Shown here: positions 1 to 64,000 of the stretch, piece by piece
How the letters are laid out: each line of letters begins with the position of its first letter
How positions within the stretch are numbered: position 1 is the stretch's first letter
Assembly (NCBI GenBank): GCA_964589625.1
Contig: CAZPSH010000008.1
Location: forward strand, 1 to 64,000
Source: an uncultured Thermoanaerobaculia bacterium
Lineage (GTDB): Bacteria > Acidobacteriota > UBA4820 > DSQY01
Direction of reading: 5' to 3'
DNA: 64,000 bases
Made by a program: the position numbers and the translations under genes
The notes under the pieces: generated by a model
The model's database searches: none
The model's input: the letters and a program-made list of their open reading frames with translations, nothing else
What the model was told of the DNA's origin: nothing

Positions 1-113
1 GGTCCTCATCGAAGGCATCCCGCAAAGGACGTGGTTGGAGGGGGATTCGAAGGGCCGCCCTTTTAACCGATTTGAATCGCGGGGGGGTCCCCGAAGAGGC
101 GCTTAAGACACGG

Positions 114-139
114 GGAGGCCCCTCCGAAGAGGGGCCTCC
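114..139 (-). terminator. Perfect palindromic hairpin GGAGGCCCCTC-CGAA-GAGGGGCCTCC, 32 nt downstream of the peroxiredoxin stop
   Basis: 11-bp perfect inverted repeat with a 4-nt loop read directly from the sequence. It sits just 3' of the minus-strand prx ORF. There is no clear U-tract. Confidence 0.45.
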
Positions 140-170
140 AGGGTGGTCCCGCCTTGGTGGGGATGCGGTC

Positions 171-773
171 CTATTCGTCGGGTTTCCAGACCTTCCACAC
201 GTTGCCGGCGAGGTCGGGGCTCACCTTGAGGGTGGGCTTCCCGGGCTCCCATCCGGCGGGGCACACCTCCGCCCCCTTGGTCTGGCGCACGTGCTGGAAG
301 GCCTGGAGCTGGCGGATGGACTCAGTGACCTTTCGCCCCACGGGTGGGGTGAGGATCTCGATGGCCTGGACGACCCCGTCGGGATCGATGATGAAGCGAC
401 CGCGGACATCCACGCCACCGGCCTCGTCGTAAATCCCGTACACCGATCCGATCTTCCCGCCCGCATCTGACAGCATGGGGAAGGGGAATCCTCCTTTGAC
501 CATCTTGGAGAGTTCCTGCTCCTGCCAAATCTTGTGGACGAACCGGCTGTCCGTGCTGCAGGACAGGACCTGGACTCCCAGCTTCCTGAATTCCCCGGCC
601 TTGTCGGCGACCGCCGACAATTCGGTGGGTCAGACGAAGGTGAAATCGCCCGGGTAGAAGCAGAGAAGGACCCACTTCCCCCGGAAGTCCGACAGCTTGA
701 TGTTCTTGAAGCCCCCCTTGTGGAAGGCCGACGCCTCGAAGTCCGGGGCCTCTTTCCCAACCATCACCGCCAT
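171..773 (-). CDS. 2-Cys peroxiredoxin (AhpC/Prx1 type) with an in-frame TGA (630-632) at the peroxidatic Cys position; predicted selenocysteine peroxiredoxin
   Basis: ORFs 630..881 and 171..620 are in the same frame, separated only by TGA. The joined protein reads ...[24 protein letters not shown]... and matches the FYPLDFTFVCPTE motif. The resolving Cys is present near the C-terminus (VCPAGW). RBS AAGGAGGG lies 5 nt before the ATG at 773. Confidence 0.8.
601..620 (-). ncRNA. SECIS-like mRNA hairpin (8-bp stem UUGUCGGC/GCCGACAA, loop GGUC) starting 10 nt 3' of the in-frame UGA
   Basis: The stem-loop was read directly from the sequence. Its spacing and the G-containing apical loop fit the bacterial SECIS architecture. 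Confidence 0.6.
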
Positions 774-997
774 TCTGCCCTCCTTTCCCGCGGGGCCCGG
801 TGGCCCCACCGCTCCCGCTTCCGGCTTCGGGACCAGAGGCCCCGCAGCCACGGACACGCACCCCTTCAACTTTTCCGTCATGGCACCTCCTATGAGCGTT
901 GAACCTCAACCGTCGAGATCTCCCAGCCCAAGCCTCGTGGCTCCCTGCTTTGGTCTTTCCCCTTCCAACGCACGAATGCCCTCGGAGCCGACCCTCC

Positions 998-2377
998 CTA
1001 GAGGCAGCGCATGAAGGCTACGAGGTCCTTCTTCTCCTGGGGTGTAAGGTGCAGCTGTTGGACGATGTTGAAGTACTCGACGGTGTCCTCCAGGGTGAAG
1101 CAGCGCCCGTCGTGCAGGTAGGGCGGCGAGTCCTTGATTCCTCGGAGAGGGAAGGTCTTGATGGGACCGTCGTGGGCCATCATCATGCCGTTCACCATCT
1201 CTTGTCTGTAGAAGCGCTCCGCCATCAGGTTGTGCATCGAGTTGTCGGTATAGTAAGGAGCGGGATGGCAGCGGGCGCACTGCGCCTTGCCGCTGAAGAG
1301 CCTCTCGCCCCTCAGCTCGGAAGGCGTGGCCTTGGCCGGGTCCAGTTCGCCGTAAATGTTGAGCTTGGGTGCCGGGGGGAAGTCGAGGATCTCCAGAAAC
1401 TCGGCCATGAAGTGCACCTGGCTGCCTCGCTCCAAAATGTTGACTCCTTTCTTCGTGGCCATGCAGATGTCGCCGTCGAAGTAAGCGGCACGCTGTTCAA
1501 ACTCGGTGAAGTCCTCCACCGTCTTGAGTGCGCGCTGGGACCCGAATAGGGCCTGGATGTTGACTCCCCGAAGGGTCGGCGTCTCGATGCGGTGGCGGTA
1601 CTCCTGAGGCCGGATGTCGCCCACCAGATGCGTGGCGCCGTTCGTGTGGCCGTTGGCGTGGCAGTCGAAGCACGTGACCCCCAGCATCCCGTCCGCGCGG
1701 TCCGTTCGCCGGTCCTCCGTCGCGTTGAACTGCTGTTGCGGGAACTGGGTGACCAGCAGGCGAAGTCCTTCAAGCTGTTTTGGGTTCAAGATGCCGTTGA
1801 AGATTTCGTAATAGTTGTTGATGGTGATGAGCCGCCCCTTGGCCACGTCGCCCAAGTCCGGCCTCGTCGTGAGGTAGATTGCCGGCACTGGATCGGGCAA
1901 GACCGCTTCGGGCAGGTCGAAATCCACGTCGAAGCGAGTAAGCCGGGGAAGCAGCTTGAGCATCATGTCGGGGAAGAGCATCCCCCCTTCGGCGTGGTCC
2001 GGGAAGGGAAGCGGCTTGTAGGGAAACAGCCCCTTCTGCCGGATCTGCTCCGGCGTCATCTGGTCGAGCTGGTCCCAGGTCGTTCCGCGGAGGTTCGCGG
2101 TGGGCCCGACGGGCACCGGCTTCCCGCCGGACATCTTCAGGTTCGGGTCGACCTTGACATCGAGGATGTACCTCGAGGCGAGCAAATCGGCGTGTTCCTT
2201 TGCGCGCTCGGGCTTGACCGCCAGGCGGGAGGCCTTGATTTGCTCGAAGGTCGTAATCTGGTCGGTCGGTCCGTAACTCGATACGACTGGCCCCGTTTGG
2301 GCGAACAGCCCGACGACTCCCACGGCCAGGGCCGCGAGGCCGAGCCACGCGGCCTTTGCAAAGATCTTCAACGACAT
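998..2377 (-). CDS. ccp: Di-heme cytochrome c peroxidase family protein with signal peptide
   Basis: Two CxxCH heme motifs (CFDCH, CARCH), an N-terminal signal-like segment and overall CCP/MauG-like sequence. RBS AGGAGGA upstream of the ATG. Confidence 0.8.
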   Translation of the reverse strand: MSLKIFAKAAWLGLAALAVGVVGLFAQTGPVVSSYGPTDQITTFEQIKASRLAVKPERAKEHADLLASRYILDVKVDPNLKMSGGKPVPVGPTANLRGTTWDQLDQMTPEQIRQKGLFPYKPLPFPDHAEGGMLFPDMMLKLLPRLTRFDVDFDLPEAVLPDPVPAIYLTTRPDLGDVAKGRLITINNYYEIFNGILNPKQLEGLRLLVTQFPQQQFNATEDRRTDRADGMLGVTCFDCHANGHTNGATHLVGDIRPQEYRHRIETPTLRGVNIQALFGSQRALKTVEDFTEFEQRAAYFDGDICMATKKGVNILERGSQVHFMAEFLEILDFPPAPKLNIYGELDPAKATPSELRGERLFSGKAQCARCHPAPYYTDNSMHNLMAERFYRQEMVNGMMMAHDGPIKTFPLRGIKDSPPYLHDGRCFTLEDTVEYFNIVQQLHLTPQEKKDLVAFMRCL

Positions 2378-2600
2378 TGGCTTATCCTCCTATTGCAAGT
2401 GCGGCACTCCAAGCTCCCCTGCGTCAGAAAAACGGCTACCTCATGGCTCTGCCTCCTTCTTGACAAGCGGCATCTGACCTTCCAAGCCGCGACCTTAGCC
2501 ACACAGACGGGACACCCGCCACGGCTCAGTCCCTGCCGCCGAGGGGCTCCCGCAATCTCCGGCCCTGTCTCGACGCGGGAGTCTCGGGGACGCCGGGCGC

Positions 2601-2715
2601 CGCCGCCGAGCCAGTACTGGTAGTAGGCCAGCCACTCGCTCGCAAAGGCCCGGTTGAGCAGGTGGAGCAGCTTCTCCACGTCCATGCCGATGATCTCGCG
2701 TCCTCGTGTTCCCAT
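2601..2715 (-). pseudogene. 5' remnant of a DPSL/ferritin-like (Dps-like) gene; only ~38 N-terminal residues are recognisable
   Basis: MDVEKLLHLLNRAFASEWLAYYQYW resembles the DPSL N-terminus (..[20 protein letters not shown]..). The remainder of the ORF is low-complexity junk, and no C-terminal part is found in any frame before ccp. Confidence 0.4.
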
Positions 2716-2799
2716 CGCAACCCTCCTCTCGACGATACCGAGGCGTTCCCGGGCCGGCCTCGCCGGACCGCCCGCTCCGCGCCCAGATTCTGTCCTCCG

Positions 2800-5487
<2,688 letters not shown>

Positions 5488-5488
5488 C

Positions 5489-5509
5489 TACCAAAACACG
5501 ATAACAACA
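5489..5509 (-). promoter_or_regulatory. Fur/PerR-box-like perfect palindrome CGATAA-N9-TTATCG in an AT-rich island upstream of perR
   Basis: cgataacaacaattattatcg, with 6-bp perfect inverted arms. It sits in the only strongly AT-rich stretch for kilobases, 12 nt upstream of the perR start. Confidence 0.6.
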
Positions 5510-5968
5510 ATTATTATCGTATTATTGCCAATCTAGCGATCCACCCGGAGAAAAGCAAGTCTTTCGGCTCGGACCGGATCCGTGGTCCTTCTAGGAGTTC
5601 CCGTGCCGCAGGTTGGCCTGCATGATTTCCAGGATCTGCGCGTCCATGGCGCCCATTCCGGGGCCGGCGATGCGGCCCAGGTGCGCGAGGGATTGGGCCC
5701 CGTCCTCGCCGACGATGCCGTCGGTGGCGGGGATGCCGATCCCGCTCATGGCCAGAGACGCCGCACGGTAGGCCGCGTCCACGGATGTCATGGTCTTGAG
5801 GGCGCACCGCTCCCGCCCGCAGGGACTCCCGATCGGAGGACTCGATGGTGCGGGCCATCCGGAGGAGTTCCTCGAAGGGCAGGCGCGCCCATTCCTGCCG
5901 CAGGGAGGGCTCCGAAACCGCCTCCCGAGGGGGCGGGGCGGCGGGCCTCCCGTTCCTCTCGAGTTGGG

Positions 5969-7441
5969 TCAGGCTCCGGGCACTTCCTCGAAGATCTCGT
6001 CCCGGTCCAGCTCCTCCCAATGGAGGATGGACAGGCGACGGATTTCGCGGAAGTACGCGGGGGTCAGGTTGCCGAATCGCTCGACGGCCACGCGAATGTC
6101 AGATTCGATGCGGAGGCGCACCGCCTCCTTCAACCGAAGCCGGAGACGGTCGCCACCCCGGACGAACTCCGCCTCAGGCAAAGTTCCGCCCTCCCGGTTC
6201 ACCCGGATCGTGCCACGGCCCACGGTGGCCCCCGTGGAGACCTGGAGGCCGTCGTTCATGCAGCTCAAAGGGGGTGAGTCGCCCGCGAAACTCAGGACCT
6301 CCACCTCGTCGAGGGCGGCTCCAAGGCGCTCCCGGGCGTAAATCCCCATCTTCACCCCCACGAGGGAGTACGTGCCGAGGTGGCCGTGGAGTTCGTTCGT
6401 CAAGACCGCCGCCCTCCACTCCTCGCCCCCATGGCGGGCGAGGATCCGGGAGACCGACCCCTGAAGGTCGGGACGAAACTGGTCCGGCGAGGTTGGAAAG
6501 GCCGACAGGCCGACGGGGGCCGTTTCGGGCAGTCCTTTCCGTCCGTCCCCTTCGACCACGCGGAGCCAGAGAGATCTACCGGCGGCGTGGTCCCACCGGT
6601 CGAGGGTCCGTACCGTACTCCCTTGAGGCGGATCGAAGGCGGCCAAGTCGGGAGAGGCCGCGCAGAGGGCCACCGCCTCGTCCCAGGAGCGAAAGTGGCC
6701 CTCTCGGATCTTCTCCCGGACGCCGGGGGCCCCGAAAAGGGTCGCCAGGAGCCGGGCCGCAGGCGTAGGAGCGCGCTCCAGGCGCAGGAGAATCCCTTCA
6801 TCGAAGAGAAAGGTCTCCCCTTCCTCCAGGCGGACGGAGAGGACGGGGAGGTCCGAAGCGAAGAGCCGCCGGGCGGAGTCGACGTCCGCATCCCGATTCC
6901 AGCAAGCCTCGTCTCGCCCGGGCGCCGATCCGTAGAACCAAACCTCTCGGATCCCGGGGGCCAAGCTCGGCTCGTCCCGCAGCAGGCCAGCGAGGTTGGT
7001 GGCGGGTCCGAGGCACAGGTAGGTCACCTTGTGTCCCGATGGGGAAAGCAACCGGGCCAAGACGTCCGCGGCGCGCTCGGGGGGGGCGCCGCGGGCCGGG
7101 GCGAGGGAGGACCAGGCCAGGGAGTCCACGACGGCCCTCCACGGTGGGGTTGGAGCGTCCACCGGGGTTCCCGCGCCCACGGGGATTCCCGTTCTGTCCA
7201 TCTGAGCGAGGATTTGCAGGACCCTGCGTGCGGAGATCTCAGGGGACCCGCCCTCGCCCGAGGTCACGACCGCCTCGACGCGGACGGCGGGGCTGGCGAG
7301 AAGAAAGGCCAGCGCGCGAACGTCGTCGGCGGCCAAGTCCGTGTCCACGATAACGGGAAGAGGCCCTCCGTGGGCGGCGGCGGGCCGGGGCAGGAGGCTC
7401 CAGAGCAGGGCGGCGGCGGCGATGGCGAGATTCCTTCGCAT
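5969..7441 (-). CDS. Secreted fusion protein: nucleoside-hydrolase-like (IU-NH) N-domain plus FmdE-like C-domain
   Basis: Signal peptide (MRRNLAIAAAALLWSLLPRPAAA). IVDTDLAADDVRAL resembles the IU-NH DXDXXXDD motif. The C-terminal HGHLGTYSLVGVKMG...SCMNDGLQVSTGATVGRG matches the FmdE-domain pattern, with some cysteines replaced. Confidence 0.6.
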   Translation of the reverse strand: MRRNLAIAAAALLWSLLPRPAAAHGGPLPVIVDTDLAADDVRALAFLLASPAVRVEAVVTSGEGGSPEISARRVLQILAQMDRTGIPVGAGTPVDAPTPPWRAVVDSLAWSSLAPARGAPPERAADVLARLLSPSGHKVTYLCLGPATNLAGLLRDEPSLAPGIREVWFYGSAPGRDEACWNRDADVDSARRLFASDLPVLSVRLEEGETFLFDEGILLRLERAPTPAARLLATLFGAPGVREKIREGHFRSWDEAVALCAASPDLAAFDPPQGSTVRTLDRWDHAAGRSLWLRVVEGDGRKGLPETAPVGLSAFPTSPDQFRPDLQGSVSRILARHGGEEWRAAVLTNELHGHLGTYSLVGVKMGIYARERLGAALDEVEVLSFAGDSPPLSCMNDGLQVSTGATVGRGTIRVNREGGTLPEAEFVRGGDRLRLRLKEAVRLRIESDIRVAVERFGNLTPAYFREIRRLSILHWEELDRDEIFEEVPGA

Positions 7442-7730
7442 GCCTTCAGGCTCCTCCGCAGGCGGGGTTGGCGTCCCCCGAGCCGGTGGGCGCGGGCGGA
7501 AGATCGATCTTACCACCGGAGCCGGGCCCTCCCCTCCTCCGTCTCACGGCTGAGCCCGTTCTCATCTCAAATGTGAGATCGCCTTGGAGTCGAACCGGGG
7601 CCTTTCGGCTCCGATCGAGCAATCGTTCGACCTTGCTTTGTATGGCGAAAGCGGCTGTGACCCTAGCGGCGGATGCTCCTTGGCACACCCCCTGCAATGA
7701 GGTGAGCGACAGGCGAAGGAGGGTAATCCA

Positions 7731-8909
7731 ATGAAACGCACAATCGCTTATCTGACGGTGGCGGCGCTCACTCTGGTCCTCACGGTCTTCTCGGCTCCAG
7801 TTCTCGCCCAGTGCTCCCAGAACTACGGGGTCCTCAACCCCATCAGCGGAGGTCAGCTCGACATCGCGGGCACCCTGGACGACGGGAGCGGCACCGGGAC
7901 CATCCGGTCCAAATTCTGGATCCAGGGCCAGGCCATGGACTTCCATTCGGGCAACCTGCCCACCCATTTTCAGGTCTTCCCGTGGGGCACGAACAGCTAT
8001 TACATCTGGACTTCGTGGGATTGGGTCCCGGGTCTCGAGGAGTGCCCCTCCCCCAAGGGCCGCACGGTCCACCTCTATTCCATTGCCAACGGCGGCCAGG
8101 GCCAATACCTGCTCAGCAGCGCGGCCTTCAACGAGTTCTACGAGTCCTGGGACTTCGACCAGATCACCAACGGGGACGGATACTACGGCCCCAATACGAC
8201 ACTTCCCAAGGCCATCCCCGTTCCAACGGCTTCGGTTCTTCCGTCGCCGACCAGCAACGACGTGCTCCGCGTGGGCCTCACTTGGTCCGTCACGCGGAAC
8301 CTGTACGGCTTCTACGACAGCCCTCCCGAAACGCCCGTCGTCACGGGCATGGCTGTGCGCTACGTGCAGGGCGCCGCGCCTCCGGCCTCGTCCAAGGTCC
8401 AGGACTGGATGTTGGCCTCCTTCGTGGACTTCGCACGGGCCGGCGGCGATCCCGGCTTCACGCAGGTGGACCTGCCGGCGGCTCCCGGCCTGACGACCTA
8501 CGTGGCCTTCTCGCTGGTCTTCGACGGTGGCCGGCCCGGATTCGGAGACGCCGGTCTGACGGAGACGGACTTCGTAGGCGGGGCGGCCGTCCTGGCTCCC
8601 GCTCCGGCGTCGGCTCCCACCTTCGACCAGGTGAGCGCCTCCTCTCTTGGAACGAGGATCCAATTGAAGTACGTGACCCGCTCGGAGGCGGACGTGAAGT
8701 ACTACACCGTCCTGAGCGCCCGGACCTCGGCCGGCCCCTTCAAGGCCGCCACGGGACCTCGGTCGCCCAACGGCGGCGCCGGTCCCTTCGTCTATTTGGA
8801 ATCCATAGCCGGATCCACGGGACCCTATCTTCAGGTGACCGCCGCGCTGTCCGACGGCACGACCGCGGCCTCCCCCGTGGTGCGGGTCCTCAAGGCGGCG
8901 CGCCGCTAG
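7731..8909 (+). CDS. Secreted hypothetical protein (392 aa, Gly/Ser/Thr/Trp-rich)
   Basis: Clear signal peptide with AQ cleavage context, RBS GGAGGG and good codon bias. No recognisable family. Confidence 0.6.
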   Translation: MKRTIAYLTVAALTLVLTVFSAPVLAQCSQNYGVLNPISGGQLDIAGTLDDGSGTGTIRSKFWIQGQAMDFHSGNLPTHFQVFPWGTNSYYIWTSWDWVPGLEECPSPKGRTVHLYSIANGGQGQYLLSSAAFNEFYESWDFDQITNGDGYYGPNTTLPKAIPVPTASVLPSPTSNDVLRVGLTWSVTRNLYGFYDSPPETPVVTGMAVRYVQGAAPPASSKVQDWMLASFVDFARAGGDPGFTQVDLPAAPGLTTYVAFSLVFDGGRPGFGDAGLTETDFVGGAAVLAPAPASAPTFDQVSASSLGTRIQLKYVTRSEADVKYYTVLSARTSAGPFKAATGPRSPNGGAGPFVYLESIAGSTGPYLQVTAALSDGTTAASPVVRVLKAARR

Positions 8910-8976
8910 ACAACGCACACCCAGGCCCAACGGCCTTGTCCCCTCTCCGTTTTCCCACCCCTCCCTCCCACCCTGC

Positions 8977-9010
8977 CCGGCCGGTCGAACAGACCGGCCG
9001 GATCTCTTTT
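8977..9010 (+). terminator. Rho-independent terminator CCGGCCGGTC-GAACA-GACCGGCCGG followed by ATCTCTTTT
   Basis: 10-bp perfect stem followed by a T-run, 68 nt after the 7731..8909 stop. Confidence 0.6.
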
Positions 9011-9051
9011 CGGGCCGGGAAGGAGATCCCGCACGCCCTGGCCCGTCCGAT

Positions 9052-10275
9052 TCAACCCCACCGCTTGGAAACGTAAGCCTCGAGAAGGTCCTGGAAGGCG
9101 GCGGCGAGCTCCTCGTAGGTCCCCTGCAGCGTCGTGAAGGGCTTGCCGTCCACGTACACGGGGCACTTGGGCGCCTCCCCGGTGCCCGGGAGGCTGATGC
9201 CGATGTGGGCGGCCTTCGACTCCCCCGGCCCGTTCACCACGCAGCCCATGACGGCGACGGTCAGCTCCTCCACGCCCGGATAGGCCGTCCGCCAAGCGGG
9301 AAGGCGCTCCTTGATGTAGGTATCCACCCGTTCGGCGAGGCGCTGGAAGGTCGTGCTCGTGGTGCGGCCGCACCCGGGGCAGGAGGTGATCGTGGGCGCG
9401 AAACGCCTCAGTCCCAGGGCCTGGAGGAGCTCGATGCAGGCGTAGACCTCTTCCCGCCGGTCTCCGCCCGGCCGGGGCGTGAGGGAGATGCGAATCGTGT
9501 CCCCGATCCCCTCCGACAGAAGGATCGCCATGGGAGCCGCGGACCAGACGAGGCCCTTGAGCCCCATTCCCGCCTCCGTGAGGCCGAGGTGGAGCGGCTG
9601 TTCGCTTCGCTTCGCGAGGTTCCGGTACAGGGCGACCAGATCCTCGGGGCGGCTCGTCTTGCAGGAAAGGATGATCCGGTCCCTGGGCAGTCCGCATCGG
9701 AGGGCCAGGTCGGCGGATTCGAGGGCCGAGAGGACCATGCACTCGGCAAGCACCTCCCCCGAGGTTCGCCCCAGCTCCTGGTCGGTGTTCTCCTGCATCT
9801 TTCGCAGGACGAGATCCTGGTTGAGCGAGCCCGCGTTGACTCCGATGCGGACGGGCTTTCCGTTGTCTGCGGCAACCTGGCAGATGGTGGAGAATTGCTC
9901 GTCGCGGCGCTTTCCCTGGCCCACGTTTCCCGGGTTGATTCGGTATTTGTCCAGGGCCCGGGCGCATTCGGGGACCTGTGTGAGGAGGAGGTGGCCGTTG
10001 TAATGGAAATCTCCGATGAGAGGGGCGTCGGAGCCGGCATCCAGGAGGCGCCGCTTGACCTCCGGGACGGACCGGGCCGCTTCCGGGGTGTTCACCGTGA
10101 CGCGGACCATTTCGGATCCGGCGCGGATGAGATCCAGGCACTGGGCCGCCGTGGCCGCCGCGTCGGCGGTGTCCGTATTGGCCATGGATTGGACCACCAC
10201 CGGGGCCCCTCCCCCCACTTGCAGGCCTCCGATTCGCACCCCCACCGATGTCCTCGTCTTGGTGTTCGTCATCAC
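9052..10275 (-). CDS. ispG: 4-hydroxy-3-methylbut-2-en-1-yl diphosphate synthase IspG/GcpE
   Basis: Full-length IspG similarity, including the C-terminal [4Fe-4S] cysteines (TSCPGCGRT...MGCVVNGPGE). Confidence 0.95.
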   Translation of the reverse strand: MMTNTKTRTSVGVRIGGLQVGGGAPVVVQSMANTDTADAAATAAQCLDLIRAGSEMVRVTVNTPEAARSVPEVKRRLLDAGSDAPLIGDFHYNGHLLLTQVPECARALDKYRINPGNVGQGKRRDEQFSTICQVAADNGKPVRIGVNAGSLNQDLVLRKMQENTDQELGRTSGEVLAECMVLSALESADLALRCGLPRDRIILSCKTSRPEDLVALYRNLAKRSEQPLHLGLTEAGMGLKGLVWSAAPMAILLSEGIGDTIRISLTPRPGGDRREEVYACIELLQALGLRRFAPTITSCPGCGRTTSTTFQRLAERVDTYIKERLPAWRTAYPGVEELTVAVMGCVVNGPGESKAAHIGISLPGTGEAPKCPVYVDGKPFTTLQGTYEELAAAFQDLLEAYVSKRWG

Positions 10276-10290
10276 GCCATCCCCCTTTTT

Positions 10291-13029
10291 TCACCGGGCC
10301 TTTGGCAGGTCCGGGGCGGTGCGGGGAGCCAGAAACCTCCCCTCAGGGTCGCAGGGTTCGGGCTCGGGCAGTCCGTCCTCCCGGAGTTGGGAAAGGACGG
10401 CGGCCCGGTCTCCCACGAGAACGACCGTCAGCGAATTCCAGTCGAACAGCCCGGACCGGGCGGCGGCGTTCACCGCTCCGGGTTCGAGGGCTTCGAGCGC
10501 GGCGCTCGCGGATGGGAGGGAGTCTGCCGGGCGCCGCGCCGAAAGAAGGTCCGACAGCGTTCCGGCGAGTCCCCCCGCCGTCTCGGCCGCGGAGAGGAGG
10601 TCGAAGCGGAGGGACCGGGCGGCCTTGGCCGTTTCTTCCGGGGTCACGTCCCCCGAGGCCAGGCGATCGAATTCCCTGCGGAATTCCACCAGGGCCTTCC
10701 CGGTCACGCCCGTCTGAACGGCCGAGTAAGCAAGGAGCCTGCTCTGGCCGCCGTCTTCCAGAAGGAGACTCCGGGCGCCGTAGGAGAAGCCGTGCTTCTC
10801 GCGGATGTTCTGCATGAGCCGGCTCGTGAAGGTTCCGCCGAGGACCGAGGTGGCGCAGGCCCGGGCCGCCCGGTCCACATCGCTCGGGGGAGGGTCGGCG
10901 GGCCTCAGGCACAGGAGAAAAGTCTGGGGCGCGCCGGGCCGGTCCACCAGGATCAGCCTTCCCTTGGGTTTGGGGGTGGGTGCGGAGGCGAGGGTGGTTG
11001 GGGAGAAGGCCTTCCAATCCGCGAAACGCCGGTCCAGTTCTGATTTCAGGGTGGACGGTTCCACGTCCCCAGCGAAGACAAAACGGCACCGTGAGGGGTC
11101 CAGGAGGGTTCGGTGGGCCGACCGGGCATCGGCGGGAGTGAGTGTCCTGAGGGTCTCCTCGAAGCCCTCCGAAGGCCGGCCCCGCGGGTCGTCTCGGCCA
11201 TAGGTCGCGGCTTTCGCCACGAGGCTGGCCACGCGCTGGGGATTCTCGGGACGCGCGCGCACCGAGTCCAGCGCCTGGGCCCGCTCCCGCTCGAAGTCCG
11301 CGTCCGCGAGGGCGGGTCTGAGCAGTGCGTCGGCAAAGAGGTCCAGCGTGGGGGCGAGACGGGTAGCGAGCCCTTCGACCGTCACCGTGAGGTCTCTCCA
11401 TCCCGACCGGGCTTCGACGGAGGCACCCAGAGTGTCCAGGGCGTCCGCATACGCGGCCGCATCCCGGCCCGCCGCCCCCGAGGTGAGGAGCGCGGAGGTC
11501 AGGGACGCCAGGCCGGCCTGGGATGGCGGGAAGAGGTTGTCCCCGCCCTCGGCCACCAGCACGCCCGAAACGAGCCCCGTACCCGGGCGGGGCGCTACGT
11601 AGAGGCGGGCTCCGCAGGCGAGATCCATCTCCACGGGCACCGGCAGCCGCGCCGCCCTCTCCGGAAAGGGCGGGGGTATGGCGTCGAGGACTGCGGGATC
11701 GGGGGCCTGAGCCTCAGGCAGGACCCGCAGGTCCAGGCGTCCCTCCCCCAACACCTTCTCGCACCACGTGCGCACCTCTGCTCCAGGCGCGTCCAGCCAC
11801 CGGCGGAGGTCGCGGCGGAAGGAGTCGGGGTTGCCGAAGGCCCACTGATAGGCGTTGATCTGGTCCGCGCGCTCCTGGAGGCTCTCCATCCGACGAAGGA
11901 ACCGAGCTTCGATCTGGGCCTTGACGCGCTTCATCTCGGCTTCCGAGGGGTCCTCCCTCCTCAGGAGGTCGATCTCCTCGAGGACTGCCCGCTTGATGCG
12001 TTCCAGATCGCTCCCTTGGGATGCGGTGACATCCACCGTGAATTCGCCGTTCAGTCGCCGAGAGTCCTGGTAAACGTTGACCTCCTGGGCCAGCCGTTCG
12101 TCGAGGACCAGGCGTCGGTGAAGGCGGGAGGCGGCCCCGCCCCCCAGGATCGCGGCGGCCAGATCCATGGGGGCGTCCCCTTCGGCATAGGCGGCCGGGG
12201 AGGGCCAAATGAGGAAGAGACGGGGGAACTCGACCTGGTCCGAAATGAGCCTCCGTACCTCGCTCCTGAGCGCGGGCCCCGGTGCGGTGGGCCGGGTGGG
12301 AAACGGGGCGGCGGGAACCGCCCCGAAGAGCCGGGTCACAAGGTCTCGAACGGCGGCGGGATCGAAATCACCCGCCACCACAAGGGTGGCATTGGAGGGA
12401 ACGTAGTAGGTGGCGAAGAAGTCCTTCACGTCCTGAAGCGTGGCTGCCTCGAGGTCCTCGTGGCTTCCGATGACCGGGTGACGGTAAGGGTGTCCTTCGG
12501 GGTAAAGGGCCTCGGGCACGGCGAGGTATGCGCGGCCGTAGGGGGCGTTCTCGTAGCTCTGGCGCCGCTCGTTCCGCACGACGCTCCGCTGGAGGTCCAG
12601 CTTCTCCTGCGTCATGGCCTTCCCCAGGCCCTCCATCCGATCCGCGTCCAGCCAGAGGAGGGTGGGAAGGAGGCTCGAGGGCCCCCACGAAAAGTAGTTG
12701 GTTCGGTCGTTGCTCGTGGAGGCGTTGTTGGCGCCGCCCCCGTTCTCCATGAGGATGTCGAAGCGGTTCCCCGGCACCCGCTCGGTGCCCATGAACATGA
12801 GGTGTTCGAAGAGGTGCGCGAATCCCGTGCGGCCCGGGGCCTCGTCCTTGGAGCCGACGCCGTACCAGAGGTTGACGGTGGCTTGGGGGAGCCGATGGTC
12901 CTCGTGGAGGATCACGGTGAGGCCGTTGGAGAGCGTGAACGTCTCGCACGGGGCGTCCTGGGCCATTAGGTCCGGGGCGGCCAGCGCCAGGAGGAGGGCG
13001 GCACAGATCACATCACGGAGGCGGGGCAT
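10291..13029 (-). CDS. M16-family zinc peptidase (pitrilysin/insulinase-like, tandem M16 halves), secreted
   Basis: HLFEHLMF inverted zinc motif (HxxEH), signal peptide, ~910 aa. Confidence 0.85.
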   Translation of the reverse strand: MPRLRDVICAALLLALAAPDLMAQDAPCETFTLSNGLTVILHEDHRLPQATVNLWYGVGSKDEAPGRTGFAHLFEHLMFMGTERVPGNRFDILMENGGGANNASTSNDRTNYFSWGPSSLLPTLLWLDADRMEGLGKAMTQEKLDLQRSVVRNERRQSYENAPYGRAYLAVPEALYPEGHPYRHPVIGSHEDLEAATLQDVKDFFATYYVPSNATLVVAGDFDPAAVRDLVTRLFGAVPAAPFPTRPTAPGPALRSEVRRLISDQVEFPRLFLIWPSPAAYAEGDAPMDLAAAILGGGAASRLHRRLVLDERLAQEVNVYQDSRRLNGEFTVDVTASQGSDLERIKRAVLEEIDLLRREDPSEAEMKRVKAQIEARFLRRMESLQERADQINAYQWAFGNPDSFRRDLRRWLDAPGAEVRTWCEKVLGEGRLDLRVLPEAQAPDPAVLDAIPPPFPERAARLPVPVEMDLACGARLYVAPRPGTGLVSGVLVAEGGDNLFPPSQAGLASLTSALLTSGAAGRDAAAYADALDTLGASVEARSGWRDLTVTVEGLATRLAPTLDLFADALLRPALADADFERERAQALDSVRARPENPQRVASLVAKAATYGRDDPRGRPSEGFEETLRTLTPADARSAHRTLLDPSRCRFVFAGDVEPSTLKSELDRRFADWKAFSPTTLASAPTPKPKGRLILVDRPGAPQTFLLCLRPADPPPSDVDRAARACATSVLGGTFTSRLMQNIREKHGFSYGARSLLLEDGGQSRLLAYSAVQTGVTGKALVEFRREFDRLASGDVTPEETAKAARSLRFDLLSAAETAGGLAGTLSDLLSARRPADSLPSASAALEALEPGAVNAAARSGLFDWNSLTVVLVGDRAAVLSQLREDGLPEPEPCDPEGRFLAPRTAPDLPKAR

Positions 13030-13092
13030 GGGGGGCTCCTCGAGAGGGGGCCGCCGGAGGCTTTCCACCGGGGGCCGGGCTCGCCGCCCACT

Positions 13093-13311
13093 CTATCCCT
13101 CCCGAGGGGGCGGGGCAAGGCGCCCCGCCCCGCCGGAGCCGTCCTCCGTCTGTGAGCTGCGGCGGCCTCGGCGCTCCTCCACCGCGCGTCTCAGAATGTA
13201 CTCGATCTGTCCGTTCACGCTCCGGAGTTCGTCGGAGGCCCAGCGGTTCACCTCCTCCCAGAGTTCGGGGCTCAGCCGGAGCAGAAAGGCTTTCCGGGGC
13301 ACCGGGGCCAC
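13093..13311 (-). CDS. Arc/MetJ-type ribbon-helix-helix DNA-binding protein
   Basis: [39 protein letters not shown] is a typical Arc-like RHH. The GTG start directly abuts the TAG of the upstream SPFH gene. Confidence 0.7.
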
Positions 13312-14214
13312 CTAGTAAAGCGTGCCCGCGTTGATCACCGGGTGGGCCTCCCGCTCCCCGCACAGGACCACGAGAAGGTTCGAGACCATCTGGGCCTTGC
13401 GCTCCTCGTCGAGCTGCACGATCCCCTCGGCCCCCAGGCGATGAAGGGCCATCTGCACCATGCCTACGGCCCCCTCGACGATCTTCTGGCGGGCGGCGAT
13501 GACGGCGGAAGCCTGCTGGCGCTTGAGCATGGCCTCGGCGATCTCGGGGGCGTAGGCCAGGTGGCTCAGCCGGGCTTCCACCACGCGCACACCGGCCTTA
13601 TCGAGCCGGGCCTGGAGTTGCTTTTCCAGGGCGCCCGAGACTTCGTCGATGTTGCCCCGCAGGGAGATGACGGCCCCTTCCTCCTCCCAGGCGTCATAGG
13701 GGTACGAACTGGCCAGATGTCTCAAGGCCGACTCGCTCTGCACGGTCACATACTCCACGTAATGTTCCACCTGGAAACAGGCCGCAAAGGTGTCCTCCAC
13801 CTTCCAGACGACGACGGCGGCGATCTCGATGGGATTGGCCGCGCTGTCGTTGACCTTCAGCTTCTCGGAGTTCAGGTTGTGGAAGCGAAGGGAGATCTTC
13901 TTCTGGGTGGCGAAAGGGTTGACCCAGAAAAACCCGTTGCGCTTGACCGATCCCTTGTAGTCCCCGAAGAGGACGATGACGGCGGCCTCGTTCGGCTGAA
14001 GGATCAGGAATCCCTTGGTGGCCAGGATGGCCAGAAAAAGAAGGACCATGGCGACGATCACCAGAATGAGCCCCGGAGCCGTCTGGTTCTGGGACAGAAG
14101 AAATACGCCCCGGAGAAAGACGGGAACGGTGAGGGCGAACAGGAGAAAGTCGAGGATCACCATGAACCAACCCGACTGCGGCAGATACGGTCTTTCGTTC
14201 GACATGGCCCACAT
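13312..14214 (-). CDS. SPFH/band-7 (stomatin-like) membrane protein
   Basis: N-terminal TM segment followed by an SPFH domain pattern ([12 protein letters not shown]...[13 protein letters not shown]). Confidence 0.8.
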
Positions 14215-14235
14215 CTCCTCTCGTGTGAGATCAGA

Positions 14236-14264
14236 GTGATATCAGTATGAAATCGCTTTGTCAA
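14236..14264 (-). promoter_or_regulatory. Sigma70-like promoter TTGACA-N17-TATCAC for the SPFH-RHH operon
   Basis: Read on the minus strand in an AT-richer divergent intergenic region. A GAGGAG RBS follows before the SPFH start. Confidence 0.5.
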
Positions 14265-14338
14265 GGGGCGTCCGTCGGAATCGCCAGCCGTTCCCTCTCG
14301 GAAGGCCCCCGTGTACACTTTGGGAGGAGAGGCCGACC

Positions 14339-14746
14339 ATGGCGAGGACGAAGACAGCGGGATTGGTGGCGGCCGCGGCCTCCGCGGGGGGCTGGGTTTT
14401 CTGGATCGGACTGAAGGGCCCCGTGGCCCCTGTGGTGCCTCCCTCGGGACCCTTCGACGCGCTTGTGCTGGCAGGCGCTCCGGCGGTCCTACTCCTGGCT
14501 CCCTTTTTGGGGGTGCGGCGGCCCCGGGAAACGGGAGTCCTTCTCCTCCTTGGCGCTTCCCTCGCCTCCCTCGGCCTCGGGGTTCGGCCCGGCGTGTACG
14601 CCCGGGATTTCTTTCTCGCCTTTTCCCTCATCGTTGTCCCTTCCCTGCTGGCGGGGGCGCTCCTCATGGCGGCCGGCCGTGCTCTATCCTCCGGCTCTTC
14701 CCGCCGGAGACCCGGGGCGGAAACAAAGCGGGGCGTACGCCCGTAG
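14339..14746 (+). CDS. Small hypothetical membrane protein (135 aa, Ala/Leu-rich TM helices)
   Basis: RBS GGGAGGAGAGG before the ATG. Hydrophobic segments and GC3-rich codons. Confidence 0.45.
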   Translation: MARTKTAGLVAAAASAGGWVFWIGLKGPVAPVVPPSGPFDALVLAGAPAVLLLAPFLGVRRPRETGVLLLLGASLASLGLGVRPGVYARDFFLAFSLIVVPSLLAGALLMAAGRALSSGSSRRRPGAETKRGVRP

Positions 14747-14816
14747 TCCATCGGGGGATGGGTGTATCCCCGACGAAAACCGCAAGACCCTGACGAAACC
14801 GATGGAGGAGAAGGCG

Positions 14817-17800
14817 ATGAGAAATCCCCTTTGCGCCGCGGCGCTCCTGTTGGCCGCGGGGATGGCGGCCGGAGCGCAGGCGGGCGAAAGCCACCTCATG
14901 CGTCTGGCGGACGTGCACGGCGACCGGCTGGTTTTCACGTACGAAGACGACCTATGGACCGCCTCCGCACAAGGAGGCGACGCCTCGCGCCTCACCCGCG
15001 ATGAGGGCGCCGAACGCTATGCGAAGTTCAGCCCCGATGGAAAGCGGATCGCGTTCACGGCGCAGTACGACGGTGGAGTGGACGTCTACGTGATGGAGGC
15101 GGGAGGGTCTCCGCCCGTCCGGCTGACCTACCATCCGGCCCCGGACCTGGTTCTGGGATGGACTCCGGACGGCTCTTCGGTCCTCTTCCGCTCCCGCCGG
15201 GAGTACCCCTACCGCGGCGAGCAGGTGTACGCCGTCCCGGTTTCGGGGGGAACCGAGAGGAAACTCGCCGTGGACCGGGCCGGACTTGCCGCCCTCTCCC
15301 CCGACGGGAAGAGCCTTGCCTACTGCCGTCTCACCAACGAGAGCGCCACGTGGAAGCGTCACCAAGGGGGGGACGCGCAAGAGATCTGGATGGGGAGCCT
15401 CGAGAAGGCCGACTTCCGGGTGATCGCCCCCTGGAAGGGCATCGACAACTACCCCATGTGGGAAGGTCAGGCCATCTACTTCACCTCCGACCGAGAGGCC
15501 GGAACGATGAACCTCTTCCGCTACGACGTGGGGACGGGGGAGGTGCGCGCCCTCACCCACTACACCGATTACGATGTGAAGTATCCCTCCTCGGGGCCCG
15601 GTTCCATCGTCTTCCAGTATGCCGAGAGCCTCCACATCCTGGATCTCGCCTCGGGGGCCGTCCGAAAGGTCTCCATCCGGATTCCCAGCGATCGCGTCCT
15701 GATCCGCTCCGAATTCGTGCCCGCGGAAGCCGGCCACGGCGCTTTCGGCCTCAATCCCGACGGCTCCCGCCTCCTGCTCGAATTCCGCGGGGAGATTCTG
15801 TCCATCCCCGTGGACAAGAAGAAAGGGGAACCGGTGAACCTATCCCGCGCCTCCGGCTCGCGCGAGAAAGATCCCGCGTGGTCTCCGGATGGAACGCGCG
15901 TGGCCTTTCTCTCCGACCGGACCGGCGAAGAGGAAGTCTACCTGGCCGATGCGGCGGGCCTCCAGCCCTGGAAGCAGCTCACCTCGGACGGCCTGGGGTA
16001 CCGGATGCGCCTGACGTGGTCGCCCGACTCCAAGTGGCTCCTCTTCTCCGACAAGTTCATGAAGCTCAACCTGGTGGATGCGGCGTCCGGCAAGATCACG
16101 GTGATCGACCGGGGAGAATACGACGACGGCTGGGAGCGCTGGGGCATCCAGGACTTCACCTTCTCCCCCGACTCCCGGTGGGTCGCCTACACCAAGAAGC
16201 TCGAAAACACCTACGAGGCCATCTACCTGTACGGCCTGGACTCGGCGAAGTCCTCACCGCTGACGGACGGCATGGCCAACTCCTGGAGCCCCTCCTTCGA
16301 TCCGGCGGGGAAATACCTCTACTTCCTCTCGGACCGGGCCTTTGATCCCATCATGGGGACGGTGGGCCAGGACCACATTTTCTTGAAGATGGCCTCGCCC
16401 TTCCTGGCCGTCCTCAAGGCCGGGTCGCCCTCTCCCTTCGGCGCGGAGGCCGAGGCGGAGGAGGCGGCCGGCGAGGTCAAGGACAAGGGCGCCAAGGAGA
16501 AGGGCAAGCCGGGAGCGCCCGCGGGGCCGTCCATCGACCTCGCCGGGTTGACCGACCGCGTGCTGCCCGTCGAGGGAGTGGAGCCCGGGAACTACTTCCG
16601 GCTCGAAGCCACGGAGTCGGGCTTTCTCTTCCTCTCCAAGGCCGAGCCCGAATTCCTCAAGTACCAAACCGTTACCGACGCCAACGAGACACCCTGCGAT
16701 CTCATGGTCTACGACCTGAAGGAGAAGAAGGCCGAGGCCGTGACTTCGGGCGTCGAGAACTTCCACCTTTCGGCAGACCGGAAAAAGATGGCGGTGCGCA
16801 CGAAGGGCGCCTTCTCCGTCTCCGCAGCGGGGCAGAAGGCCAAGCCCGACCAGACCGTGGACCTTTCGGACGCAAAGGTCCGGGTGGACCGGATGGCGGA
16901 GTTCGGCCAGATCTTCGACGAAGCCTGGCGCATCGAGCGCGACTGGTTCTACGACAAGAACCTCCACGGCCTGGATTGGAAGAAGACGGGCGAGATGTAC
17001 CGGCGCTTCCTCCCGGACTGCGGTAACCGAAGCGACCTCAACTATCTCATCGGCGAGATGATCTCCGAACTCAACACGGGCCACACGTACGTTGGAGGAG
17101 GGGACCTGGGCGACCCGGGATCGCGCTCCACGGTGGGGCTCCTGGGCTGCGATTTTGAGGTGTCCGACGGCGCCGCCTTCCCCGTGCTTCGCCACATCCT
17201 GCCCTCCTACCCCTGGGACGCGGACCACATGTCCCCCCTCCGGGCACCCGGGCTCCCCGTGCGGGAGGGGAACTACCTGATCGCGGTGGACGGAGAGAGG
17301 GTCTCTCCCTCGTCCAACCTCTACGCTTACTTCGAGAACAAGGCGGGGAAGACCGTGCGCCTGACGGTGAACGACCGCCCCTCCGAAGAGGGTGCCCGCA
17401 CCTTCCGCGTCAAGGCGCTCCGGAGCGAGGCGGCCCTGCGCTACCGGGAGTGGGTGGAGCGAAACCGGGCTTACGTGGACAAGGTCTCCGGCGGGACCGT
17501 GGGCTACGTGCACATCCCCGCCATGATGGAGGACGGCCTCATCGAATTCGCGCGGTATTTCTATCCCCAGCTCGGCAAAAAGGCCATCCTGCTGGACGTT
17601 CGCTACAACGGCGGCGGGTTCACGAGCGGCATGATCATCGACCACCTGGAGCGGAAGGTGTGGGCCGTGACCCAGCCCAGGGAGGGCAGGCCGTCCCTGA
17701 ACCCCGAGGCGGCCTTCTGGGGTCCGTATGCCCTCCTCATCAACGAGGACACGGGCAGCGACGGCGAGCTCTTCTCCGAGGCCATCAAGATCAAGGGCCT

Positions 17801-18125
17801 CGCCAAGATCTTCGGGATGCGGACTTGGGGAGGCGCCTTCGGCATCGAGGCCCACCAGGACCTCGTGGACGGCGGGACCGTCACGCCGCCGCAGTTCGGC
17901 CTCTACGGGTTGGACCGCCGCTGGCTCATCGAAGGCCGCGGCGTGGATCCCCACGTGGAGGTACAGAACCTGCCGGGGGACGTTCTGAAGGGAAAGGACG
18001 CCCAATTGGACTCCGCCCTAGGATACCTCATGGAGCTCGTGGCCAAGAACCCCAAGGAGGTCCCTCCGCCCCCGCCCTACCCCAACAAGGCGAGGCCGGC
18101 CGGGTCCGACATTTCCAGGCCCTGA
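14817..18125 (+). CDS. Tricorn protease homolog (beta-propeller + PDZ + S41 peptidase domains), secreted
   Basis: ~1100 aa with signal peptide, TolB-like propeller repeats and C-terminal S41-type sequence. RBS GGAGGAG before the ATG. Confidence 0.85.
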   Translation: MRNPLCAAALLLAAGMAAGAQAGESHLMRLADVHGDRLVFTYEDDLWTASAQGGDASRLTRDEGAERYAKFSPDGKRIAFTAQYDGGVDVYVMEAGGSPPVRLTYHPAPDLVLGWTPDGSSVLFRSRREYPYRGEQVYAVPVSGGTERKLAVDRAGLAALSPDGKSLAYCRLTNESATWKRHQGGDAQEIWMGSLEKADFRVIAPWKGIDNYPMWEGQAIYFTSDREAGTMNLFRYDVGTGEVRALTHYTDYDVKYPSSGPGSIVFQYAESLHILDLASGAVRKVSIRIPSDRVLIRSEFVPAEAGHGAFGLNPDGSRLLLEFRGEILSIPVDKKKGEPVNLSRASGSREKDPAWSPDGTRVAFLSDRTGEEEVYLADAAGLQPWKQLTSDGLGYRMRLTWSPDSKWLLFSDKFMKLNLVDAASGKITVIDRGEYDDGWERWGIQDFTFSPDSRWVAYTKKLENTYEAIYLYGLDSAKSSPLTDGMANSWSPSFDPAGKYLYFLSDRAFDPIMGTVGQDHIFLKMASPFLAVLKAGSPSPFGAEAEAEEAAGEVKDKGAKEKGKPGAPAGPSIDLAGLTDRVLPVEGVEPGNYFRLEATESGFLFLSKAEPEFLKYQTVTDANETPCDLMVYDLKEKKAEAVTSGVENFHLSADRKKMAVRTKGAFSVSAAGQKAKPDQTVDLSDAKVRVDRMAEFGQIFDEAWRIERDWFYDKNLHGLDWKKTGEMYRRFLPDCGNRSDLNYLIGEMISELNTGHTYVGGGDLGDPGSRSTVGLLGCDFEVSDGAAFPVLRHILPSYPWDADHMSPLRAPGLPVREGNYLIAVDGERVSPSSNLYAYFENKAGKTVRLTVNDRPSEEGARTFRVKALRSEAALRYREWVERNRAYVDKVSGGTVGYVHIPAMMEDGLIEFARYFYPQLGKKAILLDVRYNGGGFTSGMIIDHLERKVWAVTQPREGRPSLNPEAAFWGPYALLINEDTGSDGELFSEAIKIKGLAKIFGMRTWGGAFGIEAHQDLVDGGTVTPPQFGLYGLDRRWLIEGRGVDPHVEVQNLPGDVLKGKDAQLDSALGYLMELVAKNPKEVPPPPPYPNKARPAGSDISRP

Positions 18126-18154
18126 CCCCGTCGGAAGCGACGGTCCGACGCGCA

Positions 18155-18186
18155 GGGGCACGGTTCGCCGTGCCCCCGCCTTTTTT
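18155..18186 (+). terminator. Rho-independent terminator GGGGCACGG-TTCG-CCGTGCCCC followed by CGCCTTTTTT
   Basis: 9-bp perfect stem plus a T6 run, 30 nt after the tricorn stop. Confidence 0.8.
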
Positions 18187-18227
18187 CGCTACGCCAGGAG
18201 GTATGCTGTCGACGGAGGTCGAGCCAT

Positions 18228-18722
18228 GTGGGCCATAGCCTGGGAGGGGCCGTCGTCGGGGCCTACGCCGGCCGCCATCGCGACCGTGTGGCTGGGATCC
18301 TCTTCGACGATTCCGTCGGAGCCCTCAACCAGATCCCCCGGGCGAGCATGGAGTCCTGGCTGGAGGGATTCTCAGGTGATTCCCTCGATCAGCACTGGCC
18401 CGTCTGGCTCGGGGAGATGCTGGCGCCTGCGAGGCCCGAGGTTCGGGAGCAGGTCCTCCATACCTTCGGTTCCGCGTCCCCGGAGGCGGTCCGGAAGGCC
18501 ATCACCAGCCTGGGCCGTTACGATCCCGTCCCCGCCCTGGAAACGTACCGAGGCCCCGGGTTGGCCGTCGTCACTTTGGAGAACACGAAACCCTTTTCGC
18601 TCCAGAACGCGGTGCCGGGCCTGCCGCACCGCATCGTTCAGGGGACGAGCCACTGGATCATGATGGACGATCCCGCGACCTTCAACTCGATCCTGGACGA
18701 GTTTCTCGAGGGGCTGAGGTAA
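18228..18722 (+). pseudogene. 3' fragment of an alpha/beta-hydrolase gene (starts at the nucleophile elbow GHSLGG)
   Basis: The ORF begins V-GHSLGG (the GxSxG elbow that normally lies ~90-100 aa into the fold) and continues to a typical C-terminus (...QGTSHWIMMDDPATFNSILDEFL). No N-terminal part exists, and a terminator lies immediately upstream. Confidence 0.6.
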
Positions 18723-19025
18723 GGGCTACCCGCCGCGCCCTCCATCTGTGACGCGCGTCACCTCCTCGGAGACCGGAGGCTCCCTTCAGGAATCCTCCCT
18801 TCGCCCGCGCGTTCCTCCATTCTGAATTGCATTCCATTTCATTCGAGGGGCTTTGCGGAACAGGACGAATCCGCCGGTTTGCCTGCGGCCCGTCGGACGT
18901 TCCGCGAGGGAGGCCGCCATCGAATCTGGCCGCCGGCGGGTGTCCCCGGGACGGACCCCTCCGGCTTTGAATCCACGAGGCGCCCTTGCCCGGGAGGCGC
19001 GCCCCCGTCCAGCAAGGAGCACGCC

Positions 19026-20093
19026 ATGCCGACCCCGTCCGTAAACACCAAGAAGGTGGAGGACCTCAGCCTCCGCGTCGTGAACGACATGGGCGGAGCA
19101 TTCACCATGGCCCTGGGATACATCGGGGACCGCCTGGGCCTCTTCCGCACCCTGACCCAGGAGGGCCCCATGTCGAGCGTGGAACTCGCCCAGAAGATGG
19201 GCCTCAACGAGCGCTACGTCCGGGAGTGGGCCAAGGCCCTGGTGGCGGCCGACTACCTGGACTACGACCCGAAGTCGGGGCGCATCCACATGACCGAAGA
19301 GCAGGCCCAGGTCCTCGCCAAGGAGGACAGCCCCACCTTCGTGGGAGGCGCCTTCCACTTCACGACGCCGTCCATCTACAACGTTCCAAAAATCCTGGAG
19401 GCCTTCAAGAAAGGGGGAGGCATCGCCTACTCGGAAATCGGCGAGGAAATCCCGGAGGCCATCGAGCGCTTCTTCCGCCCGGCCTACGTCAACTTCCTGG
19501 CGAGGGACTGGGTGGGCGTGGTGCCCGGCCTGACGGAGAAACTCCAGAGGGGCGCCCTCGTGGCCGACGTGGGCTGCGGGGCCGGCCAGTCCTCCGTGGC
19601 CATCGCCAAGGCGTATCCGAAATCCAAGGTGGTGGGTGTGGACAACGACGCGAGGAGCATCCAGCGGGCCCAGAAGCTGAAGTCATCGCAGAGGGTGGAC
19701 AACGTGGAGTTCATGCAGGCCCCGGCCCATGAATTGCCGAAAAACAAAAAGTACGACCTGATCTGCAGCTTCGACTGCATCCACGACATGGCCGATCCGC
19801 GGAAGACCCTCCGAACGCTCCACGATTCCCTCGCCGACGACGGCGTGTACCTCTGGTCCGAACCGGCCACCTCCGACCAGCCCCTCGAAAACAGGAATCC
19901 CGTAGGCCGGGCCTTCGCGGCCGTGAGCCCCCTCCACTGCCTCACCGTCTCCCTCGCCAGCCACGGGGAGGGCCTGGGCACCCAGCTCGGCCTCAAGGGC
20001 GTTCAGGAACTCGCCCGGGAGGCCGGTTTCACCAGCGTGGAGCCCCTGCCCATCCAGAACCCCCTGCACCGCATCTACGCGCTCCGGCGCTGA
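19026..20093 (+). CDS. Class I SAM-dependent methyltransferase
   Basis: VADVGCGAGQ motif I, RBS AAGGAG, 355 aa. Confidence 0.8.
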   Translation: MPTPSVNTKKVEDLSLRVVNDMGGAFTMALGYIGDRLGLFRTLTQEGPMSSVELAQKMGLNERYVREWAKALVAADYLDYDPKSGRIHMTEEQAQVLAKEDSPTFVGGAFHFTTPSIYNVPKILEAFKKGGGIAYSEIGEEIPEAIERFFRPAYVNFLARDWVGVVPGLTEKLQRGALVADVGCGAGQSSVAIAKAYPKSKVVGVDNDARSIQRAQKLKSSQRVDNVEFMQAPAHELPKNKKYDLICSFDCIHDMADPRKTLRTLHDSLADDGVYLWSEPATSDQPLENRNPVGRAFAAVSPLHCLTVSLASHGEGLGTQLGLKGVQELAREAGFTSVEPLPIQNPLHRIYALRR

Positions 20094-20105
20094 GACCTTC
20101 GGGAA

Positions 20106-20135
20106 CCGCGGCGGGAGGTTCGCCTCCCGCCGCGG
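20106..20135 (+). terminator. Strong hairpin CCGCGGCGGGAGG-TTCG-CCTCCCGCCGCGG after the methyltransferase gene
   Basis: 13-bp perfect stem read from the sequence. No U-tract. Confidence 0.45.
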
Positions 20136-20218
20136 CCCGTTCCCGGGGGGCCTTTCCTGAGGGGGCTCCGTGAGATACACTCCGACTCTCGGCCAGGGGG
20201 CCCTCCAGGGAGGTCCGT

Positions 20219-20773
20219 TTGGATCACCGTCCGGTCCTGACCACGGAGCGCCTCCTCCTTCGACCCTTTTCGCCCGAAGATGCCCCCGAAGTGGCCCGCC
20301 TGTGCGCGGACCGCACAATCGCCTCCACCACGCTGCAGATCCCCCATCCCTACACCCTGGAAGACGCCCGATCCTTCATCCGGACCCAGGATGAGGCCTG
20401 GGCCCAGGGAACGGGCGCCGTGTTCGCCGTGACCCTCCGGAATACGGGAGAACTCCTGGGCGCCATCGGGCTCCACCTCGAACGGGAGCACCGCCGGGCG
20501 GAATTGGGGTACTGGATCGGCACCGCCCACTGGAACCTGGGCTACGCCACCGAGTCGGTAAAGGCGGTGGTCCACTTCGGCTTCGAAGACCTTGGGCTCC
20601 ACAGGATCCACGCCCACCACTTCGGGCGGAATCCGTCGTCGGGACGGGTCCTTCTCAAAGCCGGCTTTGAAGCGGAGGGGACCCTAAGGGGCCACGTGTT
20701 CAAGTGGGGCATCTACGAGGACTGCCGGCTCTACGGCCTCGTGCGCAAGGGGGAAGGAGAGAAGGCGCGATGA
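20219..20773 (+). CDS. GNAT-family N-acetyltransferase (RimJ/RimL-like)
   Basis: TTERLLLRPFSPEDA... and the GNAT fold pattern. TTG start. The stop overlaps the next gene's ATG. Confidence 0.75.
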   Translation: MDHRPVLTTERLLLRPFSPEDAPEVARLCADRTIASTTLQIPHPYTLEDARSFIRTQDEAWAQGTGAVFAVTLRNTGELLGAIGLHLEREHRRAELGYWIGTAHWNLGYATESVKAVVHFGFEDLGLHRIHAHHFGRNPSSGRVLLKAGFEAEGTLRGHVFKWGIYEDCRLYGLVRKGEGEKAR

Positions 20774-22503
20774 TTCAATGGAGCCGTACGTGCGTGGGGC
20801 TGGCGGTGGCTCTGGGAATGGCCGCTTCTCCCGAAGCCGCGGCGGCTTACAAAGGAATGGCCTTGGGACTGCAGCCCGAGCCCTCCCTCTTTGTCTTCGT
20901 TCTGCGCATTCTGGCCGGAGGCCTGGCACTGGTGCTCCTTCTGGCCGGAGGCAAGGCAAACCGGCTCTCGGCGGGGACTTTCTTCCTGCTCGTGGGCGTC
21001 GGGGTGTCTTACCTCCTTTTGGCCTCCCTGTCCTACCTCCTGGCCGCGGCCGTCGCCTTCTTGTTTCTCGCCTTCCTCATGTGGGTCTTTTTCCACCTGC
21101 CCCGGGTCGGTTCGGCTTTCCTGGCCCTCTGGCCTCTTCCCCTCGCGTACGCCGCGTGGGTCCTGGATCAGGGAATGCTCCGCCCCAAGGCCGTCCCGTT
21201 CCTCCTCCTGGCGGCCAGCGGGACCCTCCTCGGTGCGCTCCTTCCAAGGGCGGGCCAGGTCCTCCAGGCTTCCACGCTGGGCGCGATTCTTCTGGGAGCC
21301 GCCACGCCGTGGAAGGATGGATTCTGGGTCCTGGGAGGGGTGGCGGCGGCTTCCCTGGCCTGGCAGGGCCTCCTCCTCCTGTGGCTGGCCCCGGCTCCCC
21401 TTCCCTGGACCGAATCGGCGGAGGTCCGGTCGCGTCGCCTGAGGCGGGAGTGGGGGCAGACGCTGGGATGGGGGGCGGCAGTCCTCCTCGCCGCGCTTCT
21501 CGCGCCCACTTTCCTCGCGCCGGCGCCGCGAGGCGCTGATGGCGATCCGGCCCGTCTGGGCGCGCTGCGCAAGTCGGGGGCGCTGGGCCGTCCCGGATTG
21601 CTCTTGTCGGCCGCGGACTCCTTCTACCTGTTCGGGAAGGCCCACCCAGTGGCCATTCTCTCGGAGGGTGGCGGCTGGGCCGCCCGGCTGGCCCTTCCCT
21701 TGATGGGTGCGCGCCCCTCGAAGAAAGTGCATCGCCTCCGGACAATCAAGGATGCGCAGGAGGTCGACCGGATCCGACGGGCATCGGCCATCACCGCCCT
21801 AGCGATGGAGCGCGCCCTCCCCCGCATCCGGCCGGGCGCGAACGAATCGGAGGTGGAAGCGGCCGTGCTCGAGACCTTCCGAAACCAGGGGGCTTCCGGG
21901 CTGGCCTTCGAGCCCGTCGTGGGTTCCGGGCCTAACGCCGTGTTGCCCCACTACATGGAAAACGACGCGGAACTTCGGGACGGGTTTCTGGTCCTCGATA
22001 TCGGCTGCACGGTCGGGGGGTACGCCTCGGACATGACGCGGACCTTCCCCGTGGGCGAGGCCACACCCGCCCAAAAGGTTCTTTATCGAACGGTGCTCCA
22101 GGCCAAGGGGGCCGCCGCCGCCGCCGCCCGCCCGGGCGCCCGCTACTCCAGCGTGGACAAGGCCGCCCGCGACGTCATCGAAAAGGCGGGCTTCGGCCCC
22201 TACTTCATCCACGGCATCGGCCACCACGTGGGTATCGACGTCCACGATGTCCACGCCGGGACCCTGGCCCCGGGGATGATCTTGACCCTCGAACCGGGAA
22301 TCTACATTCCGGCGGACGCCGATGTGGATCCGGCCTACCGGAACCTCGGCGTGAGGATCGAGGACACCTATCTGATCACAGAGGCGGGGGCCGAACGCCT
22401 CGGGGGGTATCCCGAGGACCCGCTCGGGCTAGCCCGGGAGGACTTGCCGGCCGATTCCACGGGGGACGGCCCGCCCCTCACGGATCCGGACAGACCCTCC
22501 TGA
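20770..22503 (+). CDS. M24-family Xaa-Pro aminopeptidase with a long N-terminal multi-TM domain
   Basis: C-terminal pita-bread motifs (HGIGHHVGIDVHD, GMILTLEPGIY) after ~280 aa of hydrophobic helices. Confidence 0.8.
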   Translation: MIQWSRTCVGLAVALGMAASPEAAAAYKGMALGLQPEPSLFVFVLRILAGGLALVLLLAGGKANRLSAGTFFLLVGVGVSYLLLASLSYLLAAAVAFLFLAFLMWVFFHLPRVGSAFLALWPLPLAYAAWVLDQGMLRPKAVPFLLLAASGTLLGALLPRAGQVLQASTLGAILLGAATPWKDGFWVLGGVAAASLAWQGLLLLWLAPAPLPWTESAEVRSRRLRREWGQTLGWGAAVLLAALLAPTFLAPAPRGADGDPARLGALRKSGALGRPGLLLSAADSFYLFGKAHPVAILSEGGGWAARLALPLMGARPSKKVHRLRTIKDAQEVDRIRRASAITALAMERALPRIRPGANESEVEAAVLETFRNQGASGLAFEPVVGSGPNAVLPHYMENDAELRDGFLVLDIGCTVGGYASDMTRTFPVGEATPAQKVLYRTVLQAKGAAAAAARPGARYSSVDKAARDVIEKAGFGPYFIHGIGHHVGIDVHDVHAGTLAPGMILTLEPGIYIPADADVDPAYRNLGVRIEDTYLITEAGAERLGGYPEDPLGLAREDLPADSTGDGPPLTDPDRPS

Positions 22504-23437
22504 TTTCCGAGCGGAGGCGGTCGAGGTCCTCCTCCCCCCGGGGGCCCCATCCCTCCTCCCGCCTCCTGCGCCCGAAGGCGAGTTCCACCAGGGCCCTCCT
22601 CAGGAGCTGGACCGAGCCCCTCCGGATGTGCGGGCCCCGGTAGCCCGAAAAGGGCAGTACGGCAAGGGCTCTCAACGGGATCCGGTTTTCCCGGACCTCG
22701 TTTCGCAAGCGGTTGACGATCCAGCGCCTCTCCACGGCCCAGAGAACGGGAACCACCATCAGGAGGCCGACGCCGCCCACCCAGTGGACGAACAGGGCCG
22801 CGGCGACTCCTGAGAGGTCGAGGGAGGCCAAGAGGTTGTGCAGGGCATGGAGCCCGATGGCCGCCGCCAGTCCCATTGGGGGGAAAAAGAGGACGGCGAG
22901 GGGGTTGCGGTGAAAAACCCGGCCCAGGCCAAACCCGACCCCCGTGAGCGCCGTGAAGAGGGAGTGGTTGAGCATGAAACCGACGTTTCGGACGCCGAAG
23001 ACGAGGGCACCCAACTCCACTCCCCCCTGGGAGAGGGCCCCGACGAAGTAGAAGAGGTCCTCCACGAAGGAGAACCCCACCCCGACGGCGGCCCCGTAAA
23101 CCATCCCATCGAGGACATCGTCGAACTCCTTCTGATAGAGCAGGATGGCAAGGAGCAGGGCGGCCGCCTTGGCCACCTCCTCCACGGGGGGAGCCAGGAA
23201 GACCGTGCTGAGCAGGGCCCCCGCCTGCGGTCCCGCGAGGACCTGGAGGGGAACCTGCACGGCGGTCTCGAGCACGCAGGAGAGCAGGATCGCGGGGACG
23301 GCCCCCCATCCGGCGCACAGGAGCAGGATGGACCAGGGCTCTCTCTCGTACCGGTCGGCCAGCCAGATGAGGGTGAGGAGGAGTGCAGAAAGGGGCAGGT
23401 TGACGGCCAGGTAGAGGGCGAGGGACGCGAATCCCAT
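22478..23437 (-). CDS. prsW: PrsW-family intramembrane metalloprotease
   Basis: Multi-TM protein with PrsW signature elements (VEEVAKAAAL, FSFVEDLFY, HALHN). Confidence 0.7.
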   Translation of the reverse strand: MGFASLALYLAVNLPLSALLLTLIWLADRYEREPWSILLLCAGWGAVPAILLSCVLETAVQVPLQVLAGPQAGALLSTVFLAPPVEEVAKAAALLLAILLYQKEFDDVLDGMVYGAAVGVGFSFVEDLFYFVGALSQGGVELGALVFGVRNVGFMLNHSLFTALTGVGFGLGRVFHRNPLAVLFFPPMGLAAAIGLHALHNLLASLDLSGVAAALFVHWVGGVGLLMVVPVLWAVERRWIVNRLRNEVRENRIPLRALAVLPFSGYRGPHIRRGSVQLLRRALVELAFGRRRREEGWGPRGEEDLDRLRSEIRRVCPDP

Positions 23438-23440
23438 CGG

Positions 23441-24394
23441 CTACCCCGGCCCCGGTTCGGCCATGGAGTGGATCAGGGCGCGGAGGTGCCGGCCGTCGGA
23501 GCCGCAACAGCCACCCAAGAGGCTCAATCCGAACCGACGGTGCAAGTCCAGCAGGCCGGCTCCGAAGGACTCGGGGGATTCGGCGTCCAACTCGGGCCTT
23601 CCATCCAGCTCCTCCGGACTCAAGGGGGAGGTGTTGGCCTGGATTCCCCGGAGCCTGTCTCGAAGTCTGGCATCACCAACCCGGGCTTCCGCCGCCGCGA
23701 GGGCCGAAGCCGCGTTGCGGGCGTGGACGCAGTTCAGCATGTGGAGGAGAGGGGGGGTGGGGGTCCCCTGGTCCACAAGGTCCACGGCTTCCTCCAGCGG
23801 GGTCCCGTCGAGGAGGTACCCCGAGGGGCGGACCACATAGCTCGCCACGTAGGGAAGCCCGGTGCGGGCCAAGGCGCGGCACAAGCCGAGGGCTTCGGGC
23901 AGGGTGCACTGGGTGGCCGCCTGGAACCCGTCGACGCCCGCCCGCGCCAGCGCCTCCGCCTGGGGGCCGTGGAAAACCTCGGCCTTCGCGGCTGGGAGGC
24001 CCTCTTCGGGCCGGTAGGCATCCCCCCGGCTTCCCATGAGGCCCAGGATGAGCACCCGATCCCCGTAGGGGCCACACGCCCCGCGGAGATCTCGGAGGAA
24101 CCGGACCGCCTCCCCGTTCACGTCCGAGCCCTCCAGACCCGCGGCCCGGAGCCTCTCCAGGTTGGACCGCCAGGTGGGGGTAAGAAGGATGAGGGGAACG
24201 CCCGCTTCCCGCCCGATGTCGAGGTACTCCTCGTAAATGCGACCGAGGGCGAGGCGCCCCGCAGCGGAGAGAACCAGCCCGGCGTGGACCACGTGAGGGT
24301 CGAGACGGATCGCCGGGTCTCGCCGAAGTCGCTCCACCACGGCACCTTCCAGGAGGATCCACGGAGCAGAGCCGACGGCTGTGGAGACGTCCAT
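23441..24394 (-). CDS. Homocysteine S-methyltransferase family protein
   Basis: ILLEGAVVERL ... LLGGCCGSDGRHLRAL matches the Pfam S-methyl_trans pattern, including the GGCCG zinc-binding end. The stop is 4 nt from the prsW start. Confidence 0.7.
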   Translation of the reverse strand: MDVSTAVGSAPWILLEGAVVERLRRDPAIRLDPHVVHAGLVLSAAGRLALGRIYEEYLDIGREAGVPLILLTPTWRSNLERLRAAGLEGSDVNGEAVRFLRDLRGACGPYGDRVLILGLMGSRGDAYRPEEGLPAAKAEVFHGPQAEALARAGVDGFQAATQCTLPEALGLCRALARTGLPYVASYVVRPSGYLLDGTPLEEAVDLVDQGTPTPPLLHMLNCVHARNAASALAAAEARVGDARLRDRLRGIQANTSPLSPEELDGRPELDAESPESFGAGLLDLHRRFGLSLLGGCCGSDGRHLRALIHSMAEPGPG

Positions 24395-24568
24395 GCACGG
24401 TCCCTCGAGAAACCTCGCGCAGTGATTGTACCTCACGCTCGTGCCACCACACACGTCGCCCGCCTCCCGTTTGGGGCCATCCCGCGTACGGTCGGTCCCT
24501 CGCCCTGCCCGCACTTGCGCCTGAACCTCCGGGGCCCTATTCTGGGCGCTCGAGCGCGCGAGGGAGCC

Positions 24569-26446
24569 ATGGCCAACGGGCCGTACGATCCGGATGTGTA
24601 TCGAAGGTTCGCGGAGAATCTGCGAGCCTCCCTCGCGGGGGACAACGTGGAACGGGCGTCCATGCGCCGTTTGCGGAAGCGGGCTCTGCAGACCGCTTTT
24701 CGCACGCGGAGCGGAGCGCCCCTGTGGTGGTCGGCCGTCTCCTCCCGCGTCGCTTCCAAGACCGTTTACCTCGGGTCGGGTCCGGACGTCGTTCTTCCCA
24801 GACCCAGCGCGGAACAGTTGGCCATCGTGGCGCGCGCGCCCGAGCAGCTCCACAAGGTGCTCCAGCTCGTACGCACCATGCCCTTCGTTCACGCACGGAG
24901 GCAGATGGGAGACAATCCCGAGTTCAACCCGATCTGCAACCTCTTTGTGTGCACGGCCGACGCCAAGAATTACCGCCTGGCCTACGAATGGGCTTCCACC
25001 ATGGGCGACGTGAAGCGGGGACGGCCCGGCCCCGAGTTCTTCATGATCCACATCCCCATGGAGCACCAGCTCCGGATGCAGGTGCTGACCTTGCCCGAAC
25101 AGGACGTGAACGTGGCCCTCGGAACCGACTACACGGGGGAGTGCAAGAAGGGATTCCTCCGCCAGGCCATGTACCGCGCCGACCAGCGCGGGATGCTGGG
25201 CCTGCATGCCGGCACGAAGATCGTGAGGGCCCGGGACGAGAAGTCGGGTAAGCTCAAGACCTACGCGGTCTTCCTGTTCGGCCTCACGGCCACGGGAAAG
25301 TCCACCTGGTCCTGCCACCAGCTCGGACTCGATCCGGACGCGGGCGAGGGCACCTGGGTGGCCCAGGACGACATCGTCCTCCTCCGGCGCGACGGCTCCT
25401 CCTACGGAACGGAGCAGAACTACTACGTCAAGACGGACGTGGACCTTACGATGCAGGAGGCCATGTACCGCGCCCTGTCTCACCGGAGCGCCCTGCTCGA
25501 AAACGTCATGGTGAATCACCGCGGGGAGGTCGACTTCCTGGACGAGCGCCTCGGAGAAAACGGCCGCGGGGTGCTCGACCGCCGGGAACTCAAGGTGAAA
25601 CGCGGCGGGCGGACCGTATCCATCTGCCACGACTCCATCAATACCCCGCCCCTCGAGGAGGTGGACGGAATCGTCTTCGCCTTCATCACGCGGCGCAACA
25701 CCATCATGCCCTTTGCCCAGCGGCTCACGCCCGAGCAGGGGGTCCTGGCCTACCTGTGGGGCGAATCCAGCCACTCCTTCGCCACGGTTCCCGCCAAGGC
25801 GGGGGAATCGGTTCGCATCGTGGGGATGGACGATTTCATCATCGGCGCCCAGGGCCGGAAGGTGAACGCCTTCTACGATATCGTGAAAGACCTATGTTCC
25901 CGGCACCCCGGTAAGGTCCACTTCCTGCAGTACAACACCGGCGGGATGGGAGAGGTCATCGAAGTCGACGGCGCCTCCGGGAAGAAGACCCTGGTTCGAA
26001 AGGTCCAGCGGGTCCCCATCGACCTGATGGCCGCCCTGCAACGGGGGGACCTGAGGGGCTCCAACGTGCACCGGAAGGGACGCTTCGGGACCGAGGAGGT
26101 GGTTGCCTGCGAAGGGGCCGACCTCTCGGCCTGGGATCCGGCGCGCTTCTATTCGGAGGACAAGATCGCCGGTTTCGTGCGGGAAATCGTGGAGGGCCGC
26201 CGCGCCTTCACCGAAGAGATCGCCGCACAGGGACTCAAGAAGGAGATCCGCGACCTCGCCCACCGGGAACTGGATGCGGTGGACGGGCGAACGCCGCGGG
26301 TGGAGCCGTGGGCCCCGTCGGTTCCGGGCGCTTCCGAGGCCGCCGAGGACCGCCTGCCCCTCTCCCCCTACATCGCGCCGTGGGAGCCGCGCCGCTCGGG
26401 CCGGGACCCCCCTTCCCTTCCGAAGGGGAGGCGGCTGAGCCCATGA
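24569..26446 (+). CDS. Phosphoenolpyruvate carboxykinase (ATP)-family protein, divergent and long (625 aa)
   Basis: PEPCK-ATP landmarks in order: LGTDYTGECKKGF (compare GGTWYGGEMKKG), kinase-1a FLFGLTATGKST (compare FFGLSGTGKTT), VAQDDIVLLRRDGSSYGTEQNYYVKT (compare IGDDEHGW..EGGCYAKT), and LQYNTGGMG (compare VNTGWNG). Confidence 0.65.
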   Translation: MANGPYDPDVYRRFAENLRASLAGDNVERASMRRLRKRALQTAFRTRSGAPLWWSAVSSRVASKTVYLGSGPDVVLPRPSAEQLAIVARAPEQLHKVLQLVRTMPFVHARRQMGDNPEFNPICNLFVCTADAKNYRLAYEWASTMGDVKRGRPGPEFFMIHIPMEHQLRMQVLTLPEQDVNVALGTDYTGECKKGFLRQAMYRADQRGMLGLHAGTKIVRARDEKSGKLKTYAVFLFGLTATGKSTWSCHQLGLDPDAGEGTWVAQDDIVLLRRDGSSYGTEQNYYVKTDVDLTMQEAMYRALSHRSALLENVMVNHRGEVDFLDERLGENGRGVLDRRELKVKRGGRTVSICHDSINTPPLEEVDGIVFAFITRRNTIMPFAQRLTPEQGVLAYLWGESSHSFATVPAKAGESVRIVGMDDFIIGAQGRKVNAFYDIVKDLCSRHPGKVHFLQYNTGGMGEVIEVDGASGKKTLVRKVQRVPIDLMAALQRGDLRGSNVHRKGRFGTEEVVACEGADLSAWDPARFYSEDKIAGFVREIVEGRRAFTEEIAAQGLKKEIRDLAHRELDAVDGRTPRVEPWAPSVPGASEAAEDRLPLSPYIAPWEPRRSGRDPPSLPKGRRLSP

Positions 26447-27132
26447 AGACGTTCCGACCGCCCGGAGCGGGGCTTGCGGCCCTGGCCGGCGTGGCTCTCT
26501 GCGCCTCCTCGTTTCTCGCCTCCGGCCCTCCCGGGCCCTCCACGGTATGGGTGGAAACCTTCGCCAGCGCCGCCTCCTTCCGGGCGGAGTGGACCGTGAA
26601 GAAGTGGCGGGGGGCGGTGGACCTGCTCTTCGAAACGTCCCAGGGCGCCCCGGCCTTGGATCTCGTCAGCCGGTCCTCCTCGTGGGCCTTCCTCCGAAGG
26701 GTGGACGTGGACCTCACCAGAACCCCCGTTCTCGCCTGGTCTTGGCGCGTGGACGCGTACCCGCCATCGGGGGACGGCCGGCGGGCCGAATCGGACGACG
26801 AGCCCGCCCAGGTGTACGTGTTCTTCCCGGGGAGGGGCCCCGCGGGAAGGCTCCAGCCCCGCATCCTCGGTTACACCTGGGAGACGGTGCCCGAGGCCGG
26901 AACGTTCTACCATTCGCCCAAGAACGACGGGACCCGGGTTTTCGTCCTGAGAAGCCGCAGGGATGGCCAGGGCATTTGGGCTTCGGAGGCGAGGGACGTG
27001 GCGGGGGACTTCGAGAGGGCCTTCGGAGAATCCGCGCCACGGCCCCTCGCCGTCTGCTTCCAGATCGACTCGGACGACACGGCCTCCACGGCCCGAAGCG
27101 CCTTCGCCGCCCTCCGCTTCACGTCGCGCTGA
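26443..27132 (+). CDS. DUF3047-like secreted protein
   Basis: Signal peptide, ~230 aa, AEWTVKKW...VDVDLTRTPVLAWSWRVD pattern. The ATG overlaps the upstream stop (ATGA). Confidence 0.5.
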   Translation: MKTFRPPGAGLAALAGVALCASSFLASGPPGPSTVWVETFASAASFRAEWTVKKWRGAVDLLFETSQGAPALDLVSRSSSWAFLRRVDVDLTRTPVLAWSWRVDAYPPSGDGRRAESDDEPAQVYVFFPGRGPAGRLQPRILGYTWETVPEAGTFYHSPKNDGTRVFVLRSRRDGQGIWASEARDVAGDFERAFGESAPRPLAVCFQIDSDDTASTARSAFAALRFTSR

Positions 27133-27146
27133 ACCCGAGCCGCCCC

Positions 27147-29486
27147 TCAGGTCCCCGAAAGGGCGTCCAGGAGGAGCCGGGCCTGGGCCTCGGGGCTTCC
27201 CACAGACGTGTTCAGAAGGACCGTGCGGCAGAGGGCGAAGAGGCTCTCGTGGCGGGCGCGGAGTTGGTCCACGCGGCTTGCGTCGAAGAGGCCCCGAAGG
27301 TGGGGATTGAGCAGGGAAGGACCCAAGCCCCGGTGGCCGGGGAGGCTGCCGTCGGCCAGCATGCGGGCGGCGTCCCGTGGCTCCAGCGCCTTCAGCCCGG
27401 GCAGGACGGGATCCCTGGCCAACAGGACGCAGAGCCTCAGCAAGGTCCGCCGCGTATGACGAGCGGATCCCCCAAGCCAGTATGGATCCAACATGAGGCG
27501 CCCGTCCACGCTGGCGACGGGGCAGGCCGGGGCGCCCTTGTCCAGGGGGCACGCGTCCGAATTCTTGCAGTACTCGACCCGGCAGTCCTCCCTCCGCGTG
27601 ACCACGTTTTCCAGCTTGGACCTCTCCAGGAGGGCCTCGATCTCCGGCAGATGTTTGGCCCACTTGGCCTTGAGGTAGAGCTTCCTTTCTGGAAGGTCGG
27701 CCGTGGCGCCGCCCGCTCCGAGGCGGACCAGGACCACCTCGGAGGCCACCAAGCGGGCGCCGTCGCGCGCGAGGGCCGCGGCGAGGAGGCCCGTCCGCCC
27801 CGTCCCCGGCCCGCCCCAAACGAGGGCCCCCGCACCGCCGACGTCGAGGGCGGCGGCGTGGGCGAGGAAGGCCCCCGAGGTCCGGGAGGCGGTCTCCCCC
27901 GCGAGGGCCAGGGCCGCCGAGCGGACCTGACCGTACAATGCCGTGTTGAAGAGGAAGGCCGTGGCCGTCTCCGGGGAGAGGTGGGCCTGGGGCTCCCTCC
28001 CGGGGGCGTCCTTCACGGCGTAGACCACCGCGTGGGGCTCAATGTCCCCCTCCAGGGAGGCGGGGTAGAAGTTCTCCTGAAAAAAGTCGGCGAGGTGGGG
28101 GGAGTTCGTCCTCAATTGGACGACGGCCCCGCAGAGGGAAGCGTTCCATTCGAAGTAGCTGTCGGCCGGAATCCCGCTCTGGGCCTCCTTAAGGAGGGCG
28201 TTTCGGGCCTCGAATCCCGCGACGGGACGGGCTTCCACGCAGTCCCTCACCTTCGTAAGGACGTTGTTAAGGGCCCTGGGCTTCAGGCGCCGCGGGGCTT
28301 CCAGGCGGGCTAGGGCCCGGGCGATCCGGCGCAGGCCCTCCTCGATGCGGTCCATGGAGGAGGCGAAGGAGAGCCGCAGGTGCTCTCCCGCCTGGAAAGC
28401 CTCCCCGGGAACCACGGCCACGTGGGCCTCTTTGAGGAGATAGTAGGCAAGGCCATAGGTGTTTCGGACCGGAGCCCCGTGGAACTCCTTGTCGAGGTAG
28501 GCGGAGACGTTGGGCAGAACGTAAAAGGCTCCCGACGGTGTCCCGCAGGAAAGCCCCGGGATGGACTGGAGCCGGTAGACGATGGCGTTCCGGCGCCTCT
28601 CGAACTCCTGGCGCATCCTCTCCACATCCGTGGAGCAGGAACGAAGGGCCTCCACGGCGGCCTTCTGGACGAAGGACGTGGCGTTGGATGTGGCGTGGGA
28701 CTGGATCTTGGAGCATGCCGAGATGATCTCCTTCGGTCCCGCCGCGTAGCCGAGCCGCCAGCCGGTCATCGAGAAGGCCTTGGAAAAGCCGTTCACCACC
28801 ACGGAGATCTTGCGGATGGCCTCCCCGAGGGAGGCGATGGAAACGAACCGCCGTCCGTCGTAGAGGAGCTTCTCGTAAATCTCGTCGGAGAGGACGAGGA
28901 CCTGCTCCTTGACGCACACCTCGGCCAGGCCTTCCAGGTCTTCGCGGGAGTAGGTGGCTCCCGTCGGATTGCAGGGATAGTTGAGCACGAGGGCCTTGGT
29001 GTTGGGCGTGATGGCGGCCTGCAGGTCCCGCGCCTGGAGCCGGAAGCCCTCCTCCTCCCGGGTGGGGACGAAGACCGCGTTGGCGCCCGCCACGCGGACC
29101 TGGTCGGGATAGGAGACCCAGCACGGTGTGGGAATCAGGACGTCGTCTCCGGGCTCGAACAAGGAGAGGGCCAAGTGGAAGAGGTTGGCCTTGGCACCCG
29201 GAGAGACGATCACCTCCTCGGGCGAATAGGGCAGGTTGTTCTCTCGCTCGAGCTTCTCGCAGATCGCCCGCTTGAGTTCGGGGATGCCGTCGTTGGCCGT
29301 GTACTTGGTGAAGCCGGCGTCCAGCGCGGCCTTGGCCGCGCGGTTCACCGGGTCGGGCGTGGGGAAATCGGGCTCCCCCACGGAGAAATCCACTACGTCC
29401 ACGCCCTGGGCCTTCATCTGTTGCGCCCTCGCCGTGATCCGGAGGGTGGGGCTCATCCCGATTCGGTTCACCCGTTCCGTCAGCAT
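27147..29486 (-). CDS. Fusion protein: class-I PLP aminotransferase (AspAT-like) N-domain plus HprK-like P-loop domain with a Cys-rich C-terminal region
   Basis: N-terminal ~400 aa carry aminotransferase motifs (SPGAKANL, NGFSKAFSMTGWRLGY). From ~aa 500 the sequence (AFLAHAAALDVGGAGALVWGGPGTGRTGLLAAALARDGARLVASE) parallels the HprK C-domain (H.AxVxVxGxGVLIxGxSGxGKS..ALxLIxRGHRLVADD), with the P-loop Lys replaced by Arg. One continuous 779-aa ORF. Confidence 0.6.
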   Translation of the reverse strand: MLTERVNRIGMSPTLRITARAQQMKAQGVDVVDFSVGEPDFPTPDPVNRAAKAALDAGFTKYTANDGIPELKRAICEKLERENNLPYSPEEVIVSPGAKANLFHLALSLFEPGDDVLIPTPCWVSYPDQVRVAGANAVFVPTREEEGFRLQARDLQAAITPNTKALVLNYPCNPTGATYSREDLEGLAEVCVKEQVLVLSDEIYEKLLYDGRRFVSIASLGEAIRKISVVVNGFSKAFSMTGWRLGYAAGPKEIISACSKIQSHATSNATSFVQKAAVEALRSCSTDVERMRQEFERRRNAIVYRLQSIPGLSCGTPSGAFYVLPNVSAYLDKEFHGAPVRNTYGLAYYLLKEAHVAVVPGEAFQAGEHLRLSFASSMDRIEEGLRRIARALARLEAPRRLKPRALNNVLTKVRDCVEARPVAGFEARNALLKEAQSGIPADSYFEWNASLCGAVVQLRTNSPHLADFFQENFYPASLEGDIEPHAVVYAVKDAPGREPQAHLSPETATAFLFNTALYGQVRSAALALAGETASRTSGAFLAHAAALDVGGAGALVWGGPGTGRTGLLAAALARDGARLVASEVVLVRLGAGGATADLPERKLYLKAKWAKHLPEIEALLERSKLENVVTRREDCRVEYCKNSDACPLDKGAPACPVASVDGRLMLDPYWLGGSARHTRRTLLRLCVLLARDPVLPGLKALEPRDAARMLADGSLPGHRGLGPSLLNPHLRGLFDASRVDQLRARHESLFALCRTVLLNTSVGSPEAQARLLLDALSGT

Positions 29487-29510
29487 GAGGTCACCTGCGA
29501 ACGCGCTTCG

Positions 29511-30878
29511 TCAGTCCTGCTTCTTCTTCAGGATGGCCTTCAGGTCGATACCGGTCAGGCTCTCCACAACCTCCGGGAGCTGGGCGAGGACCGAGGCCAC
29601 CTGGCCGGTGATTTTGGGCGCTCCGTGGTTCTCCCCGACCATCACGATTTTGTCCACCTTGGCGAGGGGTTCGGCCACGGCGCGCGCCAGGTCCGGGAGG
29701 GTCTTGAGGGCGGTCTCCTGCAGGGCTGCATCGGTGTATTCCTTGTAGGCGGAGGCCTTGTCGCGCATGGCTTCGGCCTCGGCGGACCCGCGGGCACGAA
29801 TGGCGTCCGCCGCCGCGGCGCCCTCCAAGCGGACCCCGGCCGCCCGCCCCTTGGCCTCGAGTTCCTTGCGGAAGGCCTCCGTCTCGGCCTCCAGTTTGGC
29901 CTGGTACTGCATGGCTTCGGCCGGCCTCTTGACGGTGGCCTCGAGTTCCTTTTCCCGGCGCTCGATCTCCTTCTCCCCGACGCGCGCCGCCAATTCCACC
30001 TCGGCGAGCCGGACGGCGAACTCCTGACGCCGAAGCTCTTCCGAGAGCTTGGCCCGCTCGAGATCGTAGGAAACGTCCGCGGTGGCCCTCTTCACGTTCA
30101 CGGCGGCCTGGAATTCCGCCCGCTGGATCTCGAAATCCCGAGTGGCGCGGGCCAACTCGGCCTCGGCGGCCAGACGGGCCACGTCGCCCTCCTTCCGGTA
30201 CTCGGAGGCCCGGATGGCGGCGTCGCGCTCGGTTTCCGCCTGGGCGATGGCGGCGTCGCGCTTCACCTCGGCGATGCGGCGGGCGCCCAGGGACTGGATG
30301 TAGCCCTGGGAGTCGGCGATGTCCTTGAGGGCAAAGGAGACCAGTTCCAGGCCCAGCCGGGCGAAATCGTCGGCGGCGCGCTCGCGAACGCGTTCGGCAA
30401 ATTCCTCGCGCTGGGTGTAGATCTCCTCCACGGAGAGGGTCCCGAGAATGGCCCGCATGTGGCCCTCCAGGACCTCCTGGGCCACGTAGACGATGGCCGA
30501 GGCGCCCTTGGAGAGGAAGTTCTCCACGGCCCGGTGGAGGAGGGGCTCCTCGGCGCAGGCCTTTACCTGCCCCTGGGCCTCGGCGGAGAGGAGGACACCC
30601 TGGGCGGTGAGGACCTCCGGGCACCGCAGGGAGAGGGACATGACCTCCAGGGGCAGGACGTCCACCGTTTCCATGAGCGGCATGACGAAGGTCCCCCCGC
30701 CCACCTGGAGCCGGTAGCCTACCCTGCGGGACCTGCCGTCCGGTTCCGTCATCGTGGAGCTTCGACCCGAGATGACCAAAACCTGGTTGGGTCCCACCTT
30801 CCGGTAGTTGAAGGCCCAGATAGCGAGGAAGGCGACGACGACGACGGCGATGGCCGACGGAACGATGATCCAGACCAT
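29511..30878 (-). CDS. Flotillin-family SPFH protein (YqiK/FloA-like)
   Basis: N-terminal TM, SPFH domain, then a long EA-rich coiled-coil (AEAELARATRDFEIQRAEFQAAV...). ATG at 30878. Confidence 0.85.
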   Translation of the reverse strand: MVWIIVPSAIAVVVVAFLAIWAFNYRKVGPNQVLVISGRSSTMTEPDGRSRRVGYRLQVGGGTFVMPLMETVDVLPLEVMSLSLRCPEVLTAQGVLLSAEAQGQVKACAEEPLLHRAVENFLSKGASAIVYVAQEVLEGHMRAILGTLSVEEIYTQREEFAERVRERAADDFARLGLELVSFALKDIADSQGYIQSLGARRIAEVKRDAAIAQAETERDAAIRASEYRKEGDVARLAAEAELARATRDFEIQRAEFQAAVNVKRATADVSYDLERAKLSEELRRQEFAVRLAEVELAARVGEKEIERREKELEATVKRPAEAMQYQAKLEAETEAFRKELEAKGRAAGVRLEGAAAADAIRARGSAEAEAMRDKASAYKEYTDAALQETALKTLPDLARAVAEPLAKVDKIVMVGENHGAPKITGQVASVLAQLPEVVESLTGIDLKAILKKKQD

Positions 30879-30919
30879 GGGAACCCCCTCCGGCGCCCCC
30901 GGGCGCCGAGCGATTCGAT

Positions 30920-32020
30920 CTAGGCCAATTCTCCCACCCTCGAAGGCCTGCCGATGTGGAATCCCTGGGCGTATCGGAAGCCGACGGACCGGCACGCGTC
31001 CAGCTCCTCGGGGGTCTCCACGCCCTCCGCGAGGGAGGCGATCCCCAAGTCCCGAGTCATGCGCACGAGGACCTCGAGGAACTTGGTGTACCGCTTGGGC
31101 TTCAAGGGGAGGTGGCGGACGAGGGACGCGTCGAACTTCAGGTAGTGGGGAGGGACCTCGATGAGCTCCAGGAGGCGCGCCTGGCCCGCTCCGAAGTCGT
31201 CGTAGGCCAGCCACACGTCGATGGAGAGAAGTTCGTCCTTGAGGCGGCGCATGGATTCGGGATCGGTCACCGCCTTCTCGCTCACCTCCACGGTGAGGGG
31301 CATCCCGGGCCGCTCCTCACGCACCGACCGGAGGGCTTCCAGAAAGACGGGATCGGCGGTCTCTGTGGGGTGCACGTTGATGAAGAGGGTGGGGCTGTCT
31401 GGCAGGACCCCGCCCGCCCGGAGCCCTTCCTCCCAGAAGATCCGGCTCAGGTCGGTTTCGAGCCCGAGGATCTGGGCGATGGCGAACAAGGACTCGGGAT
31501 CCTCCGGGAGGCCTTCGGCGGTTCCCCGTCCGAAGATCTCGAAGCCGTGGGTCCGTCCTGTCGCGAGGTCCACGATGGGCTGAAACCTCGGCTCCACAGC
31601 CCTGCGCTCGATGAGGTCGCGGAATCGGGCCGCCACGCTCTCCACGTCCCGGCCCGGCGCGAGAAGCTCGAGCGACGTGCTCGTATCCTCCGTCGAGTCC
31701 TCCGCTTCCCGTCGGACCCGAAACTCGAGGTCGCCGAAGCGAATGAGGTCGCCCGCCTGGAGCGGTGCCTCCTCCTCGCCCAGGCGCATTCGGTTCAGGA
31801 AGGTCCCGTTCTTGCTCGCCAGGTCCTGGAGGAGAAGGTCCCCGCCCCTGGAGAAGATTTGGGCGTGGGCGCGGGAGATGCTCCTGGATTCGAGGTGGAG
31901 GTGGCACTCGCTGCGGCGGCCCACCAGAAACGGCAGATCCTTGAGGGGCACCCGGAGCGCCTTGCCCCCGTCCATCATCCCTTCCAGATACCAGCCCAGG
32001 GGCCTTCCCCTCTCATCCAT
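30920..32020 (-). CDS. FHA domain + EAL domain protein (putative c-di-GMP phosphodiesterase with phospho-Thr-binding module)
   Basis: FHA pattern (LVGRRSECHLHLESRSISRAHAQI...SKNGTFLN) followed by EAL-domain motifs (EIFGRG, LTVEVSE, LAYDDFGAGQA, LKFD, AEGVET). Confidence 0.75.
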   Translation of the reverse strand: MDERGRPLGWYLEGMMDGGKALRVPLKDLPFLVGRRSECHLHLESRSISRAHAQIFSRGGDLLLQDLASKNGTFLNRMRLGEEEAPLQAGDLIRFGDLEFRVRREAEDSTEDTSTSLELLAPGRDVESVAARFRDLIERRAVEPRFQPIVDLATGRTHGFEIFGRGTAEGLPEDPESLFAIAQILGLETDLSRIFWEEGLRAGGVLPDSPTLFINVHPTETADPVFLEALRSVREERPGMPLTVEVSEKAVTDPESMRRLKDELLSIDVWLAYDDFGAGQARLLELIEVPPHYLKFDASLVRHLPLKPKRYTKFLEVLVRMTRDLGIASLAEGVETPEELDACRSVGFRYAQGFHIGRPSRVGELA

Positions 32021-32075
32021 CCCCTGAAGTATACGCGCCTGGGGCCCGCCACCGAAAGGCTCAGCCCGCGCCGGG

Positions 32076-32471
32076 TCATTCCTCCGAGCCGGGGAGGAGG
32101 ACCAGGAGGAAGGCCGCCACGGCGGCGTGGGCGAGACCGTACCGGGAGTCCTTCAGGATGAGGGAAAGCGCCAGGCCCAACAGGGCACCCCCTTCCACGA
32201 GGGCGGCGGCCAGGATGAAGCGTTGGAGGGGCCAGGGCCGGGGCCCAGACCGGAAGAGGATGGGGGCCTGCGCCCTCCTCCCCAGGATCATCCCCGCCGC
32301 CCACGTCCCCAGCGCACAGAGGGTGAGGACGTAAAAGAGGGGGGCCATCCTCGGGGCCACGGGGACCGTCGGGAGGGACCAGTCGGGCGGGCCGGCCACA
32401 AAGACGGCCACCCCGCCGTAAATGAGGACGGAAACGACGAACGCCCCCTTGAGGAACCTGGCGATTCCCAT
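32076..32471 (-). CDS. Small hypothetical membrane protein
   Basis: Four hydrophobic helices, GC3-rich. No family recognised. Confidence 0.4.
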   Translation of the reverse strand: MGIARFLKGAFVVSVLIYGGVAVFVAGPPDWSLPTVPVAPRMAPLFYVLTLCALGTWAAGMILGRRAQAPILFRSGPRPWPLQRFILAAALVEGGALLGLALSLILKDSRYGLAHAAVAAFLLVLLPGSEE

Positions 32472-32589
32472 GGCCCACCTCCCCCGGGGCGCATTGTCTC
32501 AGAGCGGAAAGCCGGGCCACAAGCCCCGGGAGGCAAGGGCCCGCATGCCGTGTTGGGAGGGTGGCGGGCCGCGTCCGAGCCCGTGCTTT

Positions 32590-33198
32590 CTAGCCTTTTG
32601 CCTGGGCCAGGTTGCGGGCCACCTCGGCCCAGTTCACCGTGTTCCACCAGGCGGCGAGGTAATCGGGACGCCGATTCTGATACTGGAGGTAGTAGGCGTG
32701 TTCCCAGACATCCACCCCCAGGAGGGGCACCTTCCCCTCCATCAGGGGGCTGTCCTGGTTCGGGCGGGCGAGGACCTCGAGACGCCCGCCGGCCCATACG
32801 AGCCACCCCCACCCCGAACCGAACTGTGCCGCGGCGGCGCTGGTCAACCTTTCCTTGAAGGACTCGAAGGAGCCGAACTCCTTCACCAGCGCCGCGGCCA
32901 GGTCTCCCGACGGGGCCCCGCCCGCACCGGGTGCCATGACCTTCCAGAAGAGCCCGTGGTTGGCGTGGCCGCCTCCGTGGTTGCGCACGGCGGTGCGGAT
33001 GGACTCGGGGACGGCGGCGATCTCGCGGAGGAGGTCCTCCAAGGGTTTCTTCTGCAGGTCCGGGTGGCTCTCCAGGGCCTTGTTCAGGTTCGCCACGTAG
33101 GCCGCGTGGTGCTTTCCGTGGTGGATCTGCATCGTGCGGGCGTCGATGTGGGGCTCGAGGGCCTCGGGGGCGTAAGGAAGCGCGGGAAGTTCGTGCAT
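32590..33198 (-). CDS. sod: Fe/Mn superoxide dismutase
   Basis: [28 protein letters not shown] ... [18 protein letters not shown] signature. Confidence 0.95.
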
Positions 33199-33347
33199 GG
33201 ATTCCTCTCCTGGGGTCGAAGGGCGCCCCGCCTCGCTCCGTCGGGTGGGCTTGGGGTACCAGGGCGCATCCCTGGTGCAACGGGTCCGCGGGTCTTCTTA
33301 TTCCTCCCGGCCTCCTGTAAGATGAGCCGCTCGGGGAGCGGACGGAC

Positions 33348-33926
33348 GTGGAAGCCTTTCTGGCCCGGTACGGGCTCTTGGCGGTCTTCGTGGGGATGTG
33401 GGTCGAAGGCGAGACGGTCCTGCTCGTCTCGGGCTTCCTGGCCCACCAGCGCCTCTTCTCCCTGTGGGCGCTCCTCCCTGTGGCGTTCCTGGGCGCCTTC
33501 TCGGTGGACAACGCCTTCTACGCCGCCGGGCGGTACCTGTCTTCGAACCCCCGCGTCCGCTGGTTCCTCGAACGGCCCGCCCTCCGGCGCCTCCACGAGC
33601 ACGGAGAGAGCTGGGGCGCCTTCCTGCTGGTCCGCTTCCTCTACGGCACCCGGGCCCCCTTCATGGTCTACCTGGGGAGCCGGCCCCTCCCCTACGCCCG
33701 CTTCGTCCTGAGGGAGATCCCGGCCCTGGTCCTGTGGAGCGCCCTCTGGGTCTTCTTCGGCCACGCCCTCGGCCGGGTGCTGGTGGCTCTCCTGGGAGAG
33801 CTCCACTCCTCGCACAGGACGGCGGTGGTGGCGATCCTGGTCGCGGCGGGTCTGCTCGCGGTCCTGGCCCTCGCCGCGCGCAACCGGATTCAAACCCGCT
33901 GCGCCGCGGCCGCCGAAGCGCCGTGA
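33348..33926 (+). CDS. DedA/SNARE-associated family membrane protein
   Basis: DedA core (GETVLLVSGFLA...LVRFLYGTRAPF). GTG start. Confidence 0.75.
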   Translation: MEAFLARYGLLAVFVGMWVEGETVLLVSGFLAHQRLFSLWALLPVAFLGAFSVDNAFYAAGRYLSSNPRVRWFLERPALRRLHEHGESWGAFLLVRFLYGTRAPFMVYLGSRPLPYARFVLREIPALVLWSALWVFFGHALGRVLVALLGELHSSHRTAVVAILVAAGLLAVLALAARNRIQTRCAAAAEAP

Positions 33927-34489
33927 ATCCCGCGGCGCTCCTGGGTCTGGCCGTGGCCCTCGCCATGGATGCCTTTGCCGTGGCGGTGGCCACGGGGCTC
34001 TTCCTCCGGACCGTGTCCGGACGCCAGACCTTCCGACTGGCCTTCCACTTCGGTCTCTTCCAGGCCCTCATGCCCGTCCTGGGCTGGGTGGCGGGCCGGA
34101 CCGTGGCCGACCTCCTGGCCCGCTGGGACCACTGGGTGGCCTTCGGACTTCTCCTGGCCATCGGGGGGCGGATGCTCTGGGAGAGCAGGCGGGGCGGTGA
34201 CAGGGAGGGGAGGGGAGACCCCACGCGCGGGGTCTCACTGGTCGTCCTCTCCCTGGCGACCAGCATGGATGCGCTGGCCGTGGGGCTGAGCCTCTCCCTG
34301 CTCGACGTGAGGATCCTGTGGCCCGCCGCGGTCATCGGCGCGGTGTGCGCCGCGTTTACTTGCGCGGGCCTTCATCTGGGACGCCTGGCCGGCGGCGCGG
34401 CCCGGTTGGGCCGTTGGGCGGAACGGGCGGGAGGAATCGTGCTCCTCGCCATCGGCGTCCACATCCTCTGGGAGCACGGGGCGTTCTGA
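33923..34489 (+). CDS. mntP: Manganese efflux pump MntP (DUF204)
   Basis: Two repeats of the MDAFAV/MDALAV motif. The GTG start overlaps the dedA TGA (GTGA). Confidence 0.8.
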   Translation: MNPAALLGLAVALAMDAFAVAVATGLFLRTVSGRQTFRLAFHFGLFQALMPVLGWVAGRTVADLLARWDHWVAFGLLLAIGGRMLWESRRGGDREGRGDPTRGVSLVVLSLATSMDALAVGLSLSLLDVRILWPAAVIGAVCAAFTCAGLHLGRLAGGAARLGRWAERAGGIVLLAIGVHILWEHGAF

Positions 34490-34507
34490 AGCGGTGCCGC
34501 CCGGAGG

Positions 34508-37500
34508 CTACTCCTCCTTCCAATCCGGAACGCGGCCGGGCGTCCACGGGGCTCCCAGGCCCTCCATGCGGGTTTCGAAAGCGGAGACGTCGGCCGCGAG
34601 CGTCCGGAGGTCCGACAGGAAGGGAGAAAAGGCCGCGGAGGCCGCCCGCACCGCCTCCTCGTGCGTGCCGGTGGGCCGCGAGGTGGTGCCGAAGTGGCCG
34701 CCCACGACCTGCTGGATTCGCTCCAAAATGGAGGGCGGGTCGGGTTCGTTCCGGCGCCGGACGGTTTCGTCCCCTCGGAGCCGGACGATAAGGTCCTGAA
34801 GCCGCCCTTCCAGCCGCCGGACCTCGAGGGCCGCTCCGGGAGGGACAGAGGGGGCCTCGTCCACGGCCTTGACCAGGTGAGCCAGACGATCCTTCAATTC
34901 AACCAGGAAGGCATCCGAACCCAGGACCGCGCGCTGGAGCCGCTGGGTCTTCCGACCGAAGGCGAGGGTCTCCGCTCTCTGGGCCTCCGACAACTCTCCG
35001 CTCCACAGCGGTTCCACCGTGAAGGGTCGGGGCCCCGATAGGGCGGTGACCGTCCCGCCCACGCGGGAAAACAACTGGACCCGGTAGACCCCTGGAGCGG
35101 CGAGGGGCCCCGTCGGCACCGGTGCCCACGGGTTGAAGTCTTCGGGGGCCTTGAGGCGAACCGGGTCCGCGGGCGGGAAGCGGAGGTCCCAACTCACGCG
35201 GTGAAAGCCGGCCGTGACGGGGCCCGTCAAGGTGCGGACCGGATTCCCGTCGGCGTCGCTGACCAGGAGAAGGACGGCCGGGGCTTCTTCGCGGTCCTCC
35301 GCGCGCAGTGCGTCCCAGGAGGGGTAGGGGACCGCTCTCTTCTCCTCTTCCGCCTTCTTTTCGGCTTCCTGCCGCTGTCTCCTCAGGCTTCGGATCTCCT
35401 CCTTCAACCGGTACGTGAAGACGGCGCCGAAAGGCGGGTTGGGCGCCGTGAAGAAGGCGTCCCCCAGGCTGGCCTTCTCCGGGAGCCCCAGGGGGGAGGA
35501 GGGAACGAAGAGCCAGGCCCGCTTCACGGGGTAGAGCGCGGAGGGCCGCGCGAGGGCCTCGTTTGTGGCCTCCCGTAACGGAGAGTAATCGTCGAGGATG
35601 TAGATGCCCCGCCCGAAGGTAGCCACCACCAGGTCGTCCTCCCGGCGCTGAATCTCCAGGTCCCGGACGGCGATGGTGGGAAGGCCTCCCTTGAGGCGGA
35701 TCCACCTTCCACCGCCGTCCCTGGAGAAGAAGAGGCCGAATTCCGTCCCCGCGAAGAGGAGGTCCTTCTCAACGCGGTCTTCCGCCACGGTGTACACGGT
35801 TCCCCGGGCGGGGAGGTTTCCGACGATGGAGGTCCAGGTCCGGCCTCGGTCCGAACTCTTGAGGAGGTAGGGCTTGAAGTCCCCCTCCTTGTGGTTGTCA
35901 AAGGCCGCGTAGACAACACCCGGGCCGTGGCGGGAGGCCTCCAGATCGCTCACGTAGGCCCGCTCGGGCACCCCCGGAAAAGTCCCCACCGTGCGCCAGG
36001 TGCCGCCGCCGTCCTCGGTGGTCTGGACGAGCCCGTCGTCGGTTCCGGCATAGAGGAGCCCCTCCAGGAGCGGGGACTCGGAGAGGGAGACCACGTTTCC
36101 GTAAAAGGACGTGGAGGCGTTCTTGGCCACCGCGTCCACCCCCCACACTCTCCCCATCATGGGCAGGGTGTTGCGGTCGATCCGCCGGGAGAGGTCCGGG
36201 CTCACCGGCCGCCAGGAGGAGCCGCGGTCGTCGCTGCGAAAAATCATCTGGGCGGCGAAGTAGAGCCGGGCCGGGTCGTGGTGGCTCACCAAGAGGGGCG
36301 AGTCCCAGTTGAACCGCAGGGGGTCCCCGCCCGGGGCGGGCTGGGGCTGGATGTCCAGGACCTCGCCGGTCTTCCGGTCGTACCGGATGAGCCCTCCGTA
36401 CTGGGACTGAGAATAGACGAGGTCGGGATTGTCGGGGTCCACCTGAGTCTTGAAGCCGTCCCCCCCAACGGTGACGACCCAGTCGGCGTTCGTGATCCCG
36501 TGGGTGGTCGTCGTGCGGGAGGGGCCGCCCAGGGTGTTGTTGTCCTGGGTGCCGCCATAGACGTTGTAAAAGGGGTGCGCGTTGTCGGGAGTCACCCTGT
36601 AGAACTGGGTTACGGGCAGGTTGTCCGTGAACTTCCACGTGGCCCCGCGGTCAAAGCTCTCGTAGATCCCGCCGTCGCAGCCCGCGAGCAGGTGGTCCGT
36701 GTTCCGGGGGTCGATCCACAGGGCGTGGTTGTCCACGTGCTTGAAGCGCTCGCCCACCTTCCGGAAGGTCTTCCCCCCGTCTTCGGTGACCTTCAACCAC
36801 GTATCCATCAGGTAGACGCGGTCGGGGTCCTTGGGGTCGGCGACGATCTCGTTGTAGTACTGCCCGGAGGAGGTCTGGATGTCGCTGAGCTTCTCCCAGG
36901 TCTCGCCTCGGTCTTTCGAGCGGAAGAAGCCGCCCTCCTCGAGGGCCGCCTCGACGATGGCGTAGACCACGTCGGGGTCTGCCGGGGAGACGGCCAGGCC
37001 CACGCGCCCCAGCTCCGCCTTGGGGAGGCCTTGGGACACCTTGCGCCACGTCTCCCCGCCGTCCGTGCTCTTGTGAATCGCCGCCTCGGGGCCGCCGTTC
37101 ACGAGGCCCCACACGTGGCGGCGGCGCTGGTAGGACGCCGCCAGGAGGACGTCGGGATCGCGGGGATCCATGACCACGTCGGTGACGCCCGTGTCGTCGC
37201 TGATCGCCAGCACACGCCGCCAGGTCTTGCCGCCGTCCGTCGTCTTGTAGAGGCCGCGATCCCCCCCGCGGGTCCACAGGGGGCCCTGGGCCGCCGCGTA
37301 GACCGTGTCCGAGTCCCGAGGGTCCACGAGGATCTTGGCGATGTGCTCCGAGGACTTGAGCCCCACGTTCTTCCAACTCTTGCCTCCGTCCTCGGACCGG
37401 TAGATTCCGTCCCCGTATCCGACGCTGCGCTGGCTGTTGTTCTCCCCCGTGCCCACCCAGACCACGAAGGGGTTCTTCGGATCCAGCGCCACGCACCCGA

Positions 37501-37795
37501 TGGAGTAGGAGCCCTCCGCGTCGAAGACGGGCGTCCACGTCGTGCCCCCGTTCTCCGTGAGCCAGACCCCGCCCGAGGCCACGGCCGCGAAAAAGCGCTC
37601 GGGCCGGTCGGGGTCCACGGCGAAATCGGCGATCCGCCCCGACATGAAGGCGGGCCCCACGGGTCTCAGTTCCAACCCCTCGAATTCCTTGGAGGGGTCG
37701 GGCGTGGGGCGACCGGCGGGGGCGGCGGTGTCCGCCGCCAGGAGGATCGCCGGCGAGAGGAGGGCCGCGAAGAGGACACGGGAGTACGATCGCAT
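34508..37795 (-). CDS. BNR/Asp-box repeat, sortilin-Vps10-like beta-propeller protein, secreted (1095 aa)
   Basis: Signal peptide and many S/T-x-D-G-G-x-T/S-W repeats (TENGGTTW, EDGGKSW, TDGGKTW, TDGGETW, EDGGKTF, EDGGGTW). RBS GGAGG. Confidence 0.8.
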   Translation of the reverse strand: MRSYSRVLFAALLSPAILLAADTAAPAGRPTPDPSKEFEGLELRPVGPAFMSGRIADFAVDPDRPERFFAAVASGGVWLTENGGTTWTPVFDAEGSYSIGCVALDPKNPFVVWVGTGENNSQRSVGYGDGIYRSEDGGKSWKNVGLKSSEHIAKILVDPRDSDTVYAAAQGPLWTRGGDRGLYKTTDGGKTWRRVLAISDDTGVTDVVMDPRDPDVLLAASYQRRRHVWGLVNGGPEAAIHKSTDGGETWRKVSQGLPKAELGRVGLAVSPADPDVVYAIVEAALEEGGFFRSKDRGETWEKLSDIQTSSGQYYNEIVADPKDPDRVYLMDTWLKVTEDGGKTFRKVGERFKHVDNHALWIDPRNTDHLLAGCDGGIYESFDRGATWKFTDNLPVTQFYRVTPDNAHPFYNVYGGTQDNNTLGGPSRTTTTHGITNADWVVTVGGDGFKTQVDPDNPDLVYSQSQYGGLIRYDRKTGEVLDIQPQPAPGGDPLRFNWDSPLLVSHHDPARLYFAAQMIFRSDDRGSSWRPVSPDLSRRIDRNTLPMMGRVWGVDAVAKNASTSFYGNVVSLSESPLLEGLLYAGTDDGLVQTTEDGGGTWRTVGTFPGVPERAYVSDLEASRHGPGVVYAAFDNHKEGDFKPYLLKSSDRGRTWTSIVGNLPARGTVYTVAEDRVEKDLLFAGTEFGLFFSRDGGGRWIRLKGGLPTIAVRDLEIQRREDDLVVATFGRGIYILDDYSPLREATNEALARPSALYPVKRAWLFVPSSPLGLPEKASLGDAFFTAPNPPFGAVFTYRLKEEIRSLRRQRQEAEKKAEEEKRAVPYPSWDALRAEDREEAPAVLLLVSDADGNPVRTLTGPVTAGFHRVSWDLRFPPADPVRLKAPEDFNPWAPVPTGPLAAPGVYRVQLFSRVGGTVTALSGPRPFTVEPLWSGELSEAQRAETLAFGRKTQRLQRAVLGSDAFLVELKDRLAHLVKAVDEAPSVPPGAALEVRRLEGRLQDLIVRLRGDETVRRRNEPDPPSILERIQQVVGGHFGTTSRPTGTHEEAVRAASAAFSPFLSDLRTLAADVSAFETRMEGLGAPWTPGRVPDWKEE

Positions 37796-37872
37796 GGGGG
37801 ACCTCCGGAGAAAGAGGCGGCCGCCCTCGGGCGGCCGCCGGAACCCACCGATGGAACCTGAGCCGGCCGAGG

Positions 37873-38196
37873 TCAGCGGTCCCGGGAATCCAGCGAGGCG
37901 AGCAGAACGCGGGCCTCCCTCTGGATCAGGCTGTTTCCGCGCTTTCGCCCCACGTCCTCGTCCTGGACCTTTTCCAGGAAGCCCAAAATGCGGCAGTGGT
38001 TCTCCCAGGGTTCGGCCTCCGCCTTCCCGAAGCGGCAGGAGGGACACTCGTTGTTGCAGCCGAGGTCCTTGAGGGCCTCCGTGCGGTCCATCTCCTCGAG
38101 CAGGTCCCGCAGGGCGAACATGGATTCGGGCTTTGCGTTGGTGGCGTAGGCCTCGAGGACCTTCCGGATCTCGTAGAGCAGTGCGGCGCCGGCCAT
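37873..38196 (-). CDS. Small hypothetical protein with CNNECPSC...NHC cysteine cluster
   Basis: ORF with GC3 bias and no recognised family. The start was chosen at MAGAALLYEIRK. Confidence 0.4.
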   Translation of the reverse strand: MAGAALLYEIRKVLEAYATNAKPESMFALRDLLEEMDRTEALKDLGCNNECPSCRFGKAEAEPWENHCRILGFLEKVQDEDVGRKRGNSLIQREARVLLASLDSRDR

Positions 38197-38275
38197 GCTT
38201 TTCCTCCCGTGGATCGCAAGGCGCCACTTTACCCGACCCGCCGGCAAAGTCAATCGGCCCCCGCGCCCGCGTCCT

Positions 38276-40171
38276 TCAAATTTCGATCTGGGCTCCGAGC
38301 TCCACCACGCGGTTCACGGGGATACCGAAGAACGCCGTGGCCGGCTGGGCGTTCCTCGATAGGAGGGCGAAGAGGCGCTCTCGCCAGCGGGCCATGCCCG
38401 GCCGGCTGGAAGGGATCAGCGTCTCCCGTCCGAGAAAGAAGCTCGTCTGCATCATGTCGAAATGGAGGCCGAACCGCGCCGCCGCCCTGAGGAGTTCGGG
38501 GACGTCGGGGGTTTCCATGAACCCCAGCCGGGCCGTGATCCGGTGGATACCCTGACCCACCTCCTCCACCTTCAGGCGGTCCTCCCCGCGAACGTAGGGT
38601 TCTTCCTCCGTCACCACCGTCAGGAAGACCACTTCCTCGTGAAGCACGTGATAGTGCTTGAGGTTGTGCAGGAGGGCGACGGGGACCCCCTCGGGATTCC
38701 CCGTCATGTAGACGGCCGAGCCCTTCACGCGGAGGGGCGGGTTTCTTTCCAGGTCCGCAAGGAACAGGTCCAGGGGGAGGACCTGTTCCTGCAGGCGGGC
38801 GTACAGGATCTCCCGGCCCCGCTTCCACGTCGTCATGAGGGTGAAGACGAAGGCGGCGATTACGAGGGGGAACCATCCTCCCTGGGGCACCTTGATGATG
38901 TTGGCACCCCAGAAGGCCAGATCGGCCGCCAGGAGGGCCGCCGCCAGCGGGACGGCCATCCCCAGGCTCCACTTCCACAGTCCCCGGGTGAGGAAGAAAA
39001 AGAGGACCGTGGCGAAGACCATGTCCGTCGTTACGGCGACGCCGTAGGCGGCGGCGAGATTGTCCGAATTCCCGAAGCCGAGGACCAGGGAAAGGGTGGC
39101 CACCATGAGCGCCCAGTTCACGGAGGGGACGTAGATTTGTCCGATCTCCCGGCTCGATGTGTGACGGATCGCCACCCGCGGGCAGAAGCCGAGCTGGATG
39201 GCCTGCCGGGTGAGGGAGAAGGACCCGGAAATGACCGCCTGGGAGGCGATGATGGTGGCCGCCGTGGCCAGGACCACCAGGGGAAGCACGGCCCACGGGG
39301 GGGCGAGGAGGAAGAAGGGGTTCTCCACGTGCTCCGGGTGCCGGATCAGGAGGGCGCCCTGGCCGAAGTAGTTGAGGAGGAGGGCCGGGAAGACCAGGCT
39401 GAACCACGTGAGCCGAATGGGCCGGCGTCCGAAATGGCCCATGTCTGCGTAGAGGGCCTCTCCGCCCGTGACCACCAGAAAGACCGCGCCCAAGGCGAGG
39501 AACCCCGCGCCGCGGTTTTCCAGCAGGAACCGGAACCCGTAGAGAGGGTTGAGGGCCGCAAGAACCTTCGGGGCCAGCAGGATGCCCCGAAGGCCCAGGA
39601 CGGCGAGGACCAGAAACCAGAGGAACATGACGGGGCCGAACACCGCGCCGACCTTGGCCGTTCCCCGCCGCTGAAAGAAGAAGAGGGCGACGAGGAGGAA
39701 GAGGGTGAGGGGCTGTACGTAGGGATGGAGGACGGGTGTGGCCACCTCCAGGCCCTCCACGGCGGAAAGGACCGAGATGGCCGGAGTGATCATCCCGTCC
39801 CCGTACAGAAGGGCGGCGCCAAAGAGGCCGGCCAGGGTCAGAATCCGGAAGAGGCCGCGGCGGTGGGCGTACGGCTTTCGGGCCAGGGCCATGAGGGCGA
39901 GAATGCCCCCCTCCCCGCGGTTGTCGGCTTGCAGGATGAAGCCCAGATACTTGGTGCAGATGACGAGCACCAGCGCCCAGAAAATGAGCGACAGGGCCCC
40001 CAGGATATTGCCCGCGTCGAGTCGTACGCCGTGGCCTTCATCGAAGCAGACCCGGAGCGCGTAGAGGGGGCTCGTGCCGATGTCGCCGAAGACGACGCCG
40101 AGGGCCGTGAGGGCGAGCAGGGCAAGGCGCCCCGGTTCTTTTTCGGCCCGAAGGGAGGCGGGGGGGCCCAC
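38276..40171 (-). CDS. kup: Kup/HAK/KT-family potassium transporter
   Basis: GDIGTSPLYAL signature at the N-terminus, 12 TM plus a cytoplasmic tail. Confidence 0.95.
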   Translation of the reverse strand: MGPPASLRAEKEPGRLALLALTALGVVFGDIGTSPLYALRVCFDEGHGVRLDAGNILGALSLIFWALVLVICTKYLGFILQADNRGEGGILALMALARKPYAHRRGLFRILTLAGLFGAALLYGDGMITPAISVLSAVEGLEVATPVLHPYVQPLTLFLLVALFFFQRRGTAKVGAVFGPVMFLWFLVLAVLGLRGILLAPKVLAALNPLYGFRFLLENRGAGFLALGAVFLVVTGGEALYADMGHFGRRPIRLTWFSLVFPALLLNYFGQGALLIRHPEHVENPFFLLAPPWAVLPLVVLATAATIIASQAVISGSFSLTRQAIQLGFCPRVAIRHTSSREIGQIYVPSVNWALMVATLSLVLGFGNSDNLAAAYGVAVTTDMVFATVLFFFLTRGLWKWSLGMAVPLAAALLAADLAFWGANIIKVPQGGWFPLVIAAFVFTLMTTWKRGREILYARLQEQVLPLDLFLADLERNPPLRVKGSAVYMTGNPEGVPVALLHNLKHYHVLHEEVVFLTVVTEEEPYVRGEDRLKVEEVGQGIHRITARLGFMETPDVPELLRAAARFGLHFDMMQTSFFLGRETLIPSSRPGMARWRERLFALLSRNAQPATAFFGIPVNRVVELGAQIEI

Positions 40172-40262
40172 GGCGCCTACCCCTCCCGCCTACCGGCGGG
40201 CATCGAGCGGGGGATCCTCGGCCTCCGGACCCTCCGCCCCGATGTCCTGTAAGAGGGCGGGA

Positions 40263-40643
40263 TCACGGGCGCACCGTGCCTCCGGCCAGGACCGAAAGCA
40301 CCCGGCCGATCTGGTCCTTGTGATGGCGGATCACGTCCTCAGGCGTGCCCCAGGAGCCCGACTTGCGCGCCAGGACCTCCACCACCTTCTCCAGGCTCTG
40401 GGCCGTCGGGCGGTCGAAGTCCCCGCCGGACTCGCGGAAGGCCAGGCGCACCGCGCCCTCCACGCTGGCCAGGAGGGTGGCTTCGGTGGGGGTCTGGCCG
40501 AGCCGCTCCCGGGCCCGGGCGAAGGTCTCCTTCTGGGCCTCCAGGAAACACCGGACGATGAGCTCCCGGGCCTTTTCCGGAGTCAGGCCCACGAGATCCG
40601 TGGCGGGAACGACCCATTTCGCGTGCGCGGACTCTCCGTCCAT
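40263..40643 (-). CDS. Hypothetical protein (126 aa)
   Basis: Good coding statistics. No family recognised. Confidence 0.45.
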   Translation of the reverse strand: MDGESAHAKWVVPATDLVGLTPEKARELIVRCFLEAQKETFARARERLGQTPTEATLLASVEGAVRLAFRESGGDFDRPTAQSLEKVVEVLARKSGSWGTPEDVIRHHKDQIGRVLSVLAGGTVRP

Positions 40644-40736
40644 GGGCTCACCCCCTCGAGTCGAGAACGGAATGAAGCCGGTTCCTCAAGGTTAGGTCCA
40701 CGAGGCCCGGTTCGCAAGGCCATGGCCCCCCCCCTC

Positions 40737-42116
40737 TCAGGCGCGCTTCCAGCGCACTCCCTGGGGGGTGTCTTCGAGAAGGATCCCCCGCGCCTTGAGC
40801 TCGTCCCGGATCCGGTCGGCCTCGGCGAAGTCCTTGAGTTTTCGGGCCTCCTGCCGCCGCCGGATGAGGTCCTCCACGTCCGCGTCGAGCAGGGGCTTGT
40901 CCTCGAGCGGGATTCCGAAAACCGCCTCGAAGTCCGTAATCAGGCCGAGGGCCGCCTCCCGGTCCGGCGCCCCCAGCCTTCCCTGATCCAGGGCCGTGTT
41001 CCCGGCGCGCACGGCTTCGAAGAGTGCCGAAAGGGCGACGGCGGTGTTGAGGTCGTCCTCCAGGGCATCGCGAAAAGCCCTTCGGGCCGGCTCGAAGGTG
41101 CCGAGCGCCTCGCTGCTCGCTGGAGTCGATTCTTCCAGGCGCGCCCGAAAAGCCCTGAGCCGCCCCAAGGCCGTCTTGGCGGCATCGAGGCCCTCGAAGG
41201 TGAAGTTCAGGGACTTCCGGTAGGGGACGGAGAGAAGGAGGTAGCGGATGGCCATGGGATCCGCCCCCTTCTCGAGCAGGTCCCTCAGCGTGTAGAAGTT
41301 GCCGAGGGATTTGCTCATCTTCTCCCCGTTCACCATGAGGTGCTCCACGTGGAGCCAGTGGCGGACGGGCGCCTTTCCCGAAGCCCCGCGGCTCTGGGCG
41401 ATCTCGTTTTCGTGGTGGGGGAAGATGAGGTCCACCCCGCCCGAGTGGAGGTCGAAGACCTCGCCCAGGTACTTCCGGCTCATGGCCGAGCACTCCAGGT
41501 GCCATCCCGGCCGGCCGGGTCCCCACGGGCTCTCCCAGAAGGGCTCTCCGGGCCGCGCGGCCTTCCACAGGACGAAGTCCCTCGCCGACTCCTTGTCGTA
41601 GTGGTCGCTGTCCACCCGGGCGCCGTCGAGGTTTCCCGACAGGTCCACGGTGCACAGGCAGCCGTACTGGGGAAGGCTGGAGACGCGGAAGTACACCGAT
41701 CCCTGGCTCAGGTAGGTGTGGCCGTTGCGCTCCATGTCGGCCACCAGCGCGAGCATCTCGGGGATATGGTCCGTGGCCCGCGGGTAGACGTCCGCCGGCA
41801 GGTTGTTCAGGGTCCCCATGTCCTCGAAGAAGAGGGCGGCGAAGCGGTCCGTGAGCTCCCGCAGGGGAACTCCGTCCCGGTTCGAGCGCTCGATGGTCCG
41901 GTCGTCGATGTCCGTGAGGTTCTTCACGTGAAGGACCCGGAATCCCTCCCAGAGGAGGAAGCGCTTCAGGAGGTCCTCCGCGCAGAAGGTGCGGAAGTTG
42001 CCGATGTGGGCCACGTCGTAGACCGTGGGGCCGCAGGTGTACATCTTCACGAGCCCGGGCTCGAGGGGCTCGAAGGGCTCCGCCTTGCGGGACAGGGAAT
42101 TGGTCAGGCGGATCAC
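40737..42116 (-). CDS. cysS: Cysteinyl-tRNA synthetase
   Basis: HIGNFRT (HIGH), KMSKSLGN (KMSKS) and full CysRS similarity. GTG start chosen at VIRLTNSLSRK. Confidence 0.95.
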   Translation of the reverse strand: MIRLTNSLSRKAEPFEPLEPGLVKMYTCGPTVYDVAHIGNFRTFCAEDLLKRFLLWEGFRVLHVKNLTDIDDRTIERSNRDGVPLRELTDRFAALFFEDMGTLNNLPADVYPRATDHIPEMLALVADMERNGHTYLSQGSVYFRVSSLPQYGCLCTVDLSGNLDGARVDSDHYDKESARDFVLWKAARPGEPFWESPWGPGRPGWHLECSAMSRKYLGEVFDLHSGGVDLIFPHHENEIAQSRGASGKAPVRHWLHVEHLMVNGEKMSKSLGNFYTLRDLLEKGADPMAIRYLLLSVPYRKSLNFTFEGLDAAKTALGRLRAFRARLEESTPASSEALGTFEPARRAFRDALEDDLNTAVALSALFEAVRAGNTALDQGRLGAPDREAALGLITDFEAVFGIPLEDKPLLDADVEDLIRRRQEARKLKDFAEADRIRDELKARGILLEDTPQGVRWKRA

Positions 42117-43138
42117 GCCCCGTCCCCGAAGGTCCGTCCCACGACCGGCGCCAGGGCCCTGAGATCCCCCGCCAGCCGGGCCAGTTCCTCGGGCAGGAGG
42201 GCCTGGGGTCCGTCCGAGAGGGCGGCGGGAGGGTCGGGATGGACCTCCACCAGCAGGCCGTCGGCGCCTGCCACCGCGGCCGCGCGGGCCAGCGGAAGGA
42301 CCAGCCGCCGGGCTCCCGATGCGTGGGAGGGATCCACGAGGACGGGGAGGTGGGTCATCTCCTTGAGGAGAACCACCGAGCCGAGGTCCAGGCTGTTCCG
42401 CAGGGAGGGGTCGAAGGAGCGGACCCCCCGCTCGCACAGCACCACGTGGGGATTTCCGCCCGCCAGGATGTACTCGGCGGCGAGGAGGAGCTCCTCCCGG
42501 GTGGCGGCCAGGCCCCGCTTGAGGAGGACGGGCCTTCCCAGCCGGCCCAGCGCCTTCAGGAGGGGGAAGTTCTGCATGTTCCGGCTTCCCACCTGGATCA
42601 CGTCGGCGAAGTCCGCCACGCGGGGCAGGTCCTCCCGGTCCAGGACCTCGCTCACCATGGCCAGGCCATGGCGGTCGCAGGCCTCCCGGTGGAGACGCAG
42701 GCCCTCCTCGCCGAGGCCCTGGAAGGCGTAGGGGCTGGTCCGGGGTTTGAAGGAACCGCCCCGCAGGAGGGTGCCGCCGGCCGCCTTCACCGCTTCGGCG
42801 CACGCCTCGATTTGCTCCGGGCTCTCCACGGCGCACGGGCCCGCGGCGAGGACCAGGGCGCGGGCGCCGATCCGCGCGGGTCCCGCCTGGACCACGGTGC
42901 CTTCGAGCCGGATGGAGCGGGAGGCGAGGACGTACCCCTCCCGCAGAGGGCCCGCCTGCCGGATGCCCGGCAGGGCCGCCAGGCCGTCGCGGACCTCCGC
43001 GGATACCTCTCCGTCCACCACCCACACCTCCCGCCCGCCGGTCTTCTGGGGCCGGAAGTCGACGGCGCGCGACGACAGGAGGTCCCGGGCCCGGCCCAGG
43101 TCCTCCGTGGTGGCGTCGGCTTCAAAGACGACGATCAA
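42113..43138 (-). CDS. 3-deoxy-7-phosphoheptulonate (DAHP) synthase, type I-beta, with an N-terminal ACT/ferredoxin-like regulatory domain
   Basis: Collinear with Thermotoga-type DAH7PS (GPCAVES, LLRGGSFKPRTSPYAFQGLGEEGL, LLKRG, VDPSHASG). TTG start at LIVVFEAD, analogous to MIVVLKPG. Confidence 0.85.
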   Translation of the reverse strand: MIVVFEADATTEDLGRARDLLSSRAVDFRPQKTGGREVWVVDGEVSAEVRDGLAALPGIRQAGPLREGYVLASRSIRLEGTVVQAGPARIGARALVLAAGPCAVESPEQIEACAEAVKAAGGTLLRGGSFKPRTSPYAFQGLGEEGLRLHREACDRHGLAMVSEVLDREDLPRVADFADVIQVGSRNMQNFPLLKALGRLGRPVLLKRGLAATREELLLAAEYILAGGNPHVVLCERGVRSFDPSLRNSLDLGSVVLLKEMTHLPVLVDPSHASGARRLVLPLARAAAVAGADGLLVEVHPDPPAALSDGPQALLPEELARLAGDLRALAPVVGRTFGDGA

Positions 43139-43332
43139 GGCGCCTCCGCAAGAAACCCCAATCTTATGAAAGGTCGTCCCGATCCGCAAGGGCCGGGTCG
43201 GGGGACCGGGACAGGCGGCCGGTGTACGGCGGGTCAGGGATTGGGGGGAGGAAGGAGGGAAGGGGCAGGGCGAAAACCGCGTCTCTTCCGCATGGGGGCA
43301 CCCTCCCATTCCAGTCCGGCCAACGGCTTGGG

Positions 43333-43361
43333 TTGACAGGGGTTAGGCGCGCCGATAGACT
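43333..43361 (+). promoter_or_regulatory. Sigma70-like promoter TTGACA-N17-TAGACT upstream of the FHA/zinc-ribbon gene
   Basis: Exact -35 hexamer, 17-nt spacer, TAGACT -10, then AAGGAG RBS and ATG 21 nt downstream. Confidence 0.55.
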
Positions 43362-43381
43362 TCCCGGCGAAGGAGCTGCCC

Positions 43382-43927
43382 ATGGTGGTGACGTGTCCGT
43401 CCTGCCAGAAGAAGTTCCGGCTGGAGGAGAAGCACTTCGGAGGAAAGCCCCGGATGCGCTTCCAGTGCCCCTCCTGCGGCCAGGCCATCGAGGCCGTCCG
43501 GGAGGAGGCCCATGCCCCGCCCGATCCCTCTTCGGGACCTTCGACCCAGAAGCTCAAGAAGGTGGAGGGAACGTGGAGCGCAAGCCAGCTTCCCGATCAG
43601 GAACTCCTGGCCATGCCCGCCGGCAAGCGGATCTCCCTGGCCGTGATCCAGGGCCCCGACACGGGGCGGATTTTTTCCGTGGACCGTCCGGTCTTCGTCA
43701 TCGGACGGGTCGCTCCCGCGGACGCCGTTCTCAGCGACAGCGAAGTTTCGAGAAGCCACGCCCAAGTCGAGTTCCGCGCCGGCGCCGTCACCCTGCGCGA
43801 TCTGAAGAGTACGAATGGGACCTACGTCAACGAACAGCGCATCACCTCCCTGCCCATCGAGAACCAGACCGAGTTCCGCGTGGGCGTCACCACGCTCATG
43901 CTGATCGTCACCGACGACCTGCCCTAA
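43382..43927 (+). CDS. Zinc-ribbon (MJ0042-type, 2x CPSC) + FHA domain protein
   Basis: VVTCPSCQKKFRL...FQCPSCGQ N-terminus. C-terminal FHA pattern (FVIGR...SRSHAQVEF...LRDLKSTNGTYVN). Confidence 0.75.
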   Translation: MVVTCPSCQKKFRLEEKHFGGKPRMRFQCPSCGQAIEAVREEAHAPPDPSSGPSTQKLKKVEGTWSASQLPDQELLAMPAGKRISLAVIQGPDTGRIFSVDRPVFVIGRVAPADAVLSDSEVSRSHAQVEFRAGAVTLRDLKSTNGTYVNEQRITSLPIENQTEFRVGVTTLMLIVTDDLP

Positions 43928-43931
43928 CCGG

Positions 43932-45002
43932 ATGAGACGAAAAATCCTCGTGGCCATGTCCGGGGGGGTGGACTCCTCGGTGGCGGCGCTCCTCCTTCTC
44001 GAGGCGGGCTGGAACGTCGTTGGCGTGACGCTGCGCCTGTACGATTCCTGCGCGTCGGCCGCCAGGAAGTCCTGCTGTGGGCTGGAGGATGCCTGCGACG
44101 CCCGGGAGGTGGCCAGGACCCTCGGGATCGAACACCGCATCCTGGAGCACCAGGAGGCCTTCGAGCGCCTCGTGGTGGAGCCCTTCGTCCGGGAGTACGC
44201 CCGGGGCCGCACCCCCAACCCCTGCATCCGGTGCAACGAGAGGGTGAAGTTCGGCACTCTTTGGGCGTACGCCCGGGAGGCGGGCTGCGAGGCCCTCGCC
44301 ACGGGCCACCACGCGCGAATCGTCCCCGTCGGCGGGCGCCCCCGCCTGCTCCGGGGCCGGGATGCCGGGAAGGACCAGTCCTACGTCCTCTTCACCCTCA
44401 CGGAGGACCAGAGGGCGGGGCTGGCGCTCCCCGTCGGGGAACTCCTCAAGGAGGAGGTGCGTGCGCGGGCCCGCCGGGCGGGCCTTCCCACGGCGGAGAA
44501 GGCGGAGAGCCAGGACATCTGCTTCGTGGCGGACGGGGACTGCGCCGCCTTCGTGGAAGGCCGCCTGGACGCGAAGGACAGGCGGCCGGGACTCATCCGC
44601 CACGTGGACGGGAGGGTCCTCCGCCCCCACGACGGGATCCACCGCTTCACGGTGGGCCAGAGGCGGGGGCTGGGGATCCCCGACGCGCACCCCCTCTACG
44701 TGGTGGCCCTGGACGCCGAATCGGGGGAGGTCACCGTGGGCCCCAAGGGGTCCGTGGGCGCGGGGCGCTTTCTCGCGACCGATTGGACCTGGCACGTACC
44801 GCCGGGTGAGCGGCCGGAGACGGCGAAGGTTCAGGTGAGGTATCATCACGAGCCCCTGGACGCCCGTCTCCTGGAAGGGGCGGAAGGGGTGGTGGTAGAA
44901 TTCACCCATTCCACCCACCCCGTGACGCCCGGGCAGGCCGCGGTGGCGTACCTGGACGAGGCGGTCGTCGGCGGCGGTTGGATCGCCGGGAGACTCCCAT
45001 GA
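43932..45002 (+). CDS. mnmA: tRNA 2-thiouridine(34) synthase MnmA
   Basis: ILVAMSGGVDSSVAA PP-loop, CIRCNE and full-length similarity. Confidence 0.95.
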   Translation: MRRKILVAMSGGVDSSVAALLLLEAGWNVVGVTLRLYDSCASAARKSCCGLEDACDAREVARTLGIEHRILEHQEAFERLVVEPFVREYARGRTPNPCIRCNERVKFGTLWAYAREAGCEALATGHHARIVPVGGRPRLLRGRDAGKDQSYVLFTLTEDQRAGLALPVGELLKEEVRARARRAGLPTAEKAESQDICFVADGDCAAFVEGRLDAKDRRPGLIRHVDGRVLRPHDGIHRFTVGQRRGLGIPDAHPLYVVALDAESGEVTVGPKGSVGAGRFLATDWTWHVPPGERPETAKVQVRYHHEPLDARLLEGAEGVVVEFTHSTHPVTPGQAAVAYLDEAVVGGGWIAGRLP

Positions 45003-45784
45003 CGCTGTTCAACGTCGCGCTTCTGGCCTACGTGGTCGCCATGGGCACGGCCCTCCTCTACGGGGGGTTTCGGGAGAAGGCCCTCTGGGCGGCCACGGTC
45101 CTTTCGGCGGCCGCGGGCTTCGTCTTCCAGACCGCCGGCGAGGCCCGCCTCTGGCTCGCCTCGGGGGTCCCTCCCGCCACGAACCTCCACGAGCTCTTCC
45201 AACTGACCGCCTGGGCCGTGATGGCGCTCTATTTTCTCCTCTACCCCCTCCACCGCAGCCGGATTCTCACCTTCTTCCTCATGCCCCTGGTGACCCTCGG
45301 CTACGTCCTGGGGGCCGCCATCCCCGACACGCCCGTGGAGGTGAAGCCCTTCTTCCACACGGCCTGGTTCACGGTCCACATCTTCCTGCTCGTCTTCGGC
45401 ATTGCCTTCTTCTTCATCTCCTTCCTGTACGCCACCATCTTCATCATGCAGGACCACAGCCTTCGGCGCCGGCGGGTCCCCTCGCCCCTGCCTCTCCCCT
45501 CCCTCGAGGAGGCGGAGCGGTGGAGCACGCGTCTCCTCCTGGCGGGGTACCCGCTCTTCACTCTCGGCATCCTCTCCTCCGTCCTCTACGGGATCCTCCA
45601 CGGGGAGCGGACCGAGTGGCGCCCCGGGGTTCTCGAGGGGGCGAGCGTGGTGGCCTGGCTGGTGCTCGGCTTCGCGATCTACGGGTGGATCTCGGCCCGG
45701 GTCCACCCGAGGCGGCGCTCCTACCTCGTGGTGGCGGGCGCGGCCTTTTCGGTCCTGATTCTCTTGGGGATCCTCTGGCATTGA
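44999..45784 (+). CDS. CcsA/ResC-like cytochrome c assembly-family membrane protein in the HemX position
   Basis: 8-TM protein with a W-rich CcsA-like core immediately upstream of hemA, as in the hemAXCD arrangement. ATGA overlap with mnmA. Confidence 0.65.
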   Translation: MTLFNVALLAYVVAMGTALLYGGFREKALWAATVLSAAAGFVFQTAGEARLWLASGVPPATNLHELFQLTAWAVMALYFLLYPLHRSRILTFFLMPLVTLGYVLGAAIPDTPVEVKPFFHTAWFTVHIFLLVFGIAFFFISFLYATIFIMQDHSLRRRRVPSPLPLPSLEEAERWSTRLLLAGYPLFTLGILSSVLYGILHGERTEWRPGVLEGASVVAWLVLGFAIYGWISARVHPRRRSYLVVAGAAFSVLILLGILWH

Positions 45785-47067
45785 GCGACCTTCTGCTGAT
45801 CGGTCTCAACCACACCCGGGCGCCCGTGGACGTGCGCGAGTGCCTGGCCTTCGCGGACGAGGAGAAGGGCCCCTTCCTGAGGGCCCTTTCGGAGCGGGGC
45901 CTGGCCCAGGGGGCGGTCCTGCTCTCCACGTGCAACCGCGTGGAGCTCTACGCGGACGTTCCCGACGGCGCCGACGACGGCCCCCTCCTGGACCTCCTCG
46001 AATCCTGGCGGAGTCCGGGACGCCCCTTCGCCCGGGACCTCTTCTACGTCCACCGCAACCGGGAGGCCGTGGCCCACCTCTTCCGCGTGGCCTCCGGCCT
46101 CGATTCCATGATCCTCGGCGAGCCGCAGATCTTCGGGCAGGTGAAGGACGCCTACTTCCTCGCCCGGGACGCGGGCTCCGTGAGCGCCTCCCTGAACCTC
46201 CTCTTCCAGAAGGCCTTCCACGTGGCCAAGCAGGTGCGGACGGAGACGGGCATTGGCCAGAGGCCCGTGACCGTCTCCTACGCCGCCTTCAACCTCGCCC
46301 GGGGCATCTTCGCGGACCTCTCCCAGAAGCGCATCCTCCTCCTCGGCGCCGGGGAGATGAGCCGCATCGTGGCCACCCACTTCGTCGAGCACGGCGTGAA
46401 GAACGTGCGGGTGGCCAACCGCACCCTGGAGCGGGCCCGGGAGTTCGCCGAGGCCTTCGGGGCCGAGGTCGTGCCCTGGGAGGACTTCCCCAAGGCCCTC
46501 ATCCACAGCGACATCGTCATCGCCTCCACGGGGGCCCCCAGGCCCGTGATCCTCCGCCCCATGGCGGAGACGGTCATGAAGCTTCGCCGCTGGGCCAGTC
46601 TCTTCCTCGTGGACATCGCCGTGCCGCGGGACGTGGAGCCCGAGGTGGGCGACCTGGACGGCGTCTACCTCTACAACATCGACGCCCTTCAGCAGGTGGC
46701 GGACGAGGGGCTGGAGGAGCGCAAGGGCCGGGCTGCCGAGGCCGAGGCCATGATCGCCTCGGAGCTCGACCTGTACACCCGCTTCCTGGAGCACCGCCAG
46801 CTCTCGGAGGTGATCCAGGGGCTCATGGGCTGGGTGGGGCGCATCCAGGAGGCGGAGGTGGAGGAGGCCTTCCGGAAGCTCGGGCCCCTCACGTCGAAAC
46901 AGCAGGACGTGGTGCGCAACGCCGTGCGCCGAACCGTCCACAAGGTGCTCCACGCGCCCATCACCCAGGTTAAGCGCCTCGTCCTCGAGGAGGAGGCGGC
47001 CCAGGCCCTCCAGATCTTCAAACAGCTCTTTCCCGCCGAGGGCGGGGACGAGAGGGAGGAACCGTGA
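45781..47067 (+). CDS. hemA: Glutamyl-tRNA reductase
   Basis: LLLIGLNHTRAPVDVRE, STCNRVELY, GAGEMS signatures. TTG start overlaps the upstream TGA. Confidence 0.95.
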   Translation: MSDLLLIGLNHTRAPVDVRECLAFADEEKGPFLRALSERGLAQGAVLLSTCNRVELYADVPDGADDGPLLDLLESWRSPGRPFARDLFYVHRNREAVAHLFRVASGLDSMILGEPQIFGQVKDAYFLARDAGSVSASLNLLFQKAFHVAKQVRTETGIGQRPVTVSYAAFNLARGIFADLSQKRILLLGAGEMSRIVATHFVEHGVKNVRVANRTLERAREFAEAFGAEVVPWEDFPKALIHSDIVIASTGAPRPVILRPMAETVMKLRRWASLFLVDIAVPRDVEPEVGDLDGVYLYNIDALQQVADEGLEERKGRAAEAEAMIASELDLYTRFLEHRQLSEVIQGLMGWVGRIQEAEVEEAFRKLGPLTSKQQDVVRNAVRRTVHKVLHAPITQVKRLVLEEEAAQALQIFKQLFPAEGGDEREEP

Positions 47068-47984
47068 AGGGCCCCGTCCTGCGCCTGGCCACCCGGGGAA
47101 GCGCCCTGGCCCTGTGGCAGGCCAACTACGTGAAGACCCGCATCGAGGCCTCCGCCGGGGGCCCGGGCGTGGAGATCGTCCCCATGAAGACCAGCGGGGA
47201 CCTGATCCAGGACCGCGCGCTCCTGGAGGTGGGCGGCAAGGGCCTCTTCGTGAAGGAGATCCAGGTGGCCCTCTTGGAGGGGCGGGCGGACCTGGCCATC
47301 CACAGCCTCAAGGACTATCCCGCCGAGAACCCCGAAGCCCTGGTCCTGGCGTGCGTCCCCCAGCGGGAGGACCCCCGGGACGCCCTCGTTCTGCCTCAGG
47401 GGAGCCCCCTGGAGGCCCTCCCCCGGGCGGCCCGCGTGGGCACCGGGAGCCTGAGGCGGCACCACCAGGCTCTGCTCCTCCATCCGGAATGGGACGTGCG
47501 GGGCCTGCGCGGCAACGTGGAGACGCGCCTGAAGAAGGTGGATTCGGGGGAGATCGACGCCGCCGTCCTCGCCGCCGCGGGGCTCAAGCGGCTGGGCTTC
47601 GGGGGGCGCATCACCCGCCTCTTCACCGTGGACGAGATGATCCCCGCCGTGGGCCAGGGGGCCCTGGCCCTCGAAGCCCGGGGCGACGACGCCCGGGTGC
47701 TGGACCTCCTGCGGCCCCTGGAGGCCCCGGAGGCCCGCCTGTGCGTGGACGCGGAGCGCCGCTTCCTGCGCGGCCTGGGCGGCTCCTGCACCACCCCCCT
47801 GGGGATCCACGCCTCCGTGGAGGGCGGGCGCATGGTCCTGCGGGGCTTCCTCTCCACCGTGTCGGGCGACCGCCACATCCGGGACCGCGCCGAGGGGCCG
47901 GCCACCGGCGCCGAGGACCTGGCCGACGCGCTCTTGGCCGCCTTCATGGACCGGGGGGCCGAATCCCTCCTGGGAGAGGCGTGA
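47064..47984 (+). CDS. hemC: Hydroxymethylbilane synthase (porphobilinogen deaminase)
   Basis: LRLATRGSALALWQA...ERRFLRGLGGSCTTPLG. GTG start overlaps the hemA TGA. Confidence 0.95.
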   Translation: MKGPVLRLATRGSALALWQANYVKTRIEASAGGPGVEIVPMKTSGDLIQDRALLEVGGKGLFVKEIQVALLEGRADLAIHSLKDYPAENPEALVLACVPQREDPRDALVLPQGSPLEALPRAARVGTGSLRRHHQALLLHPEWDVRGLRGNVETRLKKVDSGEIDAAVLAAAGLKRLGFGGRITRLFTVDEMIPAVGQGALALEARGDDARVLDLLRPLEAPEARLCVDAERRFLRGLGGSCTTPLGIHASVEGGRMVLRGFLSTVSGDRHIRDRAEGPATGAEDLADALLAAFMDRGAESLLGEA

Positions 47985-47985
47985 C

Positions 47986-48753
47986 ATGGGCGCTCTGGTG
48001 GGGCGCAGGGTCCTCGTCACGCGCCCCGCGGGCCAGGGGGACCGCCTGGCCGAGGCCATTCAATCCGCCGGCGGCCACGTCCTGAGGATTCCCGTCCTCG
48101 AGATCGCGCCCGTCGCGCCCGATGAGGCCGCGCGGGAGGCGCTGGCCTCCCTCTCCTCCTACGACTGGTGCGCCTTCACGAGCGAGAACGCCGTCCGCCA
48201 CTTCCTGGACTGGGTGGACGCCGCGGGGGTCCGCTGGCCCCTCCGCCTCCGCGCGGCCGCCGTGGGGCCCGCCACGGCCCGCGCCCTGAGGGCCCGCGGA
48301 CGGGAGGCGGACCTCGTGCCGGACCCGCACACGGGGCGCGCCCTGGGGGAGCGCCTCGCCTCCAAGGTTTCCCCCGGACGCCTCCTCGTGCCAGGCGGCG
48401 ACCAGGCCCGGGAGGAGCTGGACGAAATCCTGCGGAGCGCCGGGTGGGAGGTGACGCGCCTGGTCTGCTACGAGAACCGCGTCCTGGCGCTGAACCACTC
48501 GCAGGTCTACGCCCTGGAGCAGGGCCTCGACGCCGCCCTCTTCGCCTCGCCCTCGGCCGTGCGGGCCCTGTGGAACCAGGTCCCCGAATCGGCCCGCAAC
48601 GTCCTGCGCGCGGCCGCCTGCCTTCCCATCGGCCCCACCACAGCCGCCGCCCTGCGGGAGGCGGGCCTGACGCCCGCCGCCGTCCCCGAGGCCCACACCA
48701 CCGAAGGCGTCCTCGCCGCCCTCGAAGGCGTGCTCGCCAACCGCCCTCGGTAG
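47986..48753 (+). CDS. hemD: Uroporphyrinogen-III synthase
   Basis: RVLVTRPAGQ...HemD fold pattern. Follows hemC after 1 nt. Confidence 0.85.
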   Translation: MGALVGRRVLVTRPAGQGDRLAEAIQSAGGHVLRIPVLEIAPVAPDEAAREALASLSSYDWCAFTSENAVRHFLDWVDAAGVRWPLRLRAAAVGPATARALRARGREADLVPDPHTGRALGERLASKVSPGRLLVPGGDQAREELDEILRSAGWEVTRLVCYENRVLALNHSQVYALEQGLDAALFASPSAVRALWNQVPESARNVLRAAACLPIGPTTAAALREAGLTPAAVPEAHTTEGVLAALEGVLANRPR

Positions 48754-48835
48754 GCGATTCGCGGGCAGGCGCGCCCGGCCCGTGCGCCGATCTGCCCCAA
48801 GGGTTCCGCTGCTTCGTCTCACGTCCTTTCTTCTT

Positions 48836-48860
48836 CCGTCTAACGTTTCCCGTCTAACGT
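48836..48860. repeat. Tandem direct repeat CCGTCTAACGT x2 (14-nt period)
   Basis: tcttCCGTCTAACGTttcCCGTCTAACGTctcc read directly, in the lower-GC spacer after hemD. Confidence 0.6.
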
Positions 48861-48956
48861 CTCCCATCTCGCTTCTTTTGGGAGCCGTCGCCCGACGCCG
48901 ATCTTCTCTCTCCAAAGGCCTCCCTTCTTCGTAGGGGAGGGCCTCCGCGTCCTCCC

Positions 48957-49150
48957 GCCTTCGAAGGCCCCCACCGTAGCGGCCCTTGCTTGCAAGGGCC
49001 GGCCCCTCGGCCGATGCGAGCATCCGCCGCCGCCACCACCTTGACTCCCTTTTCCTTGTAGGCGTACGCTCAACCTACCTTGAGGAGGCTGAGCCACAGT
49101 GGGCAAAAGCCAAGAGGGGGGGAAATGTGGCAATACAAGACCTGACCCCC
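48957..49150. repeat. Left arm of a ~170-190 bp imperfect inverted repeat flanking the R-M cassette
   Basis: Aligns at ~80% identity to the reverse complement of 50960-51151. It includes the identical 24-mer CTTGCAAGGGCCGGCCCCTCGGCC and the TTGACTCCCTTTTC...GTACGCTCAACCT block. Confidence 0.75.
49041..49070 (+). promoter_or_regulatory. Promoter-like TTGACT-N18-TACGCT inside the left inverted repeat, pointing into the cassette (antisense to the methyltransferase gene)
   Basis: Read directly from the sequence. Conserved in both repeat copies. Confidence 0.4.
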
Positions 49151-49190
49151 ATTGCCTCTCTACTTGACCGCTAGCCCTCTACGCTTGCCT

Positions 49191-50120
49191 TTACGCGTGC
49201 GCCTTTCGACGGATTCTGTATATGGGAGCTTCTTCGTGGAGCTCGGGAGCGCCGTTCTTTTCGCTTACTCGTTCGAAGCGGATGCGCTTCTGCGAGAAGA
49301 GGCTGCAGCCCTCGGTGTGGAATCGCCTGAGGGCCATCCGGCAATACTCCTCGTCGATGTCGATTCCGATGCTGTTTCGGTTGGCCTTCTCGGCGGCGAG
49401 CATCGTGGTGCCTGTGCCCACGAAGGGGTCGAGTACCGTGTCCCCCCAGAATGAGAACATCCGCACGAGGCGATAGGCCAGCTCGAGAGGGAAGGGCGCG
49501 GGGTGGTGCTTTGTCGAAGCCCCGGTGAGCGTCCAGAACTGCTGGAACCACTCCCCGTACTCCTTCTTGCCGATCATGCTGAGGCGGCGCTGCTCTTCGG
49601 TGGGCTTCCGATAGCCGCCGGGCTTGCGCTGCATCAGGATAAACTCGATGTCGTTCTTTATGATCGCGTTGGGTTCGTAAGGCTTGCCGAGAAACTTCGA
49701 GCCGTTTTCCACTTCGTAGTTTGCGTTTGCGATCTTATGCCAAATGATGGGATTGAGATTGTCGAAGCCGATCTTGCGGCAGTTTACGGCGATGTCCGCG
49801 TGCAAGGGGACGACGACGTGGCGCCCGAAGACCTTCCGCGAAAGGCACACGTCCCCCACGTCGCAGACGAGACGGCCGCCGGGGACCAGGATTCGATACA
49901 CCTCCCGCCAAACCTTGTTGAGCTCCTCCAGAAAAATCTCGTATTCCTGGACGTGCCCGAGCTGTCCCTCTACGTCGTTATAGCGCTTGAGCGTCCAGTA
50001 GGGCGGCGAGGTCACGACGAGGTGGATCGACTCATCCCGAAGATACGGCATGGACCGGGCGTCTCCGAGAATGAGACGGTGCGAAGTAGCAGGCTCGGGG
50101 ACGGTGCGAGCATCGGTCAT
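49191..50120 (-). CDS. Beta-class N4-cytosine/N6-adenine DNA methyltransferase (motif IV TSPPY preceding motif I DPFVGTGTT)
   Basis: LVVTSPPYW ... VLDPFVGTGTT motif order is typical of beta-group amino-MTases. The ATG at 50118-50120 overlaps the endonuclease TGA. Confidence 0.85.
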   Translation of the reverse strand: MTDARTVPEPATSHRLILGDARSMPYLRDESIHLVVTSPPYWTLKRYNDVEGQLGHVQEYEIFLEELNKVWREVYRILVPGGRLVCDVGDVCLSRKVFGRHVVVPLHADIAVNCRKIGFDNLNPIIWHKIANANYEVENGSKFLGKPYEPNAIIKNDIEFILMQRKPGGYRKPTEEQRRLSMIGKKEYGEWFQQFWTLTGASTKHHPAPFPLELAYRLVRMFSFWGDTVLDPFVGTGTTMLAAEKANRNSIGIDIDEEYCRMALRRFHTEGCSLFSQKRIRFERVSEKNGAPELHEEAPIYRIRRKAHA

Positions 50121-50863
50121 CAGGTAGCTCGTCCGAAGGCGCTCACGTGCGCGAACAGAGAGCGGGCGAATAAATTGAAAGTCAGCTCCTGCGCGGGCTC
50201 TTGGTAGGCGCCCCTGGCGCCCGTGTCCTTGGCCGAGAGCAGGAAGCACGAGGAGCTGTAGTGTCTCTCTCTCAGAAGCTTCCTGCAGAAGAGCTCGTAC
50301 CGCTTGGCGTAGGAGGCGTTTTTGAATTCGGGAAAGACATCGAAGTGGGGCTCTTTCACCCGGACCGGGCTGCGGGACTTTGCGCAGTCCTCCAGCAGGA
50401 ACAGATAGCCGAGCCAAGGCTTCACGGTGGTATTGAAGGCGCCTTCACGGTAGGCGGTCCAGAGGTCCAAGGCGCTGCCCATGGCCTCCTCGGTGCGGTT
50501 ATTGAAATTGTTGCCGAAAGAAGGCCCGACCTGGGACTTGGCTTCGAGCGCCAGCACGAGCTGGCCGTTTTGGACTACGAGGAGGTCCCACTCTTTGGTG
50601 GGCCTGAAGAACCCTGGCAGCTCGAGGGTCGTCCTGTAGAAGACGTGCTCGGACTCAACCCCCGCTCGTTGGATGATGTCCGCAAGTAGGCGGATAAAGC
50701 CGTCCATCTGGGCGCCGCCCGTGACGGCGGCCCTCGCCCCCTGGTCCTGCCGGCCGGCGGTCTGTTGCCGCTGAGCTTGGCCCGAGCGAGTAGTCCAGTA
50801 GTCTTTCACGGCGGCCGCAACGCGTTGATCAAGGCTTGCGAGGATCTCGTCTAGAGATGCCAT
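50120..50863 (-). CDS. Putative type II restriction endonuclease (PD-(D/E)XK fold)
   Basis: EWDLLVVQNGQLVLALEAKSQ contains a D...E-x-K arrangement. Immediately upstream of, and coupled to, the MTase. Low GC3. Confidence 0.6.
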   Translation of the reverse strand: MASLDEILASLDQRVAAAVKDYWTTRSGQAQRQQTAGRQDQGARAAVTGGAQMDGFIRLLADIIQRAGVESEHVFYRTTLELPGFFRPTKEWDLLVVQNGQLVLALEAKSQVGPSFGNNFNNRTEEAMGSALDLWTAYREGAFNTTVKPWLGYLFLLEDCAKSRSPVRVKEPHFDVFPEFKNASYAKRYELFCRKLLRERHYSSSCFLLSAKDTGARGAYQEPAQELTFNLFARSLFAHVSAFGRAT

Positions 50864-50959
50864 GCGCACGTCCCCCCTTTGCTCACCGTAAGCGTATCAC
50901 TCTCTCAGCTGGCCTTGTCCAGAAGCTCGCGCACCTTCTTTTCGTTGGTGAGGGCCTTG

Positions 50960-51151
50960 ATGATCCGTTTGCGGATCCGGCAGATGCGGCAAATGAGATC
51001 ACGTCTTGCATGTCCACATTTCCTCCCAACAGCCTTCGCTCGCTGTGGTTCAGGTTCCTGAAGACAGGTTGAGCGTACTCCCTGAAAGAAAAGGGAGTCA
51101 ATGTAGCGGTGGCGGCCGAGGGGCCGGCCCTTGCAAGCCGAGAGGGCCACT
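50960..51151. repeat. Right arm of the inverted repeat flanking the R-M cassette
   Basis: Reverse complement aligns to 48957-49150. Confidence 0.75.
51063..51092 (-). promoter_or_regulatory. Promoter-like TTGACT-N18-TACGCT in the right inverted repeat, reading leftward toward the endonuclease/methyltransferase genes
   Basis: Minus-strand -35 at 51092..51087 and -10 at 51068..51063. It is the only obvious promoter upstream of the R-M operon. Confidence 0.5.
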
Positions 51152-51228
51152 TTTCGAAGAGAGCGGCCACGGAAGGCCGCCCTCACGGCAGGAATGGCGC
51201 TACAATGGAAGCCCTGCGGGAGACCGGA

Positions 51229-53733
51229 ATGGCTCAGACCCTGTACCTCGTGGACGCCTCGTCGATCCTCTTCCGGGCCTTCTACGCCATCCGGAGCCTC
51301 TCCACGCGGGACGGCCGCCCCACGAACGCCATCTACGGCACCCTCAAGATCGCGGAGAAACTCCTGAAGGACCACCGCCCCGAGCGCGTGGCCTTCGTTT
51401 TCGACACGCCCGCGCCCACCTTCCGCCACGAGGCCTTCGAGGCCTACAAGGCCAACCGCCCCGAGATGCCCGACGACATGGCGAGGCAGATCGGGCCGGC
51501 CAAGGAGATCCTCCGGGCCATGGGCCTTCCCCTCCTCGAAACGCCGGGGTACGAGGCCGACGACCTTATCGGCACGCTGGCCTTGCGCGCCGTGGAGGCG
51601 GGGATGGAGGCGGTCATCGTCACCGCCGACAAGGACCTCTTCCAGCTGGTGCGGCCGGGGGTGCGCGTCCTGCACACGAAAAAGGAGGACGCCCTCCTCG
51701 ACGAGAAGGGGGTGGAGGAGGTCTTCGGCGTGCCGCCCGGGCGCGTGGTGGACGTGCTGGCCCTCTGGGGCGATCCCACGGACAATATCCCCGGCGTTCC
51801 GGGGATCGGCGAGAAGGGCGCCAAGGACCTCGTGCGCCAATTCGGTGACCTGGAGTCGGTCCTGGGCCACGCCGCCGAGGTGACCCGCAAGGCCTACCGG
51901 GAGGGCCTTTTGCAGTTCGCGGATCAGGCCCGCCTCTCCCGGGACCTCGCCACCATCCGCACCGACGCGCCCGTGGAGGTCCCCCTGGAGGACCTGCGCC
52001 TGGCCGCCCCCGACCGGGAGCGCCTCCAGACCCTCTTCCGGGAGTACGAATTTTCCTCCCTCGTTGTCCCCGAGCCGGGCCAGGCCCCCACCCCCGCCGA
52101 GGAGGCCCCCCCGGCGCGGCCGCTGGACGGGGCCGCGTGGGAGGCCCTCTCCCGTGCGGACGCCGCCGGGATGGCCTGGGCCGAGGAGGGGGTCTTCCTC
52201 TCCGACGGCTCCGATGTCTGGGTCGCCTCTCCCCAGGCCCCGGACGGGGCCCGCCTTGCCACACTGCCGCTGTGCGTCCACGGGTTGAAGAGCCTCCTGA
52301 GGCGGCTCGGGCCCTCCGAATTCCGCCCCGGCCCGCGGGCCCTGGACGCGGCCGTGGTGGGGTATCTCCTGGACCCTTCGGCCCGGGTGCCTTCGGTGGC
52401 GGACCTTGGGGAGCGCTTCCTGTCCCTCCGGGCGGAGGGCGACGCCCCCGCCCTCCAGGCCCTCCTCCTGTCCCGCCTGGCGCCGGCCCTTCGGGCCGAA
52501 CTGGACCGCCTGGCCATGGGGCGCCTCTACGAGGAGGTCGAGGGGCCCCTCATCCCCGTCCTGGCGCGCATGGAGGCCGCCGGCGTGGCGGTGGACGCGG
52601 GCTACTTCCGGTCCTTGGGCGAGGAGATGGGCGGAGCCCTGCGCGATCTGGAGGGGCGGATCCACGCGGCGGCGGGCCTGCCGTTCAACGTGGCGAGCCC
52701 CCGCCAGGTGGGGGAGGTCCTCTTCGAAAAGCTGAACCTGCCCGTCCAGAAGCGCACCACCAAGACCAAGAGCTACTCCACCGACAGCGAGGTCCTGGAG
52801 GCCCTCCGGGAGGCCCACCCCGTGGTGGGCCTGATCCTGGAGCACCGGATGCTGGCCAAACTCAAGGGCACCTACGTGGACACGCTTCCCCAGCAGGTGG
52901 ACCCGTCCACGGGCCGCATCCACGCGGCCTTCCACCAGACCGTCGCGGCCACGGGGCGCCTCTCGTCCTCGGACCCCAACCTGCAGAACATCCCCGCGCG
53001 GGGCGAGTGGGGGCCGCGCATCCGCCGGGGCTTCCTCGCCGCCGAGGGGCATCTCCTGGCGGGGGCCGACTACAGCCAGATCGAGCTGCGCATGCTCGCC
53101 CACCTCTCGGGGGACGAGGCGCTGGCGCGGATCTTCTCGGAGGGCCGGGACATCCACACGGCCACGGCCTCGGAGGTCTTCGGCGTGGCCCCTCCCTTCG
53201 TCACGCCCGACATGCGCCGCCAGGCCAAGGCCGTGAACTTCGGCATCCTCTACGGCATGGGGCCCTTCGGCCTGGCCCGGGAGCTGGGGGTTCCGCAGAA
53301 GGAGGCCAAGGCCTTCATCGAGAGGTACTTCGCCCGATTCCCGCGGGTGAGGGCTTACGTGGACGGGGTGGTGGAATCGGTCCTCTCGGCCGAGGAGGTG
53401 ACGACGATCCTCGGGCGCCGGCGGCTCTTCCCCGGCATCGCCCGCGCCGCCAAGCCCCTCCAACAGGCGCTGGTCCGCCAGGCCGTGAACACCACCGTCC
53501 AGGGAAGCGCCGCGGACCTCATCAAGAAGGCCATGGTGGACGTGGAGCCCCGCCTGCCCAAGGGTGCGCGCCTGGTGCTCCAGGTCCACGACGAGCTTAT
53601 CGTGGAGGCGCCCGAAGCCATGGCGGAAGAGGTGGCGAGGATCCTGCGGGACTCCATGGAGTCGGCCATGAGGCTGAGGGTCCCCCTCGTGGCTGGGACG
53701 AGCGTGGGAAGGCGCTGGAGCGATCTCAAGTAG
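51229..53733 (+). CDS. polA: DNA polymerase I
   Basis: 5'-3' exonuclease N-terminus (LYLVDASSILFRAFYA), polymerase motifs A/B/C (DYSQIELR, RRQAKAVNFGILYG, VHDEL). RBS GGGAGA. Confidence 0.95.
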   Translation: MAQTLYLVDASSILFRAFYAIRSLSTRDGRPTNAIYGTLKIAEKLLKDHRPERVAFVFDTPAPTFRHEAFEAYKANRPEMPDDMARQIGPAKEILRAMGLPLLETPGYEADDLIGTLALRAVEAGMEAVIVTADKDLFQLVRPGVRVLHTKKEDALLDEKGVEEVFGVPPGRVVDVLALWGDPTDNIPGVPGIGEKGAKDLVRQFGDLESVLGHAAEVTRKAYREGLLQFADQARLSRDLATIRTDAPVEVPLEDLRLAAPDRERLQTLFREYEFSSLVVPEPGQAPTPAEEAPPARPLDGAAWEALSRADAAGMAWAEEGVFLSDGSDVWVASPQAPDGARLATLPLCVHGLKSLLRRLGPSEFRPGPRALDAAVVGYLLDPSARVPSVADLGERFLSLRAEGDAPALQALLLSRLAPALRAELDRLAMGRLYEEVEGPLIPVLARMEAAGVAVDAGYFRSLGEEMGGALRDLEGRIHAAAGLPFNVASPRQVGEVLFEKLNLPVQKRTTKTKSYSTDSEVLEALREAHPVVGLILEHRMLAKLKGTYVDTLPQQVDPSTGRIHAAFHQTVAATGRLSSSDPNLQNIPARGEWGPRIRRGFLAAEGHLLAGADYSQIELRMLAHLSGDEALARIFSEGRDIHTATASEVFGVAPPFVTPDMRRQAKAVNFGILYGMGPFGLARELGVPQKEAKAFIERYFARFPRVRAYVDGVVESVLSAEEVTTILGRRRLFPGIARAAKPLQQALVRQAVNTTVQGSAADLIKKAMVDVEPRLPKGARLVLQVHDELIVEAPEAMAEEVARILRDSMESAMRLRVPLVAGTSVGRRWSDLK

Positions 53734-53734
53734 G

Positions 53735-53753
53735 CGCCCGCTCTCCGCGGGCG
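53735..53753. terminator. Hairpin CGCCCGC-TCTCC-GCGGGCG between the convergent polA and thyX stops
   Basis: 7-bp stem read directly. It fills the 22-nt gap between the two stop codons. Confidence 0.4.
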
Positions 53754-53755
53754 GC

Positions 53756-54568
53756 CTACTCCATGCCCAGTTTCGCCCGCACTTCCTTGGGAAGATCTCC
53801 CTGCCCCTCGAGGCGGGACTTGAGCCAGCGGGCGGATTCGGAGGAGAGGGTCACGGCGCTCAGGACGTGGCGCTCGAAGGCGGCGTAGGCCAGGGGCGCC
53901 ACGGCGCGGGTCAGATCCGCGATGACCCGCGCGTACTGGCGGATCTCCCACTGGGCGTGGGCGTCGAGGCGCAGCTTCAGGAACCGGAAGAGGTTGTTAA
54001 GGTCCATCTGCCAGTACCACTCGGTGTACAGGCTCAGGGGCAGGCCGATGCGGGCCACCTCGCGGGCCAGGTTCTTCTCGAGCATGGCCTCGTAGCGGGC
54101 GTAGGCTTCCGCCTGGCCGGCCGCGAGCCCTTCGACGACGGCCCGGGCGTCGTCCTCCGAGAGGGTCTCGTCGGAGCGGCCCTGCTTGTTCACGTCCGAT
54201 TGGGTCCTCAAGGTCTCCGCCGTAGGGACGTAGAACTCGTCCTTCATCACCGAGTAGCGGCCCGAGATCTCGTTGAGGCGGGCCGTTCGGTGGCGCACCC
54301 ACTGCCTCGCCACGAAGATGGGCAGTTTCACGTGGAGGGTCAGGACCACCTGCTCGAAGGGCGAGGTGTGCTGGTTGCGCATGAGGTAGTCGATGAGCGC
54401 CGCGTCCTCCCGAACGGTCTTCGTGCCTCGTCCGTAGGAGACGCGGGCCGCCTGGACGATGCGTTCGTCGGAGCCGAGGTAATCGACGAGGCGCACGAAG
54501 CCCTTGTCGAGGACCGGGAATTCCCGGTCGAGCAGGGCCTCCGCCTCGGGAACCGCCACGTGGGCCAT
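53756..54568 (-). CDS. thyX: FAD-dependent thymidylate synthase ThyX
   Basis: RHRTARLNEISGRY (the ThyX RHRxxxxxxS motif) and full-length similarity. Confidence 0.9.
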   Translation of the reverse strand: MAHVAVPEAEALLDREFPVLDKGFVRLVDYLGSDERIVQAARVSYGRGTKTVREDAALIDYLMRNQHTSPFEQVVLTLHVKLPIFVARQWVRHRTARLNEISGRYSVMKDEFYVPTAETLRTQSDVNKQGRSDETLSEDDARAVVEGLAAGQAEAYARYEAMLEKNLAREVARIGLPLSLYTEWYWQMDLNNLFRFLKLRLDAHAQWEIRQYARVIADLTRAVAPLAYAAFERHVLSAVTLSSESARWLKSRLEGQGDLPKEVRAKLGME

Positions 54569-54908
54569 GGGGACCTCCGGTGCCAGGATAGCGGTGCGGC
54601 CGGCGGGCGGTCAACGGAGCGCCGGGCGAAACAACGGCAGCCGGGCCCTCGTAAAACAAAGTTTGCGAGGGCGGAGGGGAGGGCGATGACGCACCGGATC
54701 CTGGCCGCCGGTGACGCCCGCGTCCGCCCCGTCCACTTTGACCCGGAGGTGCTTGCCTGCTTCCTCGCCCACGAAGGGGAGATCCTCGACCTCCACCGCG
54801 CCTACGCCGACGTCCCGCCACAATCCGCGGGGGCCGCCGAGTTTTCGGCGGACTCTCCCGAGGTCCATTGAACCGGAACCATCCCCCATCCGGAAGGAGT
54901 GAAGCCCC

Positions 54909-57032
54909 ATGCGCACATTCACGAAAGGAACGGCCTTCGGAGCGTTGGCTCTGGCCGCCTGTCTGGCCTCGGCGGCGGCGGGCCCCGGGGAGGCAGGACC
55001 GTATCCGGCCACCCGCGCCGAGGTGGTGACCGACGACTATTTCGGCACGGCGGTGGCGGATCCGTACCGCTGGCTGGAGGACGGCGATTCGCCCGAGGTG
55101 GCCGCCTGGACCGAGGCCCAGAACGCCGTGACGCGGCGCTACCTAGACGCCGTCAAGGCTCGCCCGGCCATCGCCAAACGGCTCAAGGAACTCTGGAACT
55201 ACGAAAAGATGGGCACGCCCGTCGAGGCCGGGGGCCTCCTCTTCTACACGAAGAACGACGGCCTCCAAAACCAGCCCCCCCTCTACGTCCAGGAGGGCCT
55301 GAAGGGCGCGCCCCGCCTCCTCATCGATCCCAACACCCTGTCCGCCGACGGCACGGTGGCCATGGACTGGTGGTACGTGAGCGAGAAGGGGAAGTACGTG
55401 GCCTACGGCACGTCCCCCAACGGCACGGAACAGAGCGTCCTGCGCATCCGGGAAACGGCCACGGGCCGCGACCTTACCGACGCAATCGACGGGTGCCGGT
55501 TCTCCTCCGTGGCCTGGCTTCCCGACGAGACGGGGTTCTACTACACGCGCTTTCCCAAGCCCGGAACGGTTCCGGAAAACGAGAGGAACTACAACCGGAG
55601 GGTCCTCTTCCACCGCCTGGGCGGCGATCCGGAGGCGGACACCCTGGTCCTCTCGTGCCCGGCCAAGAAGGAGATCGGGTTCGGAGTGGCCCTGTCCAAC
55701 GACGCGCACCACCTGCTCATCTCCGCCTACGAGGGCTCGGACCGAAGCACGGAAATCTGGGTGAAGGACCTCCGGTCGGGCTCCCTCGTCCAGATCACCC
55801 GGGGTTTCCACGACCAGTACGAGGGAGAGATCTACAACGGCGTTTTCTACTGCCTCACGACGGAGGGGGCGCCCAACGGGCGCGTCTTCGCCGTGGACCT
55901 TAGAGATCCGCGGCGAGAGAAGTGGACGGAGATCCTCCCCGAGGGCAAGGACTCCCTGGACAGCATCGCGATCTACGGGGGGCGGCTCTTCGTGGAGTCG
56001 CTCCACAACGCCACCTCCCGCGTGGAGATCCGGGGGCTCGACGGCAAGGACCTGGGGAGCGTGCCGCTCCCGCCCATGGTCTCGGTCTGGGGCACGTCGG
56101 GGCGGTGGGACAACCGACGGGTCTTCCTGACGGTAACGGGCTTCACCCTGCCCAACACCGTCCTGAGGTACGAAGTGGGGGAGGGCTCCCTCGCCACGTT
56201 CTTTTCCCCGAGCGTCCCCTTCCGCACCGACGACTTCACCACCGAACAGGTTTGGGTGACGAGCAAGGACGGGACGAAGGTCTCCATGTTCGTGGCCCAC
56301 AAGAAGGACTTCCGGAAGGAGGGGACCGCCCCCTGCTACCTCACGGGCTACGGCGGGTTCACCATCTCCGAGACGCCCTACTTCTCCCCCATCGTCCTGT
56401 GGTGGCTCGAGCAGGGCGGCGTCTTCGCCCTTCCCAACCTGCGGGGCGGGGGCGAGTACGGCGAGGCCTGGCACCGGGCCGGGATGCGGGAGAAGAAGCA
56501 GAACGTCTTCGACGACTTTTACGCGGCGGCGGAGTTCCTCATCGCCAACGGATACACCTCGAAGGAGCGCCTCGCGGCGGAGGGCGGGTCGAACGGGGGC
56601 CTGCTCACCGGGGCCGCGCTGACCCAACGGCCGGACCTCTTCGGCGCCGTGATCATCGAGGTGCCCCTCCTCGACATGCTCCGCTACCACCGCTTCTCCA
56701 TCGCGCGGTACTGGATCCCCGAGTACGGATCCTCGGAGGACCCGGAGCAGTTCAAGTACATCCGCGCCTACTCCCCCTATCACAACGTTCGCGGGGACGT
56801 GGCCTACCCGCCGACGCTCCTCATGACGGGCGCCAGCGACAGCCGCGTGGACCCGCTCCACGCCCGCAAGATGGCGGCCCTCCTCCAGGCCGAAGGCAAG
56901 GGGGGGCCCTTCCTCCTTCGGGTCGAGACGAAGGCGGGGCACGGGCAGGGAAAGCCCACGGCCAAGCGCCTCGAGGAAGCCGCGGACCGCTTCGCCTTCC
57001 TCGTCCGGACGCTTGGGATGAAGGTGCGTTGA
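54909..57032 (+). CDS. Prolyl oligopeptidase (S9A), secreted
   Basis: Signal peptide, N-terminal propeller (DPYRWLED), catalytic GGSNGGLL Ser motif and C-terminal D/H residues. Confidence 0.9.
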   Translation: MRTFTKGTAFGALALAACLASAAAGPGEAGPYPATRAEVVTDDYFGTAVADPYRWLEDGDSPEVAAWTEAQNAVTRRYLDAVKARPAIAKRLKELWNYEKMGTPVEAGGLLFYTKNDGLQNQPPLYVQEGLKGAPRLLIDPNTLSADGTVAMDWWYVSEKGKYVAYGTSPNGTEQSVLRIRETATGRDLTDAIDGCRFSSVAWLPDETGFYYTRFPKPGTVPENERNYNRRVLFHRLGGDPEADTLVLSCPAKKEIGFGVALSNDAHHLLISAYEGSDRSTEIWVKDLRSGSLVQITRGFHDQYEGEIYNGVFYCLTTEGAPNGRVFAVDLRDPRREKWTEILPEGKDSLDSIAIYGGRLFVESLHNATSRVEIRGLDGKDLGSVPLPPMVSVWGTSGRWDNRRVFLTVTGFTLPNTVLRYEVGEGSLATFFSPSVPFRTDDFTTEQVWVTSKDGTKVSMFVAHKKDFRKEGTAPCYLTGYGGFTISETPYFSPIVLWWLEQGGVFALPNLRGGGEYGEAWHRAGMREKKQNVFDDFYAAAEFLIANGYTSKERLAAEGGSNGGLLTGAALTQRPDLFGAVIIEVPLLDMLRYHRFSIARYWIPEYGSSEDPEQFKYIRAYSPYHNVRGDVAYPPTLLMTGASDSRVDPLHARKMAALLQAEGKGGPFLLRVETKAGHGQGKPTAKRLEEAADRFAFLVRTLGMKVR

Positions 57033-57112
57033 TCGAAAAGATCGCGCCGCGTTCCATGAAAACGGGGGGGAGGCCGCCGGGCCTCCCCCTGGCGTCTTCA
57101 TGGAAAGAAGGA

Positions 57113-58603
57113 CTACGGAGTGGCGGCCCTCAGGGCCTGGGCGAAGCGCTCGAAATACGGGTGGGCGGGGAAGAGGCTCTCGAACAGGGCCGGCGCCACG
57201 GAGAGGGTTTCCTCCGTGCCGAGGCAGTATCCCATGGTCGAGAAGTTCGCGCGGAAGCGGGCCACCTCCTCCGCCGCATCCCTCTTCCGGATCACCACGT
57301 CGGCGAAAATCCGGGCCAGCTCCGAGAAGTCGGCCTCCTTCATCCCGAAGCGAGTCATCTCTTGGACGCCCGTTCGGAGGCCGCTCGGGTGATAGAAGGT
57401 CTCGTCGTCGGGCAAGGCCTGGAAGTTGACGACGATATTGTTTCGCTCCAGGCGGTGGGCGATCTCCTTTCCGTCCCCGAAGGGGGAGACGCGGAGGACG
57501 ACCTGGTGGGTGTGCGTGAAGCCGTCGGCCTCTCCCCCCTCCACGGGGATCCCCTCGCGGAAGAGCGCCGCGGCGAAGGCCCGGGCGTTGGAGAGCACCT
57601 GCCGCTGGTACTCCTCCCGGCAGGCGTTCATCTCGAGTGTGGCGGCCAACATGGCGAGCTGGGTCCCGAGGTGGTGGTTGCTGGTGGAGCCGGGGAAGGC
57701 GCGGCCCTGGATCTCCACCCATAGTTTTCGCAAGGGGCTCTCCTTGGGGAAGCGCCCCGCCACGATGCCCCGCTGGGGTCCGAAAAAGGTCTTGTGCGTC
57801 GAACCGGTGACCACGTCGGCTCCCTCGTGGAGGGGATCCTGGAAGTGGGGGCCGAGGATCCCGAGGACGTGGGCCCCGTCGAACATGACGATGGGGCGGT
57901 ACCCTTCCAGGGATTTGGCGTGGGACTTCAGGGCGGTTACGGGCTCGGGGTGAAGGAAGAGGCTCTTGCCGAAGATCACGAGGGACGGGCGGTGCCGGTC
58001 CACCAGGGCGAGCATCCTCTCCACGTCGATCTTGTAGGGGTTACCCGGCTCCAGCGGAAAGTTGACGACGTCGCCGTCCACGAAGTTGAAGAGGGCCCCG
58101 AAGGGCTGGGCCGAGAGGTGCCCTCCCGCGTTCAGGCCGTTGTTCATCACGGCGGGAATGCGCCCCGTGGTGCTTACGGGCGCGAAGCCGTCGGGCTTGC
58201 CCGAGAGGAACTTCAGGACCGCCTTGAAGACGATCTCGTTGGCCATCTGCCCCGAGACGGGCCGCGTCTCCACCTCTTCGCCGCCGATGTAGGTGCCGAA
58301 CTCCGCCTTGAGCCTCTGTTCCACTTCGTAGATGAAGTCCGTGCCCTGGTAGTAGTAGACCTGGTCCCCCTTGAGGGCCCCGGAGCCCTGGAGGGACTCC
58401 ACCTCTTTCTTGAGGGCCGTCTTGTGTTCGGCGTACCGCCCCGAGGGATCCCCGATTTCGCAGAGCTTGACGAGAAGGGAGGGCGTGTTCTCGGAGGGGA
58501 TGAGGTTGACGCAGCGCCTCTGGCGCCAGCGGTTGTTCTCCACCACCTTTTCGACGAGTTCACGGACGTTCTTCACGAGAGAATCCATGCGTTCCTCCCA
58601 CAT
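57113..58603 (-). CDS. Divergent serine hydroxymethyltransferase-family PLP enzyme (496 aa)
   Basis: VNLIPSENTPS (compare LIASEN), GGHLS, STHKTFFGPQRG (compare THKTLRGPRGG), with extra insertions. Confidence 0.65.
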   Translation of the reverse strand: MWEERMDSLVKNVRELVEKVVENNRWRQRRCVNLIPSENTPSLLVKLCEIGDPSGRYAEHKTALKKEVESLQGSGALKGDQVYYYQGTDFIYEVEQRLKAEFGTYIGGEEVETRPVSGQMANEIVFKAVLKFLSGKPDGFAPVSTTGRIPAVMNNGLNAGGHLSAQPFGALFNFVDGDVVNFPLEPGNPYKIDVERMLALVDRHRPSLVIFGKSLFLHPEPVTALKSHAKSLEGYRPIVMFDGAHVLGILGPHFQDPLHEGADVVTGSTHKTFFGPQRGIVAGRFPKESPLRKLWVEIQGRAFPGSTSNHHLGTQLAMLAATLEMNACREEYQRQVLSNARAFAAALFREGIPVEGGEADGFTHTHQVVLRVSPFGDGKEIAHRLERNNIVVNFQALPDDETFYHPSGLRTGVQEMTRFGMKEADFSELARIFADVVIRKRDAAEEVARFRANFSTMGYCLGTEETLSVAPALFESLFPAHPYFERFAQALRAATP

Positions 58604-58673
58604 CTTGGCGCCAGGCCCCCATCTTACTCCCGCGTGGCCTCCGGTGGGTTCCGCGGCGCGCCAGGGGCCGGCG

Positions 58674-60080
58674 TCATACCCGGTGCAGTTTCAGCACGTT
58701 GGTGATCTCCGATTCGCCGGCCAGCATGGAGAGGGTGACGAGGACCGTCTGGCCGGCATGGATGAGGCCCGACCGGCTGGCGGCTTCGAGGGCCCCCGTG
58801 ACGGCCTTCTCGGCGTCGAAGGCGGGCTCCACCCGGAGGGGCACCACGCCCCACACCACGGCCAGCCGCCTCAATACGGCCTCGTGGGCCGAACAGGCGA
58901 TGACCGGGCAGGCCATGTGGAACTTGGAGAGGAGCCGGGGCATCCGGCCCGTAGGCGTGATGGAGAGCACCGCCGCGGCCCCGAGGTCCCGCGCGGCGCT
59001 GGCGGCCGCGTGGCTGGCGGCGTAATGGAAGTCGGCCACCCCCGTGAAGGGCTGCCGCTCGGGGTGGTAGAAGGGGCTCCTCTCCGCCTCCTCGGCGATG
59101 CGGTGGAGAAAGGAGACGGCCTCCACGGGGTACTTCCCGGCGGCGGACTCCCCCGAGAGCATGACGGCGTCGGTCCCGTCGAAGATGGCGTTGGCCACGT
59201 CCGAAACCTCCGCCCGGGTGGGGGTGGGATGGTCCACCATGGATTCGAGCATCTGGGTGGCCGTGATGACGAATTTCCCCCTGCGGTTGGCCTCGGAGAT
59301 GATCGTCTTCTGGGCGTGGGGCACCTTCTCCAGCCCCAGTTCGACGCCCAGGTCGCCCCTTGCCACCATGACCCCGTGGACCTCCGACAGGATGCCGTCC
59401 AGGTGGTCCAGGGCCTCGGGCTTTTCGATCTTGGCCACGATCCACGGCGAGTGGGGGGATCTGCCGAGCAGGGCCTTCAGGGCCCGGACGTCCCCGGGAC
59501 GGCGGACGAAGGAGAGGGCCACGAAGTCCACGCCGAGCTCGAGGCCGACGGCGAGGTCCCGCTTGTCCTTTGCGGTGAGAGACGGGGTGCTCAACTGCAC
59601 CCCGGGGAGATTGATCCCCTGGTGGGAGCGGAGGGGGCCGCCCCGGGCCACCTGGGTGTGAACCTCGCTTCCGGCGACCCGCTCGACGTGGAGTTCGAGG
59701 GTGCCGTCGGCGAGGTAGATCCGGTCCCCCTTCTTCACGTCCTTCGGCATGCGCGCGTAGGTGGTGTGGGCCCGCGACGCTCCACCCTCGCAGGGCTTGG
59801 TGGTGAGGGTGAAGGGGGCCCCTTCCTCCAGGTGGACGACGGGATCGCGGAAAGAACCCAGGCGGATCTTGGGTCCCTGCAGGTCCTGGAGCGCCGCCAG
59901 GGGCCGGCCGATCCTCCTCGACACCTTGCGGAGGGCCTCACAGCGCCGGGCGTGGTCCGATTCGGTTCCGTGCGAAAAGTTCAGCCGGCCCACATCCATG
60001 CCCTGGAGGGCCAGGGCCTCGATGCACGCCTCGGTCTGGGCCGCAGGTCCCAGGGTGCAGACGATCTTGGTTCGCGCCAC
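58674..60080 (-). CDS. pyk: Pyruvate kinase
   Basis: RTKIVCTLGPA, MDVGRLNFSHG, MVARGDLG signatures. Confidence 0.95.
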   Translation of the reverse strand: MARTKIVCTLGPAAQTEACIEALALQGMDVGRLNFSHGTESDHARRCEALRKVSRRIGRPLAALQDLQGPKIRLGSFRDPVVHLEEGAPFTLTTKPCEGGASRAHTTYARMPKDVKKGDRIYLADGTLELHVERVAGSEVHTQVARGGPLRSHQGINLPGVQLSTPSLTAKDKRDLAVGLELGVDFVALSFVRRPGDVRALKALLGRSPHSPWIVAKIEKPEALDHLDGILSEVHGVMVARGDLGVELGLEKVPHAQKTIISEANRRGKFVITATQMLESMVDHPTPTRAEVSDVANAIFDGTDAVMLSGESAAGKYPVEAVSFLHRIAEEAERSPFYHPERQPFTGVADFHYAASHAAASAARDLGAAAVLSITPTGRMPRLLSKFHMACPVIACSAHEAVLRRLAVVWGVVPLRVEPAFDAEKAVTGALEAASRSGLIHAGQTVLVTLSMLAGESEITNVLKLHRV

Positions 60081-60101
60081 CTCACCCCTCCGCGCGCCAT
60101 T

Positions 60102-61121
60102 CTAGAGCAAATCGTCCCCTGGGGAAGGCCCGGCCGTCCCCGAGGTGGAGCCCCGGTGCCGCGCCCGGTCGAGGAGCTCGCGCAGGTACTTCCTGCGCCG
60201 GCGGACGTGGCCCCGGCCTTCGAGGGCGAAGTAGATCAGGGCCGCCGCCGCCAAGGGAAAGAGGTAGTAAACGCCCCGGAAGAGGAGGAGTCCGCCGAGG
60301 ACGGAAGCCTCCGGCGCCTGGGGCGGGAGGAGGACGAGGACGGCCGTGTCCAGCACGCCGATCCCGGCCGGGATCTGAAGGAGCCAAACGCCCAGGGCCG
60401 CCGGAACGTAGATGCCGAAGACCGTGGCGAAACGAAGGCCCGGGTCCGGTGGGAGGAGAAGGTAGAGGGTGGCGGCGGCCAGGGACCAGTCCAGGGCCGA
60501 AACGGCCAGTGCCGCCAGGGTCCTCGCCCCGGAGGGGGGAGGCAGGGTCCAGCGGCCGAGGCGCAGGGGGGTCCGGCGGGAAAAAGTCCACAAGAAGAAC
60601 GCCAGCCACCCCCCCATGAGGAGGGCCCCGATCCAGCGGGGGTTGAGACCCGTGCGCAGGATCAGCCCCCCGGCGGGAACAAAGGCGAGGGCCGCGCCCG
60701 CCATGGCCAAGCTCCCTGTCCAGTAGGAGAGGGCGCTGCCGGCCACCACGCGGAGCACGTCCGGAACGGGCAGCCCCCAGAGGGCGTAGACTCGCAGACG
60801 AAACGGAGTTCCCGTGAGCAGGGGGTAGCCGGCGTTCATCCCGAAGGCCGATCCGACAAACGCGGCGGCGGCGACCTTGAAATAGGACAAGCGCACCCCC
60901 GCCGCCCGGCAGGCCACCGCGTCGTACCCCGTGATGGCGAGGTGGCCCAGAGCCGCCGCGAAAAACGCCGCGGCGATGTGGCTTGGAGGCAGGGTTTTAA
61001 GGGCCGAGAGGGCCGCCCCGGGGTCCAGGCGCACCCATTGGTAGGCGAAGACCCACGCGGCCCCGGCGACGAAGGCCGCCATGAAGGCCGTGCGCCAGAG
61101 GTGGCGGGTGTGCTCGGTCAC
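60102..61121 (-). CDS. Flippase-like (lysylphosphatidylglycerol-synthase TM region, UPF0104/YbhN-like) membrane protein
   Basis: 8-TM protein with an MprF-N-like pattern. The start abuts the stop of the upstream GMC oxidoreductase. Confidence 0.55.
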   Translation of the reverse strand: MTEHTRHLWRTAFMAAFVAGAAWVFAYQWVRLDPGAALSALKTLPPSHIAAAFFAAALGHLAITGYDAVACRAAGVRLSYFKVAAAAFVGSAFGMNAGYPLLTGTPFRLRVYALWGLPVPDVLRVVAGSALSYWTGSLAMAGAALAFVPAGGLILRTGLNPRWIGALLMGGWLAFFLWTFSRRTPLRLGRWTLPPPSGARTLAALAVSALDWSLAAATLYLLLPPDPGLRFATVFGIYVPAALGVWLLQIPAGIGVLDTAVLVLLPPQAPEASVLGGLLLFRGVYYLFPLAAAALIYFALEGRGHVRRRRKYLRELLDRARHRGSTSGTAGPSPGDDLL

Positions 61122-61125
61122 GGGC

Positions 61126-62724
61126 TCACCCCGGGCGGGGGGAATCGTCGCGCGCTGGGATTCGGCTCATGGCGTATTCGGTGAGGGCCGCGATGGTGAG
61201 GCTCGGATTCACGCCCAGGTTGGCGCCGATGACCGAGCCGTCGCACACGAAGAGGCCCTCGTGGCCGAAGGCCCGGCACACTGCGTCCACCACGCCGTCC
61301 TCGGGGCTTTTCCCCATGGCGCATCCGCCCAGAATGTGCGCCGTCGTGGGGATGTTGAGGAGAACCTCGTTGAGCGAGCTCTGGGGGGTGGCTCCCAACC
61401 GCTGGGCCACCTTGCGCGCCGCCTCGTTGGCTAGGGGAATGTAGGCGGGCACCCGGGGCTGGTCCGGGGGGGCCTCGGAGGTGAGGGTCCTCCCGAAGGG
61501 CCAGAACCACCTTCTCTTCAGGAGGAGTCGCATGCGGTTGTCCAGGGTCTGCATGACCAGGAGGATCACGGTCTTCCGCGCCCGACCGAGGGGCCAGAGG
61601 GTCCGGAGGAATCCGCCGGGGCGCCTCAAACAGTTTCCGATCCATTTCAGGGGCCGTGTGAGCCGGGTCCCGCCGTCCGTGAGAGGGGTGCCGAGGAGGC
61701 ACATGACATCCGAGCCCCGCGGGTAGCGGACGGGCTCGAACCGCGTCACGTCGTCCAGGAAGACGTGGGAGGTGATGGCCACTCCCTCGCACAGGTCGGG
61801 ACTCCTGCGTCCGCCGGTGATGCCGAGGAGCGCCTCGCTGTTGGTCCGGGCATAGTCGCCCAGGCGGTCCGAGAGGTGAGGCAGGGCGCCCCGCCGCTTG
61901 GATTCCATGAGGAGGGGGACGGACCCCAGCACCCCCGCCGCCACCACCACGTTCCGTGCGCGGATTTCGCTCCGGCGCTTGAGGAGGGGGCGGGTGGCCC
62001 GCTCCGTTTCGAGGCGATACCCGCCTTCGGGCAGGGCCGCCACGAGCGTGACTTGGGTCTCGGGCAGGATTCGGGCTCCCCTTTTCTCGGCCAGATACAG
62101 GTAGTTCCGGTCGAGGGTGTTCTTGGCCCCCACGCGGCACCCCACCATGCATCCGGCGCAGAAGGTGCATCCCGTCCGGTCCGGACCCTCCCCGCCGAAA
62201 TAAGGGTCCGGCACGGTGCGGTCCGGCTCTCCGAAAAAGACCGCCACCTGGGTGGGCTCGAAGGTCCCCTCCCGGCCCATCTCCTCCGCCACCTCCCTCA
62301 GAACCTCGTCGGCCCGCGTGAGGCGCGGGTTGGTGACCACGCCCAGCATGCGCCGCGCCTCGGCGTAGTGGGGCTCCAGGACCGCCTTCCAATCCCTGAG
62401 GTCCCGCCACTTGGGATCTTGGAAGGCCTCGTCCGTCGGGGTCATGAGAACGTTTGCGTAGACCAGGCTGCCTCCGCCCACACCCGCTCCGTGGAGGACG
62501 AGGGAGTCCCTCAGGAGCGTCAATTGCTGGATCCCGGTGCAGAAGATCTTCGGAAACCAGAAGGAGTCCCAGACCTTCCAGTTGGTCGAGGGATAGTCCT
62601 CCGGCCTCCACCGGCGGCCCTGCTCCACGACCAGCACCGAATACCCCTTCTGGGCGAGCCGGAGGGCCGCCACAGAACCGCCGAAGCCCGACCCCACGAC
62701 GACGTAATCCCAGCACTGGTCCAT
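61126..62724 (-). CDS. GMC-family FAD oxidoreductase (cholesterol-oxidase-like)
   Basis: DYVVVGSGFGGSVAALRLA Rossmann N-terminus and a C-terminal GMC His/Asn region. Confidence 0.8.
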   Translation of the reverse strand: MDQCWDYVVVGSGFGGSVAALRLAQKGYSVLVVEQGRRWRPEDYPSTNWKVWDSFWFPKIFCTGIQQLTLLRDSLVLHGAGVGGGSLVYANVLMTPTDEAFQDPKWRDLRDWKAVLEPHYAEARRMLGVVTNPRLTRADEVLREVAEEMGREGTFEPTQVAVFFGEPDRTVPDPYFGGEGPDRTGCTFCAGCMVGCRVGAKNTLDRNYLYLAEKRGARILPETQVTLVAALPEGGYRLETERATRPLLKRRSEIRARNVVVAAGVLGSVPLLMESKRRGALPHLSDRLGDYARTNSEALLGITGGRRSPDLCEGVAITSHVFLDDVTRFEPVRYPRGSDVMCLLGTPLTDGGTRLTRPLKWIGNCLRRPGGFLRTLWPLGRARKTVILLVMQTLDNRMRLLLKRRWFWPFGRTLTSEAPPDQPRVPAYIPLANEAARKVAQRLGATPQSSLNEVLLNIPTTAHILGGCAMGKSPEDGVVDAVCRAFGHEGLFVCDGSVIGANLGVNPSLTIAALTEYAMSRIPARDDSPRPG

Positions 62725-62842
62725 GGGCTGCCCCATCCCTTCCAAGCCCCATCGCTGGAGCGCGAAATCGTGCGGAACCCGATCCGACCGCGCCGGGGTG
62801 AATCGCCGGCGGGAACCGCAAGAGGTTCCCCGTCCCCGCGCC

Positions 62843-64000
62843 TCAGTCCCGGTCGAAAATCCGGTGCTGTTCGCCCAACTCCCGGGCCGAAGGGGTCAGG
62901 AGGGTCCGGGCGTGAATCCGGATCCTCCGGCCGCTTCGGAGGGCGGCCCGGACCTCGGCCTCGCTCACGAAATCCGACGGGGGCTCGGGCTCCCGGGTGG
63001 GCGCCGCCGGGGTCTGACCTCCGCGGCCGGCCGGTCCCAACTTCTGGGCCAGGAACCTGCGCGCCGCGTCCTCGAGACCGTCCGACGCCTTCACGAGGGG
63101 CGGCAAGGGGACGGCCGTGGGCCCCTCCAGGGGGCGGACCTCCAGCGCGACGCGCTTGCGGTCCATGAGGTGGAGGGGCGTGATGTTGTCGCTCGTGATG
63201 TTGTTGCCGAGGGCCCCGCAACCCAGCGTCAGGGCGGGCGGAAGGTTGGTCGTGTAGCCGATGGCCCCGTGGGTTCCCGGGCTGTTCACCACGATGCGAA
63301 AAACGGGCTTCCGCAACGCGAACTGCCGGATTACCTCTGGGTCCTGCGTGTGCAGGCACAGGGTGTGGCCCAGCCCTCCGTACTGGAGGACCTCGATGCA
63401 CCGCAGGCATCCCGCCTCCCACCCGTCGGCTTCGAAATAGGAGAGGATGGGCGAGAGCTTTTCCAGGGTCAGGGGAAAGTCTCGCCCCACCCCCGCCTCG
63501 GGGACCAGGAGGACCTTCACGCCGGGCGGCACTTCGAAGCCCGCCATCGAGGCGATGGCCTGGGGGGACCGCCCGACGACCTTCGGATTCAGCCGGCCCT
63601 CTTTGTCCACCACCAGGGCTTCCAGGAGGGCCTTCTCGCGATCGCTCACGAAGTGGCCACCCGCGGCGGCGAACTCCTCCCGGGCCTGCTCGGCAAGGGG
63701 GGCGTCCACGATGACCGACTGCTCGCTGGCGCAGATGGTTCCCCAATCGAAGGATTTCCCGGCCACCACGTCCCGCACGGCTTTCTTCAAGGCGGCGGTC
63801 CTCTCGATGAAGGCCGGAACGTTTCCCGGTCCCACCCCGTAGGCGGGCTTTCCGGAAGAGTAGGCGGCCATCACGAGTCCCATTCCTCCGGTGGCCAGGA
63901 TGACGTTCACTCCGGGGTGGCGCATGAGGGCCTGGGTGTCCTCGATGGACGGGTTCTGGAGCACCCCGACGATGCCCCGCGGAGCCCCCGCCGACACGGC
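62843..64000 (-). CDS. Aldehyde dehydrogenase family protein (CoA-acylating EutE/PduP-like); 5' end lies beyond the window
   Basis: Continuous ORF to the window edge with ALDH-like core (ATGGMGLVMAAYSSGKPAYGVGPGN, CASEQ). Confidence 0.6.
   Translation of the reverse strand, partial: AVSAGAPRGIVGVLQNPSIEDTQALMRHPGVNVILATGGMGLVMAAYSSGKPAYGVGPGNVPAFIERTAALKKAVRDVVAGKSFDWGTICASEQSVIVDAPLAEQAREEFAAAGGHFVSDREKALLEALVVDKEGRLNPKVVGRSPQAIASMAGFEVPPGVKVLLVPEAGVGRDFPLTLEKLSPILSYFEADGWEAGCLRCIEVLQYGGLGHTLCLHTQDPEVIRQFALRKPVFRIVVNSPGTHGAIGYTTNLPPALTLGCGALGNNITSDNITPLHLMDRKRVALEVRPLEGPTAVPLPPLVKASDGLEDAARRFLAQKLGPAGRGGQTPAAPTREPEPPSDFVSEAEVRAALRSGRRIRIHARTLLTPSARELGEQHRIFDRD

Follow-up and report, generated by a model that had tools for sequence, protein, structure and literature searches.

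Does the TGA codon that divides a peroxiredoxin gene near one end of the 64-kb window (the whole stretch of DNA analysed here) end translation, or is it decoded as selenocysteine (Sec) at the catalytic site of the enzyme? Translated on the minus strand from ATG 881 to the TAG at 171, the frame contains this TGA as its only interruption. A mechanical list of open reading frames gives two same-frame pieces, 630..881 (83 residues) and 171..620 (149 residues), in agreement with an earlier sequence-only reading, which had described two frames parted by nothing but the TGA. That reading had proposed recoding of the UGA as Sec and had foreseen that gene callers would split the gene, as the Logan gene caller indeed does, reporting proteins of 83 and 149 residues. 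The evidence presented below, which comprises the match to a PrxU family model, the conservation of the TGA, a covarying hairpin behind it, purifying selection and the normal use of TGA stops elsewhere in the window, bears out the proposed recoding. With high confidence, we assign positions 881-171 to an intact prxU gene, which would encode a thioredoxin-dependent peroxiredoxin of the AhpC/Prx1 type with Sec as its peroxidatic residue. The in-frame TGA itself almost certainly encodes Sec at the catalytic site. The features of the locus are collected in Table 1.

Table 1. Features of the prxU locus, in window coordinates
Feature	Position	Strand	Description	Basis
prxU coding sequence, long form	171..881	minus	236 codons plus TAG at 173-171; predicted Sec is codon 84	translation, NF040737, Pfam AhpC-TSA and 1-cysPrx_C
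In-frame UGA, predicted Sec84	630..632	minus	peroxidatic residue of P77-x3-T81-x2-U84	sequence and alignment
Putative SECIS core hairpin	601..620	minus	8-bp stem UUGUCGGC/GCCGACAA, GGUC loop (612-609)	fold and covariation
Shine-Dalgarno 1	884..892	minus	UAGGAGGUG, for ATG 881-879	sequence, duplex energy
Shine-Dalgarno 2	779..785	minus	AAGGAGG, within the coding sequence, 5-nt spacer to in-frame ATG 773-771	duplex energy, family conservation
Cys8 codon	858..860	minus	N-terminal extension, motif G-C-V-x-x-A-x-G-P	alignments
Cys74 codon	660..662	minus	LCFYPGD, ten residues before Sec, family signature	alignments
Cys207 codon	261..263	minus	canonical C-terminal resolving Cys (EVCPAGW)	4fh8 alignment
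G+C-rich hairpin	114..139	minus	perfect 11-bp stem, GGAGGCCCCUC-UUCG-GAGGGGCCUCC	fold

When the Sec site is read as Cys, the protein matches the Pfam families AhpC-TSA (E 3.6e-38), Redoxin and 1-cysPrx_C. Against the NCBIfam equivalog NF040737 (peroxi_PrxU) the read-through protein scores 380.4 bits, with a cut-off of 270 and coverage of profile positions 3-232 of 233, and the runner-up, the AhpC model TIGR03137, reaches 191 bits and stays below its own cut-off of 272. Among solved structures, typical 2-Cys peroxiredoxins (Ancylostoma Prx-1, 4fh8, and human PRDX2, 1qmv; E about 1e-51) come closest. In the alignment, the FVCPTE and EVCPAGW motifs of 4fh8 fall exactly on the FV-TGA-PTE and EVCPAGW of the window protein, which indicates that the TGA takes the place of the peroxidatic Cys codon and that the resolving Cys is present.

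The likeness to typical 2-Cys peroxiredoxins, AhpC included, extends over 180 alignable residues and comprises the P-x3-T-x2-(C/U) motif, a conserved Arg and the C-terminal EVCPAGW. As in the Prx1/AhpC type, the VCP motif around Cys207 lies about 120 residues past the peroxidatic residue; the codon of that residue is TGA and not the TGY of a Cys-type enzyme. Besides Sec in place of Cys at the peroxidatic site, the window protein differs from typical 2-Cys enzymes in having Cys74 instead of Phe and, after the active site, LSAVADK, a stretch shaped by the putative SECIS hairpin, instead of EIIAFSD. Judged by these features, the window protein would work like a 2-Cys peroxiredoxin, yet it is to be filed under PrxU.

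When prokaryotic genomes were scanned, one for each species, 80 related loci with 67-89% identity were retrieved, which span Myxococcota, Acidobacteriota, Thermodesulfobacteriota, Chloroflexota, Ignavibacteria, Zixibacteria, Spirochaetes, Actinomycetota, Synergistota and others. The nearest relatives are found in Polyangia, Myxococcota and Acidobacteriota MAGs at 83-89% identity, the top match having 89%. At the aligned codon, 79 of the 80 loci have TGA and one (L016) has TGC. A chance nonsense mutation was rejected, since the same TGA recurs in these 79 loci from many phyla. The alignments to PrxU-type and Cys-type homologues that had been recommended as a check thus agree, in the NF040737 score, the shared TGA and the matching 4fh8 motifs, with the claim that the TGA falls exactly on the peroxidatic Cys codon.

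The same conservation weighs against an error of sequencing or assembly and against the idea that TGA has been reassigned throughout the genome (code 4 or 25); neither has anything beyond the general possibility in its favour. The Logan assembly of SRR13007709, which is independent, matches window positions 26-3574 with 0 mismatches and so has the same base at this site. In an exact-protein look-up, this 3.5-kb contig was the only public contig carrying genes of the window, and a 40-mer from the left end of the window had no exact match in JGI metagenome contigs. TGA is, moreover, the commonest stop in the window, where it ends 22 of the 36 other predicted genes, and the G+C content is 65-71%; both point to the standard code and speak against reassignment. 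With the Logan identity, the 79 TGA loci and the ordinary TGA stops, error and reassignment are refuted for practical purposes, and we assign them a negligible probability.

If the UGA is decoded as Sec, as we prefer, the message should carry a SECIS element. The hairpin listed in Table 1 starts 9 nt past the UGA (at +10) and has a 4-nt loop at a distance of 17 nt from the UGA; the bacterial SECIS consensus has 16-37 nt between UGA and loop, the range used by bSECISearch. The minimum free energy fold amounts to -17.4 kcal/mol (z = -2.5), and a lower stem possibly extends the hairpin to 593-628. An Rfam scan of the window gave no match at the gathering score.

Covariation was assessed in an ungapped alignment of 48 nt from the TGA (A1) that included all 81 sequences. 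Standard pairs are formed in 87% of the cells of the eight-pair stem, and both-sided changes occur at five of the eight pairs; pair 16/29, for example, appears as U-A, G-C or A-U. Cells with double changes number 72, compared with 25 in shuffles, and the covariation score of the stem is 0.285, compared with 0.098 in shuffles, a value reached by none of 500. As a control, the 3' arm was slid by 1-3 nt, and the covariation signal was lost. By its sequence and predicted fold, the hairpin has the makings of a typical bacterial SECIS, the general features of which have been described (PMC1088965).

Within the loop, bases G22 and U23 are invariant in the 81 sequences. The flanking columns 21 and 24 (A1 numbering; window 609-612) switch jointly: 43 sequences have G...C, 37 have A...U and one has G...U. 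The two columns are the synonymous third positions of an Ala (GCN) and a Val (GUN) codon, and their joint switch suggests a closing interaction across the tetraloop.

The prxU hairpin resembles the SelB-bound SECIS of Escherichia coli fdhF in lying within the coding sequence as a stem-loop that directly follows the UGA on its 3' side, and in presenting a small apical loop with a G (GGUC or AGUU in PrxU, with G-U invariant). It differs from the fdhF type in its short, perfect 8-bp stem, in which no bulged U was identified, and its binding by SelB is putative.

The hairpin also bears on another explanation, in which the UGA is read through without Sec, as Trp or Cys, either by near-cognate suppression or by Cys carried on tRNA(Sec) when selenium is scarce. 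Public catalogues might seem to favour Trp: among the best 120 database homologues (P0001-P0120), the Sec position is written W in 86, G in one and R in one. The W-written entries come mostly from short metagenome contigs and are apparently gene calls made under a genetic code in which TGA is a sense codon, not measurements. Simple suppression would have no use for a conserved hairpin with an invariant G-U, and the sole codon other than TGA found at the site specifies Cys (TGC), never Trp. By established peroxiredoxin chemistry, Trp is also unable to serve as a peroxidatic residue, which we count against such decoding. We consider non-Sec read-through extremely improbable. Given the 86 W-written entries, many Sec-peroxiredoxins would thus be stored as Trp proteins in public catalogues; the names given to public homologues also include "Selenocysteine-containing peroxiredoxin PrxU" and "thioredoxin-dependent peroxiredoxin".

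Cys takes the Sec position in three settings: the L016 locus, an AhpC paralogue in L028, and all solved 2-Cys peroxiredoxins. L016:3142, from an Acidobacteriota MAG (JBMFRA010000021.1), combines the TGC codon with a fully retained hairpin, UUGGCGGC-GGUC-GCCGCC, and looks like a recent Sec-to-Cys conversion. In L028, a Cys-type AhpC (L028:2242; TGT codon, FVCPSEIIAF, no hairpin-forming sequence) lies about 900 nt upstream of a Sec-type prxU (L028:3142), and the two genes, as read from their codons, make up a natural pair of Cys and Sec paralogues.

Downstream of the TGA, dN/dS over 152 codons ranges from 0.04 to 0.17 against six close relatives, pairwise values that are blind to a very recent loss of function on the window lineage alone. 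Values in this range argue that the segment 3' of the TGA is translated in frame, and by this measure it is under strong purifying selection.

A recent loss is what a pseudogene would entail: Sec decoding would have been lost, or the gene never expressed, and the TGA would end translation after 83 residues. Consistent with this possibility, Sec machinery was not seen in the 64-kb window, where ARAGORN found no tRNA and no tRNA-Sec, and about 44 predicted proteins from most of the window, when searched against Pfam, included no SelA, SelB or SelD. Gene callers return two fragments, and a neighbouring ferritin-like gene appears as a truncated remnant, a sign of some decay in the region. These points have to be set against a frame that is fully open for all 152 codons past the TGA, with low dN/dS throughout the comparisons, against a perfect SECIS stem with an intact GGUC loop, and against catalytic residues and start signals that are all in place. 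We judge the pseudogene very unlikely.

An intact Sec-encoding prxU remains the preferred reading, and from the intact gene and its SECIS the organism probably has the Sec trait. The window was also scanned for TGA codons with coding-like third-position G+C on either side. This read-through scan returned prxU and one ordinary gene junction only, and no further selenoprotein candidate in the window.

Based on established knowledge of Sec decoding and on homology, a simple model can be put forward for the synthesis and catalytic cycle of the enzyme. The UGA would not be read as a stop; the hairpin behind it would act as a bacterial SECIS and recruit SelB-GTP-Sec-tRNA(Sec) to the ribosome, where Sec would be inserted at the A-site UGA as residue 84. 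The Sec84 selenolate, which would share the P77-x3-T81-x2-U84 pocket with the conserved Arg, would attack peroxide and be converted to a selenenic acid. In the window variant, this acid would probably be resolved by Cys207 of the partner subunit, yielding a selenenylsulfide bond that thioredoxin would then reduce. Thioredoxin-dependent peroxidase activity is presumed here from the family name and homology only.

The retention of the resolving Cys had been noted from the start, and it holds for the window protein (VCPAGW), although most of the family lacks it: only 18 of the 81 relatives have Cys at the canonical resolving position, and the others have Thr, Met or Ala. Since the resolving Cys is missing in 63 of the 81, most PrxU proteins would have to be resolved in another way, and Cys8 and Cys74 are the obvious candidates for alternative resolving thiols. 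Cys8 is conserved as Cys in 72 of the 81 loci, the remaining nine having no N-terminal extension or a truncated one, and it is invariant in 68 full-length database proteins. Cys74 is present without exception (81/81 loci and 68/68 proteins), and the aligned residue in 4fh8 is Phe.

Cys8 lies upstream of the start that the sequence-only reading had chosen, ATG 773 behind a strong ribosome-binding site. That site is confirmed (AAGGAGG with a 5-nt spacer), but ATG 773 does not stand as the sole start, as ATG 881 has a conserved extension and a Shine-Dalgarno sequence of its own. The ribosome-binding site ahead of ATG 881, AGGAGGTG, is as strong as the one ahead of ATG 773: the duplex energy of Shine-Dalgarno 1 with the anti-Shine-Dalgarno sequence is -11.5 kcal/mol, and a strong Shine-Dalgarno sequence is found at the N-terminal start in 86% of 58 loci. 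In 72 of the 81 loci, the open frame reaches back past the Met ahead of VGKxAPDF, and the upstream extension follows the motif M-x-E-x-K-x-G-C-[VA]-x-P-[AT]-x-G, succeeded by a variable linker. In the window protein the extension comprises 36 residues, including Cys8. Together, the conserved Cys-bearing extension and the strong Shine-Dalgarno sequence at ATG 881 argue that the long form (236 residues) is real, and ATG 881, not 773 alone, is most likely where the gene begins.

The internal signal is conserved as well. Shine-Dalgarno 2 has a duplex energy of -12.1 kcal/mol in the window, and the family mean is -10.7 kcal/mol, compared with -3.65 kcal/mol elsewhere inside the coding sequence. A canonical Shine-Dalgarno sequence embedded in the coding sequence precedes the internal Met in about 77-78 loci from many phyla, with a spacer of 5-9 nt in 68 of 76 loci, and matches to GGAG/GAGG are sharply concentrated between -15 and -7 before this Met. 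The sequence sits in differing codon phases and encodes KEV, GG, RR, EEV, PEV and others. That its position is kept despite these differences in phase and amino acids indicates that selection acts on the nucleotide signal, and such selection would imply a second in-frame initiation site that gives rise to a short form of 200 residues. ATG 773 is therefore a candidate internal start, with long and short isoforms as a possible outcome.

An AlphaFold model of the homologue P0092 shows a confident peroxiredoxin core, with residues 1-32 below pLDDT 50. The N-terminal arm is thus predicted to be disordered, and the model is neutral on the role of Cys8. Such an arm, with about 36 residues and an invariant Cys, is an addition that typical 2-Cys peroxiredoxins do not have.

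A more speculative extension of these observations would be that the prxU family makes two proteins from one frame, a long form from ATG 881 with the Cys8 arm and a short form from ATG 773 without it, and that Cys8, possibly together with Cys74, acts throughout the family as the thiol that resolves the selenenic acid or serves it as a relay. We offer this proposal tentatively and regard it as rather doubtful at present. If true, a resolving role of Cys8, possibly with Cys74, would explain why most PrxU proteins can dispense with the canonical C-terminal resolving Cys. No description of the two-start and Cys8-arm arrangement in PrxU was found in the literature searchable here.

At the other end of the gene, the G+C-rich hairpin of Table 1 lies 31 nt past the prxU stop and is terminator-like, without a U run. 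The fold of positions 95-175 has an energy of -38.2 kcal/mol (z = -2.7). Scans for consensus terminators and promoters in window positions 1-1100 found nothing; the hairpin goes unreported by the terminator scan because it has no T tract.

Knowledge of Sec-peroxiredoxins dates back to 2001, and these proteins rank with the more common selenoproteins of bacteria. Together with the TxxU motif and the SECIS, they are textbook examples in the field, and for that reason the window gene opens no new question; it is another member of the known, curated PrxU family. A Sec-peroxiredoxin was validated experimentally in Eubacterium acidaminophilum (Sohling et al. 2001, as listed in a 2026 review, PMC13188914), and the TxxU motif of these enzymes is documented (PMC1088965; also PMC13188914). 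Genomes available in 2006 contained 12 Sec-peroxiredoxins, three of them in the myxobacterium Anaeromyxobacter dehalogenans (Zhang et al. 2006, PMC1794560). In view of these 12 early cases, the curated NF040737 model and the named database homologues, the description of Sec-peroxiredoxin genes as rare and only sporadically annotated was overstated.

PrxU of Eubacterium (Peptoclostridium) acidaminophilum shares with the window protein the AhpC/Prx1-type fold and a UGA-encoded Sec at the peroxidatic TxxU, a likeness drawn from the NF040737 family model. With the NF040737 family, the equivalog cut-off of which it passes, the window protein has the Cys74 signature and the N-terminal Cys in common. 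It differs from the E. acidaminophilum enzyme in its source, an uncultured bacterium of high G+C content (about 68%), from 63 of the 81 relatives in keeping the resolving Cys of VCPAGW, and from one PrxU subgroup in having U-PTE where that subgroup has U-ATE. The Sec-peroxiredoxins of A. dehalogenans and other Deltaproteobacteria (PMC1794560) are alike by description, belonging to the same selenoprotein family in related high-G+C lineages with the Sec trait.

The main result is thus one of annotation: the locus is to be called as one selenoprotein gene, neither as two fragments nor as a pseudogene, and its presence makes the organism a probable user of Sec. Of interest for peroxiredoxin mechanism and selenoprotein annotation are the two conserved starts with the Cys-bearing arm, the G-C/A-U switch in the tetraloop and the catalogue entries in which Sec is stored as Trp.

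The surroundings of prxU contain further genes related to peroxide. Directly upstream, on the same strand, positions 998-2377 (minus) encode a protein of 459 residues that has two CxxCH motifs and an N-terminus of signal-like character; it belongs to no Pfam family, and its resemblance to MauG/di-haem cytochrome c peroxidases is weak and scores below the cut-off. In a Thermodesulfobacteriota MAG (L049:274-1572), a copy with 65% identity is likewise found directly upstream of prxU. A KatG catalase-peroxidase with two peroxidase domains occupies about 2800-5037 in the open reading frame 2800-5484 (minus). This frame, of 894 residues, is probably over-long, as it stays open over about 150 codons ahead of MSNASKCPV..., the likely start. 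Farther from prxU, an Fe/Mn superoxide dismutase is encoded at 32590-33297 (minus). A neighbourhood with KatG, the MauG/CCP-like di-haem protein and, farther away, superoxide dismutase fits a role of prxU in peroxide defence.

Between the di-haem protein gene and katG, the first 38 codons at 2602-2715 (minus), within the open reading frame 2368-2715, are about 82% identical to the start of ferritin-like genes, after which the similarity ends. These genes are intact, encode 176 residues and lie near prxU in L051 and L044; the identity to L018 is 68%. The frame 2368-2715 has no Pfam or NCBIfam match, and 2602-2715 looks like the truncated remnant of a ferritin-like gene.

Two other loci in the window were recorded. 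At 49191-50896 (minus), an XhoI-type restriction endonuclease (PF04555, E 7e-92) adjoins an N6/N4 DNA methylase, and the two constitute a type II restriction-modification pair; the G+C content of the 48-52 kb region is slightly lower, at 0.656. The single open reading frame 5969-7543 (minus) joins an inosine-uridine nucleoside hydrolase domain to a C-terminal FmdE domain, an unusual fusion.

Follow-up and report, generated by a model that had tools for sequence, protein, structure and literature searches.

A predicted SECIS hairpin in the peroxiredoxin gene prxU of an uncultured Thermoanaerobaculia bacterium

Introduction

Bacterial SECIS elements have been described as hairpins with a stem of 6-8 bp and a conserved loop G about 20 nt past the UGA (PMC4605307). 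In the bSECIS model the loop has 3-9 nt, the stem 4-16 bp, the distance from UGA to loop is 16-37 nt, and the minimum free energy (MFE) is at most -7.5 kcal/mol; at least one of loop positions 1 and 2 is a G, in most cases with G or U as the next nucleotide (PMC13188914). SelB reaches across the intersubunit space, keeps out release factor 2 (RF2), and brings Sec-tRNA(Sec) to the UGA (PMC5311926). In the fdhF element of E. coli, G23 and U24 are the conserved loop positions, the reported SelB contacts are G23 and the bulged U17, and the latter is required by E. coli SelB (PMC8659212).

Peroxiredoxins (Prx) are an experimentally verified family of bacterial selenoproteins, and the motif TxxU is listed for their Sec-containing members (PMC13188914). 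Sec-peroxiredoxins were catalogued in the myxobacterium Anaeromyxobacter, in Geobacter, Syntrophus, and others, and Figure 4 of the same work presents SECIS-like hairpins that persist as remnants 3' of Cys codons once Sec has been converted to Cys (PMC1794560).

Here we describe a gene of this family, prxU, in a stretch of 64,000 nucleotides of an uncultured Thermoanaerobaculia bacterium (positions 1 to 64,000 of contig CAZPSH010000008.1, referred to below as the window). A hairpin at positions 620..601 of the minus strand is, with high probability, the SECIS of this gene, directing the UGA at 632..630 to be read as Sec. Neither the gene family nor the type of signal is new: the literature already covers Sec-peroxiredoxins, the consensus of bacterial SECIS elements, and the hairpin remnants left behind in Cys converts, and prxU is an ortholog-level instance of a known selenoprotein family and a known class of recoding signals. 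A mild novelty lies solely in the loop, where the flanks of an invariant GU covary cleanly between G..C and A..U.

Results

The prxU gene and its in-frame UGA

The following features of the gene were identified:

886..891, minus strand: AGGAGG, a Shine-Dalgarno-like motif 4 nt 5' of the prxU ATG (sequence reading; putative function)
171..881, minus strand: prxU, gene of a typical 2-Cys peroxiredoxin with predicted Sec at the peroxidatic position, 236 codons plus TAG (translation, Pfam, NCBIfam)
879..881, minus strand: start codon ATG of prxU (read from sequence)
630..632, minus strand: in-frame UGA, the predicted Sec codon in place of the peroxidatic Cys, in T-F-V-U (TxxU) (translation, orthologs)
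261..263, minus strand: probable resolving Cys codon, in E-V-C-P near the C-terminus (sequence reading)
171..173, minus strand: stop codon TAG of prxU (read from sequence)

Translation shows that the prxU ORF is interrupted by a single in-frame TGA, which sits exactly at the catalytic Cys of the motif FTFV-C-PTE, the product reading D-F-T-F-V-U-P-T-E. When Cys is put in place of the TGA, the translated protein contains the Pfam domains AhpC-TSA (3.6e-38) and 1-cysPrx_C. The 236-residue product, counted from the ATG at 881, covers positions 3-232 of the 233 positions of the NCBIfam equivalog NF040737 (peroxi_PrxU) with a score of 380.4 bits against a cutoff of 270, and its score with the AhpC model TIGR03137 is 191, under the cutoff of 272. 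These profile matches assign the gene to PrxU, a curated selenoprotein family, and peroxidase activity is predicted for its product. The resolving role of the Cys encoded at 261..263 is presumed by us from the general architecture of typical 2-Cys Prx. With the known Sec-Prx genes of NF040737, prxU shares the family, the Sec position of the TxxU motif, the in-frame UGA, and a hairpin immediately downstream in the coding region.

For annotation, the practical consequence is that prxU would be miscalled, either split into two ORFs or given Trp at the Sec site. Recognition of the UGA together with its SECIS restores a full-length predicted selenoprotein peroxidase and marks the organism as a predicted Sec user.

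Anatomy and energetics of the hairpin

The predicted element consists of the following parts, where A1 is the alignment of orthologs described in the section on conservation:

621..629, minus strand: spacer CCCACCGAA between UGA and hairpin, 9 nt, CCC ACC GAA, encoding Pro-Thr-Glu (sequence; length invariant in A1)
613..620, minus strand: 5' arm UUGUCGGC of the predicted SECIS (sequence, folding; pairs 26-32 / 37-43 of A1 conserved with compensatory changes)
609..612, minus strand: apical loop GGUC of the predicted SECIS (sequence; loop counts in 81 aligned sequences)
601..608, minus strand: 3' arm GCCGACAA of the predicted SECIS (sequence, folding, covariation)

The stem 620..613 / 608..601 has 8 bp, all of them Watson-Crick, and closes a 4-nt loop; its first nucleotide, at position 620, is the tenth after the A of the UGA. 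This is exactly what the initial annotation had claimed, namely a UGA, the codons CCC ACC GAA, and a perfect 8-bp stem with a G-containing 4-nt loop beginning 10 nt past the UGA, and our reading of the minus strand confirms it. RNA folding, proposed there as a check, placed the hairpin in both the MFE and the centroid structure of its 81-nt context; the hairpin alone has a free energy of -12.1 to -12.2 kcal/mol, and the z-score of the whole 81-nt segment is only -1.8.

The claimed agreement with the position, stem, and loop of bacterial SECIS elements extends to every numerical value of the bSECIS model (bSECISearch): the loop has 4 nt, the stem 8 bp, the loop sequence is GGUC, the distance from UGA to loop is 17 nt, and the energy is -12.1 kcal/mol. 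The hairpin likewise lies directly 3' of the in-frame UGA within the coding region. Its loop G's are found 18-19 nt past the UGA, to be compared with the approximately 20 nt of the description in PMC4605307. Binding of SelB to this hairpin is predicted.

Structurally, a hairpin of this shape is not unique, because 11 perfect hairpins with 8 bp and a 4-nt loop were observed in the window, versus about 3 expected under a first-order Markov model. The chance that such a hairpin starts 5-15 nt past a given codon is about 5e-4 under the model and about 2e-3 after arithmetic scaling to the 11 hairpins observed. A bSECIS-style scan of all TGA triplets on both strands, which demanded open frames of high GC3 on both sides of the TGA and a hairpin obeying the published SECIS rules, yielded the prxU UGA as the sole qualifying site. 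Other same-frame TGA junctions between high-GC3 ORFs, at 10291, 18123, 29511, and 38276, were considered as selenoprotein candidates and rejected because unrelated domains flank them and no qualifying hairpin follows. In Rfam, no gathering-level match was obtained for the window, and none overlapped 601-632 even at E <= 10 when positions 400-900 were searched.

Comparison with the fdhF element

The sequence of the fdhF element, the best-characterised SECIS of bacteria, was verified for the comparison: more than 5,400 E. coli genomes carry it within fdhF at 100% identity. The comparison, also suggested by the initial annotation, stood in part. The tetraloop GGUC, with the G and U read by SelB in fdhF, is identical and its position nearly the same, nt 21-24 counted from the U of the UGA in prxU versus nt 22-25 in fdhF, and both elements are small apical hairpins directly 3' of the UGA in coding sequence. 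However, the bulged U17 on the 5' side of the upper stem of fdhF has no counterpart in the bulge-free stem of prxU. The minimal element of fdhF is 17 nt long and bulged, whereas the prxU stem is a perfect 8 bp (7 conserved); in addition, prxU lacks a conserved lower stem that would engage the UGA region, and the host protein is a peroxiredoxin rather than formate dehydrogenase H. Because the U17 bulge is absent, we file the prxU element as a bacterial SECIS but not as one of the fdhF type. In comparison with the known PrxU elements, the register and the loop of the prxU hairpin are common to 79 other loci, and nothing substantive differs.

An extended lower stem, which in the MFE structure pairs the UGA region with downstream codons, was considered and rejected: it is unconserved, with a covariation score of 0.149 versus 0.148 in shuffled alignments. 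The ortholog alignment contained no conserved pairing that involves the 9-nt spacer.

Conservation and covariation in related loci

A scan with one genome per species provided 80 related loci with 67-89% identity. They originate from more than a dozen phyla, including Myxococcota, Acidobacteriota, Thermodesulfobacteriota, Chloroflexota, Ignavibacteria, Zixibacteria, Spirochaetes, Actinomycetota, and others; the tree neighbours of prxU are Myxococcota and Polyangia MAG loci, the closest being L001, L002, L004, and L005. TGA occupies the Sec codon in 79 of the 80 loci, the exception being L016 with TGC. The hairpin keeps one register in all of them and shows compensatory changes.

The resulting gap-free alignment A1 spans 74 columns around the Sec codon in 81 sequences, in which the UGA-to-loop distance of 17 nt (the 9-nt spacer plus the 8-nt arm) is invariant. 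Covariation was assessed for the 8 stem pairs and the two loop-flank positions. Paired cells amount to 88.6% versus 76.7% in shuffles, and the covariation score is 0.365 versus 0.143, a value reached in 0 of 500 shuffles; when the 3' partner is slid by 1-3 columns, the score falls to 0.08-0.12. Thus the covariation across orthologs that the initial annotation had named as a check is present, well above both the shuffled and the slid controls. The outermost pair 620:601 is formed in only 39 of the 81 sequences, and the conserved stem therefore has 7 bp.

Three covarying pairs lie wholly on third-codon positions. Pair 27:42 is GC in 55, AU in 6, CG in 6, and UA in 6 sequences; pair 30:39 is GC in 64, AU in 9, GU in 4, CG in 2, and UA in 1; and the loop flanks 33:36 are GC in 43, AU in 37, and GU in 1. 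Correspondingly, the loop is GGUC in 43 sequences, AGUU in 37, and GGUU in 1, with the central GU invariant (81/81). At the codon level, the loop Val is encoded by GUC or GUU only in 81/81 sequences, and the preceding codon, which encodes Ala in 77 and Thr in 4 of them, ends in G or A in 81/81. The invariant GU coincides with positions 1-2 of the Val codon, and part of its conservation could be at the protein level.

RNAalifold with default scoring returned an empty consensus structure for A1. This is a consequence of the penalty for incompatible pairs, as RIBOSUM scoring, or the use of five sequences, recovers the stem; the RIBOSUM consensus, at -20.1 kcal/mol, has 7 bp in the stem and 4 nt in the loop.

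Selection at the RNA level and the Cys orthologs

The hairpin might be a mere by-product of encoding Leu-Ser-Ala-Val-Ala-Asp-Lys in GC-rich codons, the true SECIS lying elsewhere or being unneeded. The peptide pattern L-S/A-A-V-A-x-K does have an intrinsic hairpin potential: in synonymous-codon resampling, with the peptides and the codon usage of the individual genes kept constant, the peptide alone gave an expected energy of -4.7 kcal/mol with about 5.4 of the 8 pairs formed, and the excess of perfect hairpins in the window noted above points in the same direction. However, the hairpins of the Sec genes have an observed mean of -9.85 kcal/mol, about 5 kcal/mol of stem stability beyond what the peptides require (mean z -2.06; Wilcoxon 4e-15, overstated, as are the other p-values given here, because the orthologs are phylogenetically non-independent). 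For prxU of the window the values are -12.2 observed versus -4.8 kcal/mol expected.

Orthologs with Cys provide a second view of the same question. Among the best 120 database proteins, the Sec site is W in 82 and Cys in 12, and 24 are C-terminal fragments of 149 aa; the W is a mistranslated TGA. DNA of nine out of the 12 Cys proteins, together with L016, formed a set of ten Cys orthologs. Their mean hairpin energy is -6.6 kcal/mol versus -4.67 kcal/mol expected from the peptides, a non-significant difference (p=0.065, n=10), and their hairpins are weaker than those of the Sec genes (Mann-Whitney p=0.008 on related sequences). The R-GU-Y loop is kept in 4 of the 10 Cys orthologs versus 79 of the 80 Sec genes, the 80th having a G.U wobble. 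Moreover, Val is replaced by Ile in 3 of the 10 Cys orthologs, destroying the loop G, a replacement found in 0/80 Sec genes.

Selection acts on the stem and the loop at the RNA level, independently of the encoded peptide, and is relaxed in the Cys orthologs. The by-product explanation, for which the average of -6.6 kcal/mol in Cys orthologs with the same peptide, and the two among them with about -12 kcal/mol, can be cited, is already largely refuted by the analysis of synonymous sites: apart from the extra stability of Sec genes, it is opposed by the three covarying third-codon-position pairs, by loop codons that are confined to GCR/ACR and then GUY throughout the 81 sequences, by the loss of this rule and the tolerance of Ile in Cys orthologs, and by the lack of any alternative conserved structure near the prxU UGA in the ortholog alignment. 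We consider it very unlikely.

The initial annotation had proposed that the same hairpin in Cys-containing relatives would speak against a SECIS. The outcome mostly favours a SECIS, given the weaker stems and mostly broken loops, with the reservation that a few Cys orthologs keep a near-intact hairpin, namely L016 (-12.5 kcal/mol) and L089 (-12.2 kcal/mol). In total, L016, L084, L088, and L089 retain 5-7 bp of the same stem in the same register. In a neighbour-joining tree, which is indicative only because it has no bootstrap support, Cys forms occur at five or more separate places inside the Sec clade, the nearest relative is a Sec protein for 8 of the 10 Cys forms, and L016 and L089 adjoin Sec forms. 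Since the Cys forms are scattered within the Sec clade, the residual hairpins of these four loci are best read, from their sequences and tree positions, as decaying SECIS remnants after Sec-to-Cys conversion. They parallel the remnant hairpins published for Cys relatives (PMC1794560), whereas prxU of the window keeps both the UGA and an intact hairpin.

Discussion

Other readings of the UGA and the hairpin

The hairpin could also act without SelB, for instance by stalling or blocking the ribosome so that RF2 terminates less often, or by regulating prxU expression or mRNA stability, a role that we consider highly improbable; that SelB recognition is absent or located elsewhere, as this would imply, seems equally improbable. 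The missing E. coli-type bulged U and the lack of a matching Rfam SECIS model are compatible with such a role. On the other hand, a roadblock needs no invariant GU with covarying flanks at a fixed 17 nt from the UGA in 80 genes, and both the GU loop and the spacing match the published consensus of SelB-dependent SECIS elements and the loop of fdhF. The points against the SECIS reading include the absence of an Rfam match, the empty default RNAalifold result, the absent bulged U, the lack of sel genes and tRNA-Sec in the window, the intrinsic hairpin potential of the peptide, the strong hairpins of a few Cys orthologs, and the overlap of the loop GU with the Val codon.

A genuine stop at the TGA, due to a pseudogene, a split gene, or an assembly error, with 881..633 and 620..171 being separate ORFs, has only a minute probability: public gene callers do split such genes, as the 149-aa fragments (24/120 of the best database proteins) illustrate, but the TGA occurs at the catalytic codon in nearly all related loci and in many phyla, GC3 is high on either side of it (0.81 and 0.86), and the full-length read-through product fits the PrxU profile end to end. 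Genome-wide reassignment of UGA, for instance to Trp or Gly, with no need for a SECIS, would agree with the W deposited for most database homologs (82/120) and is nevertheless extremely improbable: TGA ends 24 of the 36 other high-GC3 ORFs of the window and is its main stop codon, so that a reassigned code is excluded there; the window has about 68% GC, and lineages with UGA as a sense codon are, as far as is known, low in GC; and Trp or Gly at the peroxidatic Cys position would abolish Prx catalysis.

Predicted mechanism of Sec insertion

The SECIS reading of the prxU hairpin allows the published SelB mechanism to be applied to it by analogy. As the mRNA is being translated, the stem-loop would fold beyond the 9-nt spacer that follows the UGA at 632..630. 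SelB, loaded with GTP and Sec-tRNA(Sec), would bind the apical part of the hairpin through its C-terminal winged-helix domain, probably by reading the exposed G and U in the R-GU-Y loop. When the UGA enters the A site, the tethered complex would deliver Sec-tRNA(Sec) with RF2 kept out, and a thioredoxin-dependent 2-Cys peroxiredoxin would therefore receive Sec as its peroxidatic residue, translation then running on to the TAG at 173..171. The genes selA, selB, selC, and selD would presumably reside elsewhere in this genome: neither SelA, SelB, or SelD domains among the 37 ORFs of the 64-kb window nor tRNA genes, including tRNA-Sec, were found in it.

Loop geometry and a possible PrxU sub-class of SECIS

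In a sub-pattern of the bSECIS model, the pairing positions N1 and N2 surround G[G|U]N, whereas the covarying flanks of the prxU loop enclose GU only; if these flanks pair, the loop is therefore a two-nucleotide presentation of GU. The covariation suggests that the functional, SelB-bound form may present only this GU atop a ninth pair. We infer the pairing of the flanks from covariation, because no open-access statement on the loop geometry, that is, on a G22/C25 contact in fdhF, was found. Our literature search, which was non-exhaustive, likewise found no published description of R-GU-Y loop covariation for PrxU.

It is conceivable, although somewhat doubtful, that the PrxU elements form a distinct and unusually uniform sub-class of SECIS, defined by the fixed 9-nt spacer, the 7-bp stem, and the R-GU-Y tetraloop with Watson-Crick-covarying ends. 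If so, the near-identity of the element across more than a dozen phyla would imply joint horizontal transfer of the gene with its SECIS, and one minimal signal would be read by the SelB proteins of widely differing bacteria. A dedicated Rfam family would then be justified, and the element could serve as a compact, portable SECIS for engineering.

Genomic surroundings of prxU

The following features were noted around the gene:

114..139, minus strand: 11-bp GC-rich stem-loop GGAGGCCCCUC-UUCG-GAGGGGCCUCC, a possible terminator, 32 nt past the stop codon (sequence reading)
998..2377, minus strand, upstream of prxU: di-haem MauG/CCP-like protein of 459 aa (domain search)
2800..5484, same strand as prxU, upstream: KatG ORF, two ORFs away from prxU (domain search)
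about 32.6 kb: Fe/Mn superoxide dismutase (domain search)

A terminator and promoter scan of positions 1-2600 found nothing; the stem-loop at 114..139 was not called because it has no T-run. The core of this stem-loop is one of the perfect 8-bp hairpins with a 4-nt loop detected in the hairpin scan, at position 117. Elsewhere the window is ordinary chromosome, encoding IspG, PolA, ThyX, MnmA, Kup, pyruvate kinase, and a serine hydroxymethyltransferase-like protein.

Annotation and variation of PrxU

Among the 120 protein-database matches closest to the window PrxU, a predicted selenocysteine-containing peroxiredoxin, 82 carry Trp at the selenocysteine position, the TGA having been read as W, and another form of record, the 149-aa C-terminal fragment, accounts for 24 of the 120. 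Together, these records point to systematic mis-annotation of the PrxU selenoprotein in metagenome gene calls.

Comparison of the related genomic loci revealed a sub-clade of PrxU (loci L036, L045, L059, L060, L062-L064, L068, L074, and L077) in which the sequence from the selenocysteine codon on is U-A-T-E, not U-P-T-E, and the first codon of the stem mostly encodes Ile or Val, not Leu. Both the predicted SECIS hairpin and its loop are retained in this sub-clade. At another locus, L028, a Cys-peroxiredoxin paralogue YPLDFTFVCPSE and a Sec-PrxU gene are found in one genome (2241 and 3141); the paralogue is located about 900 nt upstream of the Sec-PrxU gene, and the downstream hairpin is absent from it.

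Inverted repeats in the window

Perfect inverted repeats with an 8-bp stem and a 4-nt loop occur 11 times in the whole window, versus about three expected under a first-order Markov model. They are located at the following positions:

117, 601, 18156, 20111, 37818, 42955, 47651, 48981, 51787, 52812, and 57068

Shortly past the prxU stop codon lies an 11-bp stem-loop, and the repeat at 117 forms its core.

Genomic neighborhood of prxU

998-2377, minus strand: 459-aa ORF situated between katG and prxU
2800-5484, minus strand: KatG ORF, 894 aa when counted from the first start codon

The 459-aa ORF has two CxxCH haem motifs and an N-terminus resembling a signal peptide; it has no Pfam match at 1e-5, and its NCBIfam matches to MauG/MbnH-type di-haem enzymes are weak (1.4e-10, far below the cutoff). 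KatG, PrxU, and this di-haem ORF are all encoded on one strand and may constitute a peroxide-defence cluster. In the KatG ORF, the peroxidase domain starts at approximately residue 244, and the initial 160 or so residues are rich in Pro, Gly, and Arg and non-coding in appearance; the true start is probably an internal Met downstream of the listed first start codon.

Other genes in the window

5972-7543, minus strand: inosine-uridine nucleoside hydrolase and FmdE domains in one stop-to-stop frame
18123-18719, plus strand: alpha/beta-hydrolase fragment, Abhydrolase_6 match
50123-50896, minus strand: XhoI-family restriction endonuclease (Pfam, 6.7e-92)

The first frame could encode an unusual fusion, or it could hold two genes that adjoin one another in frame. 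The hydrolase fragment, which matches Abhydrolase_6 from profile position 35 on, lies immediately 3' of the TGA stop of a 1,220-aa tricorn-like protease and shares its frame. No start codon in the fragment gives at least 180 aa, and no SECIS-like hairpin was found there downstream of the protease TGA; the fragment may represent a truncated or frameshifted gene. Finally, the endonuclease gene is located within the lower-GC stretch of the window (48-52 kb, 65.6% GC), and its product may be part of a horizontally acquired restriction-modification module.

Follow-up and report, generated by a model that had tools for sequence, protein, structure and literature searches.

Within the window, a 64,000-nucleotide stretch of a genome from an uncultured Thermoanaerobaculia bacterium, we found a gene that joins an aspartate aminotransferase-type domain (AT) to a small PEP carboxykinase (PEPCK)-like C-terminal domain (CD). 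The AT–CD fusion is a real, widely conserved and uncharacterised gene. Together with a flotillin gene and a full-length, divergent PEPCK-like gene (PCKL), it forms a conserved three-gene unit. Taken together, the data suggest a membrane-linked module for aspartate, oxaloacetate and PEP that is so far undescribed, and not a protein kinase.

A fusion gene maintained across phyla

The first-pass annotation of this DNA described one continuous 779-aa open reading frame composed of an aminotransferase and a second region. This description holds, with the correction that the frame lies on the minus strand (Table 1); the two strings that it quoted correspond to residues 542-583 (AHAAALDVGGAGALVWGGPGTGRTGLLAAALARDGARLVASE) and 640-656 (CKNSDACPLDKGAPACP). 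AT and CD are contiguous and in the same frame in 45 full-length coding sequences from independent genomes of several phyla, so the frameshift considered at the outset is not the origin of the fusion. The sequence of the AT–CD junction is conserved, and both halves are under purifying selection (dN/dS ~0.03-0.14 for AT and ~0.06-0.26 for CD). Proteins of ~775 aa with this architecture are kept in more than 50 species-level genomes; the genome scan for these loci used a close-family alignment (A1), the broad alignment (A2) being too diverse.

An identical 779-aa protein, encoded on a 129-kb contig, has been deposited in NCBI, where it is named only 'pyridoxal phosphate-dependent aminotransferase'. 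The literature searched contained no prior description of an AT–CD fusion, in agreement with the initial remark that no aminotransferase–HprK fusion is known to have been described. Nothing relevant was found there on PEPCK-like pseudoenzymes, on linkage of flotillin with aminotransferases or on PEPCK in Thermoanaerobaculia.

Table 1. Features of the fusion gene and its neighbours in the window
Feature	Position	Strand	Basis or remark
AT–CD fusion gene	27147..29486	minus	ATG start, 779 aa plus stop; open reading frame list and translation
Class Ib aspartate aminotransferase domain (AT), residues 1-392	28311..29486	minus	PF00155
PLP-lysine motif NGFSKAFSMTGWR, Lys236	28755..28793	minus	motif conserved across loci
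Mini-PEPCK-like domain (CD), residues 393-779 (387 aa)	27150..28310	minus	
LYGQVRS motif, residues 517-523	27918..27938	minus	counterpart of PEPCK Y-x-G-E-x-K-K; Arg522 replaces first Lys
Degenerate P-loop GGPGTGRTG, Arg564 at Walker-A Lys position	27789..27815	minus	aligns to K243 of PCKL
Four-ligand Cys/His insertion (Cys635, Cys640, Cys646, Cys655), putative metal knuckle	27522..27584	minus	motif conservation
Flotillin-to-fusion spacer, 24 nt, SD-like AGGTGA	29487..29510	minus	sequence
Flotillin (SPFH/Band_7 + Flot), 455 aa, N-terminal hydrophobic segment	29511..30878	minus	Pfam
PCKL, full-length divergent PEPCK-like gene, 625 aa	24569..26446	plus	convergent with fusion; PF01293, E 4.6e-25

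The aminotransferase half

As originally proposed, the N-terminus is a complete class-I PLP aminotransferase: Pfam Aminotran_1_2 matches residues 30-388 (E 2.6e-78). The 392 residues of AT align end to end with characterised aspartate aminotransferases (AspATs) at E 1e-93 to 6e-103, the best PDB matches being 6f77 (6e-103), 1j32 (3e-100), 5wmh and 1bjw (3e-93). The PLP-lysine motif follows the class Ib pattern S-K-x-x-x-M-T-G-W-R and is present in every locus that covers the site, with conservative variation (N-G-[FLV]-S-K-A-[FY]-[SA]-M-T-G-W-R). By sequence, AT is a canonical class Ib AspAT, and aspartate would be its probable substrate. Scores with the NCBIfam aspartate aminotransferase models are ~399 bits, against equivalog cutoffs of 550-617, and the relatives include bifunctional Asp/prephenate enzymes (5wmh).

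A PEPCK-like rather than HprK-like C-terminal domain

The C-terminal half had initially been read as an HprK-like core. To judge from its profile matches, it is a member of the HprK/PEPCK P-loop superfamily, and to that extent the reading stands; however, PEPCK matches the whole domain far better, and PEPCK-specific motifs that are absent from HprK align with CD, which speaks against the proposed affinity for HprK. None of the HprK models (TIGR00679, PF07475, HprK-related A and B) reaches its curated cutoff: HprK_rel_A scores 25 bits (cutoff 200), hpr-ser 14.9 (240) and HprK_rel_B 14 (200), and Pfam Hpr_kinase_C gives no match to the window protein. Nor is structural likeness confined to, or best with, the HprK C-domain. 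CD has the two-domain fold of PEPCK, and the top 50 Foldseek matches are all PEPCKs. Its profile match to the PEPCK structure 1ii2 spans the YxGExKK, His, P-loop, NTR and NTG motifs, and hhalign pairs the CD family with the PCKL family (96.4%), aligning CD 54-376 to residues 111-458 of the 624 in PCKL. PEPCK_ATP did not appear in Pfam or among the NCBIfam matches listed for the C-terminal half. The hhalign comparison detected no counterparts in CD of the N-terminal ~110 residues of PEPCK, with the substrate-binding segment (invariant S-S-R), or of the C-terminal ~165 residues, with the adenine-binding segment; the N-terminus of CD may hold a remote remnant of the former.

A profile search with the CD family returned 292 matches, with stand-alone members recovered over the whole domain at E 1e-30 to 1e-49. 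CD is a full-length profile member of this unmodelled family of mini-PEPCK P-loop proteins (~355-410 aa), with which it shares the motifs WNA, QLRTN, FW-x-ENW, YYGQ, ER-x-x-Y, ENV, (N)SR-x-x-x-DP, NPYL and NT. It descends from an uncharacterised family of ~380-aa proteins that are distant kin of the NF006821-type PEPCKs. Among the stand-alone relatives, 27 keep G-x-G-K-[ST], YYGQCKS, SIHG and DDW. Their contexts indicate no conserved partner in the three cases P0041, P0040 and P0058: the first adjoins a C26/GATase-type glutamine amidotransferase and gyrA, the second lies among ndk, yicC and gmk, and the third is on a 2-kb contig. One of the longer profile matches carries an intein.

Catalytic positions drift while the domain is retained

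The substitution of Arg for the Walker-A Lys, already recognised in the first-pass annotation, is confirmed. All 18 close-family sequences and every copy from Acidobacteriota carry Arg564, and the loop differs from the G-x-S-G-x-G-K-S of HprK, with its catalytic Lys. A second Lys has changed in the same way: hhalign places R130 (C-half numbering) on K192 of PCKL, and the window protein reads LYGQVRS where stand-alone relatives have YYGQCKS. Set against the PEPCK catalytic residues (Y-x-G-E-x-K-K, the metal His, G-K-[ST], the DD pair and the N-x-R arginine), CD keeps the Tyr, Gly, His, Thr and Arg663 and shows E to Q, K to R, K to S, P-loop K to R and DD to SE. The DD pair reads SE, SD or ND in the fused clade. 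Against the stand-alone family (K in YYGQxK, H, G-K-[ST], DD), the corresponding residues in the window clade are R, H, G-R-T and SE/SD.

Across phyla, the P-loop position of the fusions is Arg in Acidobacteriota, Met in Myxococcales, GTKKNE in Calditrichota and APNVKKER in CSSED10-310. Calditrichota fusions have Tyr at the R333-equivalent, and the His position is Arg or Tyr in some fusion-bearing phyla. This drift appears confined to the fused clade and speaks against kinase activity as a conserved function. CD is not decaying, as it is under strong purifying selection, and ERKLY, ENV and G-R..DP are kept in all 45 full-length fusions. Over ~45 Acidobacteriota species, Arg522, His543, Arg564, Thr565, Asp/Glu583, Lys606 and Arg663 are invariantly chemically similar; this fits retained ligand binding and is still compatible with catalysis.

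The Cys-rich cluster reported initially is indeed present, but lies inside the domain, inserted between the ENV and G-R-x-x-x-DP motifs, and does not form a tail. The pattern [CH]..[CH]..C..C occurs in 45/45 full-length fusions and in many stand-alone relatives, and the predicted structure has pLDDT <50 at this site. The insertion is a putative knuckle that may bind metal.

Correlated replacement of both Lys by Arg is seen also in a few stand-alone relatives (P0112, P0127, P0154), which hints at an alternative functional active-site configuration. P0127 shares a gene run (L065) with a GTP-PEPCK and an Aminotran_1_2 gene; this aminotransferase is of the DegT/PseC sugar type, and we do not count the locus as evidence. 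P0154 simply follows ruvC.

Flotillin and a full-length PEPCK-like protein as genomic partners

The flotillin gene ends 24 nt before the fusion ATG on the same strand, as first noted. A flotillin lies directly upstream on the same strand in all 45 AT–CD loci that have 3 kb or more of flanking sequence, and also in the divergent loci L067 and L068, with a spacer of 17 nt. The promoter/terminator scan was empty, with no terminator-like sites in 24000-32500.

The second HprK/PEPCK-fold gene described as convergent nearby is PCKL. Its catalytic motifs YTGECKKG, LHAG, TATGKST, QDD, ENV and ENGRG show no variation among 8 orthologues. Because its NF006821 score (264 bits) is below the cutoff (369) and it is very distant from solved PEPCKs, its activity is assumed. 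PCKL is present in 30 of the 37 AT–CD loci that have 8 kb or more of flanking sequence (~81%), from several phyla, and missing in 7. It is divergently adjacent to flotillin in 17 loci; in the window it is downstream of the fusion and not beside flotillin. The triad of flotillin, AT–CD and PCKL recurs in Myxococcales (L053), in L067 and in Calditrichia (L057), where the three genes form a co-directional run in that order. PADLOC matched none of the five cluster proteins to a defence system.

In a metagenomic protein of 899 aa (P0065), a degenerate CD is joined to a PEPCK of the NF006821 type, whose score of 416 bits exceeds the cutoff. Flotillin is not near this gene, and no further CD–PCKL fusions were found among the longer profile matches.

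Proposed function and alternatives

AspAT and PEPCK catalyse successive steps, with labile oxaloacetate as the metabolite common to both. The fusion, the neighbourhood and the Rosetta-stone protein P0065 suggest a dedicated aspartate–oxaloacetate–PEP node. Our preferred reading, held tentatively and at a little short of an even chance, is that an AspAT is coupled to PCKL and flotillin through CD, acting as a non-canonical ligand-binding or docking module. AT would interconvert aspartate plus 2-oxoglutarate with oxaloacetate plus glutamate. The fused CD appears to have lost the canonical phosphotransfer set (both Lys to Arg, DD to SE/SD/ND, flanking segments undetected) and to have kept a glycine-rich anion hole, a basic pocket and the Cys/His knuckle. 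Canonical kinase activity has probably been lost, and likelier roles for the domain are binding of an anionic ligand (oxaloacetate, PEP or one of nucleotide type), docking of the aminotransferase onto PCKL and membrane-anchored flotillin, or both. Oxaloacetate could in that case be handed straight from one reaction to the other, from transamination to PEP formation or the reverse. A membrane-associated metabolon, in which a pseudo-PEPCK adaptor links AspAT to PEP carboxykinase on a flotillin scaffold and oxaloacetate is channelled, we regard as unlikely.

Alternatively, the protein may be bifunctional, with an active, Arg-based CD that converts the oxaloacetate of AT to PEP or pyruvate, possibly with another phosphoryl donor, and PCKL would be a separate paralogue. 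Residues at all catalytic positions are chemically conservative and invariant over the Acidobacteriota species, selection is strong, the double Lys-to-Arg change recurs in stand-alone relatives, and CD still has the P-loop glycines, Thr565 and Arg663, the R333-equivalent. Counter to this, the same cluster is kept in phyla that lack such residues (with Met in the Walker position, Tyr for the R333-equivalent and either Arg or Tyr for the His), the N-terminal S-S-R segment and C-terminal ~165 residues of PEPCK have no detected counterpart, and a fully equipped PCKL is co-clustered. Walker-A Lys-to-Arg changes usually abolish phosphotransfer. We judge bifunctionality improbable, if far from negligible.

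A different role for CD, chiefly tethering the aminotransferase to a flotillin scaffold (compare NfeD in other SPFH operons) with PCKL as secondary, seems to us quite unlikely. The flotillin linkage is complete, the spacer stays within 17-24 nt in the most divergent lineages too, PCKL linkage is lower, and the conserved surface of CD is rich in Arg and Lys. Yet P0065 joins CD to a PEPCK with no flotillin nearby, and the oxaloacetate logic that connects AT and PCKL would go unexplained.

The original proposal of an HprK-like protein or peptide kinase, in the style of lasso-peptide kinases, fused to an aminotransferase is very improbable. The whole of CD is matched far better by PEPCK, including PEPCK-only motifs; the loop has no Walker Lys, and in other phyla the site has degraded further. 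No HPr, lasso-peptide or other RiPP genes, and no precursor peptide, lasso cyclase or PqqD genes, were found among the neighbours scanned, where the conserved partners are flotillin and PCKL. Oxaloacetate as a shared metabolite offers a simpler rationale. An assembly or sequencing artefact joining two ordinary genes has next to no probability: the gene is split or frameshifted in some long-read metagenome assemblies (L001-L004), but the independent in-frame copies across several phyla, the conserved junction and purifying selection on both halves already refute it.

Implications

These results identify an annotation gap: neither Pfam nor NCBIfam models one half of a ~775-aa protein. They also define a new branch of the PEPCK/HprK superfamily with ~292 cluster representatives, in which most stand-alone members look catalytically competent. 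An aspartate–oxaloacetate–PEP node is suggested for Thermoanaerobaculia and other uncultured lineages, and the invariant pairing with flotillin gives a testable handle on what bacterial flotillins organise. If the metabolon were real, the aminotransferase would rank as the first soluble metabolic cargo to be defined genetically for a bacterial flotillin, and CD as a bacterial PEPCK-fold pseudoenzyme that serves as an assembly module.

Comparison with known systems

NDUEG2 (8j9h), a PEPCK-fold accessory subunit of Euglena respiratory complex I, resembles CD at the level of fold (17% identity), but is a eukaryotic mitochondrial subunit with no aminotransferase fusion and no flotillin link. HPr kinase/phosphorylase and the HprK-related (lasso-peptide) kinases share with CD the P-loop subdomain, a G-x-x-G-x-G..LV-x-D-D-like pattern and weak HMM matches. 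However, only ~135-150 residues superpose, the N-subdomain of CD is PEPCK-like, and CD has neither the Walker Lys nor an HPr or RiPP context.

Characterised class Ib AspATs (6f77, 1j32, 1bjw, 5wmh) align with AT end to end and have the same PLP-lysine motif, but are stand-alone proteins of ~385-410 aa, and a PEPCK-like C-terminal module is absent from all of those matched. Compared with ATP-dependent PckA (PF01293, TIGR00224; 1ii2, 1aq2), CD has only 387 aa, with the PEPCK core alone detectable. Arg replaces both catalytic Lys, Ser the second Lys of the KK pair and SE/SD/ND the DD pair, and there is an extra Cys/His insertion.

By HMM, the full-length proteins closest to the CD family are the NF006821-type PEPCK-like enzymes (E 1e-8 to 1e-14 for stand-alone relatives). 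Their likeness to CD extends from the hhalign match to genetic linkage and the CD–PCKL fusion P0065. PCKL retains 625 aa with all catalytic motifs invariant, and CD is by comparison a truncated, lysine-less derivative.

Results

An uninterrupted ORF encodes the fusion protein, with its aminotransferase part (AT) at residues 1-392 and a second part (CD) at residues 393-779. This is as the first-pass annotation had reported, and the sequence strings quoted there lie at residues 542-583 and 640-656. The aminotransferase that it described as complete is covered by Aminotran_1_2 over residues 30-388 (Pfam, E 2.6e-78); Pfam finds no domain in residues ~393-779. A frameshift does not account for the architecture: wherever flanking sequence is available, tblastn shows AT and CD adjoining in a single reading frame, and 45 full-length fusion CDS were recovered, each of 760-800 aa. 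The CD query (387 aa) returned 25 close relatives, several running upstream into PF00155, and scanning a single genome for each species gave 54 loci. The window itself comes from an uncultured lineage of Acidobacteriota. Most relatives are Thermoanaerobaculia, the nearest being MAG014 (locus L040; 96-99% identity over the region, identical gene order). Both parts are under purifying selection, with dN/dS in close pairs of ~0.03-0.14 (AT) and ~0.06-0.26 (CD).

Apparent stand-alone versions of 397, 451 and 489 aa were explained by contig ends or long-read-assembly frameshifts. In ENA ERZ250395xx metagenome assemblies (L001-L004), frameshifts break the fusion gene into two or three called genes, giving misleading stand-alone or shortened database proteins (for example P0002, P0011, P0013, P0018 and P0023). 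In one Thermoanaerobaculaceae MAG (L030) the full fusion gene is followed ~3.4 kb downstream by a 278-aa ORF, a second copy of CD that lacks the N-terminal part and opens shortly ahead of the GGPGSGRTG loop; either partial duplication or a chimeric assembly could explain it.

AT can be aligned over its whole length with characterised class Ib aspartate aminotransferases (6f77, E 6e-103; 1j32; Thermus 1bjw; and 5wmh, a bifunctional Asp/prephenate enzyme). The PLP-lysine motif N-G-F-S-K-A-x-S-M-T-G-W-R is kept in every locus covering that region, and NCBIfam aspartate aminotransferase models score ~399 bits, under their equivalog cutoffs. Fold and chemistry are secure; we strongly infer aspartate/oxaloacetate specificity.

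HMM matches of CD are weak and HprK-related alone (HprK_rel_A scores 25 bits, where the cutoff is 200). An AlphaFold2 model from the family alignment has a confident core (pTM 0.73), with low confidence in residues 1-50 and the Cys loop. Its top 50 Foldseek matches in the PDB are PEPCKs without exception, with E values reaching 1.4e-12 and TMq of 0.50-0.63. One of them, 9a4u_A, belongs to an entry described as integrative modelling of a PckA-Qox2 complex, a hint that a link between PEPCK and membrane proteins has been put forward elsewhere. Searched as a sequence profile, the broad family alignment best matches 1ii2 (E 1.4e-6), pairing NT-x-YYGQ-x-KS with GTEYAGEMKKG, SIHG with CMHAS, the two P-loops, K-N-S-R with KNTRVAYP, and LLNT with LLNTG; HPr kinase (HprK) lacks several of these motifs. 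Profile-profile comparison with the family of PCKL, the full-length PEPCK-like protein encoded nearby, aligns CD 54-376 with PCKL 111-458 of 624 (96.4% probability, E 1.2e-9, 299 columns). Together these results identify CD as a cut-down whole PEPCK core and not merely an HprK-type domain, so the HprK-like assignment made from the sequence holds for the superfamily and fails for the family.

An exhaustive profile search with the CD family yielded 292 cluster representatives, among them further full-length fusions (P0026, P0029 and P0034) and numerous stand-alone proteins, ~355-410 aa long, whose sources include Omnitrophota. The stand-alone relatives have no assigned Pfam or NCBIfam family and weakly resemble NF006821 'PEPCK'. 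They strictly keep YYGQCKS, SIHG, TGTGK[ST]T, [SG]DDW, ER-x-x-Y-x-RT, ENV and NSR, with a canonical G-K-[ST] in 27 members. One of them (P0145, 754 aa) contains an intein splicing domain at residues 216-393 (PF14890, E 1.5e-16), shortly after the stretch that matches the profile's P-loop part; its placement is consistent with functional importance of that site in the stand-alone family. Two others with the same double K-to-R change as the window protein, P0127 and P0154, lie directly downstream of ruvC; a bona fide GTP-PEPCK (898 bits) is found ~0.7 kb upstream of P0127.

The catalytic positions strictly kept in stand-alone members are those changed in the fused clade. By hhalign mapping, the window's Arg522, Ser523 and His543 correspond to K192, K193 and H212 of PCKL; Arg564 to the Walker Lys, K243; Thr565 to S244; Ser582/Glu583 to D266/D267; Tyr604/Lys606 to Y285/K287; Glu626/Asn627 to E310/N311; and Arg663 to R332. 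Myxococcales fusions have GSAGSGMSG (Met) at the loop and Arg for the His, Calditrichota GPKGTKKNE and Tyr at the R332 equivalent, Aminicenantes GGEGTKRTS and Tyr for the His, and CSSED10-310 APNVKKER; P0026 still has GSGKTG. A four-ligand Cys/His insertion, found also in many stand-alone members, is kept in all fusions (45/45), as are ERKLY, ENV and the ..DP motif. Median identity to the window is 64% for CD versus ~75% for AT, flotillin and PCKL, so CD evolves faster than its partners.

Wherever at least 3 kb of flank is available (45 loci), flotillin lies directly upstream on the same strand without exception; in the two most divergent fusions, L067 and L068, it is 17 nt away. In the window its stop is 24 nt before the fusion ATG, the spacing first noted, and an SD-like AGGTGA precedes that ATG. 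The second PEPCK-type gene seen nearby in convergent orientation is PCKL; of the 37 loci flanked by at least 8 kb, 30 contain it, and in 17 loci it divergently adjoins flotillin. The triad recurs in Myxococcales (L053), Calditrichia (L057) and L067; in L057 the three genes run co-directionally, PCKL beginning 26 nt past the aligned CD end. Every PEPCK catalytic motif is invariant in PCKL, which is nevertheless remote from solved PEPCKs (1ytm, E 1.5e-6) and scores under the NF006821 cutoff (264 versus 369 bits). Independently, in P0065 (899 aa, three contigs, L059-L061) an NF006821-type PEPCK scoring above cutoff is fused with a CD-like domain that is degenerate. The neighbours of P0065 (V4R, Robl_LC7, TFIIE-alpha-like HTH) look archaeal, and no flotillin is nearby. 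Two fusions, AT-CD and CD-PCKL, and the conserved linkage connect AT, CD and PCKL by Rosetta-stone logic.

In the window an FHA-EAL gene ends 41 nt before flotillin begins, which makes a co-directional FHA-EAL/flotillin/AT-CD run. Near-identical L040 shares this order; elsewhere PCKL mostly takes the place upstream of flotillin. The ATG of a DUF3047 gene overlaps the PCKL stop (ATGA, 26443-26446), which suggests translational coupling. Its product has a hydrophobic, signal-peptide-like N-terminal stretch, and its stop is only 14 nt from the convergent fusion-gene stop. A search of 58 related loci turned up no homologue of DUF3047 in any of them, which makes the pairing specific to the window. 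A second SPFH/Band_7 protein is encoded ~15 kb from flotillin. Very long overlapping ORFs around PCKL are over-extensions typical of high-GC DNA, beneath which the real genes appear to be PCKL and a homocysteine S-methyltransferase.

Positions of the fusion gene, its neighbours and further CD-family copies
Feature	Locus	Positions	Strand	Basis
FHA + EAL (c-di-GMP phosphodiesterase-type)	window	30920-32020	-	
Flotillin (Band_7 + Flot)	window	29511-30878	-	Pfam
AT-CD fusion ORF, 779 aa	window	27147-29486	-	ORF list + translation
DUF3047	window	26443-27132	+	PF11249, E 3.9e-30
PCKL	window	24569-26446	+	
Over-extended ORF	window	22838-26446	+	
Over-extended ORF, 777 aa	window	23441-25774	-	Pfam homocysteine S-methyltransferase, residues 474-767 only
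Apparent homocysteine S-methyltransferase, ~318 aa	window	about 23441-24400	-	
Second SPFH/Band_7	window	13312-14214	-	PF01145, E 1.1e-24
Second CD copy	L030	14455-15291	+	
P0127	L065	8001-9269		
P0154	L066	1268-2329		

Discussion

The fusion is a new architecture, and CD a new sub-family, made from known folds. Our literature search found no paper that describes the fusion or its linkage to flotillin, nor any on the CD family, in keeping with the initial remark that no described aminotransferase-HprK fusion was known. NCBI names the protein only 'pyridoxal phosphate-dependent aminotransferase', and defence-system models gave no match.

Our reading of the substitutions is that canonical phosphotransfer was relaxed after fusion. 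Across ~45 Acidobacteriota species no variation occurs at the two Arg, the His, the Thr or Arg663; in this phylum the pocket remains constrained, probably to bind an anionic ligand. Natural or engineered Walker-A K-to-R sites usually bind without turnover, which offers a lead. As the main alternative, the Arg-bearing site may still be catalytic in Acidobacteriota. The chemically conservative nature of these invariant residues and the same double change in a few stand-alone proteins speak for this, which we nevertheless consider unlikely. That CD serves as an adaptor for flotillin, its constant neighbour in the fusions and absent around P0065, is more doubtful still. The protein or peptide kinase of HprK type suggested by the first-pass annotation finds no support in fold, motifs or context and is very improbable.

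The best-supported account, held tentatively at a little under an even chance, is a composite one whose mechanism we infer. AT would interconvert aspartate and oxaloacetate; CD would serve as a lysine-less truncated PEPCK-fold module that binds a ligand, tethers the enzyme to PCKL and membrane-anchored flotillin, or does both; and PCKL would carry out the oxaloacetate/PEP step. Aspartate aminotransferase and PEPCK are consecutive enzymes with oxaloacetate in common, and their pairing is well established, as in gluconeogenesis from amino acids and PEPCK-type C4 photosynthesis.

What the first reader, a model, noticed from the sequence alone, without database searches (positions are those of the whole stretch)
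48957..51151. Horizontally acquired restriction-modification cassette flanked by ~170-190 bp imperfect inverted repeats between hemD and polA
The GC content drops to ~57% with relaxed GC3. The block contains a PD-(D/E)XK endonuclease and a beta-class amino-methyltransferase whose stop and start overlap (ATGA at 50118-50122). It is bracketed by inverted repeats of ~80% identity that share an identical 24-mer (CTTGCAAGGGCCGGCCCCTCGGCC). A palindromic TTCGAA motif lies 7 nt outside the left core and 1 nt outside the right core. No transposase or integrase is present. It therefore looks like a self-contained, possibly MITE-like mobilisable R-M module or a defence islet inserted into a housekeeping intergenic region.
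Basis: partly seen in the sequence, partly recalled or inferred. Interest (0 to 1): 0.75.

Follow-up and report, generated by a model that had tools for sequence, protein, structure and literature searches.

The report
Restriction-modification genes in a repeat-flanked slot
An ordinary, horizontally acquired XhoI/PaeR7I-type restriction-modification gene pair sits between hemD and polA of an Acidobacteriota genome, in a strain-variable slot bracketed by two inverted copies of the host lineage's own mosaic repeat rather than by transposon ends of its own.

Summary
Window 48753-51193 is a 2.4-kb insert that is absent from relatives, which have hemD and polA 38-159 nt apart. It holds a low-GC R-M operon: an XhoI/PaeR7I-family endonuclease and a beta-class N6/N4 methyltransferase. 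The operon is flanked by a true inverted repeat, and that repeat is longer than reported (about 220-250 nt, 48930-49180 vs 50970-51192).

The repeat does not belong to the cassette. Each arm is a mosaic of lineage-specific intergenic repeats. The exact 24/26-mer is half of a GTAG-headed REP hairpin. The inner end of each arm is a 29-nt terminal inverted repeat of the TIRYT/"TIRtron" family of HUH tyrosine transposases, and its GGGG tip points toward the cargo. TTCGAA lies inside the repeat, so it is not a target duplication.

- Close homologues of the cassette sit in four other contexts without the arms.
- A sister species has the same arms at the same locus with unrelated cargo.
- Another locus in that species' metagenome has left-type and right-type arms around a single YCII gene.
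- The right arm abuts a truncated controller (C) gene.

Best reading: this is a foreign R-M captured in a repeat-bounded cargo slot. A trans-mobilised, cargo-carrying repeat element remains possible. Interest is moderate.

The parts
48753..51193 (.). Whole insert relative to the empty hemD-polA spacer of relatives.
   Evidence: L196 aligns to the window up to 48752 and from 51194, with 38 nt in between. L198 aligns up to 48730 and from 51201, with a 159-nt spacer.
48832..48869 (+). 14-nt tandem repeat (TCTCCCGTCTAACG x2.7), a dispersed lineage module.
   Evidence: TRF result. Related arrays (CCCGTCTTTCGTCT, about 8 copies) occur in L030.
48880..48904 (+). Repeat module 'A', GGGAGCCGTCGCCCGACGCCGATCT.
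   Evidence: Single copy in the window. Related copies occur in L008, L030 and L184, and next to the L002 R-M.
48930..49180 (+). Left arm of the inverted repeat: a mosaic made of a GTAGGGG hairpin module, TTCGAAGG, a GTAG-REP hairpin, a linker and a TIRYT-type TIR.
   Evidence: nhmmer E 5e-76. It is 73% identical to the right arm and 80% identical to a paralogous arm in L184.
48976..49036 (+). GTAG-headed REP-like hairpin, containing the exact 26-mer at 48988-49013.
   Evidence: DNA folding: window -18.3 kcal/mol (z -2.4). Intact copies: L008 -26.5 (z -5.2), L030 z -3.9, L184 z -3.3.
49041..49070 (+). Promoter-like TTGACT-N18-TACGCT pointing inward, antisense to M.
   Evidence: The hexamers and spacing are conserved in the window left arm, the window right arm and the L184 arm, while the spacer varies. 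Not flagged by the consensus scan. This is inference only.
49121..49149 (+). 29-nt TIRYT/TIRtron-type terminal inverted repeat, GGAAATGTGGCAATACAAGACCTGACCCC, with its GGGG/CCCC tip facing the cargo.
   Evidence: One mismatch to the family consensus. The motif was found in 61 metagenome loci, about 55 of them genuine. It flanks Y1_Tnp+HTH genes.
49191..50120 (-). Beta-class N6/N4 DNA methyltransferase (309 aa).
   Evidence: PF01555 E 6e-45. PADLOC MTase_II. PDB 2zie E 1e-112.
50120..50863 (-). XhoI/PaeR7I-family type II restriction endonuclease (247 aa).
   Evidence: PF04555 E 6e-92, covering profile positions 2-190 of 191. PADLOC REase_II E 9e-96. Homologues are named PaeR7I family.
50905..50970 (-). 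Remnant of a controller (C, HTH_3) gene: the last 21 codons plus the stop codon.
   Evidence: 20 of 21 residues identical to the C-terminus of the 136-aa HTH protein upstream of R in L007.
50970..51192 (-). Right arm of the inverted repeat, with the same module order as the left arm and a 16-nt deletion in the REP hairpin.
   Evidence: nhmmer E 2.5e-61. Alignments.
50995..51023 (-). Degenerate TIRYT-type TIR (GGAAATGTGGACATGCAAGACGTGATCTC) with its tip facing the cargo.
   Evidence: Five mismatches to the consensus.
51072..51101 (-). Promoter-like TTGACT-N18-TACGCT pointing toward the C remnant, R and M.
   Evidence: Read directly from the sequence. Conservation as for the left arm. This is inference only.
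51113..51138 (-). Second copy of the exact 26-mer (half of the GTAG-REP hairpin). Homology to the L008 backbone resumes exactly here.
51201..51206 (+). TACAAT, a -10-like box upstream of polA, conserved in relatives with and without the insert.
   Evidence: Seen in the sequences.

Best explanation
What is there: a horizontally acquired type II restriction-modification operon. R is an XhoI/PaeR7I-family PD-(D/E)XK nuclease that probably recognises CTCGAG. M is a beta-class amino-methyltransferase. The two genes share one base between stop and start, so they are probably translationally coupled.

Where it sits: in a strain-variable cargo slot in the hemD-polA spacer of an Acidobacteriota lineage. 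Two inverted copies of a lineage-specific mosaic repeat of about 220-250 nt bound the slot. From the outside in, each arm consists of GTAG-headed REP-like hairpins, a linker, and a 29-nt TIR of the TIRYT (TIR-associated HUH tyrosine transposase) family whose GGGG tip faces the cargo. The arms are host-lineage repeats, not ends that travel with the R-M genes.

Shown here:
- The insert is derived; relatives have an empty site.
- The arms are dispersed repeats.
- Cargo differs between sister species at the same arms.
- Cargo genes occur elsewhere without arms.
- The controller gene was truncated exactly at the inner end of the right arm.

Inferred:
- Gene-sized foreign cassettes enter the slot by illegitimate joining at or next to the TIR tips. 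The truncated C gene suggests this.
- Cassettes are afterwards exchanged between strains by homologous recombination across the arms.
- The operon is probably now transcribed from a promoter-like TTGACT-N18-TACGCT in the right arm. The left arm's copy would give antisense transcription into M.
For: - Empty site: L196/L197 and L198.
- Foreign composition. CTCGAG is not avoided in host DNA (47 observed, 52 expected), which fits recent arrival.
- R-M identity.
- The arms are not cassette-specific. Cassette homology in L002/L006/L007/L199 stops at 49180/49195 and at 50566-50971, with no arms or TIR motif.
- Same locus, other cargo. L008/L009 share window sequence up to 49030 and from 51113 at about 92%, but carry a 385-aa gene and a 116-aa gene. 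That 385-aa gene is 94% nt-identical to a copy in the unrelated context L200, which has no arms.
- Dispersed repeat family. L030 carries the REP hairpin twice at another locus. L184 has a full arm 80-83% identical to the window's left arm.
- Several independent assemblies break inside the arms: L010, L011, L012 and L001.
- REP hairpin folding.
- TIR identity. The tip GGGGTCAG fits the GGGGWSAS consensus of TIRtron TIRs (PMC3733652; PMC6006769, subclass 2.1). The motif flanks Y1_Tnp+HTH genes in L136, L143/L175, L165, L173, L186, L169, L154 and L189.
- C-gene truncation at the arm boundary.
- Recurrent architecture. In L184, nested inverted repeats (outer CGTAGGGG module plus inner TIR, tips inward) enclose a low-GC YCII gene. 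Its arms show the same left-type and right-type distinction as in the window.
Against: - Only three arm-flanked loci are available, and two of them are orthologous.
- No arm-arm 'empty slot' was seen.
- No TIRYT or RAYT gene is present in the 64-kb window.
- L008's left arm lacks the linker and the TIR.
- The mechanism of entry is entirely inferred.
- The window is from a MAG. The joins between the outer arms and the inner arms fall in a repeat, and the independent contig L001 covers only 49057-51099. A mis-join at the REP hairpins is therefore unlikely but not formally excluded.
- The promoter assignment rests on a weak -10 (TACGCT) and was not called by the scan.
Confidence: 0.6

Rival explanations
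1. The whole structure (arm, cargo, inverted arm) is a non-autonomous mobile element. It would be a composite or REPIN-like unit whose arms are recognised in trans by a RAYT/TIRYT HUH transposase encoded elsewhere in the genome. It would move as a unit, and its cargo is replaceable.
For: - The same two-armed architecture, with distinct left-type and right-type outer modules and inward TIRs, occurs at a second, non-orthologous locus (L184) around different cargo. This suggests the arm pair was duplicated as a unit.
- The arms contain sequences of two repeat classes linked to HUH tyrosine transposases: a GTAG REP and a TIRYT TIR.
- Y1 HUH elements make no target duplication, so the missing TSD is not decisive.
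- R-M units flanked by inverted repeats and lacking a transposase have been described (PMC2853133).
Against: - The TIR tips point inward, the opposite of their orientation around TIRYT genes and in TIR dimers.
- No identical unit is seen at two loci.
- The outer arms are conserved at backbone-level identity (about 92%) in the sister species while the cargo differs.
- The cargo genes travel without arms elsewhere.
- Arm modules occur separately in other combinations (L030 has modules A-C-D without module B, the linker or the TIR), so the outer boundary is not constant.
- The cassette junction cuts a gene.
Confidence: 0.2
2. Coincidence of neighbours. The R-M cassette entered the spacer by illegitimate recombination. 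Dispersed intergenic repeats (REP/TIR mosaics), which accumulate in non-essential and foreign DNA, were inserted or duplicated on both sides independently. On this view the inverted symmetry has no role in acquiring or moving the cargo.
For: - TIR and REP copies lie in ordinary intergenic regions next to ordinary genes in many metagenome loci.
- The spacer is a patchwork of several repeat modules that differ even between strains 96.6% identical: L016 diverges from the window directly after hemD.
- Mobile repeats commonly pile up beside islands.
Against: - Both arms have the same module order over about 220 nt and abut the cargo symmetrically.
- The same nested symmetry recurs at L184.
- In L143 and L136, tips-facing TIR pairs also enclose low-GC DNA.
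- Across solo TIR copies, the DNA beyond the tip is lower in GC than the DNA on the interior side in 20 of 26 cases. By my own count from the table, that is 17 of 22 after removing duplicates, sign test p about 0.02.
Confidence: 0.15
3. Assembly artefact. The cassette with its inner arms was mis-joined into the hemD-polA locus at the shared REP hairpins during metagenome assembly.
For: - The boundaries between backbone-conserved and window-specific sequence (49030 and 51113) fall in or next to the repeated 26-mer.
- Several assemblies break there.
- The independent contig L001 stops inside the arms.
Against: - Two independent assemblies of the sister species (L008 from JGI, L009 from NCBI) bridge the same arms with cargo in between.
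- It would take two symmetrical mis-joins at a repeat of only 26 exact bases.
- The arm sequence between L001's ends and the 26-mer is continuous and arm-like on both sides.
Confidence: 0.04

Closest known systems
Type II R-M systems of the XhoI/PaeR7I endonuclease family (Pfam PF04555)
   Same: - Full-length match of R to the family profile, with a D...EAK catalytic motif.
- R and M are adjacent and co-oriented.
- Homologues are annotated 'PaeR7I family type II restriction endonuclease'.
   Different: - R is only 47-50% identical to plasmid-borne PaeR7I-family enzymes.
- Those enzymes are paired with Eco57I-domain (gamma-type) methylases. Here the partner is a 309-aa beta-class N6/N4 MTase close to PDB 2zie.
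- The controller gene found in close relatives (L007, L199) is truncated here.
- The specificity and the methylated base were not tested.
Transposon-like R-M units flanked by inverted repeats (Furuta, Abe & Kobayashi 2010, PMC2853133)
   Same: R-M genes with no transposase, bracketed by imperfect inverted repeats, with an empty site in a related genome.
   Different: In those cases the repeats were 26-65 bp, were unique to the inserted unit, were absent from the empty-site genome, and were flanked by 8-bp target duplications. Here:
- the repeats are about 220-250 nt;
- they belong to a dispersed host repeat family;
- they persist at the locus with other cargo;
- no target duplication is present.
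GTAG-tagged REPs / REPINs / BIME-like mosaics (RAYT-associated repeats; PMC3733652, PMC3116915)
   Same: - The outer part of each arm is a GTAG-headed imperfect palindrome of about 60 nt. It is extragenic and multi-copy in the lineage, and it is combined with other short modules in variable order.
   Different: - REPINs are roughly 70-110-nt doublets with short spacers and no genes. Here the inverted copies are 2.1 kb apart with a gene cassette between them.
- No RAYT gene was seen in the available sequence.
TIRtrons / TIRYT terminal inverted repeats (Di Nocera et al. 2013, PMC3733652; TnpA-Y1 subclass 2.1, Quentin et al. 2018, PMC6006769)
   Same: - The 29-nt motif starts with GGGGTCAG, which fits the GGGGWSAS consensus.
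- In metagenome loci it flanks Y1_Tnp+HTH genes in inverted orientation and also occurs as dimers and solo copies.
- Acidobacteria are a known host group.
   Different: - In TIRtrons and TIR dimers the GGGG tips point outward. Here they point inward toward the cargo.
- The TIR is fused to REP hairpins in a larger arm.
- No cargo-flanking role has been described for these TIRs in the papers read here (PMC3733652, PMC6006769).
MITE-pair composite units (e.g. integron mobilisation units flanked by two MITEs) and defence-gene hotspots between conserved core genes
   Same: Accessory or defence cargo with no recombinase of its own lies between two copies of a short non-coding repeat. The cargo varies between strains at a fixed core-gene junction. 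This comparison is from my own knowledge, not a tool result.
   Different: - Mobility of this unit has not been shown.
- The arms here are mosaics of HUH-transposase-associated repeats rather than derivatives of DDE-transposon ends.

Membership tests
Type II R-M system, XhoI/PaeR7I REase family | REase matches PF04555 above the curated cut-off over the full profile. | tested here: met
   307 bits against a cut-off of 25, covering profile positions 2-190 of 191. PADLOC REase_II E 9e-96.
Type II R-M system, XhoI/PaeR7I REase family | PD-(D/E)XK catalytic motif present. | tested here: met
   ...KEWDLLVV...LVLALEAKSQ... is read directly in the translation. No solved structure is available for confirmation.
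Type II R-M system, XhoI/PaeR7I REase family | Cognate MTase adjacent, with intact SAM-binding and catalytic motifs. | tested here: met
   PF01555 at 154 bits. Motif IV (TSPPY) precedes motif I (DPFVGTGTT), which is the beta-class order. The genes overlap by 1 nt (TGATG).
Type II R-M system, XhoI/PaeR7I REase family | Cleavage and methylation at CTCGAG. | not testable with these tools
   Inferred from family membership only. CTCGAG is not depleted in host DNA (47 observed, 52 expected).
C-protein-controlled R-M operon | Intact HTH controller gene upstream of R. | tested here: not met
   Only the last 21 codons remain (50905-50970). The full 136-aa gene is present in L007 and L199.
   Cassette relatives lack the repeats. 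The same arms at the orthologous locus hold different cargo.
   No direct repeat is present at 48929/51193 or at 48753/51193. TTCGAA is internal to the repeat. This is not decisive for HUH Y1 elements, which make no duplication.
   One further two-armed locus (L184) has different cargo and a shortened right arm. Whole genomes were not available.
GTAG-tagged REP / REPIN | GTAG head followed by an imperfect palindrome that folds as a hairpin. | tested here: met
   GTAGCGGCC..TGCTTGCA..GGCCGG-CCCC-TCGGCC..TGCGAGCA..GGCCGCTAC. Folding z-scores range from -2.4 to -5.2.
GTAG-tagged REP / REPIN | Many extragenic copies per genome. | tested here: inconclusive
   Copies occur at three loci of the lineage and assemblies break at them. 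Only two copies lie in this 64-kb window. No complete genome was available.
GTAG-tagged REP / REPIN | Associated RAYT gene in the genome. | not testable with these tools
   No Y1 transposase lies in the window or in lineage loci. The rest of the genome was not available.
TIRtron TIR (TIRYT-associated) | TIR with a GGGGWSAS tip. | tested here: met
   The left arm has GGGGTCAG on the minus strand (49149-49142). The right arm is degenerate, GAGATCAC.
TIRtron TIR (TIRYT-associated) | The same TIR flanks a Y1_Tnp(+HTH) gene in inverted orientation. | tested here: met
   Seen in metagenome loci L136, L143/L175, L165, L173 and L186 (upstream of the gene) and L154/L169 (overlapping its 3' end). Pfam Y1_Tnp E 2e-9 to 2e-13. 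NCBIfam REP_Tyr_transpos scores 71.6 bits, below its cut-off of 80. Not seen in the window itself.
TIRtron TIR (TIRYT-associated) | Tips outward, enclosing the transposase or a short spacer. | tested here: not met
   In the window and in L184 the tips face inward toward the cargo.

The most novel reading that the evidence does not exclude
The arms could define an undescribed class of cargo slots or cargo-carrying elements built from repeats associated with HUH tyrosine transposases. On this reading, TIRYT-type TIR tips, here fused to GTAG-REP hairpins, mark the exact junctions at which gene-sized foreign cassettes are captured and swapped. The cassettes seen so far are an R-M pair, a gene with a weak partial match to the PD-T7-5 defence family, and a YCII gene. 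The arms may also supply an inward promoter. This would be functionally analogous to an integron platform but based on Y1 HUH chemistry. It may not be limited to this lineage: tips-facing TIR pairs enclose low-GC DNA in L143 and L136, and GC drops beyond the tip in 20 of 26 solo copies.
Probability: 0.15. Interest if true: 0.8.

Novelty: new variant of a known kind. Interest (0 to 1): 0.45.

Why it matters
The R-M system itself adds little. It is one more member of a large family.

What could matter is the setting. A fixed core-gene junction has been converted into a strain-variable cargo slot, and the slot is bounded by inverted mosaics of REP and TIRYT repeats. These two repeat classes are linked to domesticated or semi-domesticated HUH transposases, and their biological role is still debated. 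If the arms take part in capturing or exchanging cassettes, this would be a concrete, testable function for such repeats. It would also suggest a route by which small defence modules that lack a recombinase move in high-GC environmental bacteria. If the arms take no part, the locus is simply an ordinary defence islet sitting among repeats.

Tried and rejected
- Rfam scans found no RNA family, either in the region (E-value mode) or in the whole window (gathering thresholds). No tRNA is present, so tRNA-targeted integration is rejected.
- The consensus promoter/terminator scan found nothing useful.
- The genome-contig scan used a degenerate REP pattern that was too loose. Nearly all of its 118+ hits were chance matches in GC-rich genomes. 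Only L030 was informative.
- Three viral-contig scans (linker, REP, TIR motif) returned nothing. The arms are therefore not phage-borne in IMG/VR.
- Exact look-up of the 249-aa GTG-start version of R failed. The annotated protein starts at the ATG and is 247 aa (P0001).
- Six of the 61 TIR-pattern hits are a coding-sequence coincidence (GGAAATGTGAACATTCAAGACATGATGAAG, inside a conserved gene). They were excluded.
- ORFs next to TIR copies in high-GC loci were mostly spurious, so I dropped a planned family-enrichment test.
- I considered Xer/dif-like modules and integron attC sites for the 29-nt motif. I rejected both because the motif has no dyad symmetry or attC-like structure and because it is associated with Y1 transposase genes.
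- I considered the 6-codon mini-ORF (MWQYKT / MWTCKT) as a leader peptide. It is more simply explained as the conserved 3' end of TIRYT genes that overlaps the TIR (L169 ends ...EAEMWRCKT*).


Full report
**Observation.** Between hemD (47986-48753, PF02602) and polA (51229-53733) the GC content drops from 0.70-0.78 to 0.57-0.63. Third-position GC is 0.79-0.80 in the two enclosed genes, against 0.92-0.96 in five neighbouring housekeeping genes.

The enclosed genes are on the minus strand.
- R (50120-50863, 247 aa from the ATG) is a full-length member of the XhoI/PaeR7I family. It matches PF04555 at E 6e-92 and PADLOC REase_II at E 9e-96. Homologues are named "PaeR7I family". A D...EAK motif is visible in the translation.
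- M (49191-50120, 309 aa) matches PF01555. Its motif IV (TSPPY) precedes motif I (FVGTGTT), which is the beta-class order. It matches PDB 2zie at E 1e-112.
- The R stop and the M start share one base (TGATG, A at 50120).

The inverted repeat is genuine. blastn gives E 4.6e-21, and the exact shared stretch is a 26-mer that occurs twice against 0 expected. The repeat is also longer than reported: 48930-49180 pairs with 50970-51192. Identity is 73% overall, and the right arm carries a 16-nt deletion. The two TTCGAA copies fall in aligned columns of this extended repeat and recur in a paralogous copy, so they are not a target-site feature.

**The block is an insertion.** HemD homologues at 84% (L196, L197) and 69% (L198) identity come from genomes with the same gene order: hemA-hemC-hemD-polA-thyX. 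Their DNA aligns to the window up to 48752 (L198: 48730) and resumes at 51194 (L198: 51201). Only 38 nt (L196) or 159 nt (L198) lie in between, and no arm was found by nhmmer. A TACAAT box about 25 nt upstream of the polA start is conserved in all of them. Window 48753-51193 is therefore derived.

**The cassette travels without the arms.** The closest R-M relatives are L002/L003 (R 81% aa), L006, L007 and L199, at 80-85% nt identity. They match only window 49180/49195 to 50566-50971. They sit in four different contexts, and none has inverted repeats or the 29-nt motif.

L007 and L199 carry a 136-aa HTH_3 controller gene upstream of R. The window keeps only its last 21 codons (50905-50970, 20 of 21 identical). 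The break coincides with the inner end of the right arm. On the other side, homology ends at the M stop codon. The junctions therefore look like abrupt, illegitimate joins rather than designed element ends.

**The arms belong to the host lineage.** The source is an Acidobacteriota MAG, going by source names and record titles.
- Sister-species contigs L008 (JGI) and L009 (NCBI) have about 92% backbone identity. They share window sequence up to 49030 and from 51113, which is the outer part of both arms including the 26-mer. Between those points they hold a different 2.25-kb cargo (GC 0.56): a 385-aa ORF with a weak PD-T7-5 match and a 116-aa membrane-like ORF.
- That 385-aa gene is 94% nt-identical to a copy in an unrelated, arm-less context (L200).
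- L008 also has its own inverted repeat (47 nt, 83%). It carries a right inner arm that is interrupted by about 165 nt.
- A 96.6%-identical strain (L016) diverges from the window directly after hemD. The locus is therefore variable even between near-identical strains.
- Independent assemblies end inside the arms: L010, L011 and L012 at window-equivalent 48985-49005, and L001 at 49057 and 51099. This is expected for a multi-copy repeat.

**Anatomy of an arm.**
1. The 26-mer is the 5' half plus the apex of a GTAG-headed imperfect palindrome of about 60 nt. This hairpin folds well in intact copies: L008 -26.5 kcal/mol (z -5.2), L030 z -3.9, L184 z -3.3, window left arm z -2.4. It occurs twice at an unrelated locus of the 96.6% relative (L030, between SRAP-like and DUF480-like genes). 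There it sits with two other modules that also lie left of the window's arm: a 14-nt tandem repeat and GGGAG-CGTCGCC-GACGCCGATCT. It fits the GTAG-tagged REP class (PMC3733652).
2. The inner end of each arm is a 29-nt motif, GGAAATGTGGCAATACAAGACCTGACCCC (49121-49149). A degenerate copy lies at 50995-51023 on the other strand.

A metagenome scan with a 20-specified-base version of the 29-nt motif returned 61 loci, of which about 55 are genuine.
- In those loci the motif occurs solo, or as tail-to-tail dimers (GGGGTCAGG...CACATTT, 1-45 nt, GGAAATGTG...CCTGACCCC).
- It also flanks genes that start MARPLR-E-G-YHV. These genes are Y1_Tnp (IS200-like) with a C-terminal HTH, and their best NCBIfam match is "REP-associated tyrosine transposase".
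- This matches the published TIRtron/TIRYT elements. Their TIRs share a GGGGWSAS tip, and Acidobacteria form a defined group among them (PMC3733652; TnpA-Y1 subclass 2.1 in PMC6006769).

**Orientation and recurrence.**
- Around TIRYT genes and in dimers the GGGG tips point outward. In the window both tips point inward, at the cargo.
- The same nested arrangement is found at a non-orthologous locus from the sister species' metagenome (L184). There an outer CGTAGGGG module pair (23 nt, 83%) and an inner TIR pair (31 nt, 77%, tips inward) enclose a single low-GC (0.50) YCII gene.
- The window's left arm is closer to the L184 left arm (80-83%) than to its own right arm (73%).
- The right-hand outer modules of the two loci share a distinct "right-type" sequence. 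This suggests the arm pair is inherited or copied as a pair.
- No target duplication flanks either structure.
- In two other lineages (L143/L175 and L136), tips-facing TIR pairs enclose about 1 kb of DNA that is 7-12 points lower in GC.
- Across solo TIR copies, the 600 nt beyond the tip are lower in GC than the 600 nt on the interior side in 20 of 26 cases. By my own count after removing duplicate loci this is 17 of 22, sign test p about 0.02.

**Interpretation.** The best-supported reading (confidence about 0.6) is that a foreign, gene-sized R-M cassette occupies a cargo slot bounded by inverted host-lineage mosaic repeats. The arms are not the cassette's own ends.

Entry by illegitimate joining at or beside the TIR tips is inferred, as is later strain-to-strain exchange by recombination across the arms. 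The grounds for these inferences are the truncated C gene, the arm-less cargo homologues, and the conserved outer arms around swapped interiors.

CTCGAG is not under-represented in the host DNA of the window (47 observed, 52 expected). This fits a recent arrival.

Both window arms and the L184 arm carry TTGACT-N18-TACGCT pointing at the cargo, with conserved hexamers and a variable spacer. In the window the right-arm copy could drive the C remnant, R and M. The left-arm copy could produce antisense RNA over M. This is a lead only: the consensus scan did not call it, and the L008 right arm lacks it.

**Rivals.**
- A trans-mobilised arm-cargo-arm element (0.2). For it: the recurrence at L184 and the left-type/right-type arm distinction. 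Against it: the inward tips, the variable outer boundaries, the backbone-level conservation of the outer arms, and cargo that moves alone.
- Pure coincidence of repeats piling up beside an islet (0.15).
- An assembly mis-join at the REP hairpins (about 0.04). Against it: two independent sister-species assemblies bridge the same arms.

**Comparison with the known.**
- The R-M pair is a new member of a known family. It differs from plasmid PaeR7I systems in its methylase partner (beta-class here, Eco57I-domain type there).
- The transposon-like R-M units of Furuta et al. (PMC2853133) have short, unit-specific repeats and 8-bp duplications. Neither holds here.
- REPINs and TIRtrons supply the building blocks of the arms. 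The papers read here do not describe either as bracketing gene cargo with inward tips.

Overall this is an ordinary defence cassette in an unusual, possibly functional, repeat-bounded slot. I score it as moderately interesting and as a new variant of known kinds.

Noticed in passing
window 49121-49149; metagenome loci L135-L195: The 29-nt TIRYT-type TIR is conserved almost base for base across many unrelated metagenome lineages, with contig GC from 0.45 to 0.73. About 55 genuine loci were found with a pattern that specifies 20 bases. The tip is often followed by 2-4 tandem copies of GACCCC plus 6-8 nt (L153, L181, L184, L186, L147, L135). A weaker version lies at window 49141-49180.
   Followed up: partly
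L135-L195; L143 6036-7029; L136 4682-5769: DNA just beyond the GGGG tip of solo TIR copies tends to be lower in GC than DNA on the interior side: 20 of 26 copies, mean difference -0.043. Tips-facing TIR pairs enclose low-GC segments of about 1 kb in two other lineages.
   Followed up: partly
window 49127-49147 and 51017-50997(-); L169 (3' end of the TIRYT gene): A 6-codon ORF preceded by a Shine-Dalgarno-like GGAGG/GGGGG lies inside the TIR (MWQYKT*, MWTCKT*). In L154/L169 the TIRYT reading frame ends ...EAEMWRCKT* inside the TIR. The mini-ORF is therefore probably the conserved 3' end of the transposase gene that overlaps its TIR.
   Followed up: partly
window 48832-48869 and 48880-48904; L030 about 950-1075 and 1420-1500; L002 6345-6365: Two further lineage-wide intergenic modules were seen. 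One is a 14-nt tandem repeat (TCTCCCGTCTAACG / TCTCCCGTCTTTCG, up to about 8 copies in L030). The other is GGGAG-CGTCGCC-GACGCCGATCT. A copy of the second also lies just downstream of the R-M cassette of L002.
   Followed up: partly
L008 7553-8710 and 8811-9161; L200-L203: The alternative cargo at the same slot in the sister species is a 385-aa protein with no Pfam family. It has a weak PADLOC PD-T7-5 match (E 1e-5) and a sporadic distribution (Variovorax, Acinetobacter, Ramlibacter and others). A 116-aa membrane-like protein accompanies it. In L201 the 385-aa gene sits next to an IS91-type Y2 transposase.
   Followed up: partly
L006 2855-3217; L199 725-1467: Close relatives of the cassette show decay of R with M intact. 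R is truncated to 120 aa in L006 and split by a frameshift in L199. These look like steps toward orphan methyltransferases.
   Followed up: no
L002/L003 (JGI 3300037851 / 3300037310) versus L196 (JGI 3300037851): The 81%-identical R-M relative lies at a different locus, between AI-2E transporter and NTP-transferase genes, in a GC 0.71-0.73 genome. It comes from the same sample as the empty-site relative L196 and carries the lineage's module-A repeat. It may therefore come from the same or a related Acidobacteriota organism.
   Followed up: no
window 1-2000: GC is 0.627 in the first 2 kb, against about 0.68 for the window average. Not examined.
   Followed up: no
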